Position numbers and translations under genes: made by a program. A stretch of DNA of 53,118 nt, filler included, from Basidioascus undulatus (lineage: Eukaryota), in assembly GCA_000826855.1 (NCBI GenBank). It is 4 parts of 4 records of this genome, joined end to end, with 100 filler letters (N's around TTAATTAATTAA, not from the genome) between each part and the next. Parts side by side here need not be neighbours in the genome. Positions count along the whole stretch, not along the records: positions 26,615 to 39,819 come from JTLS01000832.1; 3 more parts are not named here. One strand, 5' to 3'. Below are positions 1-53,118 of the stretch, piece after piece. Under the pieces are notes generated by a model. The model was not told where the DNA came from. It saw nothing but the letters and a program-made list of their open reading frames with translations, and made no database searches. How positions within the stretch are numbered: position 1 is the stretch's first letter; every line of letters begins with the position of its first letter.

Positions 1-423
1 GTACAGCTGCAGGGAGGGAGGAGGAGCGGGAACGGACGATTCGCTGTTGTGCTGCTTTGCCATGTTGGGTATGGGGATTGCGACCAGTTTTCGGGTGCGA
101 TCGTGGGGTTAGGCTGGGCTGGTTTGGGCGGTCCCCTTTTATATTCCCGTGCCATCTTATTCGTCTATGATACCGCCCGGAAGCTCTTGGCTGACGGGCA
201 ACTGCTTCGCCCTCCCCAGAGTGAACCGGTAGTCTGCGCCCAAGAGTGGGCCGTGGCGCCGGCTCGGTACAAGGTTTCCAAAGAATACACGGTGGGACGT
301 CCCAAATCACTGGTCAGACACATAACTGCGCGATACACATGCCAACAAGAGTCTTGCAGGCGTTGTGGGGTATTGTGAGCGTCAATGAGCGTCACAGGAG
401 CAGGAGGCGGAGGTGTGAGTTAT

Positions 424-1607
424 TTACTCATCCTCTCCTCTAATACAATCTGACTCTGAAGGGGTGGGTACTGGTGCGACACGATCTTGAAAGTCGCCCC
501 GACGGGCAGGGAGCTTCCACGCAAGGGCGACCCATTCGGTCTTCCGTGGAAAGATCGGCTGTTCGACTACATCGAGCGTGGGCAGCTGATGTGATTCATT
601 GCGTCTGCTTTGCGATGCTTGCCTTGCGTCTATCGTGGGGATGACTTTGACTCGGAGTAGGCCGCGCAAGCAACCATATGGGGCTGATCTAATGAGGTGT
701 TTCATCAATTGCGATGGACTTCGAACAACATCGTTACTTATCAGAAATCCATCAAACATCCCGAACCTGCCTTGCACCACTCTGCTGCGTCGACTGATGG
801 GATATGGGGCATTTTGTTATATCTCTCATCCAGGGCAGAAACAGCTAGGAACGAATTTCTCCAGTACAGATATTTTTCTTTATCAGCGGTGTGGTGTCCG
901 CAATGAGTTTGGGCGGGCGGCCGCTCACTGTACGGCCCTCAGGCTCGGTCGGCACTGTCCGCCTCTACGATCTCACAGATAAAACGCCTTGGGCGGCGTA
1001 AACCAACTTGAATGTCTGGTCGTTGTTGGCGGCGCTGATGGATTGAGGCAATAAAAGCGAATGGCGAGCCTCTCCAACCAACGAAGCGTCGAGACAATCG
1101 ACAAGATGCACTGCGGGAGCGCGTTGACGGCAAGGTCGAGCGTGCGCATCTGGGAAGAAACCTCTTCGAATGACAGAATGACTGTGGGATCGAGCGTGTG
1201 GATGTAATCGAGCTGGAGCACGGTGACCCGCTTGGCTCGGGCGATGATGCCTGTGAACGGATGCCCAGGTTGCAGCGGCTGCTCGTCGTTCAGCTTCCGA
1301 GCGAGAGGTGTCCCAGGCGGACTTTCCCTCCTTGTCCGTGCAGAGTCGCGAGGACAGCGGCGAAGCGCTCAAGGTCTCTGTCGGGTTCGAGATGAACGCG
1401 GCGCAAGATTCCGTAGATCCCAGTTCAGCGTCTGCGAAACACCACAAAGTCGAGGAGGTATGAGAAACCAATCACGTTCCAGTCTTTGTAGACGAGCATG
1501 AGCTAAGGATCTGCTCGAAGTCGTGAGGGTAGCTGCAATGCGCGAGCGAACCCGAAGATGTGCGCCCACAGCTCGGTGGACACGAGTCCAATCGGCGAGG
1601 TATCCAT
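424..1607 (-). pseudogene. Decayed F-box/LRR-like gene
   Basis: From ATG 1607: MDTSPIGLVSTELWAHIFGF...ADP*LMLVYKDWNVI. This matches F-box-like LxxELWxxIF and LxLVxKxW motifs, with an in-frame TAG. Downstream LRR-like pieces (MRTLDLAVNALP, LRWLERLAIRF) lie in shifting frames. 3' limit approximate. Confidence 0.5.
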
Positions 1608-2390
1608 GGTCCGACCAGAGGATGGTAAAGGGTGATAATTGAACAAGAATGCAGGCAAGAAGACCGTCGGGGAAGGTGGTGATGGCAGGAGGGCAACTGT
1701 CGCAGGCTTGCCGCCGCCGAACCGCCATATCTGGACCGCCACTTCCGGGCCGCCGTTGGTCGTCACTTCCGACTCTTCGGCCGTGAGGGGTCGGAGTCGC
1801 TGTGACTCTATCGAGCACTCAACCATCCGTGACAACCTATGTCTTCAATTGTAGCATCGTCGATTCCATTCTAACAGATAGTTTCGTGTGAAAAGGTCTT
1901 GCAGCGCTTCGCGACTGCGCATGCCCATAGGGTGGTTGGGTGTGAGTCTGTGAGACTGCGTGTTGGGCTGCATATGCCAGAAAGGTCTGCAATGAGTCTC
2001 GTGACAGATTGAATCTCGGTGAGAGGAGACTGCATTATGCGGGTTTAGGTCAGGCGGCTGCCAAAGCTGGAAATGTCGATGTCCACATGCGTCTTGCCGC
2101 TTATAACCGACGTCGACATCGACACGGCACCCGCTGTCAATTGTAGTCATGATTTTTCGCATCCATGGGCTACACCGTTCAAACAAGGATCATCGTGTTC
2201 CCCATATGCTCTGCGTCGTCTTCTGCAAACCATCTGACTGAAAGTGGGCGAGCTAGTGCAAGGTCCGCCCGCTAGTGGCCCGCGCCTTGTGGACCTCGCT
2301 TTCCCATAAAGCCGGGTCCTTCTTTTCAGAAAACCACAATCCTCTTTCTTCGCTCACCGAAGTCCTCCTCATCCCACTCAGACAGTCGTC

Positions 2391-5300
2391 ATGCAAGGCG
2401 ACGGTCATTTGCTCGCTGCGGCGCTTGCCAGCTGCCTTCTACTAGCGGCAATCCCGTCGAGCGCTGTGAAGCCTTCCGATCATGGTGAGAAGCACTGGAT
2501 TTCCCTGCCGAGCGGTCATGTAGCTAATTCACTTCTGTAATCCCAGTAAACACCTTCATTGGAACGCTCAATGGCGGACACGTCTTTGCCGGGGCTACGC
2601 TGCCTTTCGGAGCAGTCAAAGGTGAGCATTGTGGCACGTTTGCGACATCCCCTTCCGTTGTGACACCTTTCCCGTAGCCGGAGCCGATTCCGATTCAACC
2701 GACAATCAAGGTGGCTACGTCTCAGATGGTTCTGGGATTCGCGGAATATCCCAGCTGCACGATGATGGCACCGGCGGCGGGGCGTCGCTGGGTAACTTCA
2801 GTGCGTAGCCAATGGATCGAAAATCATTTTAGGTAGTTGACCTGCAGTTCTGGGCTGTAGAACTTCTCCCCCTTGACTGCTTGGTGGTAGACGGTACCGC
2901 TGGAGACAATGGCAACTGCGTTGTAGCCGAACGCGCAAGGACTGTACCACAGATCCCGGGGAGCGCCCGTGAGTTTGAGTTACAATACAAAGTACAGTGC
3001 TGTAATAGATCTCACAATGCCTTTTCAACGTAGAGTCCTTGCCCGGATATTTCTCCATCGGCCTCGAGCCGTCTTTCACGGCCGAAGTCACCGTCACCGC
3101 CCACGCAGCTCTGCATCGTTTCACGTTCCCGTCGGACGCACAGTCGCCCACACTGCTGTTGGATCTCACAAACGACCTCAGCCACAGTTTCCGAGGCACG
3201 GGTAGCCTCGATCTTCAGAGGCAGGGCGGCGAGACGAGAGTAAAGGGTTCAGGCCAGGTCCTCCCGAGTTTTGGTGAAGGGTCTTACGAGGAAAGCATTC
3301 TTCGAACCTTGAAGTTGGAAGTCTGAACTGAGCATCCAGTAGAAACAGGTGTACTTCTGCTTAGACGTGAACGGCGTCGCGGGTACAGCAACGTACATCG
3401 GCAATGACATCTCTACCGCAAGAACATCCTTGACCGGCACTGTCTCCGCAAGGCTCAGTGCGTCCGCCGCTACTCCACTCATATCCGTCGACATCTCTTA
3501 TTGTGTTTTGAAGACGACGAGGCCGGCGCTCTCCTCTCGTTCGACAGGGATTCGCTCCCGGACTCGCAGGTCCTCGCCCGAATCGGGATCTCCTGGTCTT
3601 CAGGTACGTCTTGGATGCAGCATGAACAGGCGATTGTGCTCTGAGGACATTCTTTCCTGCAGCGGAAGCCGCTTGCGCATACGCGGAGTCCGAGATACCG
3701 ACATTCGCGTCTGCCTCAGACTTTGACAGCGTCAAGGCTGCCGCACAGAAAACATGGGACGACTACCTCGGCGTCGTTCAAGTCAGCGAGGACGGTGTGG
3801 CGGAGTCGGTTCTCGAAGTGTTCTGGTCCTCGGTAAGTAGTGGATCTCACGAAATACACGGGATGACCATTGAAATTTGGCTCTAGCTTTATCGAACGCT
3901 CATTAGCCCCTATAATATCACGGGCGACAACCCACTCTGGACCTCGAGCGAGCCATTCTACGACTCGTTTTACTGCATCTGTGAGCCCGTAGGCTGCGTA
4001 CGAGGTCGACAAAGCGAACGTATAGCATTCTAACAAGTGTCTCGCAGGGGATTCTTACCGCGTGGTACTACGCTTTCAATGAGCCGCCAAGACATGCACT
4101 CACTGACTCCATCTGCTCGCGCACAGGTCCATCCCCTCCTCACGATCGTTGCCCCTCGAGCACAAGCGGAGATTCTTCGCGCGGTCATAGACATCTACCG
4201 CAACACCGGCTTCCTGCCCGACTGTCGCATGTCGCTTGACAAAGGTTTCACACAAGGGGTGGGTCAACGCTGCTTTCTTACACGCTGCCGACTCATCTTC
4301 GTCGAATCATGATTATCCCTATCCGCAGGGTTCCAATGCAGACAACCTGCTCGCCGACTCGTATGTCAAGGGCTTTACTTCGCCCGACCCAGCACACCCG
4401 ATCGACTGGGAGACCGCCTACGAGGGAATGAAGAAGGACGCGGAAGTTTCGCCGCCTAACTGGGGCCTCGAGGGGCGAGGCGGTATTCAGGCTCGGAAGG
4501 AGCTTGGTTACGTTCGTGCGTCCACACCACCTCTTACTCACACTAGAGAGACCGTTTCCTCAGCCTCGGTCCCGTCTCGCAGCCGTCGATGACACGTCCG
4601 ACCCTGCCGGGACCGGTACGAAGGGCCGTAGCGCGAGCCGTACCCTCGAATATGCGTACAATGACTTGTGAGTGTGACTGTTGAAGGTTGAACCTGCTAG
4701 TTCGCTAACGTTCGGACGGCCACAGCGGCATCGCTCTGGTCGCGAAAGGCCTCGGAAAGAGGGAGGATTTCGATCACTACAGTAAGGCGTCCGACGACTG
4801 GTAAGTGAGTTCGTTCTCAACAACACGTATGAATCGCTCAATATCGCCGACTTCCTCAGGAAGAACCTCTGGAACCCGGATACTACGGACTCTGGCTTTT
4901 CAGGCTTCATTCAGCCGCGTTACAAGGTGATACACCGGCGTCCTTGAGGATTAGAGGCGATGAAGAAGCCTCACATGCTCAGCTCCACAGGACGGTACCT
5001 TCCAAAATGCGGATCCTAGGCGTTGCTCGCCGGCGTACCAATTTGGCACCTGCTATCTGAACGATCAAGGGTAAGCTTGTGCCTGGTTCTGGATGGACCT
5101 TGTGCATCCCTGAAACACCGTATTGTAGGGGCGAGTTTTACGAGGCCAGGTATATTCGTTAAATCCCAGACAGGCCGTTGAGCACCCACTGACATGGTTC
5201 TGGAAACCGCAGCGCTCACCAATACAGCTTCTTCGGTGAGTCCTGCTTTTGAGTGAACGTCAAACTTGTAGGTCTCCTCTCACACCCAAGAGTTACGTGT

Positions 5301-6102
5301 TCAGTCCCGCACGACATGGCGTCCCTCGTTCCGCTCATGGGCGGGAAGGACACTTTCAGTGCTCGGCTCGATGCGCTGTGGGCGAACCGCTACGGCGACA
5401 TTGGCGACGAGCCCGGCTTTTTGCCGAATTGGTTGTGGCACTACGTGGGACAGGTACGCACCAAGTTATATATTTCGTCATGGTTTCCCAAAAATGATCT
5501 CCGCTGACTACAGTACAACTGGCGGGGTGCAGCCGAGCAAGACAGCCGACCGAATTCGACAGCTCATACCTCAGTTTAACACTTCTGTGAACGGCATCCC
5601 TGGTAACGACGACAGGTAATAGACTCTATAATTCGTAGCTCATACCTGCTCGTACTGAAAGGTGGACCGTTACGTCGCAGTGGCGCGACGGCTGCCTTCG
5701 CTGTCTTTAACCTCCTCGGCTTCTACCCCGTGGCTGGTACGTCGCACCTCCCGCAGTGGAATCTACTCCCAGCAGCCCAGTTTCTCTCCTTCTTTGCACG
5801 CAGGACAAAGCGTATACCTCCTCTCCGTCCCCTTCTTTTCCAACATCACCTTCTCCACCGGCCCTCGTAGCAGCACCCAAATCATCTCAACCAACTTCGA
5901 CGCCTCGACGCCGCAGTACATCCAGTCCGCCACGCTGAACGGAAAGCCCTTCACGCGTAACTGGATCAGCCACCAGCAGCTCTTCCCCGCCGGCGATGCA
6001 GTTCTCGAGTTCGAGCTCGGACCGCAGCCCGGAAGCTGGGGCACTGCCGACGAGGACCTGCCTCCCAGCAAGAGCACGGGCGGGAAGTTCGCGGAATACT
6101 GA
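2391..6102 (+). CDS. Secreted glycoside hydrolase family 92 alpha-1,2-mannosidase, about 22 exons
   Basis: Signal peptide MQGDGHLLAAALASCLLLAAIPSSA. Manual splicing yields GH92 motifs GHVFAGATLPFG, HDDGTGG, FYDSFYCIWDSYR, TQGGSNAD, SRTLEYAYNDF, FYEAS, PGNDDSG, YIQSATLNGKPFTRNW. All introns GT-AG except 3291-3348 (GA-AG). Confidence 0.93.
3291..3348 (+). other. Putative non-canonical GA-AG intron in GH92 gene
   Basis: TACGAG|gaaagc...ctgag...aaacag|GTGTAC joins SFGEGSYE to VYFC in phase 0. The unspliced frame stops at TGA 3324-3326. Confidence 0.6.
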
Positions 6103-6771
6103 GAAGAAGTTGCATGATTGGTTTTATGTTGGGAGTCACCATAATGTATCATGAACTTCGAATAGTCAGTTAGCTTGCGTTGTGAGCAGAATCCATGAAG
6201 CGATATGTAATTGCCGTCCGGTGAGCGTTCCAAGCCTGATAGATTGCACTGCCAATTGTCCGTGGCCATATTCTAAAGTCAAAAGTGACGGCAGGATGGC
6301 TGGTCGAGAATCGCGGAGATGAGGTCGGCCTGCCCACGCGCGGCAGCGATATCCCGCGGCGGGTCGTTGCGGCGTTCGAACGGGAGCGGTGCAGTGGGAT
6401 CGAACATGGTTGAAAGAATGTCATCGAAGGTTGAGAAGGGTTAGCGATGCGGGGTATCACTCAATGCGGAGCGGTCGTGTCGTGGTCGTGAGGCAAGAAG
6501 ACGAGTGCGTCGGACTTGCGTGACGAAACGCCGAAGCCAAGACAAATTCGAGAGAAGGTTTAGTGACGATGTTCCCTAATGGGAGCCCTACCACACACGA
6601 ACTGAGGGCGTGTCTACAAATGTAAGTATGCGTGAACGATGATGGTACAACAAGCTGATGCGGCCCTGTCCCCCAGCAATGCTCGTCAGGTCGCATGTCC
6701 CATTTGCCCCATGCCCGCAACAACGACTTGTCACTCACCTTCCTCTCTCCTCCATACCACGGTATGCGTCT

Positions 6772-7032
6772 CTACTCCTCCATCGCCTCCTCCCCCTCAA
6801 ACACCTTCTTCTTCTGAGGCGTAGACGAGGGCTCCGCCTTCGCTTTCGCCTTCCACGCGTTCACGTCCCGCCCCGCCAGGCTCGCCTCTAGCTTGAAGAG
6901 TGATGCGCGCTCGGTCGTGGGCGCCGTGTAGCCGTCAAGGAACTTGCTGAGGATGCGCTGCGCCTCCGCGGGCGACAGCGGCTGCGCTGAGAGCCGGTTG
7001 AAGATCGGCGGGGCGGAGAGGGGGCGGTCCAT
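6772..7032 (-). CDS. Small 86-aa protein, candidate RNA polymerase I subunit A14 (Rpa14/Ker1-like)
   Basis: Intronless ORF with GC3-rich codons: MDRPLSAPPIFNRLSAQPLSPAEAQRILSKFLDGY...ASLFKLEASLAG plus a K/E-rich tail. Pattern resembles fission-yeast Ker1 and yeast Rpa14 from memory; not searched. Confidence 0.45.
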   Translation of the reverse strand: MDRPLSAPPIFNRLSAQPLSPAEAQRILSKFLDGYTAPTTERASLFKLEASLAGRDVNAWKAKAKAEPSSTPQKKKVFEGEEAMEE

Positions 7033-7515
7033 TGCGCGAAGAGTGAGAGGTGCTGCAGGCCAGCAGGAATTGGGGATGAACAAAGAGGTGGTTCTGGAGT
7101 AAAATGCAGTGTGATGCGCACCGGTACCGTGTGCTCGGTGAGCGCAGACAAGGCAGAAGGCAACGCACGAAGTCCCACCAAATCTTGCTTCACGTGACCT
7201 TCATCGTCACAGAATCGCCAATCAAGCTTCCAAATACAGTCCCGCACACGCGCTTGTATCGTCAGAGCGGAGCGTTCAGTCATTGATGCGACCAGAAAGA
7301 CAGGCAGGAGAAAGAGGATATACAGCGCGCGGCAGATGTGTAACAAGCGAGACAGGGATATGGACAAAACAGAGCACTCCGGCGTGCGCGCCCGAGCCGG
7401 ATCTCCAGGGACCGAGGAGGAAGGGAGTAATGTAGATCTAGATATGCAAGCAGGCCAAATGATGATCAAGGGAAGCGAAAGCGAAGTGTGCGGGAGGAGA
7501 AAGGAGGGACGGCGC

Positions 7516-10500
7516 TTAGGCGTGAGCCTTGGCCTCGGCGGGGACGAACCTGCGGAGCGGCGGAGATCAGGAAACAGTGGAGAGAGGGGAGAGAGAGCGC
7601 GGAAAGGGACTCACTCCTTCCAGGAGCGCACCTCCGAGGGAATCCGGCCCTCGACGTAGCCCTCAAGACCGCCCTCGGGGATCTTCTTCGCCAGCGCCGA
7701 GACGAAGAGCCTGATAGGAGAGTGAATGGCGTAAGTCATAAAGAATAAAAGGAAGGAAGCTGCAAATAGCACGTACTCCGCCAACCGGGCGTTGTTAATC
7801 AGGGGCAGACCGAAGTCGACACTGTGGAAGGCGCCGCTCGTAAGCCGACGATGTTCCCCAGAAGGGCGAAGAGAAGAGAGATAAACGCGCCAGTTCCGGC
7901 GAGCGACGTAGTCCTCGTCGAGCGTGTCGCGGCCGCGGCTCTTGGCGAGGTTGATGACGCACTGGATCTCGTACTCCTCAAAGACCTCGCGGAGCTTGCG
8001 CTTGTCCTTGGTGGGGAAGAAGATGCGCTTGCACGTCACGTAGTCGAGCGAGTTGAGGAAGCGCTCGACGTCCGGGTTCGAGCAGTACAGCTTGAAGCCG
8101 AGGTTGATCAGCTTGCGCGCGACCGACGCCATCTCGGGCTTGGCGATGTCGCCGCCGATCAGGATGCCCTTGCCCGCCTTGGGCACGCGGAAGCCGTTGG
8201 TCGACAGCAGCGACGCCCAGTACGCCTCCTCGACCGTGTTGCCGAACGACGCGACCTCGCCGGTAGACGCCATCTCTGCGGGATACCGAAAAGGTCACGT
8301 CAGCTCCTCGTTCATTGCAGTCCATCTCAAGCACTGTTGAACACGCACCGACGCCAAGGAAGGGGTCCGCGCCCGCGAGACGAGTCCACGAGAACTGCGG
8401 GACCTTGATCGCAACGTAGTCGCGCTTCTCCTTCATGAGGTCGACCGGCGCGGGAACGTTCTGACCGACGATCGCGGCGGTCGCGACGTCGATGAAGTTG
8501 GTACCGAGCACCTTAGAGACGAAGGGGAACGAACGCGAAGCACGAAGGTTGCACTCGATGACCTTCAGCTCCGCAGGCTCGTCGCCGACGGGCGGCTTGC
8601 GGATGATCTGCATGTTGAAGGGACTGCAAACCCACCACGATATATTAGCCGGCGCCAAAAACCAAGCCGTTGGTAAAAAACGTACCCAGAGATCTCGAAC
8701 GCCTTCGCAACCTTCTCCGCGATGACCTTGAACCGGTCAAGGTCGCCCTCGGAGAGCGAGAAGGGGGGCAGGACGAGGGTGGCGTCGCCGGAGTGAACGC
8801 CGGCGTTCTCGACGTGCTCAGACACGGCGTGGACGAGCAGCTGGCCATTGTGCGCGACGGCGTCGACATCGATCTCCTGCGCGTTGTCGATGAACTGGGT
8901 GATGACGACCGGGTGGTCGGGCGAGACCTCCGCTGCCGCGGAGAGGTTGTGCTCGAGCGTGGACTCATCCCAGACGACGTTCATCGCCGCACCGGAGAGG
9001 ACGTAGGACGGGCGGATGAGGACGGGATAGCTGTGTGGCATCATCCCAACCTTCAGCTTCCTGGGTGTCACGAAAGTCCCCCTGATTTCGCTTCGACGCA
9101 CCCAACCTTCGCCGCGAACGCCTTAGCGTCATCGAGCGTCTTGGCCTCCGTCCACGCGGGCTGGTCGACGCCGATCGAGTCAAGGACAGACGAGAACTTG
9201 TGGCGGTCCTCGGCCATGTCGATCATCTCGGGGTCCGTGCCGAGGACCTTGACGCCAGAGCGCTTCAGGCGGAGCGCGATGTTCTGCGGGAGCTGGCCTG
9301 AAAAAGCACACCAAATCGCTTTTGTAAGTGGGTGATGAAACTGATAGGGGAAGGGAGAACGCGCAACGCACCACCGACAGAAACGATAACGCCCTCGGCG
9401 CCCTCGAGCTCGTAGATGTCCATCACGCGCTCCCAGCCGAGCTCCTCGAAGTAGAGGCGGTCCGCCTCGTCGAAGTCGGTCGAGACCGTCTCAGGGTTGT
9501 ACTGTCCTCCTCAGTCCAAATGAGCACCGTTTTCAAAGGGAGAAGAGCTCGAGGAGGCGCATGAAGAACGCACGTTGATCATGACGGTCTTCTTGTCCAT
9601 GCCGCGGACCGCACGCGCGCACGTCACGGCGCACCAGTCGAACTCGACGGACGAGCCAATGCGGTAGACGCCCGAGCCGAGGACCATCGTGCCCTTGTCG
9701 CCGAACTCGAGGTCGTGCTCAGAAGCGTTGTACGTTGTGTAGAGGTAGTTGGTATGGGCGGGGTACTCGGCCGCAAGCGTATCGATGCGCTTGACGAACG
9801 GCGTGACGCATGCGGCCTTGCGCGCCGCGCGGACGGCGTCCTCGCTCGCGCCCGTCAGGTCCGCGATCTGCGTGTCCGAGAAGCCCATCTGCTTCGCCTT
9901 GCGGAGGATGGGCTCGCCGAGCTTCTCCAGGCCGCCCGCGGCGCGCAGCGCCTTGTGCAGGGCGACGATATTGTCGAGCTTGTAGAGGAACCACTTGTCG
10001 ATCTTGGTCAGGTCGTGGAGCTTGTCGACGGAGTAGCCCTCGTTGAGCATCGCATGCGCGATCGCGAACAGGCGGCGATCCGTCGGGACGCGGAGGGCCT
10101 CGTCGAGGTCCTCAGGCTTCCAGTAGGCCTCGAACCCGGCGAAGCGCGGGTCGACCTGGCGCACGGCCTTCTGGAGCGACTCCTCAAACGTCCGCCCGAT
10201 TGCCATGACCTCGCCGACGGACTTCATCGACGACCCGACGTCGCGCTGCACATACTGGAACTTGGCAAGGTCCCACTTCGGGATCTTGGTCACGATGTAG
10301 TCGAGCGAGGGCTCGAAGCACGCCGTCGTCGTCTTCGTCACCGCGTTCGGCAGCTCCGGGAGAGTGTGGCCGAGCGCGATCTTCGCCGCCGTGTACGCGA
10401 GCGGGTAGCCGGTCGCCTTGGACGCGAGGGCGCTGTGGCGAGGGAGGACGGAATATGAATGTGCGAGGTCAGGAGAAATGTGGCAGGAGGGAGACGTACG

Positions 10501-11976
10501 AGGAGCGCGAAAGACGGGCGTTCATCTCGATGACCATGTACTCCATGCTGTTGGGGTTGAGCGCGTACTGGACGTTGCACTCGCCGACGACACCAACGTG
10601 ACTGTCAGTTTGATCACAATATGAGTAATTTCGTCTGGCGCGGTCTGCTGGGAGAGGAAGACGTACCGGACGATCTTGATAGCCGCGGATCGGAGCATGT
10701 GGTACTCGGCGTCGGTGAGAGTCTGGGACGGGGCGACGACGATCGAGTCACCGGTGTGGATGCCAAGCGGGTCAAAGTTCTCCATGTTGCACTGTTCCAG
10801 CCCAATCCACCCGCACCCATCACAGGATCAGTCTCCCATCCTGTCTCCCCCACCCGGAGTACCAAACGAGATACTGGACGCACGCAGATGATGACGTTGT
10901 CCGCGGCGTCACGGACGACCTCATACTCGACCTCCTTCCACCCCTTGAGCGACTTCTCGATGAGCACCTGCGGGCTGAGCGAGAGTGACTTGGCCGCGAG
11001 GTCGCGGAGCTCGTCCGCGTTGCTCGCGAAGCCGGAGCCGAGACCGCCGAGGGAGAAGGCCGAACGGAGAATGACCGGGTAGCCGATCTTCTCGGCGGCC
11101 TGCAGAGCAGCAGGAACGGTGCCGACGGCGACGGAGTGGGCAGCGGGAATGTCGATCTCTGGTTGATTGACCCAGAGATAAGCTTATCTCTGCGGGCGAG
11201 GAGGCGAGGAGGAAGGAAGACGCACCGTTCAGGGCCTGGACGAAGAGGTCGCGGTCCTCGGAGACCTCGAGGGTGCGGATGGGGGTGCCGAGGACCTGGA
11301 CGCCGAGGCGGTCAAGGACGCCCATCTTGTCGAGGGCGATGCCGACGTTGAGCGCGGACTGGCCGCCGAAGGTGAGGAGGATGCCGTCCGGCCGCTCCTT
11401 CTCGAGGATGGACGCGACGTAGTCGGGCGTGACGGGGAGGAAGTAGATCTCGTGCGCGAGGTGGTGCGAGGTCTGGATTGTCGCGATGTTGGGGTTCACG
11501 AGGATGACCTCGATCCCGGATTCTCGGAGCGCCTTGATGGCTTGCGAGCCTGGAGGTGCAGAAGAGGGTCAGCGGTCCGCTTGGCGCCAGCCTCTCCTGG
11601 TCCATTGCTCTTCACCAGCAACCTCTTCCCACTCTCCCTAGACCCGCAAGAGAATCTGCGACTCACCAGAGTAGTCAAACTCTCCCGCCTGGCCAATGCT
11701 CAACCCGCCCGACCCGACTACCAGCACCCGCTTGACATCGGGCTTAGGGATCTTGGGGAGGACCTTTGCGGATATCCGGCGCGCAAGGTCCGAGGGAGAG
11801 TTGAGCTCGCCGCTGCCGATCACGGAAGAGGCCGCGACGGCGGGGGCGGGGCGGGAGGTGTGGAGGAGGCGGGAAGATGCAGAGGCGGCGGGGCGCTGCT
11901 GCTGGAGGATGGAGGACGAGATGCGGCGGGCACCGGCGGCGGGCGCGCGGGCGGTCAAGAGTGATGAGCGGAACAT
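7516..11976 (-). CDS. CPA2: Carbamoyl-phosphate synthase large subunit, arginine-specific, mitochondrial
   Basis: Presequence [18 protein letters not shown]; motifs [95 protein letters not shown]-terminal MGS-like region ending [15 protein letters not shown]. No glutaminase, DHOase or ATCase domains, so not URA2. Confidence 0.97.
7822..7890 (-). other. GC-AG intron in CPA2
   Basis: CGGAACTG|gcgcgt...ccacag|TGTCGAC restores ARRNCVDFG. Confidence 0.8.
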
Positions 11977-11984
11977 CGTCTGGG

Positions 11985-12073
11985 CTGGAGGAGGAGTCAA
12001 GGGCGACAGGGGCGTGGGCGGGCGTCAGCCACCGAAGGGAAGATGGGAAAGTGCGGGCAAGACGTGGACTGAC
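11985..12073 (-). other. Probable 5'-UTR intron of CPA2
   Basis: AAG|gtcagt...gctgac...ctccag|, ending 8 nt before the ATG. Confidence 0.55.
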
Positions 12074-13208
12074 CTTGCCGCTATGGGGAATGGGGAGTGC
12101 GTGCGGCGGGATCGGGAGGACAAAGGGAAATGAGTGCCCGACGCCGGCGGGAGGAGGAGGAGGAGGAAAAGCGAGTGACGAAGGGAAGTAGGGCGGAAGG
12201 AAGCGAGAGACCCGATGAGGAGGGCAAGCGAGAAGACCGTAACGAGTCAAGCGAGCAGGCTTTGCGACAGAAAAATGGGCAGGCGGCAAAGACGCGCGAT
12301 AAGCCGCTGCCCCTGAGACAACCCGCATTCTATACAAATTTACTGGCCTTTTCCACGTTATTAATTATTATGCACTCTTTCTAGCCTCCCATCGCCGGCC
12401 GAGCAGTCCGAACGGTTCTGAAACTCAGGCTGCTTTCATCCGATGAACTTCCCTCGCTCGCCATGCCATGATCATCGGATGCACACTCTCGGAAACGCAG
12501 CGATTTCTTCCGACGTTCATATCTTGTCGGAACCAGACGCAAACAAGGAAAAGAAGCAGTCGAGAGGCCTATCAGCACTCGTCCTTCTTATCTGTGCATC
12601 CGACCATGCCGCCTCGCCGCAGGTCTGGCTGAAGAGCATGATGGCATGCCCCTCCTCTGAGCCTTGCGCACCATAGCGACATCTAATTCAAGAGCAATTC
12701 ATCAGCACCGTCAAAACTATCCAGTTCCGTGAACCAGCCTGACTCGTGACTGTCGAGAAGCCGGACCGGCGCTGCCTTGCGAAGGCCTATTGATCTCGGT
12801 CTGCGGTCAGCTATCTCACTTGGATATTGCTGCATGTCTCGCAGCCGCCGGACGATCGGGTGCGTTGGGGACGTGAACGCGGCGATGAGGTTGCCGAGGG
12901 TGGGCTGCGCCAGGCGATCGGTAATGGAACGGATGGACATGCTGCGAGTTTGTAAAGTAGCTGTGTCACTAATCGGCCGGGCACCACGCGAAAGCAAGCA
13001 AACACGCTTACAGGGTGAGCTCCCGAATCGCCTTATGTAGGCCGTGGTGCAGTCGCAATACAACGGTGAGCGGCGCGGCAAGTCCGTGGACTCCGATGAG
13101 GTCGGAGAGACACGCCGCACTTGCAAGGCGGTTCTCGGCGAGCTCCTTCAGCGTTACGCCCTCGTTGCGGAGGAACGGCTCGACGCGGGTGCGGACGCGG
13201 GTGCCCTT

Positions 13209-13308
13209 NNNNNNNNNNNNNNNNNNNNNNNNNNNNNNNNNNNNNNNNNNNNTTAATTAATTAANNNNNNNNNNNNNNNNNNNNNNNNNNNNNNNNNNNN
13301 NNNNNNNN
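13209..13308. other. Artificial contig linker N44-TTAATTAATTAA-N44
   Basis: Spacer with stop codons in all six frames, flanked by 44 N each side; identical at three places. Confidence 0.98.
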
Positions 13309-14727
13309 GCAGGGGGATGGGGGTGGGGGGAGAAAGGGATGGTGGCTTACGTGGGATGCGGGGTGGGGAATGCGAGGGCAGCGCCGACACGCTGTTTGTG
13401 TGCTGGTGCTTTGATATACGCGCGGGGGCGAGCCACTGCTTCAAGGCGGACGAGGCGGTGCGTTTCCCTTCTTATTCTGTTTTGTGAGATCCTCGGGAGC
13501 TGACGCAAACGGTGGTGGTGGCCGTCGCGTTCATCCAGTTCGGCGAATCAGCTGCGGACGACGGGCGCGAGGAGGGGGAGCGGCTACCGTACTGAGGCCC
13601 TTCGCTCAGAGCATTTTCCCCACCCCCAGCTCGCCCTCCGCTCTCGAGTTCCGTCCGATTACTGCTTAATCCCGTTGTGTTTGTTGTGTAACCCCCCCAC
13701 GTCACTGTTCTTCTTTGTCTCCGCTTACACGCCACCCACGATTACAATTCCGTTCTTCTGTTGGCTCCGCACGATCACCGCCTGTATGTCTGTCTATTTG
13801 TCTGTTTGTACTGCTGCTGTTTTCGTGTCTTTACTTTTCTGCGTTGAATATGTACGTGTTCGTGGCTTCTGCGTTCGCGTGCGCGGTGGGTATCGAGAAT
13901 GTGCAACTTTTGGGTCAAGAGGGAAGACAGTAGGGCGCTCTTGCGTGTCTTTCGCGCCTCACACCCTGGATGCGAGAGCAGAGTTGTAGCCCCGAATGAA
14001 ATATCCATGTGTAGATGAAACCTTTTTGCATGCTGGGAAGGCCCTGGGATGCATCAAGAATCGTTGCTCGACGTCCGAGGGCAAGGTCGAGGCCCACTGG
14101 CATTCCCGCCTTCCACCTCCCCAGCATCAGCAGCGGCTCTTTCATGCCGATCAGCCCATCCTCCTTCCCCCTAGCATTCACCATCCTCCTCAGCCCTCAC
14201 ACTTGCTATCCTCCTCCCCCGGCAATATGCAACTCTCCCGAGCCCGGCCCTCAGGCCCACGTTCGACTGTCCGCACCCCTCTCTCCCCGATCACGCCTTT
14301 CAAGGCTCTTTTGTCACTTATGCGCACTCGAATCGTGTCTCTCCGTGGATCATCGTGATGGATTCATGTAAGGAGTCGTCCTAGCTCTGAATACGAGCAA
14401 GAACTGGCGCCTCTTCTCATGCAAGTTGTCCTCGCTCCCCGGCCCGTCCACCGCACAGTGCAACAGAGTGCGCTTAAGATCAAAACAGTTAATCTAGTGA
14501 AGTGTACGTATGCACTATCCAGGTACGCTCCCGCAGGCCCGCACCCGGTGCATTAATCAATGTTAATGTTCGCTAGCGTCGGTGCCCGAGGCTAACGTCG
14601 AGTGTCAGTGACCATCCTTGCTGATGACGACAGTGGATAACGAGCAATGGCACTTTGGACAATATAAAAGAGACCTCATGAGGTCAGGCGTGAATCTCGT
14701 CCCCATCCCCAATCGATGACCAGCAAA

Positions 14728-15900
14728 TGTTCACTCCCCTCCGTGCCGCCCTCGCGGCTCTCACGCTCACCTTCACGTTCGTACTCTATTGGCTCCATGT
14801 CCTGCCTCTGTCGCCAGATCTCGTTGTGAAGGGTCCATATTGGAAAGACGAAAAACCTTTTCATGCACGGTGGATGGATGAGCTGAGATTTGGCAAGGAC
14901 GATGGTGGCGGTGGGAAGTCAAGAGGCGCTAGGCGCGCGAGAGACGGCTGTTGGGGAGTTCGTGGATCTGGGCAGAACCGATAAACGGGTCGTCCGGCCT
15001 CCGTCCTTTGACTATGGCGCGTCCAAAATCCTGTAAAGTAAGATCTCTTGCGTCCCGGTATCCTCAGCAGCACAAAGCTGGATGTTGCTTTGAAAAAGGG
15101 CATGGTCAAAGACTTCACAGGCAACACTGTTTTCAGCCATAGCACTGACGGTTAGCATCACACCAGTCGGTGAACCTGTTTGATTGAGGTTATATATAGC
15201 AAATGAATGGGACCAGGTACCAAATCCATAGAGTGGTCGAAGAGTAGGACGTGCAGGGAAGGTGATGCAGCGGGCCCGCATATCGTGACGGGGAAACCTT
15301 ACCTGAGGACTGCATTGTCTTCCACCCGGGAAATATTAAGGCTTGGATATATATTCTACTGATATTGTTATGTCCCGGTTCTGGTTGTCCTTCAGACATT
15401 GTCCAAAGCATCGCTTGTTCTGCACACAATGCGCCCAGGCCCCAGCTAGCAGGCAGAACAGCTGTGCGCCGCCGCGGTGCTGCAGACGAAGGTTGTTTGT
15501 GCTCAAGTCGCCCCAATGTGCCTTGCTGTTAATGTGATTGAAGTTGTATCATCACTCTACATTCCTCTCAGGTCTTCCAGGACCAGTGTCGCTGGCATTT
15601 TGAGCCCCACTGAGCTCCGGTACGGACAATGTGACTACTGCCATGCATGGACGCAGTAGAGTCTCGATTGTCCAAAGGAACATGAACATTGCAGTCCTTT
15701 ATAAACTCTCCAGTGGCACTAGAAGGTGAATGTCAACAAACATACTCTCCTTGTACGAAGCGCATGTCGAGACCAGCAGTAGCTTCGGCTTGCAGCAACC
15801 GTTGCGAACGTATTCGTTCAATTCAAGGCATTGGGCGTGCAAAATTACGCTCCGTCACGAGTGGTGATATGCTAATGCTCATCAGAGGATTTTTGTCTTG
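14728..15900 (+). pseudogene. Possible decayed membrane-anchored protein gene
   Basis: MFTPLRAALAALTLTFTFVLYWLHVL is a signal-anchor-like start, followed by short broken frames. No family recognised; 3' limit approximate. Confidence 0.2.
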
Positions 15901-16254
15901 TATAATATGCTGCATCGCTTTACCTGCGGTCAAATAGATGTCTGCCAGATTCGAACTTGCGTCATGTTTCGGTCACCTAACTTAGGGCGCCCTCTCCCTT
16001 ATACAGCTCCGAGATGCCTATCAAAGCAAAGCCTAATCCTACAGCAAGATTTACAGTATGTAGATCTGGGAAAGGAGAGAGACTGTCGAGCGAGATTAAG
16101 GCGAAGAGCGCTCCCGTCGGCGACAAAGATTACTATAAAACCGAAAGGGAACCAGAGGCACGACCCCGGGTCTTCTCGCTTCGCCATTGCCCTGCTCGGA
16201 CGACCCGGCCTTCCCTTGCTCCTTCTTTCTTGTGGTTTCTCTTGAGCCATAACG

Positions 16255-17308
16255 ATGGCCTCCCGCACGCTCACGGCCTTCGTCAGGCGATCAGCCTCTT
16301 TGACCTCTTCCCCCGCCTCCTCCAGTACGCCCCTTTGCTCCCTCTTGCCCCTGCATCGGTTCTGATGCTCCTCCCCCGCAGCCCGTTTCTCCTCCTCCTC
16401 CGCACTCACCTCCAACCAGACCCTCCGTGCAGCGCTCCTCCTTACCCGCGCGCCCTACCTAACTCCCGAGGAGCATCCCCTCGCGACCGCCTACCACGCC
16501 TACAACCGCCGGCTGTCCCTTGCCCTCTCCTCCCCCTTCCCCACCGAATTCTACTACCAAAAGGGCTCGCTCGCCGAGCGCCGCTTCCTCGCGCGCGAAG
16601 CGCGGCGGCGCGCCGAGGAGCTCGGGGCCAAGATGCCGGAGATCGAGGAGGATCTAGGCGAGGAGGAGGAGGTCGTGCCTCTGCCTAGGGAGGAGAAGGC
16701 CGGCGCGGGGAAGGGTGCGGGCGACCTGGAGAGGTGGGGCGGGAGGAGCGTCAGCCTGGTGCTGAAGGGGAAGAGCGGGTGGGAACTGCCGGTTGCGGTT
16801 GTTGCGGAGAAGGAGACGCTGCATGCGGTGAGTTCCGTGTTCTCGTGTAGGACGCAAAAGGGTTTGCGTGCTGGGACTGACAGAGGTGTGGGATAGGCTG
16901 CTCTCCGGGCGACGCATGAGGCGCTCGGACCCGACCTCGACATCTGGCTCGTCTCCAAGGCGCCCATCGCGCACTGGTCCACCTCCCCCTCAGAAAAGGT
17001 GCGTTGCATCTCTTTGTACTCTATCATTGCATCCTCCTTTTCCGCTTTCCTCCTCAACCTCCTCCACCCCTCGACTTTTGCTCTCTCCCTTCGCACTGTT
17101 TCTCTGCCCTGTCCTATCGCCCTTTTCAGACGGCGGCTGATCACCAGCCCACTCAACCGCGCAGACCTACCTTTTCACCGCCCACATCCTCGCCGGCGCC
17201 GCCTCGTCCTCCGCACGCGCGCACGCGTGGCTGACGAAGGAGGAGGTGCTGCGGGATACGAAGGCGGAGGACACGGAGCGGTGGGGTGAGCTCCTGCCGC
17301 TTGTTTAG
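16255..17308 (+). CDS. MRPL17: Mitochondrial large ribosomal subunit protein mL46 (4 exons)
   Basis: Presequence, then AALLLTRAPYLTPEEHPLATAY, PFPTEFYYQKGSLAERRF, WELP...ETLHAAALR, DIWLVSKAPI, TYLFTAHILAG, AWLTKEE. These are typical fungal mL46 motifs. Confidence 0.88.
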
Positions 17309-17810
17309 GGCTCTGGAGTGGAGAGTGTCAGGGGGAGGGGTGTATTGTGGAGATTTTCTGGACATCTAGGAAGGATGTGGAGCGATCTTTTGAAATAACG
17401 AAATGCGGGAGATGAGTGGCGAGTAAGGAAGTGCTTCGGCCGGAATGGTCGGGCTGCGAAAGCCCGCTCTGGGAACGACTGAGCGGCCCCGAACCATTCA
17501 GTTCTAAACCGCCCTAAAGTTCACCTTTCCCCTGTCTCATCGACAAAGCACAATTTACGCATACGTGACCCAGCGGATTGTGCAACGCGTCTTCGTAGAA
17601 AAGGCAGCATACCTCTTTAATTCTTTGACCTGTCCATCTGCCCGACTGTCACTCTAACAACCGCCTCTCCCCCGCGCGCGGTTTGGCACACCCTCACTTC
17701 GTTAGCACAAGCCACTGGCCACGACCCTAATAGAAAATGCTCGTAGAGAAACGAAAGTGGACTGAAGGTCCACTACGATCTGAGAATTTTATCTCGAGGA
17801 GAAATCACAG

Positions 17811-17890
17811 GGCGAGATGGCCGAGCGGTCTAAGGCGCCAGACTAAGGATCTGGTCCGAAAGGGCGTGGGTTCGAATCCCACTCTCGTCA
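17811..17890 (+). tRNA. tRNA-Leu, anticodon AAG, intronless
   Basis: GGCGAGA/TCTCGTC acceptor stem, A box TGGCCGAGCGG, anticodon arm CCAGA-CTAAGGA-TCTGG, long variable arm, B box GGTTCGAATCC, TTTT at 17895-17898. Confidence 0.96.
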
Positions 17891-17905
17891 CAAATTTTGT
17901 TCCCC

Positions 17906-18175
17906 GTTCGGCTATGATTAAGTACGCATGCCCTTCTCAAGCCCAAATTGATGCGGAAAATGTGTCCATGGGCGTACACACCCTCAGGGAGTCATGTTCG
18001 CATTGCTCGATGATTTTCAACGTCAATTCCCGCTTGCCACACGATACTCTCCTGCCAATCCAGTAAGTTAAATTTAGGTAGGACAATATTTTACTAGAAA
18101 TTGACCGCCGCCCATATAGATCTGTCAAGAGCCGGGGATGTGCACTGGCACGCCCGAGCTGCAGTCTAACATGGT
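17906..18175 (+). pseudogene. Inverted, decayed duplicate of exons 2-4 (with introns) of the adjacent sugar transporter
   Basis: Reverse-complement match to 21823-22100, including a 48-nt exact block (18116-18163). FGYDQ has become FGYD* and the exon-3 copy has a small deletion. Confidence 0.92.
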
Positions 18176-18846
18176 ACCCCACTTACCCGCAGTGAGCAGT
18201 GAGCAGCAAAGCGAGGCGAAGGGCTGAGCCTGGCTTGAACACTGACTCGGCTTGTGCTTAAACATCGCCTTCGTGTGCGCTTAAGAAATCTTATATTTCC
18301 CTTCTTACACAAAAAAAACCATTATTGTGTGCTCACTGTTGCCGTTCACAATGTGCCTTTGCGGTGGCCGGGCCTTCACGAACGCAGGGCGGCTGCCAAA
18401 GCGTCTCCGAGAGCGCCCAAAACTGATTTAACTCAACCATCCTACAGAGTGTTAAGTTAATGCGTGTAGGTTCGGGCTGTGTTCTTCCCTTCTAAGTAAA
18501 GAATTACTGCCGACCGCGCAGGCTGTGGCCTCAAAAGTAGCAGACTGCGCACTGGTCTGCCGTAAATAGTGGCGATCAAAGCGTGGGCCTTTCGAAAGGA
18601 ATGGTACCCGAACATCCCGGGCGACTGGAAAGCGTCTATCCTACGTACAGCACTTAAAAGTGTCCCGTAGGGAGTGGATCGTTGCAGACTCTCTGGTATG
18701 GGCAGGGAAGGTCTCAAATACTGTCATAAAAGGCTGTTTCAGTTAATCGAAAATGGATCAATGCAAATGTATGGATATCTCTAATGATGGACTATCCGCA
18801 AAGTTGGGCGAAGTTTTCCGCTCTATTTCACAAATCGTATGCGATC

Positions 18847-21800
18847 CTACGGCCTCTCGTTCTCATGATGTTGAGGGGGCGGAATGACGGTTTTCTCCGC
18901 CCCATAGTGGACCTCACTGCTGTTGCGGCCGGAGTTCTCCTCCGTGGTCTCGCCGCTGTCGAGCTGCTTTTGCTGGACGGTTGGCGGGGCGGTGCCGAAG
19001 AGCCGGATGAGCTCTTCCTCGAGGTACCGGCTCCAGCGATGCCACGCTTCAACATACGTTTCCAAGGGAAGATATCACAGCAAGGAATGAACATACCCTT
19101 CTAGACGCGGCATCTTCTTAGCCATCCTAACCGGCGAGATGTTTTCCTCGTGTGCGTTAGCGCTGCGAAAGATGCGCCAGAGTGGATTTCGTCAGTGTGG
19201 TGCTGAGCACGTCGAGGAGAATTGTACCCGCTTACAAGAGGCAGTCGAGCTCCTCAAGACTCCGGCCCTTGGTTTCGGGGTAGACTGGGAGACGAGGTGC
19301 GAGGTCAGCGTGTTGTGGATTCCGAGCCACCGTGAGTTGGCTGAGCCTTACAGAAGTAGATGATAGGAATGAAGACTGCGTTGAAGATTGCAAAGATCTG
19401 AAGAGGAATTTGGTAAATACAACCTGCTCGGGGCGGCATGCGAGGGTGATGACCAACGATGTAGGTGCGGTATCCCTGGCGAACAGCGAGGCATCGTCAG
19501 CCTGAAATAGGAATTGGTGAAACAGAACTCTACGTTGACGTACAATATTTGCAATAGCCGGCGGAGTGATCATCACGATTACTGCGTGTCGAAAATGCAC
19601 ATCAGGTGCGAAGAACGTTTAGCAAGAACAGACCTGAACTAACCGTAGTTGCTGTGGATTCAGGCACTCAGTTATTGCAGCGACGCATGTGCCGACAGAG
19701 TTCGGAACGTACCTCAGCCAGTTCGAGCACGTCGACAGGGCGTTCGCCTGCACACGGGTTCGCAGAGGGTTGATCTCCGCCGGGATGAGCCAAGTCATGC
19801 CGAGGAAGCCGATGGCGAAGAAGCTGTAGGGTGCCGAATCCATCAGCACCCATTCATTTATACCAAAGGGAGAAAGGCGCACGTGTTGAAGGTGAACAGA
19901 GTCAAAGTGGCGACACTGTGGTGTGGTCGCCGTGCCCCACCGTCAGCATGCGGCAACCGTTGAAGATGCGGATGGTGAGAGCTACTCACGCGCCGGGGCC
20001 GGTCCCAAGAATAATTTCTCCGAGCTCGTTGGTATAGCCGGTACTGACCATCCCGGCAAGTACAGCCATCGAAATCATCATGCCCGTAGTGCCGATGAAC
20101 ACTGATCGCACGCCACCTGAGGTGAGAAACTGCCCCTTTCTGAAGCCGCTGATAAAAGATAAAAGACGCTTACTGAGTCGCCGACGACCGGCACGCTCGA
20201 TGAAGAACATCGCACCAACCGAAGCCATCCAGTACCTTTTCGCAAAGAGGGTGTTAGTTCAAGTCGACCGAACGTTGTTGGATCGGACAACGGATGTTGA
20301 CAGGGGCTCACTCCGTGCCGTTCACAGATGCAAGCAAGCGCGACATGTCGGGGCCGAATCCCAAGGACTGCTCAAAAAGTAAGGTTGCGTAGTACGTGAT
20401 AAGGTTACCTGACAGAGAGGGTGTGGAAGAGTTAGAGGAAAAGAGGAGAGTAGTGGAAAGGAGGGGGGGACACACAGCCGCAGAACTGCTGCATGAACTG
20501 TGCGAGGACACCGAGAGACGCGCGGCGGGAGTGCTGGGTCTTGCCACCTGCGGAAACAATTAATATAGATCTGCAAACATGATCAAGCGTAGGTGAGCGC
20601 ACCAGTGAAGAGTTCCTGGAAACGCAAATCCGGCCAATATGTCAGCGGCATCTCGAAACAGAAACACCCAGGACCGGCGCCTACCTTGTAGGAGAACTTC
20701 TCGCCTTCTCCCTTGAGTGCCTCCTCCAAAATACGGTACTCTTCCGTGACCTCAGGAGAGTCGACAGGCTTGCCCTCCAAGCGAGAGATGACACCGAGCG
20801 CCTCCTCAGCTCGACCCTTCTTCAAAAGCCAACGTGGAGAGTCCGGGAGAATGAAGATGCCGGCAACTGCAATATGTGGACAGTGTAAGCTTCGTGGTTT
20901 GGTTTCCAAACCGACCTACTGGCTGCGTACCGACGATCAAGCTGAAGAAGGACTGAAATGCGATGGGGCTGGGAACCGAAAGTCAGCCGTGGACGCATTT
21001 GCGACATGCTAGAGGACCTGCACAACTTACAATCGCCACCGGACCGACCCTTCCAAGAAGTAGAACCCGTAATCGACCCAATAGGAAACCTGTCGGGGTT
21101 CAACTTCAGCCACTGGGACATTCTCTCCAAGTAGGGGTAGAGCGTACCATGATGCCGAAAGACTGCAAGTGTCGTCGACGGCCGTCCACTCATCAGGACT
21201 GCACAAGATCGTCCAGGAATTCGGAAAACATATTTTACTCACAATGAGCATCCCCTCGCACATGACTGCAAGGACATACCCCCCAGTCAATTGCTGTAGG
21301 TGTGGAATGCGCATCGTGAAGACGCACTGAGGAACCCGCGGTCCTTCGGCTTGGCACATTCAGATTGCCTGCACAACGAGTCAGTTAATTGTACGAGTTG
21401 CCTCTAGTTGCCAAGGCATACCAGGTGGGAATCGTCGATGTGACCATGCCGTTGCCGATGCCGCCGAAGATGCGTCCGAAGCAGAGCGTGCCGTAGTCGT
21501 GCGATGCGGCCTACGTATACAAGCTTGGTTGAGAAAGTCTGTCCACCTGAAAAGTAAGCCCACCCATGACTCACCTGAATGACAGTAGCCGCAATCATGA
21601 TCCCTATATGCCCCGAAATGAATGAGCGATTGATGCCTGCAGCGCAATGTCGGGTGTAGGTGTACGCACAAGTGCCGTAGAACGTGGAAGACCGCCGCCC
21701 CCAACCATCTCCGAAGAGCAAGATCAGGATGGCACCAAGGAAGCAGCCAATTTCTGTTCAATTGCACGCTTGAGAGGCATTACGGCCACTGTATTGAGGA

Positions 21801-22288
21801 GGCGGACATACGGTAGATGGAGACCATGTTAGATTGCAGCTCGGGCGTGCCAGTGCACATCCCCGGCTCTTGACAGATCTATTTGGCCGCTTATCAGTTT
21901 CTAGTTTAAAACCATTGTCCTGTCAAAATTTACCTTACCGGATTGACAGGAGAGTATGGGGTGGCAAGCGGGAATTGACGTTGAAAGTCGTCCAGAGTGA
22001 GCAATGCGGACATGACTCCCTGAGGGTGTGTGCGCCCATAAACACATTTCTGCATCAATTTGGGTTTCAGAAGGGAATGCATACTTGATCGTAGCCGAAC
22101 ATTAGGAAGCCACAACCTGGAAAAATAGATTATGAGCCATGGGAGAAGTGTCAAGTCAGAGGAGAGCGATGGAAGTGCGGCGTACCGGCGATGAAACCGA
22201 TCGCCAGGTTCAGCGGCTTGCCATGGAGCTTTTCGCTCTTGTGAATCTTGATCTCAGGGATGTTTGCAAAAGCTGATAGATAACCCAT
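18847..22288 (-). CDS. MFS sugar porter (STL1-like sugar/polyol:H+ symporter), about 27 exons
   Basis: Manual splicing gives a continuous frame: MGYLSAF...FGYDQGVMS...GDGWGRR...PTWQSECAKP...WRFPIAFQ...PDSPRWL...QQFCGCNLITYY...IERAGRRRL...PAEINPLRTR...YPETKGRSLEELD. All introns GT-AG. Confidence 0.92.
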
Positions 22289-23499
22289 TTTGCCGGAGTC
22301 CAGACAAGCGAGAAGTGAGAGAGCAGGAGGGAGAGAGGACAGCGGTGGGTGGAACGGGAAAATGCGTCGTACAGAAGCTGCCCAGGCTCAGTTACACGGC
22401 AGTGTCGGCTCGCCTGTCTACGCTTCAGCTAGCTGATGGAGCCCCACAAAACATGGGCTTCTATTGCAGCAACGCGCATGTCGGAGGCTCCATATGATGA
22501 AGGCCAAGGAGGACAGCAAGCTCGGGCGAGCTGGCGGGCATCCTCCGCGGTGCGTTGGATATTTGGGATCCAACCGGACACGGCGCTCATTCTGGGCAGC
22601 ACTGGGCATCTGTTTCACTATATAGATATTTCATGCGACTCCTGTCGGAGGGCCTGCTCCCCTATCAAGTGTGGCAAAGCAGGCCAGAGGACAAGCACTT
22701 GGCGGGCGGTCATGACGTCGTATCTCGCCAAGTTCAAGACGACGAAGGCGCTTCTTTCGGCGAACACGCTTGAGTTAATATTTCTGATGCCCGAGAACGA
22801 CTTCCAAGACTTCGCCTGAGCGGTGTTCACATGCACCTTTGACGATCTCGATGGAGGAATTCGGCACAGCACCGCCCGAGTCGAGCGCGACGGTGCGCGG
22901 CTCGCTATCGCTCTTGGCGACAAGCGGACAAAGATCGTACAATTCGTCTCGCCATGCCACCTTAATACTACGCATGCAACACATACTAAGCGCTGATGGT
23001 CGGGTGCGCTTGATTGATAATCGATAGGTAGGGACTGTCGCGGCCGCGAGTCCATGCAATACGGGAACACAACCACGGCGTGGCCAGGGGGTTAAAGGCG
23101 CGATACGTCCTTCGTGGGTCGAGTCACAGAGGGACTGCAAACAAACAAATCCTTGAGAGCATTGCTTCAAACACAAAAAAAATTGTTGAGGACCGAACGC
23201 ACTCATATCGGCATCGCAAGCGTGCCAATGAACCTGGGCCATCCAGCGGCAGCAACTTGAACGAGGTCGACCCATGCGGCCTATGAGGATTTTAGTGCTG
23301 CTTCCATACACTTAGTTCAAAAGAATGTGACTGAATATATTCATTTCCGTTGGAAAAAAGGTATCCAAGATTATGAATGTCAGTCGCTGCCCGAATCTTG
23401 CCAGGCTGATTAGGTTCCGTGTGCTTACAGCTCCAGTTACCAATAGGAACAGACTTGAGAGGGAATCTCAAACGTTGGTCAGAACAAACAAGCCCGATA

Positions 23500-24571
23500 C
23501 TCTCCCATACATTCCAGTATCATCGCGCCGTGTGCGTTGTCGGACAAGATAATCAGCCCTCGCGCAGACTGTCTAGGCAAGACTTGGTAAGAGCGCATAT
23601 CGAAGCCGAGAATGCATGCATTGGGCCTGAGTAGCTGGGTCGCTATGAGGGTGGGGAGGACATATGTGCGAAAGACGAATGGTACGGATCGCTAGCTGGC
23701 GGCTGCGATTAGCGCGGACAGAATCTGCGGGTCGCATTGGATCTCCTCATGAGTGAGGGTTGCGGACGCGACATGAACGCTCTATAGATCAAAAGTGTCG
23801 GACAAGGAAGGGTACCAAGGTCCGGGAGGCCAGCCCTGGATGAGAGTGAGGCTCGTCAACGAGGTGACGGAGAGGACGGTGTCACGAGCGAACCGTTCCA
23901 ATGGGCCGCTGAGTGTGGTGCATCCCTCGAGAAAAAGAGTCCGTAGAGACGCCCTGCCAACGGCTGGGACTGTAGGGAGTAGTGCGGGGTCTCGTGGGGA
24001 AAGGGGCCAGAAGTTGACTTCAGGGAAGCCGGCCGTAAGATGCTCGAGTGTGCACTGTACTGCCAGCGATGGATTCGAAGATGTCGTGGATAGCAAGAAG
24101 GACGTCGCTCGGCGCATAAGTGGACACAGCCGCCTGGGCCCACTCGATCTCGAGCTTGCGGAGGTGCGTTACCTTCTGGAGAATGATAACTGCTGCCCGG
24201 AAAGGGGCGGGCTCGTCTTCCCCGAGAGTCACCTCAAGCCTCCGTACGTGCAGCCCGAGAGAAGGTCACTGGGCAAGTGAGCACGCGAAGGCCTCCACCG
24301 GATCAATGCTGGGTTGTTCGAGATGCTGGCGCGAAACGTCTATGTAAAGTGCGAAGGCCGCTACCGGCTGAAGTGCATTGCACACGAGCGCAGCGGCGTA
24401 GCATCGCTCTGCGACAGATACGAGAAGATGTGCAGGTGCACTTCGGGCGGGCAGAGAAGGAGGCTGGAGGACGACATGAGTAGGCTCGATTTGATTTATG
24501 TGCGTTGAGTATGAGGTTGGGTGGAGTGGTGGGGGTACGAAGGCAAGTCCAGAGAGGAACGGAGAATTCAT
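23500..24571 (-). pseudogene. Decayed F-box/LRR-like gene
   Basis: CYAAALVCNALQPVA resembles the F-box second motif. LRR-like ILQKVTHLRKLEIEW, LRTLFLEGC and LTSLTL are spread over three frames with stops. Limits approximate. Confidence 0.45.
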
Positions 24572-25141
24572 GAGAAAGCTGGGTCATGGTCATGCTGCCA
24601 GTTGAGCTCTTGAGGTCACCAAAACGGGCTGCTGCGCTCCGGTGGCGTCGTTTCAGAAATTCAGACTGCTGGTCATTTCTTCTTTTTCCTGCGCGTGTTA
24701 CTTGCCAATGTGTTTATATAAAAAGCGCACTGCAGAGACCTGTCAAAATGTGAGGGAAGCTGGGACGCTGCGTGCGCGCATCACCGCAGAAGGCAGCGGA
24801 TAAGGCAGAAGAGTAGTAACGCACAGCGACAATAAAGCTGAAGCTAAGCTGAAATTCACAGATTTAGCGGTAATCATTGTAGACCGCGAGAATCAGTGCT
24901 GTGCAGACCGTCGACGCGGCTGCAACAAACTGTTTGAACGCGAAGATTTTCGACGGTAACGCCTGAAAGGCGGCGTGCATTGGTGCGCAAAGCCCTCTAC
25001 AGGAACCTATGAACTTAGGATTTGGACGGAAGGTAGCCTTGCGGCGAAAAAAAGGGCCCGGCGTCCGAGGTCGGCTGCAAGTATCTCGGGCTGAGCTGGT
25101 TCCACAGCCGCAACCGGCACCCTTCGTATCCCCTCAAGGCG

Positions 25142-25179
25142 ACCTATAGTCCCTTGGGCAACCTATAGTCCCTTGGGCA
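25142..25179 (+). repeat. Perfect 19-bp tandem duplication ACCTATAGTCCCTTGGGCA x2
   Basis: Seen directly. Confidence 0.9.
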
Positions 25180-26514
25180 TTGATAGGAAAGGAACCGCAG
25201 TATCTGGTACATTCGTATGGGATAGGGATGTAATCTTGCAGTGACGAAAACCGGGCACGGCGTGCGATGTCCGCTGCAAGTGTCTCGGGCGCTCGACGCT
25301 CGGCGGGCATTGCATCTACTTGATGAAGCTACTCTCAACCGTCGATAGAGCAAAAATACAATAATTGCAACTACCACCACCCCACACAATACTACCCGAC
25401 TTATCTGACCTTGCCACCGGACCCACCTTCCAGAGCCTTGCACGATTCAAAGAACTGACTTGGTTTTCTCCGCACATCCATCCATCCATCCATATCTGCG
25501 CAAGCAATTTTCCACCCTCCATCCCCACGCGCGTCCATGGCCCCCAGCGTTCAGTCACCGTGATGGGTTGCGGTGGCCACCAAGACTGCCACTTGGGGAA
25601 AAAGTAGTGGCGCTTGAGCCCCCTACGGAACTAGGTAAGGCAGCAGCAGGCTTTCAACTGCGATCGGGACTGGCGATGAGCATGCTCTTTGACAGTCAAA
25701 TACGTTGATAAACCGTTCGTCGGCTGCGAAAGAGGGTCAAGGGGGGCGGGAAGCGCAAAAAGGAAAGACCAAGTACAAACGGAGAAGAGGCAAGCTTGCG
25801 AGCGCTCGTCGACTGGAAGCTCTTGTCAGCTGTGAAAAAGGGTGGAGGGCGAGAGCCAAAAGAGAAGACGAATCGGGAATGAAGTCCAAGAGGAAAAGCT
25901 CGCGGGTTGACTGTAACAGGCACGCCGCCTTTGCGTACGTGCGTGCATGCGTGCGAATGAGTCGGAGTGGCACTCTCCGACTCGAGGAGCCCATCGGAAG
26001 GAGGTTGCGAGGAAGCGAAGGTAAGGGTCAGCGGGCGGGTAGCAAGAGTCGTCCATGCCTGCGAGGACTGTGAATTACCACCCAGGCGCCCGTGGCCGAG
26101 CAGTCCAACGGCCAGACAGTCAGGTACGCCGCTCCCGCTCTTCTCCCACCCAGTTCGCGTCGCAGGCAGTACTTGATCCGAGACCGAGAGCGACGCTCGG
26201 ATGCCCAGGTGCTCCACCTTCGCGCTATCCAGCACCCCATACCCCATCCGCTCGCGCATGTGCAGCTTTGGCGAGAAGACCCCGTCAGCCAGTCGACCCC
26301 AACGGACGTTGAGACTCCTGAGAAGCGCGTCGCTCCTCCCTCTTTCTCGCTTCTCTATCTCCATCATGAAGGATCCCAGGCCCCGGGCGTGGGGCCGAGG
26401 CCCGCGGTGAATAGGCGGAACCTCTCGACCGATCGATTTCAATGAGTGGAACGAAGCGACGAGGGAGCGAGCGACGATCGAGGAAGATAAAGGCAAGTGC
26501 GAAACGGAAAGAGT

Positions 26515-26614
26515 NNNNNNNNNNNNNNNNNNNNNNNNNNNNNNNNNNNNNNNNNNNNTTAATTAATTAANNNNNNNNNNNNNNNNNNNNNNNNNNNNNN
26601 NNNNNNNNNNNNNN
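26515..26614. other. Artificial contig linker N44-TTAATTAATTAA-N44
   Basis: Same spacer as at 13209. Confidence 0.98.
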
Positions 26615-28381
26615 GTGGTGCGACGGAAGCTCGCTGGGAGGATGGGCGCGGCGCGCTCTTGCGCGGCTCGGGAGGCGACGGCTCTGAATCGCCGTCAGAA
26701 ACTCCCGCCGCTGCAACGCCGTTCGCATCGCCAGGGCGGTTCACGCCTACGCGAGGAGAAGCCTCGCCCTTCTCCGTCTGCGCTTCCTCCTCCTCCTCCA
26801 CCACCACCACCTCTTCTTCCTCTTTTACCCTTGGATGTGGAGAAACCTGCGTCTCCTCCTCCATCTCCCACTCATCGTCGCTCTCGATCTCCACAATTTC
26901 CACCTCCACACTCTCCTCGACGACCAGCTCGGGCTCAGGCTTGGGCTCAGGCTCGAACTCTTCCACCACGTACGCGCGGCTGATGCGCGCGCGTTTGCGC
27001 TTCGGCTCGGAAGTAGAGTCGCGCGCGCTCTTGGATGCGGAGAGGAAGACGGAGGGCGTGGAGGTGGAGGAGGTTGCAGAGAGGGGTTGCGGAGGGGCGG
27101 GAGCGGGTGTCGGTGTCGCTGTGGAAGCGGGTAGGGGAGTGCGAGTAGCGCGGAAGGCGGATGGTGGAGAGGTGGCAGGAGGGGGGCGAGATGGAGCGGC
27201 CGTCGTCTGCTAGGAAGGCGGCAGGTCAACGGCGTGTGCTGTGGTCGGCTGCGTAGCCAAGACTCACAGTCTTTGTAGGAGACCGATGGACGCCGTTGGT
27301 GGTGCTTGCCCGAGTCGGGTCAGGCTGTGGAGGTGGAGGGGGAGCCTGTCTTGTCAGTCTCGGTCAGAGCCAGGTCATGCGCAGCGAGTGCAGTGCGGTG
27401 AAGAGACTGGCGCACCTGGTTCCCTCTCCTCACCGCCAACCCAAGGATCCCATCCACAACCTTCCAGTCCTTCTCGACCCTGCCGAGGTACCTCTCGAGC
27501 ACGCCAAGGACGCTCTCGATCGGAATGCGGTCCTGAAAGCTGGTGAATGCGCGCTCTCCGCGGACGGCAGCCTTGAGCGCGGCGCGATGGTCGAGGAGCG
27601 GGCTCGCAGACTGTCCACTGCCGCGCCTCCCCCTGCGGGTCCGCCGCCGCTCCTCCTCCCACAGGGACACGAACTTTTCTGCTTCGCGGATGGCATCGCG
27701 CAGCTCTGTGCGCTGGGGCAGGTGGAGGGCCGGGGAAGAGGGCGTGATTGGGAAGTAAGCGTCGACGAGGGCGCGGGCGGATGAGAGGTCCGAGGGGCTT
27801 TGGAGGATTTGGGTAAAGACGTGCTGTGTGAATGAAGAGGTGTCGATGAATTCTGTGAAGTAGAGAGCGTGTAAATGCGGTGGAAGGTTACGTACGAGAC
27901 GTTTCAGGCACTTTGAGACGATTTCCACCTCCTTCGCCCCCTGCTGGGCCCGCTTGAAGCCCGCAGCGGTCTGGAGCTGGGCCACATCCTCCTCGCTGAG
28001 CAAGGGCTCGCTCCGAGGGCGAGTCTTGCTGCGCGCAGCTTGCTTGTTCGCTTCGAGCGCGCTGCGTGCGGCGTCGACAGCGTAAGCGCGGAGGGTGTCG
28101 ATCTGGGCGAGGATGGCCAGGCCGTTGTCGAGTAATTCCCATGCGGGGGTGGGTTGTAGGATGCGGCGGAGGGTGTGTGTGAGCGCCGGGAGGGGGACTG
28201 GGTCGGTGAGGGAGTGGGCGTCGCGCGTGGGCGGAGACGTGTGCATGAGCAGCAGTTCGTCGACCTGGGCCGGGGTGAGCTTGTCTGGGTTTCCCAGCAT
28301 GCCCATCAGATTCGCTAGCGGGTCGTCCGTCGCCGCCGTTGGATTGGTCGTGCTCGTCGTTGGCGAGTCTGGCCCGGTCAT
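26615..28381 (-). CDS. Protein with helical N-terminal domain (possibly TRFH/TRF-like) and acidic low-complexity region; 3' truncated by contig end
   Basis: Long first exon from ATG 28381, then GT-AG introns (NQ|gtgcgc; AAAGACT|gtgagt) and an E/P/S-rich exon running into the linker. The gene itself is well supported; the family call is weak. Confidence 0.7.
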
Positions 28382-28699
28382 CGCGACCGCGGATGAAGAA
28401 CCCTCCAGGACGCGTTCGACGCGCGTTCATGGGCGGCTGAAACCGCACGTGACCTGTCCTGTAAGGGCTTGTTGTCGTGAAGTTGGCCTTGGTTGGTCCC
28501 TGCGCTCAGACGCATGCATTTCAAGGCTTTTGTATGTTTTGATGGGCAGAACTAAAAGCAAGGGGCTTGAAAGAATGAAAAAAGGTTAGTAAGAACCGGG
28601 CGACCTCGACCGGTCCATCACGGCGTACCCGGGAGTCGGCGGAATCCTCCTGTCCTCCCTCTCCTTCTGCCACATCACAACTTGCTACCTCGATCTGCA

Positions 28700-30070
28700 T
28701 CCCCATCGCTTTCGAGTTCTCACCATCAAAATGTACCGCCGAACGAAGTCCTCGCTCGAAAACGTGGACATACGGCGACGGACCACACCCAGCGGCGCAT
28801 GTCGTGCTCGTTTGTCGTCGCTGGAAAGACATCTTTGAGACTTTGCCATTCGCAAACGTTGAAGTTTGGGGATGGACTTATGGAAGTTTGTTCGCTTTAT
28901 CATTCGCCGTTGTTCTCGTCTCGGTCGCTCGCGGCCGTCGAATCGATCACTTTCGACTATCAAGAGGAGGAAGGGTATCCGAGCATGCGCGACATCGACC
29001 TGCAGGTCCTGGCGTCGTTCAACTATCTCCAGAGCGTTCTGACCTGTTCACTGCGCCGACCGTCTGGGAATATTCACGCTCGGCCCGGTGTTTGTCGAGG
29101 AACTCGCTCTCAGCACATCCGTCGAACACCTTCGGGAGATTTCACTGTGCACGCATGCCCCATTCGGCACAGTCGTTTCGTCTCTCAACTCACTGTCCCG
29201 ACTGATACATGTCACGCTCGATTTCCGGAACGCCGACCCCGAAGCCGGAGCAGACAATCAGTTGCAGTCGATCCTTGACTTGCCTTTGTTGAGGTACCTC
29301 AGCCTCAGCGCGTATAGCGAAGACAATGCTTTCGTTCGGCACATCCTCGAAGTCTTTCATCGCTCAAAGCTGCCGTCGCTTTCGCGTCACGAGCTCTACG
29401 CATCCGACCTACCGAAAAAGCCCTTGCGTAGCTCTCTTGATACGATCGGCGTCCACCTTGTCAGCCTTCGGCGAGACTTACCAGTGGACGCAGCACCTTT
29501 GGATCCAGAACCTTCGACCTATCTCGTCTCACATGCCCTGCCTTGAAGACGTACATGCCGCCCACGAGCAGTGTGGGGAGCGGTACCGGGCTCGTTCACC
29601 CTACCATCCAGAGTCAGGCTACAGTATCCACACTATTTCAAGGATCCGCGCCTTCACTGATACTTTATCGAACGAGAATCTCTCCTCGCTCTGTCGTGTT
29701 GAAGCGCCAACCAACTTGCAGTTCCATGCGTACGATTTCACGTACTGTGTTACGATCGCGGACTTCTCCACAGGCTGGACGTCCCGTTGGTGGACTTGGC
29801 GGGAACGGAACTGCGCATTGCACCGGGTTCTAAGTACATGTATGACTTGGAGTGATGTGATCTTTGCAATGCGCGCACAGCACCAAGCTTCCCATTTTCT
29901 CCCAAGTTCCCTTCGAGGTTCTTGGCACTTCCAGCTTGCTTGGCAATGCTGGCGAATGCCGGGTATGCAGGCCTTCGCTTCGGTGCTCGGCTCAAAGAGG
30001 TGTTGAACTTAGGGATACAGTGTCAGACGGTTGTCACGCGTACGCCGACTGGTTGCGAAAGTTGAGATAG
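28700..30070 (+). pseudogene. F-box/LRR pseudogene
   Basis: NVPPNEVLAR and LVCRRWKDIF (F-box motifs) are in different frames. LRR-like HLREISL, LSRLIHVTLDF and LPLLRYLSLSA follow with further frameshifts. Confidence 0.6.
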
Positions 30071-30454
30071 CTAAGGAATGTGTGGGTGTCAGAAAACATT
30101 TCGTGTGTGAGGGTGTGCAGGGCAGCCCACTCTGCAGCTGTATACCGCGGGTTCTCCCTCAGCCTGCTCTGCCGCTATAGAGGGGCGTGACTGGCCAAGC
30201 CGGACCTACTCACTTTCCTGTCAGCCTAAATAATGTTTGCAATCGGCTGCTCTGATGTTGACAGGCACAGATCTCACAACGGCCACGCAGTGGGTAAGGA
30301 TATGGCAATGCGGTGCTCTGGTAACAAAGGGACGGAAGAGCGAAGGTGCCTAACATGCGGTGAAGGTTAAAGAGACGTTATGTGCGAGTACAAAAATGCA
30401 ATGGATGCGTGAAGTCAATAACGAGATGATTGCGATGTGTGTATATTGTTCTAT

Positions 30455-33400
30455 TCAAAGAGCAGCCTGCCAGCCAGTGAAGGAAGGAAAGAACGTCCAA
30501 TGTCAGGACCGTCGCAGAGCAGGAAAAGCAGCAAAGGACTTATGTGTAGATGGTCGCAAGGGCGGTGTCATCCTGCGCCTGCTGGATGAGCTCGGCCACG
30601 TTCTGCTGAACGCTGAGCGTGGGCGAGAGCTTGAGCGAGACCGACATGAGCGCGCGATCCGCTTGTTCGCTGGCTGGCCCGCTGTCTGGATCCATAGCAT
30701 CGGCCGTGGTGCGGTCGAGCGCGCCATCTCCAGTTTCGCTCTGCATGCGGAGGAGCTTGAGAGGATTTGCCGTCCTAAAGAGATAGCGAGAGTGAGTGTC
30801 GTGGCCTTCAGGTGAAACTTGAAAGAACGTTCACCAAGTGTGTAGGGGATCAGCGCGGAAAACTTCCAGCACAGTCATGATGATCTCCGCAGAGTCGCGC
30901 AGGACGCGCAGCGTCTCCTCCGCGCAGCGCGTGAAAACGCCCGCGACGCCTGAGCTGCCCATGCCGTCGACGATGTCGCGGGTAAGACGGAAGGGTACGA
31001 GCTCGGGGATCGGCAAAAGGCGGCCCTACGGCAGATGAACCCATGTGAGCTCGCCTGAGGCGAAAAAGAAAGGCTACAGGAAGTACCTGGTCGAACGCGA
31101 TTCCGAGGTCGATATGGACGACCTCGCCGCTGACCTTGTCCATCAAGATGTTGGAGACGTGACGATCGCCGAGGCCCAGGATGTGCCCGACGATGGAAGT
31201 GACGGCGACGCTACGCGAGTAGTTGAGGCGCATAGCGAACCATGTCGTCGGCAGCTTGTGGTTCTCGGAGAAGAAGTGACGCAGAACGGGCTGGATGTTC
31301 TGCTTGACCTCGAGCCAGGCTCGAAGCTTCTCGGCGGGAGACGCGCTGCTGTCGGTCTGCTTCGCCTTGATGTGGTTTCGCGCTTGGAGGGGCGTCCAGT
31401 CCTTCGGCCGATACCTGTGGGAAACTGTCAATCCGGTGTTTCAAACCAACAACCTTTCGAGCATCGTCACACTCACCTCGGGTGCGCTGCTAACAACCAT
31501 TCGTTCATAGCCATGGTATTCTCGACGAATTCCAGGACGCCAGCCTGCGACGCCAGCGGGATGACCTTGTAGGTCCGGACGTGAAGCGATCGGCGGCGAG
31601 TCTGGCGGTCGCGCTCGAGGAGCGAGTTGACGAGCCCGAAGACCTGCTCCATGACGGCGTCTTGCCGAAGATCGTCCTCGCCCTTGAACTGTAAATGGGA
31701 AGCAGGCATAAGTCCCTGGCCGTCGCAGAACGTTCAAAGTGGTGACAACGCACCAGTTGCTTGTACCGCTTTCCAGTCGATGATATACAGTCGATGATGC
31801 GCGGGACGTGCAGCCCGCCAGCAAGGGTGAAGGTATCGGCGTAGCGCCGGATTGTCGGCACGTCCGCGTACTGGCCGGTCCTGTCGATTGGGAGCGTATC
31901 GGTGATGACGGGGACGGGTACGTCGCGGACGCGCTTGAGCTTGATGTCGTCGAGCAGGGGATGAGGACCGCTTTTGAGGGCGCCTCTCGAGCTCCGCGCG
32001 ACTTCCTTTCGGTCGTGCAGCTTGAGCATGGCGAACTGGATGTAGGCCTGACAGAGCGCCTCGAGCGCTCTGACCTTCTGCGTCAGCCGCTCCTGGCTTT
32101 GGACGCGGGCGAAGAGGTCCACCGCCGCTTGGGCTCGGCCCGCCTGCGAGGCAGAGCCGTCGGGACCGCGCGAGGCGCGGCGCGACTTGCTGCTCGCCAG
32201 TGTCGGCCCGGACTGGCCTTGACGGAGAGCATACACATGGTAGAGCGTATGGAACGGGTGATCGACGCAGAGGCGGTAGAGGAGCGCCTGGAGGGCGTGC
32301 TGGAACTTGGCGGAGCCGGCGCTCGCTTTCGACAAACGAGCGCACAGCTGGTGGGCGAGGAAGACGAACTTGTGCGTCGGTACGGCGTCGAGCAACGCAG
32401 CCATGGTCTCGTTGACTTCGTCGTCCGCCGAAGAGAGCCAGAGCGAAATGAGGCGGATCGCGTCGTCGTCGTGCGCGTCCGAGAACGAGAGGCACTTCGC
32501 ATACATCTCGAGCGCGCGCCCAAGGAAGGTAGCCATCTCGTCCTCGTGCTTGTCGAGCTTCTCGCGGTCCAGATCGCGCAGGCGAGCCGCCTTCTGGCGC
32601 GCGCTGTGGATGCTGTTGTAGTCTGCGCCAGGCGTGGACGCGCGCTGGCTGAGGCGGGCGTCGGCGTCCTTGATCTCCTTGTTCTTCAGCTCGTAGTACA
32701 AGCGAAGACGGTCGAACTCGGGCGACTTCTTGAGGAGGCGGTACTGCTTTTCCGCGAAGACGGCGTATTGATGGAAGACGGTCGCGTCAGCCTCTTCGAC
32801 GACGCCCGACGACGCGAGGAACTCGCTGGCCGGCCCGAAATACTTCGTCTCGATGTCGATGGCCCGCTCGAGACGAGCAGCGGAGAGCCAGTCGGCCTGA
32901 TCGCGACACCGAGTCAGTTGGAAGCGCGACCGGAGCAAAACAACGAAGCAGACGTTACCAAGCGCGCTGTAAGTAACGCTTGGGCAGACCCCGCGTTCGT
33001 CGACCGCTTCTTATTGTCCTTGCTGCGCCTGAGCTCGTCCTTTGGAAGCAGATTACGGAGGAGAGAGATCGCCATCGTGCGCTCGTTCTGAAGCCACAAA
33101 ACGTTCGCGAACTCCTCCTCGACGCGCGCTGCGGGTAGACGTGCGGCGACTTCGACGCGCTGAGCCAGCGTGATGGCATTGAGCGCTGCTTGCGGATTGC
33201 CCTGCTCGCGCGCGCTGCTGCTGAGGCGGAGAAGACAGGCGCGCTCGATCTGCGCTGCTTGTGCGCCTCGGGACGTCGGCGTGTCGCCGAGCTGCTCGCG
33301 TAGCTCGCGGTCCTTGACGGCGCGCAGCAGCGACATACGAGTGGCCAGGACCTTCTCGAGGTCGGGGAAGCTATAAAATGATGCTCGAATCATCAGCAAA

Positions 33401-36400
33401 GGATACTTTAAATAATCAAGAGACGGCACAGACGCACTCCAGAGCGGTCGACACTTGGCTCAGGTCATCGGACAGCTCGCCGTCCAACGGATGAGCTTCT
33501 CCGCCATTGGCCCAGCGCAGAACCTCGCGCAATGCCGCGAGATTGCGAGTGACTTGTCGAAGCTCCGTCGCGCTCTCCTGCCCGATGCTGGCGAATCGGA
33601 GCGTCTCCGCGCGAACCGAAGACTTGATCATGCCCTGGATAGCGGCGCCGTCGCGCTCGCGATGAATAGCGCGGAGCGCCGAGTAAAGCGTGATGTCGGG
33701 TTCAGTGGACTCGAGCGTGTCGACGGGAAGGTCCCACGTCTCCGTACGCCAGCCGAGCTCGTAGCTGACGCCGGAAGCGGACCCAGCGGACGACTTCGCC
33801 TGGAGGAACGACACTGCTAGCTTGTCGAAGCCGAACGAGTGCAGCGAGTGCACAATATCGAGCGCGGCGTCCGCAGCGCCGCTGGCCGCGATGCCGGACT
33901 CGTAGTCGGATCCATGGTACTCGAACGCGCGTCGCCACTGGCCCTCGTGGTGCAGACGGCGGACGATCGACGAGCGCACGTCGCGGCTCTGAATGCTGTA
34001 GAAGCCGTCTGGATCGTCGATGTTGGCGTAGATGTCGTACAGCACGTCCTCGCTCGCCTTCTGCTGATCGGCGTACCGCGCCGCGGCGTCGCGGCCCTCG
34101 TCCTCGTTCGCGAGCTCGAGAAAGAGAAGCGCCGTCGTGTACGCGCCGATGTTGGCCGCGCTTCGAGCGAGAAGAAAGAAGTCGATGGCGAGCCAACGGT
34201 TATAAGCGAGAGGGTCGTCCGACTTGGGCGGGACATGATGGCGAAGATGGAGGAGGACGTCGATGACGGCGCGCACGCAGTCCGGCGCAGCGCCTGGGTC
34301 GGAGAGCAGGCTGGAGAAGTAGCTCGAGAGGATGGAGCGAGGTCCAGAAGCGTCGAAATGTTGTGCGTGAAAAAGCTCATAGGAGAGAAGGGCTTGGACG
34401 AGGTGCACGAGAACGCGGCTGGCGAAGCTCGTAGTTGAACCGATGAGAGGGCGGAGGTACGCGTAAAAAGGCTCGATCTCGCCCAGAAAGTCGGCGAACA
34501 GCGCCGCCAGTCGGCGGATCCAGGACTCGAACACTCGCGCATCGGCAATCCACGCCTAGCAAGTAGAGAAGTCAACCGCAGCACAGGAGATCGGCGACAA
34601 TAAGAAATGTACTTCAGACTCGATAAGTCCCGCTAGACTCGCGACTTCCCTCGCGGGTGGTTCAGGCGGAGAGGCCACGGCTTGTACTTTGACGAGCTCC
34701 TTCTGAATCCCTTCCGGCCATCCAGGGGCGGCCAGAAGTCCGGACGTGGACGTGATGACGCAGCGCAGAGTGCGGTACGCGCCTTCCGTCTTCACGAGGT
34801 CGTCGCTGCGAAGCATGTCGACGAGGACTTGGACGAAAGGCATCTTGAGGCGTACGTCGGCGTCGTTCGGCTCGGCAGCGCTCTTCGAGCCGCCACGGCG
34901 GCCGGAGCTCGAAGGCGCCGCCAGGACGGCGAGTGTGCGGATGTCGGGCGTGCGCAGCTTCGCGTCACAGAGGTGAACGAGCTCCACGAGAGCCTCGATG
35001 TCCGCATCGTCAGCCCGGAGCTCGTCTGCGCGTGGCAGCGCGGCCTTGAGGTGCCACGCGATCGTCGGTCCGTGCCGGATACGCTCGGTCTCGGAGGAGC
35101 GCACCATTGCATCGCGCAGGGCGCGGACAAGCAGGAACTTACTCGTTCGCATGCTCGACCTTGCGAGAACATCGGCGAACTCGTCAAGGTCGAGGCTGCC
35201 CGACTCCGCAAGACGGCCTTGCGGGGCGCGAGGCCAGTAGGGGAGAACGTCGCGCGCTTGCGACGCGAGCTCGTCGACATCGAGCAGCATGCCGACTCGG
35301 CCTTCAAGCCAGTCGAGCAGCTCGCGCCCGTGCTCGCTCAGCGCCGGATCGTCGCATCGGCTGTAGCTCGCCGCGGCGTTGGACGCGAGCGCGAGGATAT
35401 CTGGAAACTCGGGCAAGGGCGACTTGAGGGTGATGTAGAGGTCCACGGCCCAGCGCAAGACGTTGGCCGCGAACTCGGCAATATCCCGCTGCGCGTGCAG
35501 GACAGACGCGCCGTGGAGCAGCGTGCGGAGGATGACCGGGTCGCGACATGCGGAGGGGGAGAGAACGACGAGGAGACACAGAGCGTAGAGGTAGCGCAGC
35601 TGCTCGTTGACGATGGCGGTGGTGCCGACAAGGTTGATGAGCTGGTGGGAGATGTGGTAGACTGTCGGCTCGGCGAGCACGTTCTCGTACTGCGTCGAGA
35701 GCCAGTGGAGAGCCCGTACGACAACAGGGAGCGTGAACGACGGCCGCGAGACTTCGAAGACCTCAAACATGGCACCGTGACTGCGCCGCGTCAGCGACCG
35801 GTAAAGCTTCGCGGTCGCGCCGCCGTCCGTCATCGCGTCGAAGATGCCAAGGCTTTGCTCATCCGGCGGACGGCTCAAGGCGAGCATGTTGAGGGCGATC
35901 TCGTCGAGCGTGTCGCTGAGGAACTGCTCGGGATCGCACTGCGGATCGAGCGCGCGAAGCTGGTCGATGAGGTAGTCGAAAAGCTCTTGTGAGCCCCGGT
36001 TGTAGTCGCGCGAGCTCTCGTCCAGAACGCCGACGCCCGAGACGATCTGGCGAGCGAGGAGAAGCGGTAGGCAGTCGCGGAGGCCGTCGGCGTACGGCCG
36101 GCCGACCATCTTGCAGAGCTGCTGGAAAGCCTTGCGGTCGTCGAAGCCGAGCGCGACCGAACCGACTTGGCGAAAAGCTGCCTGCATCGCCGCCTTGCGC
36201 GAAGAGAAGCCGAGCGGAAGCGAGGGCAGGGCCGTGAAGTCGATGCTGTTCTCCCGGCACATCGAAGCCATCTGGCTCGCGAACGCGGTCCAAAGTCGGG
36301 CAGGCGAGTCGAGTCCAAGACGGCGAGATACGGCGACGGTGAGGGCGTGGACGTGCCCGTCGAGGCTGCCCTTGGTAGACGTGGTGATCTCGATGAGGTG

Positions 36401-39400
36401 GTAGTACGCGGTCTTTGCTACGGCGCCGCTGCCGATGAGGACGTTCGCGAGACAGAGCGCGCGGGTGAGCATGAACTCGGGGATGTCGACATGGCGGGGG
36501 AGGGCGGTCTGGATGTCGTCGTAGATGTCGTAAGGCGAAGCATCGCCCTATATGGAGTGGCATGTCAGGCTCGCTCATGGATTGCAGAGTAATGGGGAAA
36601 GCAGCGCACGGTGCCGTGGAAAACGTCGAATAAACGGGGCGCAGAGGTCGCCACGCGGAAGCGGACTCGCATGTCGGCATCGCTCGCCATCATCGGAAGT
36701 ATCGAGGACGGGAACGTCTCGTTTGCGATGGAACCCTCGTCGTCCATGTCGAAGGGCATCTCCCAGATCTTCATCGGCGGATCGACGAGGAGGTACTGGT
36801 CTAGGAACTTGGCGAAGTGCAGGCGGATCGCCCACGACTTGATCTTCTCGCCGAAGAGGGACTGGCAGAACCAGTGGCAGAGTTGGCGGACGTGGCTGCC
36901 GAAGCTCGTAGACGCGATGGACGGCCGAGTCCAGACGGCGAGCGTCGCTTCGAGGAAGCGCAGCGCCAGCATCAGCGTCTCATCGCGTCGGCCAAACTCG
37001 TACGACATGAGCGTGTCTTGTATCGCGTCGAGGAAGGCGTCGGCGTCAGCGGTCGACAGGTGGAGCGTGCCGGCCTGGACGGCGTCGAGGACATGGCGAC
37101 CGATAGAGATGAGATGGGTGCCCTCGGCGGTAAGGAGTGCGTCGAGCATTTCTTTATCCCTCGTTGCGCCGCCCTCCGTGGACTGAAGGAGTGGGATGTG
37201 GGCGAGACCGCGCACGCACAGTGACACGCACGCGTCAACGGCGATCGGGAGCTCCGCTTGTCCTGCAGCGGCGTCGCCCGCGGCGTCCGCCACCGCGATG
37301 TTCTGCCGTCCGAAGTCGTCATCGTCGTCCATCGCGTCCAGATCGACTTTAATGGCGCCTGCCACGACAGGCGTCGTGCCCGAGCTGAGCGTCGTACGAA
37401 GCGCTGCGATCGTTTCGGCGAACGCGGTATGCACCTGCAGACACGGCGAGATCAGCACGATGCATTGTGTCGACAAAGGACGAGGCATACGCACATCGGA
37501 GCTTGTCCATATTACGTTTTGCAGCGATCCCTTCAGCCGCTGCGACATCGGCGGCGAAGCGACCTTGGCGGCAGCCGCCTCAAGGTCCTTTCTCACGCCC
37601 GACGACGGCCCGACTTGGAGGAGGACTGGCCACAGGGACTCGCTCTCGCTTCCGCCGGCGTCGTCCGCGAGGGTGAAGAGCGGCGCGAGACCTTGCAGGA
37701 TGAGAGCGCGCTCGGGAGGCGGCCACCGCGCGAACGCGAGACACGGCGTGATGACGCCGACGAGCTTGCAGGCGGCTTGGATCGTCCGCCGACTGGCGCG
37801 ATAGCCTTTGTTCCCGAGGTGCGCCTGAAGAGATTGTTAAAGATGAGTAATACTTCGCCGAACAAAACGCCACTCCTGCGCACCTCGAAAGACAGAGCGA
37901 GAATCACGAGATCCAACGACCGCCGGATCTTCTCGGGTGTTGCGCCCGTAAGGACATGCTTCGCGCTGTTCCACTCGGAGTCGAGCGCTTCGAGCGAGCG
38001 TTGCAGAAACGTAGACGACTTCGTCGCGATCGGTGGCGGCTCAATGACATCGTCCGCCGCGAGACGCGAGCGCGCCTCCTGCGCACGACTCGAATCGCTC
38101 GCGGGCGAAAGACGTGCGTAGAGAATGAACTCGCGAAGCGGCCCGGTTCGATGCTCGACAAGCAGGCGGGCCGTAATGGCGCAGTCGGGCAGGAGAAAGT
38201 CGGTGCAGAGGCGGGGAGGGGGGAGACGCGCGATGTAGGCGAGAAGAGTGAGGAGGTCGGCAGGGGTGTGTGGTTCGAGTTTACTACGCTGATTGAAGCC
38301 CTTGGTCGTGCCATCGACGACGCTCCACGTGCTCGAGAGCCAGTTGAGGACCTTGTCTTCGAGCGCCATGCGGAAGAGCCGCGCGTCCCTGCTGATCGCA
38401 TGCAAGCACCGCCCGAGGAACGCGCAGACCGAGTCGTACGGGAAGGCTGGTCCTTGGATATCGAGGTCGCGCAGGAGGGGCTCGATCGCGTTGAGCGACT
38501 TCAGCACATCGACGCGACCCGTCGCGAGCAGGACGTTGCCGGCGTGGCACGCGGCGCGCGTGGTCGTGGGCGTGAGCAGCCGGCGAAGGGCGTACGTCCA
38601 GACCTGCTCCCAAGGCGACGTCTCGCTGAGAGCGGCGGAGGAGACGGGCATCGAGGGAGACGAGTCATGCGGGAGGGCCGACGGAGGGTCGTCCACGGCG
38701 GCGAGGGCGGCAAGACAGATGAAGCTCCACGTCTGAATGCCGCCGTCTTCGTCCGCGAGGAGCTGGAGGAGGGTGGAGCGGATTTTGATCTTGAAATCGC
38801 GATGGAGAGCGTCGAACTGCCTCTCGATGACGAAGAGGAGGATCTGCAGGCGGTAGACCCTGACGACGACGGACGTGCCCGGAAGGATCGACAGGAGCAG
38901 GGCGTCGATCGGATTCTCCATCTTGCGCCGCTTCGCCACAGACCGTCCGCTCATGCTCGGCGACGTCGGGGCTATATTTTCGGAAAGAGCGAAAGCCTGG
39001 ACAAGGAGAATTAGTATGAACATGTGTACTTGAAGCGGAGGCGAGCGTCGCGAGACGTACCGTGGCCAAACAGTCCGACGTCAACTCGAGCGCCGCCCAA
39101 GTCAGAGCTGCCGCAGCGCCGAAGTGGAAGCCGAACCGCACCGTCCTGCCGCAGAACGCTGGGAGCGCCGCGTACGAGACAGCCGGGCCCTTGCCCTTGC
39201 CCTCCTTCCCTGCGCGCCCAAGCGCGTACTCCTCGGGGAGCTCGAAGCGTAGGGCGGCGAGGTCCAAGGGCTCGAGAGCCCAGCGTCCGTTCTCATGCTC
39301 CGAGAAGAGCGCGCCGTGCAGTGCCCAGATCTCCCCCGCGAAGCCGGGGTTGGACTCGAGTACCTCACGGCGCGCGACGAACGGGAGCAGAAGCCGAAAG

Positions 39401-39819
39401 GATATCACAAGCTGCTCCTTGAGCGCCTTATTTTTGGTCGGCCAGAGCGCGACAAGAAGGGGCCAGAGCTTGACGCCGAAGTGCGAGACGTCGTCGCGCA
39501 CGTTGAGCTCGAGCTCGATGAGCGCGCCGTTGAGCGCGCGCACCGCATCCTGATGGACGGTCGTCTCGGCGGAGAACGAGCTGAACAGGCGGACGAACTT
39601 GGTGAGGATGATGCGGGACGTGCTCGGCGGTTGCGGGCCCGCGTCGTCGGCGGGCGGCTTCTCGACGAACGGCGCCAACGGCGAGCGGCACAGCAAGTCG
39701 AGGCACGCAGCGAACTCGATGTCCTCCTGGCGGACGGTACGGCGGAGAGTTGTCGCGGATGCTGGCGTGCCTGAGCGTGCGGTGGTGACTGGCTCCCCCC
39801 CGTCTGACGACTCGGGGAC
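30455..39819 (-). CDS. TEL1: PIKK Ser/Thr kinase Tel1/ATM, 5' truncated by contig end
   Basis: FAT region, kinase motifs [60 protein letters not shown], and [35 protein letters not shown] (the last exon needs an AT-AC intron). Confidence 0.95.
30477..30543 (-). other. AT-AC intron in Tel1 FATC domain
   Basis: ATCTACAC|ataagt...cctgac...cctcac|TGGCTGGCAG restores IYT-GW-QAAL*. The unspliced frame stops immediately (ACA TAA). Confidence 0.82.
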
Positions 39820-39919
39820 NNNNNNNNNNNNNNNNNNNNNNNNNNNNNNNNNNNNNNNNNNNNTTAATTAATTAANNNNNNNNNNNNNNNNNNNNNNNNN
39901 NNNNNNNNNNNNNNNNNNN
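39820..39919. other. Artificial contig linker N44-TTAATTAATTAA-N44
   Basis: Same spacer as at 13209. Confidence 0.98.
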
Positions 39920-42768
39920 ATCATCGTCAACTGACCTCACTGCCAAGCTCACCCCGCACCCTCCCTCGCTCCGTCCAGCCCCGTCCGCACTCCCGCCGAG
40001 CCCGCCACATCCTCCGCCGAGCCGTTCCCACTCCAAGCCGCCTCCCCGCTCGAGGCCGCCCTCTCGCTCGACGCTGAACCTGACGTTCAACCGTCCCCCG
40101 ACCTCGACGACGCGACGGACTTCCTGCACGCGTTTAAGGTCGAGCACGAGCTCGAGGCCTTGCCCGAGCCGCAAGGGCTCGAGACGACCCTCGCCGTGGG
40201 CGACGTCTCCGGCCCTACCGCGGCGCTCGAGGACGCGGCTCGGTCGCCCATGCGGCCCGTACCCGCCGCGCAAGCGGAGGAGCCACCCCTCGAGGACACC
40301 GACGAGCCGGCGCTCGAGCCTGCTGCGCGCGCCTCCCCGCTCGAGTTCGACGAGCACTTCGCAGCCCCCACCGATGAGCTAGCTAAGCCGGAGCTGGCGA
40401 AGGACGCGGATGCGGAGCTCGCCGTACCCGTTCCAGCGGAGGAAGACGCGCCCGAGCCCGCCTCGGCGGCGGACGAGCAGCCTCAGCCGCGCGATGACGG
40501 CCAGGAGGAAGCCGAGCAGTCGCTCGGTGTTCCGGCTGAGTCGGTCGAGCCCGTAGCATCGCCTGTCGAGCACGTCGGACTCGACAGCAGCGTGACGACG
40601 GCGGAGAAGGAGGGCGACAAGCTGCAGCTCGACCGGGCGCCTACTCCGACCGTCGAGGCGGAGGCCGAGGCCTCTGCGGCCCCAGCGCAGACGCGGGACG
40701 GCATCCTGATCGACATCGGCGGGTCGCTCCTCCCCTCCGCCGCATCTTCCACCACCACCACCAATCTCCTCCCTGTCCCGCGCCTCGCCTTCCCTGCTCC
40801 GTCCCCAGATGACGCCGTTCTCTACATTGTCGAAGAAGATTCCTCACCTCCGCCCAGCTCGCCGACGACTCGCGCAGCCCCTTCCTCGTCCCCCGCTCGT
40901 CCGCCTCCGCCGTCATGTCCCTTCTCCCCTCAACCCGCATCTCGCGCGGCCCCAGCCCCTCTCCCCGTCCCTGCCCGCGTCGCCGCCCTCGCCACCCCTC
41001 TCCGCACCGCGGCCGGCCCGCGCCTTCCCCCCACTGCCACGCCCACGCGCACGCCGACGACCGGCCACCCCGCCCGGATGCTCGGCGTCCCGCCACCCTC
41101 GTCCATCCGCTCCAAGCGCCTGCCTCCGCCGTCCAAGCCCCTGGCACCGCGGGAGAAGGAGAACACTCTTGCGCTCTCCGTCAACGCGCTGCCCGCTCCG
41201 TCTCCCGTAAAGCCCAAGCTCCCTCCGATCCCGTCTTCCCTCCCCCGTTCCGCAACCGCAACCGCAACGGCCAGCAAGCCTCCGGCCCCTCTCCCGTCCC
41301 GCCTTCCTAAGCCCGCCGCATCCGCGCCCGCTCCTGTGCCAGTGCCACCGCCCGCACCGGCGTCCGCCCAGCCACGGCAGCTCAAGGTGCCTGAGTTCCG
41401 TAAGGGGCTGGGCAGGAGCTTCCCCTCGTCCGCCGCGGCGGGCGTCGTGCCCGTTGCGGGTGGGCCCGTGTCAACGACCGTCGTCGGCGTGGCTCGTATC
41501 GCTGGCGGTGTGCCGTCCAAGGTACGCCTCCCCCAGCTTCTGCTCGCGTCTCTCCCCATTACTGACTTCCACCACAGCGCACTGGCACGTTCCAGCCTCA
41601 GTCCTCGCCGATAAAGCGGCCCCTCCCGTCCCCCGCCAAGCCTCGTGTAGCCCGCCTCGCGCCGGGGCTGTCCCTCGCGCCACCACCTACCTCCCCTTTC
41701 AAGCCTACCTCGCCCCGCAAAGCGCGCATTGCCCCTGGGCCACAGCTTCAGGCACAAGCTCAGGCGGCGCAAGACGATGTCTTTTCGTCCTCGCCCGTGC
41801 GGCTTCGAAAGGCGAAGGCGCCGTCGCCGCCTCCTGTTCCGACAGCCGCACCAACCGCATCTGCGTCTAGGGCTTCCCGGAGCTTGACCGACATGCTGAA
41901 CGCTGCTGGTCCTTCCCTGCGCCCGCGTCGGGCGGGCAAGCCTGCACCCCCGTCGACGCCCGCCCCGGCTCGTGCGCCCTCGCCCGCACCCGTACCGCCT
42001 CAGACTCCCGCCCATTCCTCGACATCCACTCCCGCCCCTTCGTGGACATCGGCTTCAACCGCCCCGCACACTCCCGCCCGCCCACTCCTCTCCGAGCGGG
42101 AGATGACCGCCCTTGTCGCGGCCAACCACGCCGCGAACGAGACGCGGTACGCGCACCTCGAGCGGCGGATCATCCGCAAGGCCGGTCCGCGCCCGCCCTC
42201 TCCCTCAAGCAAAGTCCGCAAAGTCGCGCAGCGCGCGCTGGCGGACCGGGAGAACCGGCGCCGGAAGCGGGCGGGGGAGGCGACTGCCGAGGAGGACGAG
42301 GAGGAGGACGGGTGGGTGGACGAGGACGCGTCCGTGGATGGGCCGCATCGCCGGGGGGCGGGCGGGGAGGAGAGCGAGTCGTTCGCGACGCCCCCTGGTG
42401 CGACGGTCAAGTGGGATAGGGCGCTGGTGAAGAAGCGGAGGAGCAGCGCGCTGAGCAGCCCGAGTAAGGTGGTGAAGTGCACAGAGAAGGGGATCGTCAA
42501 GGTGCGTTGGTTAGACAGTCACTTGGCTTTCGCTGAACCGACATGCTGACACGGTGACTCCGCGCCAGCCCGGACCGCCTCTCGACGCGCACGGCAACCT
42601 GCGTTCTCCCAAACCGCTCACGCCACTCGGTGTGAGGAAGGGCGCGCGGGTCATCGTACAGCGGATCGAGTGCGTTGCTTCATGAGTTTCACCCTTGCCG
42701 ATCATAGACTGACGCTCCGTTGCGCGCGCAGGTACGATGGCGAGGGCGTGCAGAAGAAGCGCCGCTGA
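39920..42768 (+). CDS. Uncharacterised Pro/Ala/Ser-rich, largely disordered protein; 5' truncated
   Basis: Long open frames with GT-AG introns near 41522, 42502 and 42670. More ordered C-terminal segments (EMTALVAANHAANETRY...GPRPPSPSSKVRKV, VKWDRAL, LDAHGN), ending in NLS-like QKKRR*. Confidence 0.75.
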
Positions 42769-43189
42769 ACGATCTTACGACGGGCACTGTTATCATTTCG
42801 TTTCTCACTTCCTTAATTTCTTTACGTTTCGATTTCTTCTCGTTCGTTTCCTTGGCGCGACGGTCCTGCTTGCCCATTTGCCAATGCCCCTGCCCTGCCG
42901 ACCGATGCTACCAATGTTGTTGATGCGGATATGGATTGTAAGTACATTGCACGTCGCTCTGCTTGCTCGTTCACTGGATGGCTGTTGGCAGAGCGTTCCA
43001 CAGAGTGGGAAGGTGTGCGAATACCCGCGAGCAACTCGCTCAATTCAGGCCTTCGGGGCGCTGGGACAAAGCTCTCTAATTGGATTCCAGCACTGATATG
43101 CGGAAGGCCTGCATTCCGTTGCACTCCGATGTTGCTGATATCGATCTTCGATAGCCAAACGGCCGAAAGTACAGCACGCTTTCCCCAAG

Positions 43190-45400
43190 TCACCACTCGT
43201 AGAGGCTCCGTCTCCCATACATCTGCCATCAGAAAAGGCCGCTCGAAAATAAGCCACGGTACTGACGCTGTTGACTAGACGGACGCACCTGCTTGGAGAT
43301 CTTCCATCGACCGCGCAGGCCTTCCCACTCAGCAATTGACCGCAGCGCCTCCTCGTCCAACCCGCATTCGTCCCCTTTCTTGAACATCAGCTCGCGGCGC
43401 CACTGATGCTCAATCACGTCATCGACCCAATTCGAGTCCATCGGGTCGAGCCGCGACCAGCGCAGAAGGCAGCCCTCGAGCCAAGTGAGCGTGGCGGGCA
43501 TGAGGACGTTGTCGATCATGCGGCGCACGTCCGCCTCATTGATGCCCCTGAAAGTCGGGAAGAGCGGAGCGGGTAAGCGAGCCAGAACTGCGTTCGGAAG
43601 GGATGAGGGAAGGTGGAACGGACACGGAGCAGACACCGAAATCGCCAGTCCAACTCGTCCGCACGTCGCCGCCCAGGGTGTGCACGAGGTCGCGCACGTA
43701 TGCGCATAACGAGTGTTTGTGCAGAATGGGAGCGAGGCTAACGATGAAGCCGCTCAGCGGAGAAGGGATGGGCGGAGTAGGGTAGTGTAGAGCGCAGAGC
43801 TTGGGATCGGGAAGGGCAGAGGAGAGGCTCGGAGAGTTGAGAACGGAGAGTAGCCATTGCAGGGTGCCGATCGGCTTGCGTCCGCGAGCGGCCTAGGTAA
43901 ACAAGAACATCAGCGCCGAAGATGAACACCTCGCGATAAGTACGCTTACCACGACGTAGGCCTCGCCGCTCCGATATTTCTTCACAATCGCGTCCGCCTC
44001 GATCGTGTCACCGTCCCACGACGAGGAGCCGAGCAAAACGCCGCCCTCGCGCTCGACGACCGCTCGCAAGCTTTCGCGGACGTAGAAGCTGCATCCAAAG
44101 TCCCAGTCAATGAAGAATCGCCGGCCCGCTAGCGAGAGCGTGCCCGCTGGCGGCCGGACGCGCTTATGGGGGCGTGACTCGCCCGTCGCGGCTGAGGTAT
44201 GTCGGAACAAGGACATGCGGACACTGTAGACCTGGCGCCCATCGCTGGTGCCACAAAGCGTGCCTCCGTCGAGACCGGTCAGCGAAGTCGGGACACAGGC
44301 GTCGCTGTAGAGGAAGGGCCCGATCGGGACGATGCGGCCGGCGTCGATGCAGGCCTGTATCCTACGGGTCACATGTATGAGGAGCACGGTCAGCGGTCAG
44401 ACCATTGGAGACGCGAACTCGAAGGCCCTACCAGTAAGGGGTAACCTTCTTCATCTCATTCAACTCCTCCTCGATCGCAGCTTCATCCGTCGCCTCCTGT
44501 TCCGCTGCAACGTCAGCAACAAGCCTCGCAGCAGAAAGCCGGCGACATACCCATTCGGCGACCGTCAGCCCCACCGTGTGCGTAACGTTGGCAGTGAGCT
44601 TCTCTTGAACGATGCCACCGAATGCCTCGATGAGCCAAGTGAGCGATATTCGGCGCTCCGCCTCGCGGTTGCGCAGGTACAAGCTCGTCAGGCTGTACCG
44701 CCCAGTGACGATCCAGAACGTCAAGCCTTCGAAAAGCTTGGTGCGCTCCTTCGGCGGAGGTCTGATTAAAGGCATGAGTGCAGGTCTGAAGCGGCACATA
44801 CGCAGAAGTCCTACCCCATGACTTCGTCGTCGTACGGGATGATCGAGACGGATTGCTGTTGAAGATAGCGTAAGTCGCGTAATCGGAGCGCAATCGTGAG
44901 GCACACGAATGGACGTACTCGCTCGTGACAGAACAGCATAGTTTCGGGATACAGATCCCAACTCTGTCGAGCGGTGTGGAATGAGCGATACGGATACGCC
45001 TTGGTCAACTCCGGACGCTCACCAACCCGACCGCGCCCTTGCCGCAGGCGCAGCGTTTGAGCAAGGAGCCGTCGCTTTTCAAATCATCGATCGAGGACGC
45101 AAAGTCGAAGTCATACTCCGCAGAGTCGAAAATGGCGTTGATCTGGTGATGATGGCCAAGTTCTGAACGTGTAACAGACCACCATGCGAAACGGCACGGG
45201 TAAGTACCTTGTCGCGCATAGTGCGCGATGTGTGTTGAGAGATGCGGCATAAGAAACCAGAAACGAGCGTTGTGCTTGTAGAAATAGGTTGCTCTGCTGC
45301 GCGAGCTGCGCTTCGAGTCCGACGGGATGGCGGCATTGGGAGGGCTGATGATGGTCGGCGAGCAAAGTGGGCAGGCAGGAAAGCGGCGGAGCGACACGCC
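43190..45400 (-). CDS. Multi-BRCT protein resembling the N-terminal half of Rtt107/Brc1; start codon unresolved
   Basis: BRCT-like LFEGLTFWI...LIEAFGGIVQEKLTANVTH...WIQACIDAGRIVP; VVEREGG...KYRSGEAYVVA...IGTLQWL...LHYPTP; YVRDLVHTLGG...TWLEGCLLRW. Splices through GT-AG introns to ...RRSLYEW*. Confidence 0.7.
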
Positions 45401-47866
45401 GACGCGCGATGGCTTTGATGCCGTGGGTGTTGGTGCTCACAGTCCTGCTCGAGCTTTCGAAGCATAACAGTTTCATTCTGTCCATTCAAGAAGTTTAGAA
45501 ACCCTTCAGGTAAAATGTATTGGGAAAACCATGAGCGAATCGGTGTTGTAGGGAAGTTGAAAAACTACACTCAGACCACTCCAGACTTACGGAACAGCAA
45601 GGAACGGGTCATGCGGCTAAAACTTTACTACTAAACATTATTGTTATTGAGTAAGCAGACCCACAACATTGGTCAGGACTCGTTGCAGCGGCGAAGTGAG
45701 AACAAGTGAAAAAAATAAAACTTACAGCCTCTGGCCGTTCGCGCGGCATGACTCTTATTTCAGCCGCACTGCGCAGCTCCGTTCCCTAGGTCAAGGAACG
45801 CCAAACAAGTCCTCAATAACGCCATTAAGTCTCCTGATTCTGAAAGTGTCGCAGCGTAGGGGTTGGCAGTTGCAGTTGTACTTGTTGTCTGGCCTTGCGT
45901 CGGTAGGACTATTACTTTGGTGCTCGTTGATGTGGTATGTTTTGCCCCTTGCCACTGAATACACAACTGAATTCAAAATATGTCCTTCTATAAACCTGTT
46001 TGGCTCACTTTGCAACAACTTTGCCGAGGTTACTTGATTGCAGAGGTCAGCCCTGACGTAGTCGGCTAGAAAAGGGCTCAGCTGATTTTGGGTCCCGGAC
46101 GGAGCTAGAGGTCAATCACTTCTGTGAAAGCCTGAGTAAATGTTGAAATAAGCTGAAAGCCCCGCTTTGTGTTGGGGACAGACTTAGATTACACTGAGGT
46201 GAGTCAGGCTGGCACAGAAGACATTTGAGGAAGAAGCACTGTCCCTTTTGGTATATGGTACGTATTGTACCGAGGCATACTTATCATTGACCTTTCTTTC
46301 AGGGGAATACATGCAGTTTATCAGCAGGCGGAAAGTTTTAAGTGCTGGTGTTTCTTTGCGAGCCATGTAGGTTCAGCTGACGGATCTTCCTCACCTGAAG
46401 GGATAAATGTTGTAATCTGGTCAGTTGTAATTCAAACTTTTGGATGGTAAATTGACACTTGCAGTGTATAATCGGCGGGCGCGCTTTGAAGATGGGACAT
46501 GGGACATGGGAGCACATCAAGCGGGCCGCGACGAACTGACAGCGGGCGGACAGCGTTGTCTGCCGCTCGGAGATATCGAGCGTCGGCCTAGCGGAATCTG
46601 TTGGAAGACCTTTGAAGGAAGAGGAACGGCACATACAAGCGCCCCAAGGTCCTCGATCTCTCCTTCCTCTTCGCAGCCATCACCTCGCTCTTCGATCCGG
46701 TGTACACAAGAGCGCAGCATCACTGCCGTGATCCACTCCGTGCAGCACGGTACTCAAAAAGTCCTTCCCCGTCGGGCGGCTGTTCATCTGGAGAGAACAT
46801 GCGAGCTGGCCTTGCTTGTACTGTTAAGTGAGTAGAGGTGCCGAGATTGCGCAGTGGCTCAAGACCGAGTGTTTAATGGACCTAAGTGAGGATGCATGAA
46901 CTACTTTGAAAGCATGAGTGCGAGCCTGAGAGGGTGTCAAGCTTGTAGGACGTTCGTGTTCATCATCGTTGGTGATAAATACATCATCAATCTGGGCTCC
47001 AAAAGAAAACGTAATGTGTACTCGTGGCCCTTGAGACAGGCATCTGCAGTGGACTTGTTTCTCCGATTGCTACTCTGCAAGGCTACATATTGCAAGAGCG
47101 GTTCGAGATGCTTCGCGAAGAGGTCCGGCAGAGGTGCTCCGCACAATCAATTCGGCATTTAAAGGGATTCCATGTCCATGAAGTACGCTGAGCACCAATC
47201 AGCACTTGTGTGAGGAATTTCATACAGAATGGGTTGCTGGGATGAGAGAATGTGAAGGAGAAGAAGTGCGGCTAGTTACCATGAATGGTATCTACTGTAT
47301 TTCCTGAAAGTTTTCTGCATGCATACCTCCCAATGACTTGAAAAATGGGTACACCTCTGAATGCGTGGAAGCGTTTTGAAAGTCAGGCTGTGAGACAAAA
47401 TCCGACGGTCTAGGTTGGCTCGAGAAGCAGGTCAGCCCGAGTTGGCTTGGGAGGTTGCTGGTAGAAATGATTGTCTTGGATGTCATGTATTTGGTGTCTG
47501 AAAGAGGGATAGAAGCCGCAACGGGCGTCGCCTCAACGTCTTCACAGTGAAAGGCGACACTAACGGAACACTGAGAAACAGGCGCCAAACAAGCACCATG
47601 GAAAGCCTTCCCATGCTGTAGTACTTCTCGAAAAGATTAGTCTTAAAACTCTCAGCTTCATATCTGCATTAGCAGCACTTCTCCACCATGAACCCGGCCA
47701 GGTCTTAAAACTGGCCGCAGCGATCGTCGGTTGGTCAACATTCTACGACCTTCGAGTTGCCCAGGGCCCCTGGCCTGGTGCTCTCCTCCTCCTATCAACC
47801 GTCTTCCATCTTGTCATCACGTTCCCTCCTCCATCCACACCGCAACTCCCCAGGCCCCCGTCTTGC

Positions 47867-49050
47867 ATGCCCATCCCCACCCTTCCGGCCGAGCTCCACG
47901 GCACGATCATCTCCCACCTCGAGCACGAGCTCGAGGCTGAGTTCGACGCGCACGATCCCATCCTCCTCACTGCGCGGACTCTCCGCACTCTACGCGAGAC
48001 TAGTCGCACGTTTTGCACGCTGGCGGAGCGTGTGTTGGAGGGGACGGTCGTGGTCAGGGGCTTCAAGGAGCTGGACGCGCTGGGGGAAGCGGGGGAGGAG
48101 GAGCGCGGGCGGGTCCGGTGAGCCTTGTAAGCTACTTGTGTTTGGGTGAGGGAGGATGCTGACGAAGAATGAAGGGCTTGAATCTGGTAGACGGCTCCGC
48201 ATTGAAGTGACACCCAACCAGCGCCTCCCTACCGCCTCCGTACTCTTCCCCCGCGCGTTCCCGAATCTCCTCTCCCTCGCATGGAAGCGGATTGACCCGC
48301 TTGAGTCCGAGCCCTCCGTCTATTCGGACGAAGAAGACGACCTCGACGATTTCAGCGACTGGCAGCCGCTCTCCTTCCCGCCGCGGGCCTTTTCAACCGA
48401 GCGCCTGCCGCGTCTCACCCGCGTCTGCTTGGACACGTCCCGCGCGGACGACGTGGCGGCTTTCGCGGACGCGATGGGCGAGGACGGCGTCGCGCCGGGG
48501 ATCCACGACCTGGAGCTCGGGCCGCAGTGCGCTGTCGACTTTGCACAGCTGCTGGAGGATGTTAGGCGCTTTGCCGCGCTCAGGGAGCTCCGAGTCCCGC
48601 CCAGGGCTTTAATCCAGGACATCGAGGTGGTCCGTCCAGCTTGCTTCTTTCACTTTTATATTTCTGACTGAATGCTGACTGGCCAGGGCGGCGCCTGATC
48701 CCTGACCCCAGGACCAAATCATCTACAGCCTTCTCCCCCTCCTCCCCGCCCTCCATACGCTCTTCTTCACGCCGCGCATCACCTCTCCCGCACTTAACCA
48801 AAAAATTATAACCTTAGACCGCGCCTCGTGTGTTCGACACCCACTCGAGGAGGAGGTCGAGGAGATACGACGGGAGATGGTGGATGACTTCCGGGTCAGC
48901 GGGGTGGAAATCGCGCGGCAGTGCAGGGGCGTGAGGAAGATGGCGTTCTTGCCTGACATAGGGAAACACGCTAACTGGATCGAGTTTGATGTCCGGAGGA
49001 ACGCGAAGCGTGGCGTGGAGTTGGATTATAGCTGGGGATCGTATCTTTGA
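47867..49050 (+). CDS. F-box-like/LRR protein, 3 exons, apparently intact
   Basis: MPIPTLPAELHGTIISHL...LRTLRETSRTFCTLAERVL F-box-like start; LRR-like FPNLLSLAW, LPRLTRVCL, FAALRELRV, LPALHTLFF; open to TGA 49050. Confidence 0.65.
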
Positions 49051-50929
49051 GCGAGCTTTCGAGGCAGACGTGGATGGGTGGACGGATGTATACGGTCTTT
49101 CTCGATCTGTACTATGAACGGTGGGGTACGTCTGCCCTTCGTTTGACTTTTTCTGTGCCTTTGGTCGGGTGAGCGTAGATCCCGTCCGTCGGCTAGTCTC
49201 GCCGCCGTGGTTGAGCCACGATGAGCCCAGCGTCGGACACTGGCACCATGTCGCGACACCCTTGGAAGCCTTCTTTTGTATCTCGAAAAGAAGGATTTTC
49301 TGAAAGCAGCCGGCCGCAGTGCGGGTTCTTGTGCGGACTCCCGGGTAACTGCAACACGTTTGACATTGATCTGCACACATGCAGGAAAGTGAAGTGGAGA
49401 TCTTGCCGCATCAAGCCACTGGTAACACAGAGAGCAGAATGGAAAAATACTTGTTTCTGCGTTGTAAATGCACTCGCACTCAGGTACTCACACGACGCTG
49501 CGGAGTATCGTCTTCGCTCGGCAATCGGGCATGCAAGCCCGCCCGTAATGGTTCTCCAGCGGAGATGGCATTAGAGTCCTGCAGTGTCTCTAGATTAAGT
49601 ATTATGGATAGAAACTGTTTTTAAAGCACAGATTATCTTCATACAAAGAGTCCGAACCAGTCTGAAGACGCTGCGTCTTCGGCCAAACGATGGCCGACGT
49701 TCTGCGCGCCCCAGCGCTGATGTGCTTCCGGTGGACTGTGCAGCCTTATTCATGGGAATTGCAGTCCTCACAGAATGGGAAATGCTTCATTAGATCCGTT
49801 CCGTCTTCCTCATTCCTCATAAATCAAGGCCTGGCTGTGGGCCGCCTCATCCCTCCGTGTCCACCTGGAAGCTAAGCAAGTCGTCGCACTTCTCCTTGAG
49901 CGGGCCATTGATCATCCTGTAATGGATATCTCATAAGCTCTCCCTCTACTTCCGCTTCCAAGGTCAAATGGTATGCGTACGCGACATGCTCCGGGTGCGT
50001 CGCATACGTCATGTACTCATCCACGCTCTGGAACTAGACGATGCAATATGTTATTCAGCATCCGTCTCCGGGTGAAGTTGATCGAAAGAGGTACCTTCGC
50101 CATCAGAGCTGATGCTCTCTTCTCTTCGTCAGCTCAGTTACTGCGAGCGATCGGCCGAACACAGCAGGGACTACTTGCCGATGTCATATCCCCCCGTCCT
50201 CAAAGTCGACACGCTGGGGCCCATATACCGGTCGGTACCTGTCTTGAACAGTCAAACCAGGTCTTTGGCATATGGAAAGAGGAAGAGAGGCATACCAAGC
50301 CCAAGTGCATTTAGCGCCGCCACGCTCTCCGTGCAGAACGCAGCCGCGTCGACGCCGGCCTTGAGCTTGAAGAGCACTGTGGTGGATGATCAGCGCCTCT
50401 ACCTCGTTTGTGCAGAAGACGAAGGCAAACCAGTCTGGAGAACGACCATGATTGATTGTGATGGGTATCGATGGACGAGAAGAAACGAGGGAGAAGACGA
50501 GCAGTGGGCAGCGAGAGTGCACCGGTCCACGTCGACGACCGGGCCGGCCGGTTGAATGGAAGCCCCGCCTAGTGAGCCTGATAACGCTGGGCCCTTGAGA
50601 GAACGGGTAGCCATCCTCCACCTGCTAAATAATAGCGAAATTCATCCATTTATATGTTGCAAACGTCTCGGCGTCTCACAGCAGGCAATAGTATACACGG
50701 GGACAACGCGCACGATTCCAGTTTTCAATACGAGACTCCCGCAATTTCAAATGCATGATCCATTTCCAGCAGGTATATCGCAACAAGACTGCCGAACACT
50801 CAGCACGTACGTCAGCGTCGAACGACTGAGCGAGAAGGGGTCGGGGGGCGGACCCGACTGTACCTCAAAGCAGTGCACCGTTTGCCCTCTGACTTCAATC
50901 CATGTACGGCCTAAAGGGACGTACCGTTG

Positions 50930-51568
50930 TCATCTGTCGACTTGGGCCTTCCAAGCTCGCCCCCAAGTCGAGGTAATAGCGACGGGCGGCTTCGCTGAGG
51001 TGAATCGCGTCATTTGCGAGGTCGATTTGCAACGCCCGCAAGGGGGGTGGGAGCTGCTCGGGCGCAAACAGCACAGCCGCCTTTGAGAAGGGGCGTAAGT
51101 TCTTTGTAGGGAGGGCGATCGCGAGGACGGGCGTAGAAGCAAAAGATCCAGTCGACGACGCGCAGTGGAATGCAGAACCCGGCTCAGAGAGAAAGAAGAT
51201 GAGAAGATAGTGTACGAGCACCGCACGGTCGGCAGCGGGGCGTGACACTGCTCTAGTCTCACCATCCGAGGAAGATCAACATGCCAGGATGCGGCGTTGA
51301 GGAGGGCGAGGATAAGCGGCGCGTCGGGACGCTCCGCGACGCCTAGTGGCCCGAAGTCCTCGTCGAAGGACGGGTGGCACAGATTTTGCTCAGCGGGGAC
51401 GAAGTGGCCCGACGCCATGAGGCGTGCTGCCACGTCGGTGGGGTCCTGCACGAGGACGAACAAGTGAGAGGCGTGTCAAAGCGCATGCTCCCCCCACATG
51501 ATGACAGGGATGCCGTTCCAGATTACGATGTTCAACGCAGGGCGCGTGATGAGAGTGTAGTCGATCAT
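50930..51568 (-). pseudogene. Pseudogene of an uncharacterised fungal protein family (possibly nucleotidyltransferase-like)
   Basis: MIDYTLITRPALNIVIWNGIPVIMWGEHAL*HASHLFVLVQDPTDVAARLMASGH with in-frame TGA at 51476-51478. Resemblance to fungal GIPxxxWGEDAL...DLxxLVxD proteins is from memory only. Confidence 0.35.
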
Positions 51569-51899
51569 GGTGATGGGCTTGGAGAGAGTGAAGGAGTCGG
51601 GGCTTGAAACTTGCGGAAGGCTGGCGGCAGTGCCGTGTTTCGAGAAATGGACTGCGCTCTCGCTCCGGAAGCTTTTCGGTTCGCTTATTGACCCCTTTCG
51701 CGGTCAAAAGCAGCCAATAGCCGCCTCGTATTCTTCAAATTTGGGGTAATTTGAGCACACCAAGTGCCTGCTGGGTTCGTGTTACTACGCATAGCCGTCC
51801 TACCGCAACATGGCTTCCCACTGCATTGACCTCGCGCCTCGATTCGCCTGCCATGCGGTGGAGAAGATCTCCCCCAGTCTCCAAGTGTGGACCAAACTC

Positions 51900-53000
51900 A
51901 GTAAGGAAGGGTTGGGAGCGGGAGAGCTGGCAGATGCACAAGAGGTAGCGCACCACAGAGACTCAGGTCCACACTGCATTGAGCTACCATCACTCCTTCT
52001 CCTCAGCATTGCACTGCTCCTTCTCTTCAGTGCTGTGCCGCTTCTGCTCCTGCTTGGTATTGCACCGCTTCTGCTCCTGCTTGGTGTCACACTGCTCCTG
52101 CTCCTTGGCATTGTGCTCTTGCTTGGTATGCGCCTGGAATGGCTTCTGAGGCCCGGGATGGCCCGGTTTTGATGCCATGCACAATAAACAATGGAGCTGT
52201 CGCAAGGGGCTGGCAACATTCCAGTAGACGTCCCAGTCAACATGTGGGTAGACATCTTGGTGGACATTGCAGTTGACATTGCAAGAGAAGGCAGGCCCAA
52301 ACACCCCAAATTGACATTCCGAGTAGCTCTTCATTAATATTTTCAACTAAGAAACAACTCTGCTATCCTTTCCATGTCCACCTAACAGAAACATCCAGCA
52401 AGCAGAATCCATTCATCCACGGCACCCTCCCGTTCTGTACCACAAACCTCCTCCACCCCTGTTCAGTTCATCGCCTCCTCATTGGCTCCATAGCGGCCCT
52501 ATCCCTGCCTTCCCCAGCCCCATTCGCAGTGGTCCCCATCTGAACCCCTGGGTGCACAAGGTGCTTGACAATGTACTCCTCTGTCAGCATGTCAGGGTCC
52601 TCCACCTTGATCTGGCTGACCCCAATGCCTGAGAATCAGCAGCGTGAAGAAAATAGATTGTGTAACATGGGAATAAAACAGAAGTTTGAATGCGCCAGCA
52701 TGGAAATCCCCAACCCTGCCCCCCTCTCCATCCTCCCCTCCAGCCCTTGCATAGCAAGATCACTGTCATGAACGTCTTAACAACTATTCAATCCTCGTCA
52801 ACTGTCAAACCTTGCCACCTCATGTCCACCTCCTTGCCTTCCTTTGTCCTATTGTCATCCTGTCCACCTCCTCGCCTTCCTTTGTCCCTTCCATCAAGCT
52901 ATTGTACTCCTGGCCTCCCTTTGTCTCTCCACAGTATAAGAACACCCACGTACCCTCTACATGTTCTCCATCTGGTCTTGCCTTCTTGTTCCCACCTTAA
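51900..53000. mobile_element. CpG-depleted degenerate repeat/transposon-like relic with internal tandem repeats
   Basis: Only about 20 CpG in about 1.1 kb by eye, with TG/CA enrichment. Degenerate repeats of about 21-24 bp at 51990-52130 (CTGCTCCTGCTTGGT) and 12-bp repeats at 52210-52280. No transposase or RT motif recognised. Confidence 0.5.
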
Positions 53001-53118
53001 CGTAGTCCCTGCTCCAACCTTACTCGTCTCGTAATCAACCATTGCCCTCACAAGCCCCGGGTAGCCCCCGTTGCGATCCGTTTCACTCTGCCGGATCCTG
53101 ACAAAAGACCAGATCAAC

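What the first reader, a model, noticed from the sequence alone, without database searches (positions are those of the whole stretch)
30455..30560. AT-AC intron with a U2-like donor completes the Tel1/ATM FATC domain
Seen: the Tel1 frame stops at ...LATIYT-TAA. A 22-nt exon 67 nt downstream supplies GWQAAL*. The only in-frame join is AC|ATAAGT...CTGAC...CCTCAC|T. Sliding the junction gives no GT-AG, the nearby GT lies after the stop, and using the next AG loses the GW. Known: the terminal aromatic-x-G-W motif of FATC is conserved in and needed by PIKK kinases; U12 AT-AC introns start ATATCCTT; most Dikarya lack the minor spliceosome. Inference: both terminal G's are changed in a compatible way (A...C), so a single sequencing error is unlikely. 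This looks like a rare U2-spliced AT-AC intron. The donor ATAAGTCCTTT also carries a shifted TCCTTT, so it could be a converted U12 intron. Retention would give a FATC-truncated kinase, a possible splicing switch on DNA-damage and telomere signalling.
Basis: partly seen in the sequence, partly recalled or inferred. Interest (0 to 1): 0.8.

Follow-up and report, generated by a model that had tools for sequence, protein, structure and literature searches.

The report
AT-AC intron ending fungal Tel1 gene
The last intron of a basidiomycete fungus's Tel1/ATM DNA-damage kinase gene has the rare AT...AC ends instead of GT...AG; it is really spliced out, it looks like a job for the ordinary spliceosome, and gene finders would miss it.

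Summary
Confirmed. On the minus strand a Tel1/ATM gene reads ...LATIYT then TAA. A 67-nt intron (30543..30477) begins ATAAGT and ends CAC. The 22 coding bases after it (30476..30455) give GWQAAL plus a stop.

A spliced 2430-nt contig in public run X3 joins 30544 to 30476 exactly. It also removes five neighbouring GT-AG introns. Sliding the joint by its 3-base ambiguity gives no GT-AG. Genomic contigs of two other runs carry the window's bases unchanged. Nine relatives end in the same GWQAAL.

The donor matches the published /ATAAGT consensus of U2-type AT-AC introns, not the U12 /ATATCCTT. A CTGAC branch site lies 26 nt upstream of the 3' end, followed by a pyrimidine tract, as in the neighbouring introns. 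The organism is a basidiomycete, a group reported to lack the minor spliceosome. I could not test this here because no genome is held.

Verdict: a real U2-type AT-AC intron, a new member of a known rare kind.

New here: the intron lies 2 nt upstream of a GT-AG intron found in the Gly codon of GW in 23 of 80 related loci. It may have slid. The "converted U12" and "splicing switch" ideas have no support.

The parts
30544..30774 (-). Penultimate coding exon of Tel1/ATM. It holds the last base of a Trp codon, then TANPLK...LATIY, then the first two bases (AC) of the Thr codon. It carries the first part of FATC.
   Evidence: Spliced contig pieces and joints, junction placement, Pfam FATC positions 2-25 of 32, E 5.5e-06, translation.
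30477..30543 (-). The AT-AC intron: 67 nt, phase 2, 5'-ATAAGT...CAC-3'.
   Evidence: Skipped exactly in X3 contig record 3, joint 30476|30544, + strand ends GT..AT. It is the only placement of the four possible that resembles a known splice type.
30538..30543 (-). 5' splice site ATAAGT. It equals the U2-type AT-AC consensus. Positions +2 to +6 match GTAAGT.
   Evidence: Sequence; consensus from PMC5029451 passages.
30540..30542 (-). In-frame TAA, read only if the intron is retained. The product would then end ...LATIYT and lack GWQAAL.
   Evidence: Translation.
30502..30506 (-). Candidate branch site CTGAC, with the branch A at 30503, 26 nt upstream of the 3' splice site.
   Evidence: Motif scan of the intron. 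The five neighbouring introns have CTCAC, TTGAC, CTTAT or CTGAC at similar distances. Inferred, not mapped.
30477..30495 (-). Pyrimidine-rich tract ending in the 3' splice site CAC. The terminal AC is 30478-30477.
   Evidence: Sequence. 76% pyrimidines in the last 25 nt.
30455..30476 (-). Coding start of the terminal exon: T (third base of Thr), then GWQAAL, then TGA (30457-30455).
   Evidence: Sequence, spliced contig, identical hexapeptide at the end of 9 relatives.
30308..30454 (-). 3' untranslated part of the terminal exon, as far as the transcript contig reaches.
   Evidence: X3 record 3 begins at 30308. The true poly(A) site was not determined.
30775..30834 (-). Neighbouring GT-AG intron (60 nt, GTGAAC...TTTAG), phase 2 in a Trp codon.
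   Evidence: Joint in X3 contig, placement. L001-L003 show GT right after TG of the same Trp codon.
31026..31086 (-). GT-AG intron, 61 nt.
31415..31476 (-). GT-AG intron, 62 nt.
31689..31753 (-). GT-AG intron, 65 nt.
32897..32958 (-). GT-AG intron, 62 nt.
30835..31025 (-). Exon encoding the C-lobe of the PI3/PI4-kinase domain.
   Evidence: Pfam PI3_PI4_kinase E 2.5e-13, profile positions 177-239 of 241.

Best explanation
The last intron of this basidiomycete's Tel1/ATM gene (minus strand 30543..30477, 67 nt, phase 2) is a genuine AT-AC intron of the U2 (major-spliceosome) type. It is removed from the mRNA. Removal joins ...LATIY-T to GWQAAL-stop and so completes the conserved FATC tail.

Proposed mechanism (inferred): U1 and U6 recognise the donor through positions +2 to +6 (TAAGT, a perfect match). 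U2 pairs with CTGAC 26 nt upstream of the 3' end. The usual non-Watson-Crick contact between the first and last intron G's is replaced by the compatible A...C pair, which permits the second step.

Shown: the termini, the motifs and the spliced product. Inferred: which spliceosome does the work.
For: 1. X3 contig record 3 (2430 nt, depth 17) joins 30476|30544, skipping 67 nt. The + strand ends are GT..AT, which is AT..AC on the gene's strand. The same contig removes five neighbouring introns of 60-65 nt, all GT..AG on the gene's strand.
2. X3's depth in bins 30388-30481 (16.1) and 30482-30575 (5.8) equals what record 3 alone gives, so no X3 contig covers the intron. X1 and X2 each laid one unspliced genomic contig, with 0 differences over 30200-33000.
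3; none of the four joint placements is GT-AG or GC-AG. Only AT-AC carries a donor-like hexamer.
4. GWQAAL is the exact end of 9 relatives. The C-terminal profile scores 54.6 bits (positions 1-40) spliced against 38.3 bits (1-33) retained. Pfam FATC stops at profile position 25 of 32 in the unspliced frame.
5. U2 type: the donor ATAAGT equals the 'very strong /ATAAGT consensus' of known U2-type AT-AC introns and differs from /ATATCCTT (PMC5029451 passages). CTGAC at -26 and a 76% pyrimidine tail match the five neighbours.
6. All 11 other introns examined in the window are GT-AG: 5 supported by the transcript contig and 6 inferred by homology in Cpa2.
7. The organism is a basidiomycete. The best Cpa2 matches are 79-80% identical, the two top-ranked being Microbotryomycetes and other basidiomycetes following at 73-80%. 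The best named Tel1 matches are Tilletia, Parajaminaea, Testicularia, Acaromyces and Meira.
8. Surveys found no minor introns or snRNAs in Basidiomycota or Dikarya (PMC10639083 passages; PMC2846911 passages).
9. A first-base G-to-A change in U2 introns is rescued by a last-base G-to-C change in yeast and human, though less efficiently (PMC1557818 section 20).
Against: - Run X3 is on record only as 'DNA?' (guessed), not as RNA. That it is cDNA or RNA is my inference from its six exact intron removals and the absence of any intron-bearing contig.
- The evidence is one contig from one sample, and that sample may also be the source of the assembly.
- Contigs cannot show the strand, the share of unspliced RNA or rare isoforms.
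- The joint is ambiguous by 3 bases, so AT-AC is chosen by motif, not read directly.
- No genome is held, so the absence of U11, U12, U4atac and U6atac in this organism rests on literature about its phylum. The window itself holds only a tRNA.
- The branch point is predicted, not mapped.
- No relative's DNA with the same AT-AC intron was found. None of the 23 intron-bearing related loci is AT-AC.
Confidence: 0.85

Rival explanations
1. It is a U12-type (minor-spliceosome) AT-AC intron, or a freshly converted one, as the shifted TCCTTT in the donor might suggest.
For: The termini are AT-AC. TCCTTT lies at +6..+11, where U12 donors have it at +4..+9. No genome was available to exclude minor snRNAs.
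Against: The donor matches /ATATCCTT only at +1..+3 (consensus from PMC5029451). There is no TCCTTAAC-like branch site near the 3' end; the consensus and its 10-15 nt spacing are recalled, not from a call. The only TCCTT strings abut the 3' end, with their A at -2. CTGAC sits at -26 with a pyrimidine tract, which is the U2 layout. Basidiomycota and Dikarya are reported to lack minor introns and snRNAs. At this site other Dikarya have GT-AG U2-type introns. The three RTATCCTT motifs in the window fit the roughly 3 that my own arithmetic expects by chance. The one inside Tel1 lies within what reads as an ordinary GT-AG intron.
Confidence: 0.03
2. It is an ordinary GT-AG intron, and the A at 30543 and the C at 30477 are assembly or sequencing errors.
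For: The proposed ancestor differs from a canonical intron by just two bases. Both genomic runs may be sources of the assembly.
Against: Two specific, mutually compensating errors would be needed. Contigs of X1 (2014, depth 15) and X2 (2025, depth 46), from two studies, both show 0 differences over 2801 nt. A 151-nt soil-metagenome contig (X4 record 6, 30362-30509, 2 other letters) covers the acceptor, and no difference is listed there. That last point is weak, because it is one low-depth contig.
Confidence: 0.02
3. The joined form in X3 is not mRNA but DNA, such as a processed retrocopy or an intron-less allele, so splicing at AT-AC is not shown.
For: X3 is labelled 'DNA?' and no listed run is on record as RNA. 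The tool warns that joined forms found in DNA runs exist as DNA.
Against: A genomic library of the same sample as X2 should also hold the intron-bearing locus, yet no X3 contig covers any of the six introns (depth arithmetic). X1 and X2 each laid only the unspliced form. X3's contigs total 15.7 Mb in 36,764 records, against 34-35 Mb for the genomic runs, which is transcriptome-like. Even a retrocopy would record a past splice at these borders.
Confidence: 0.03
4. The weak AT-AC intron works as a regulated retention switch. Unspliced mRNA yields Tel1 lacking its last 6 residues, and this tunes DNA-damage and telomere signalling.
For: Retention gives an immediate in-frame TAA. The stop lies in the last intron, so the mRNA could plausibly escape decay (inference). 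Rescue by A...C is less efficient than G...G (PMC1557818 section 20). In yeast, tel1-deltaC, which lacks the last 10 residues, behaves like a null (PMC4591692 passages).
Against: There is no observation of a retained form. X3 shows only the spliced contig, although contigs drop rare variants. Nothing here speaks to condition dependence. Conservation in relatives could not be checked.
Confidence: 0.08

Closest known systems
U2-type ('type II') AT-AC introns of animals (SCN4A, SCN5A, TAF2 and others)
   Same: AT...AC termini with an otherwise canonical U2 donor. The published consensus /ATAAGT is identical to this donor (PMC5029451 passages). They are rare: 15 in human, 6 in mouse, 3 in fly (PMC1557818). 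Their splicing by the major spliceosome was shown for SCN4A and SCN5A.
   Different: This one is in a basidiomycete fungus, is 67 nt long, and sits in the last codons of a PIKK gene. Its spliceosome dependence was not tested. No orthologue with the same termini has been seen yet.
U12-type AT-AC introns (minor spliceosome)
   Same: The terminal dinucleotides only.
   Different: No /ATATCCTT donor, no U12 branch site near the 3' end, and a pyrimidine tract is present. The host phylum is reported to lack the machinery.
AT-AC splicing in Dikarya reported before: the S. cerevisiae RPL30 nested intron, Trichoderma RNA-seq junctions, hypothesised xylanase introns
   Same: AT-AC junctions in fungi without a minor spliceosome. 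RPL30 was confirmed by RT-PCR (PMC5029451). In Trichoderma longibrachiatum 69 of 14,305 junctions are AT-AC (PMC4324775). Fungal xylanase genes were hypothesised to carry such introns (PMC1557818).
   Different: The RPL30 case is a 1-2% side product with a donor unlike /ATAAGT. Here the AT-AC join is the only one seen, it is needed for the conserved protein end, and its donor is the textbook one.
Engineered first-base A / last-base C suppression in yeast and human U2 introns
   Same: The same pairing logic: a first-base G-to-A change is rescued by a last-base G-to-C change (PMC1557818 section 20; Parker and Siliciano 1993 as cited in PMC5029451).
   Different: Those are laboratory mutants. This is a natural allele fixed in a gene.
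The GT-AG intron in the Gly codon of the FATC 'GW' in other Dikarya Tel1 genes
   Same: It is also the last intron, it has a similar length (45-105 nt), and it leaves a tiny coding terminal exon of 20 nt against 22 nt here. It is found in 23 of 80 related metagenome loci. Read-through ends of Agaricomycete protein records imply it too.
   Different: It is phase 1 inside the Gly codon, with GT-AG ends. The window's intron is phase 2 in the codon before, 2 nt upstream, with AT-AC ends.

Membership tests
U2-type (type II) AT-AC intron | Intron begins AT and ends AC | tested here: met
   Sequence. It is the only motif-bearing placement of the observed joint.
U2-type (type II) AT-AC intron | Donor fits the U2 consensus apart from +1 (/ATAAGT), not /ATATCCTT | tested here: met
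   The donor is ATAAGT. Both consensus sequences come from PMC5029451 passages.
U2-type (type II) AT-AC intron | U2-style branch site and pyrimidine tract upstream of the 3' end | tested here: met
   CTGAC with its A 26 nt from the 3' end, and 76% pyrimidines in the last 25 nt. The layout is like the five GT-AG neighbours. The branch point itself was not mapped.
U2-type (type II) AT-AC intron | Actually excised at these borders | tested here: met
   Spliced contig record 3 of X3, joint 30476|30544. Caveats: the run type is guessed, and this is one contig from one sample.
U2-type (type II) AT-AC intron | Splicing depends on U1, U2, U4 and U6, not on U11, U12, U4atac and U6atac | not testable with these tools
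   No genome is held. I rely on reports that Basidiomycota and Dikarya lack the minor system.
U12-type AT-AC intron | Donor /ATATCCTT | tested here: not met
   ATAAGTCCT agrees at +1..+3 only.
U12-type AT-AC intron | TCCTTAAC-like branch site about 10-15 nt from the 3' end and no pyrimidine tract (feature recalled, not from a call) | tested here: not met
   There is no such motif at that distance. The TCCTT strings abut the 3' end, and a pyrimidine tract is present.
U12-type AT-AC intron | Minor snRNAs encoded in the genome | not testable with these tools
   No genome is held. The Rfam scan of the 53-kb window found only a tRNA, which says nothing about the rest of the genome.
Tel1/ATM (PIKK) | PI3/PI4-kinase catalytic domain | tested here: met
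   Pfam PF00454, E 2.5e-13, in exon 30835-31025.
Tel1/ATM (PIKK) | FATC domain at the extreme C-terminus ending aromatic-x-G-W-x4 | tested here: met
   Pfam FATC covers profile positions 2-25 of 32 in the unspliced frame. The full end appears only after splicing. The same hexapeptide ends 9 relatives.
Tel1/ATM (PIKK) | Closest named relatives are Tel1/ATM rather than other PIKKs | tested here: met
   The best full-length matches carry the name Tel1 in Tilletia, Testicularia, Acaromyces and Meira. The Coemansia hits are named tel1.
Tel1/ATM (PIKK) | FAT and N-terminal HEAT/TAN regions | tested here: inconclusive
   The long upstream ORFs gave no Pfam hit above cutoff. The only match was M-HEAT_ATR at 23.7 bits, below its cutoff of 27. 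The full gene model was not built.

The most novel reading that the evidence does not exclude
The AT-AC intron may be the old Dikarya last intron of Tel1 (GT-AG, phase 1, inside the Gly codon of GW) after a 2-nt slide, with the slide and the change of termini being one event. Suppose the ancestor read ...ACA G|GTAAGT...CAC AG|GC TGG. Loss of the two G's at the donor gives ...AC|ATAAGT. The new first A then pairs with the AC that lies 2 nt before the old AG. Splicing there restores exactly the same reading frame and protein. A later A-to-T change (now CAC|TG) would remove the competing AG. If so, this is a natural case of intron sliding, a process usually judged very rare, made possible by the A...C terminal pair.
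Probability: 0.3. Interest if true: 0.6.

Novelty: new member of a known kind. Interest (0 to 1): 0.38.

Why it matters
- Annotation. Gene finders that allow only GT-AG or GC-AG will end this Tel1 at ...IYT, without the residues that PIKKs need. In yeast, loss of the last 10 residues of Tel1 behaves like a null (PMC4591692 passages). Several public basidiomycete Tel1 records already appear mis-terminated at this tiny last exon.
- Splicing. A natural, apparently constitutive /ATAAGT...AC/ intron, in a fungus whose phylum is reported to lack a minor spliceosome, gives a clean setting for studying the first-last nucleotide interaction of the major spliceosome.
- Intron evolution. The 2-nt offset from a widespread GT-AG intron makes intron sliding directly testable, simply by sequencing the same spot in relatives.

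Tried and rejected
- No RNA holder listed. The transcript evidence comes from a run whose type is only guessed.
The Rfam scan of the window found only a tRNA.
- I sought relatives' DNA for the orthologous intron.
  - The metagenome scan gave 80 loci, none from a close relative. The best was 81% identical over a 64-aa exon and had no intron there.
  - The genome-contig scan (prokaryote genomes) gave none.
  - A search with the 77-aa last-exon product among proteins of similar length gave none.
  - So conservation of the AT-AC termini remains open.
- The search of earlier findings returned nothing in three look-ups.
- The first Tel1 search was limited to proteins of 666-2000 aa and found only three Coemansia hits at 28-30% identity. 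The exhaustive search replaced it.
- The subphylum is unresolved. Cpa2 is closest to Microbotryomycetes, while Tel1 is closest to Ustilaginomycotina. No tree was built.
- One search used an exon start one base off and gave a nonsense frame. One search corrected it.
- A U12-like RTATCCTT at 33406 on the minus strand, inside Tel1, was checked. By eye it lies within a GTGCGT...ATAG intron. Three such motifs in the window match the roughly 3 that my own arithmetic expects by chance.
- Literature.
  - (AT-AC plus basidiomycete genus names, any 2 of 6 terms) was too loose to be useful.
  - In one search none of the 12 listed papers on FATC, Tel1 or ATM holds 'AT-AC'. 413 papers matched at least 2 terms, and the rest were not seen.
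  - In some searches the two basidiomycete papers mention AT-AC only as an accepted junction class.
  - I found no paper describing an AT-AC intron in Tel1/ATM. Supplements were not consulted.
Full report
**What is in the sequence.**
The gene lies on the minus strand. Read that way, the frame runs ...[14 protein letters not shown] and then meets TAA at 30542..30540. The next bases are ATAAGTCCTTTG...GGTCCTGACATT...TTTCCTTCCTTCAC, followed by TGGCTGGCAGGCTGCTCTTTGA. If 30543..30477 (67 nt) is removed, AC joins T GGC TGG CAG GCT GCT CTT TGA. That gives Thr, then GWQAAL, then a stop at 30457..30455.

Pfam finds FATC in the unspliced frame, but only profile positions 2-25 of 32 (E 5.5e-06). It finds the end of the PI3/PI4-kinase domain in the exon before (E 2.5e-13). 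There are two small corrections: the acceptor reads CCTTCAC, not CCTCAC, and only the coding part of the last exon is 22 nt.

**Is the intron real?**
No run is on record as RNA. However, when four public runs were laid on 30200-33000, run X3 held a 2430-nt contig (record 3, depth 17) that is spliced. X3 is from the same sample as genomic run X2, and its type is only guessed as 'DNA?'. The contig joins 30476 to 30544, skipping exactly the predicted 67 nt. It also skips five further stretches of 60-65 nt. On the gene's strand all five are GT...AG.

X3's depth in the two bins around the intron (16.1 and 5.8) is exactly what record 3 alone contributes, so no X3 contig contains the intron. X1 and X2 each laid one unspliced contig. 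X3's contigs total 15.7 Mb, against 34-35 Mb for X1 and X2. I therefore read X3 as cDNA or RNA. This is an inference.

The joint is ambiguous by three bases. The four placements give AT..AC, CA..CA, AC..TC and CA..TT. Only the first carries splice-site motifs. X1 (2014) and X2 (2025), from different studies, match the window with 0 differences over 2801 nt. Either may be the source of the assembly. Even so, a double compensating error in both is unlikely.

**Is the product right?**
An exhaustive search with the 380-aa exon (31754-32893) listed 150 relatives. With 5 cluster members, 155 proteins were scanned, and 55 carry a FATC-like C-terminal match. Nine of those end in exactly GWQAAL. The named ones among them are Tel1 of Parajaminaea, Testicularia, Acaromyces and Meira.

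A profile of 44 orthologue C-termini aligns over all 40 positions with the spliced product (54.6 bits). With the retained form it aligns only to position 33 (38.3 bits).

**Which spliceosome?**
- The donor ATAAGT is identical to the 'very strong /ATAAGT consensus' of known U2-type AT-AC introns. It is unlike the U12 /ATATCCTT (PMC5029451 passages).
- CTGAC sits with its A 26 nt from the 3' end. The last 25 nt are 76% pyrimidine. The five neighbouring introns have CTCAC, TTGAC, CTTAT or CTGAC in similar places.
- The 11 other introns examined in the window are all GT-AG. Five are transcript-supported and six are homology-inferred in Cpa2. Five of the 11 donors are GTGCGT. The AT-AC intron has the best match to GTAAGT at +2..+6.
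- The 'shifted TCCTTT' is two bases out of register for a U12 donor. No U12 branch site lies near the 3' end; that consensus is recalled, not taken from a call.
- The organism is a basidiomycete. The best Cpa2 matches are 79-80% identical, the two top-ranked being Microbotryomycetes, with other basidiomycetes following at 73-80%. Its Tel1 is closest to Ustilaginomycotina.
- Two surveys report no minor introns or snRNAs in Basidiomycota or Dikarya (PMC10639083 passages; PMC2846911 passages).

I could not check this genome, because none is held. The mechanism I commit to is major-spliceosome splicing, with the first-last G...G contact replaced by A...C. That combination is known to rescue splicing in yeast and human U2 introns, though less efficiently (PMC1557818 section 20).

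**Comparison with relatives' DNA.**
The 64-aa kinase exon recovered 80 metagenome loci. Their states were as follows.
- 77 have a FATC match.
- 53 of those encode the whole tail without interruption. This includes the closest locus, L001 (81% identity).
- One contig is cut short.
- 23 have a GT-AG intron of 45-105 nt in phase 1 inside the Gly codon of GW (G|GT...AG|GNTGG), which leaves 20 coding nt.

Of the 23, 22 have the GWAA(Y/W/F)(A/V)-type or GWGAYA ends that I take to be ascomycete; this assignment is inferred from the tail only. One, L002, has a basidiomycete-like GWGPHF end. Public protein records of Gelatoporia, Fomitopsis and Schizophyllum, and two unnamed ones, stop following the family right after that Gly. 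They then read residues that fit GT-donor read-through, which suggests the same intron and a missed last exon.

None of the 23 is AT-AC, and none is in the window's phase. The window's intron therefore lies 2 nt upstream of a widespread Dikarya intron. The penultimate intron (phase 2 in Trp) appears to be shared: L001, L002 and L003 all show GT right after TG of that Trp codon.

**Origin (hypothesis).**
Two routes fit the data.
- (a) A phase-2 GT-AG intron changed both terminal G's. No such phase-2 intron has been seen anywhere so far.
- (b) The phase-1 intron lost the two G's across its donor, which turns ACAG|GTAAGT into AC|ATAAGT. The new first A then used the AC two bases before the old AG. 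This restores the same frame and the same residues. The present TG after CAC would be the mutated old AG.

Route (b) explains both the offset and the termini. However, intron sliding is regarded as very rare (PMC10639083 passage citing four studies). I give route (b) about 0.3.

**What is not supported.**
- A U12 origin. See the section on which spliceosome, above.
- A regulatory retention switch. Retention would indeed yield Tel1 lacking its last six residues, and yeast tel1-deltaC (last 10 residues) behaves like a null (PMC4591692 passages). No retained form was seen, and contigs cannot quantify it.

**Novelty.**
U2-type AT-AC introns are a known rare class: 15 in human, 6 in mouse, 3 in fly, with fungal xylanase cases hypothesised (PMC1557818). 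AT-AC junctions have also been seen in Dikarya before. Examples are the yeast RPL30 minor isoform (PMC5029451) and 69 of 14,305 junctions in Trichoderma (PMC4324775).

This is a new, well-formed member of that class in an essential motif of a conserved kinase. I found no paper linking AT-AC to Tel1/ATM. Only the listed rows of those searches were seen.

Noticed in passing
window 13209-13308, 26515-26614, 39820-39919: There are three pairs of 44-N blocks. Each pair is split by 12 real bases, and the pairs recur every 13,306 nt. They look like masking rather than assembly gaps. The third pair lies just upstream of the Tel1 5' region.
   Followed up: no
window 7614-11802 (-): An arginine-specific carbamoyl-phosphate synthase large chain (Cpa2) gene, 79-80% identical to its best matches, which are basidiomycete orthologues. 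Six homology-inferred introns of 62-92 nt are all GT-AG, and five of the six donors are GTGCGT.
   Followed up: partly
window 17811-17891 (+): A tRNA-Leu (anticodon AAG), the only Rfam match in the window.
   Followed up: yes
proteins P0133, P0156, P0230, P0212, P0187, P0262 (public Tel1 records): Tel1 protein records of Gelatoporia subvermispora, Fomitopsis serialis and Schizophyllum commune, and two unnamed ones, leave the family consensus right after the Gly before W. One of them reads through 30 extra residues. Phakopsora pachyrhizi leaves it one residue earlier. This fits gene models that missed or read through the tiny last exon.
   Followed up: partly
run X3, laid on window 30200-33000: A run labelled 'DNA?' holds a contig with six exact intron removals and no intron-bearing contig. 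It behaves as a transcriptome of the same sample as genomic run X2.
   Followed up: partly
run X4 (soil metagenome), window 30221-30312, 30362-30509, 31666-31987: 151-nt contigs with 1-2 differences show that this species or a very close strain occurs in a soil sample. One G>A difference is listed at 31913.
   Followed up: no
window 33371-33434 (-): An AGTATCCTTT string resembling a U12 donor lies inside what reads as an ordinary GTGCGT...TTTTATAG intron of Tel1. It is a chance match. This intron has no transcript support here, because it lies outside the stretch laid.
   Followed up: yes
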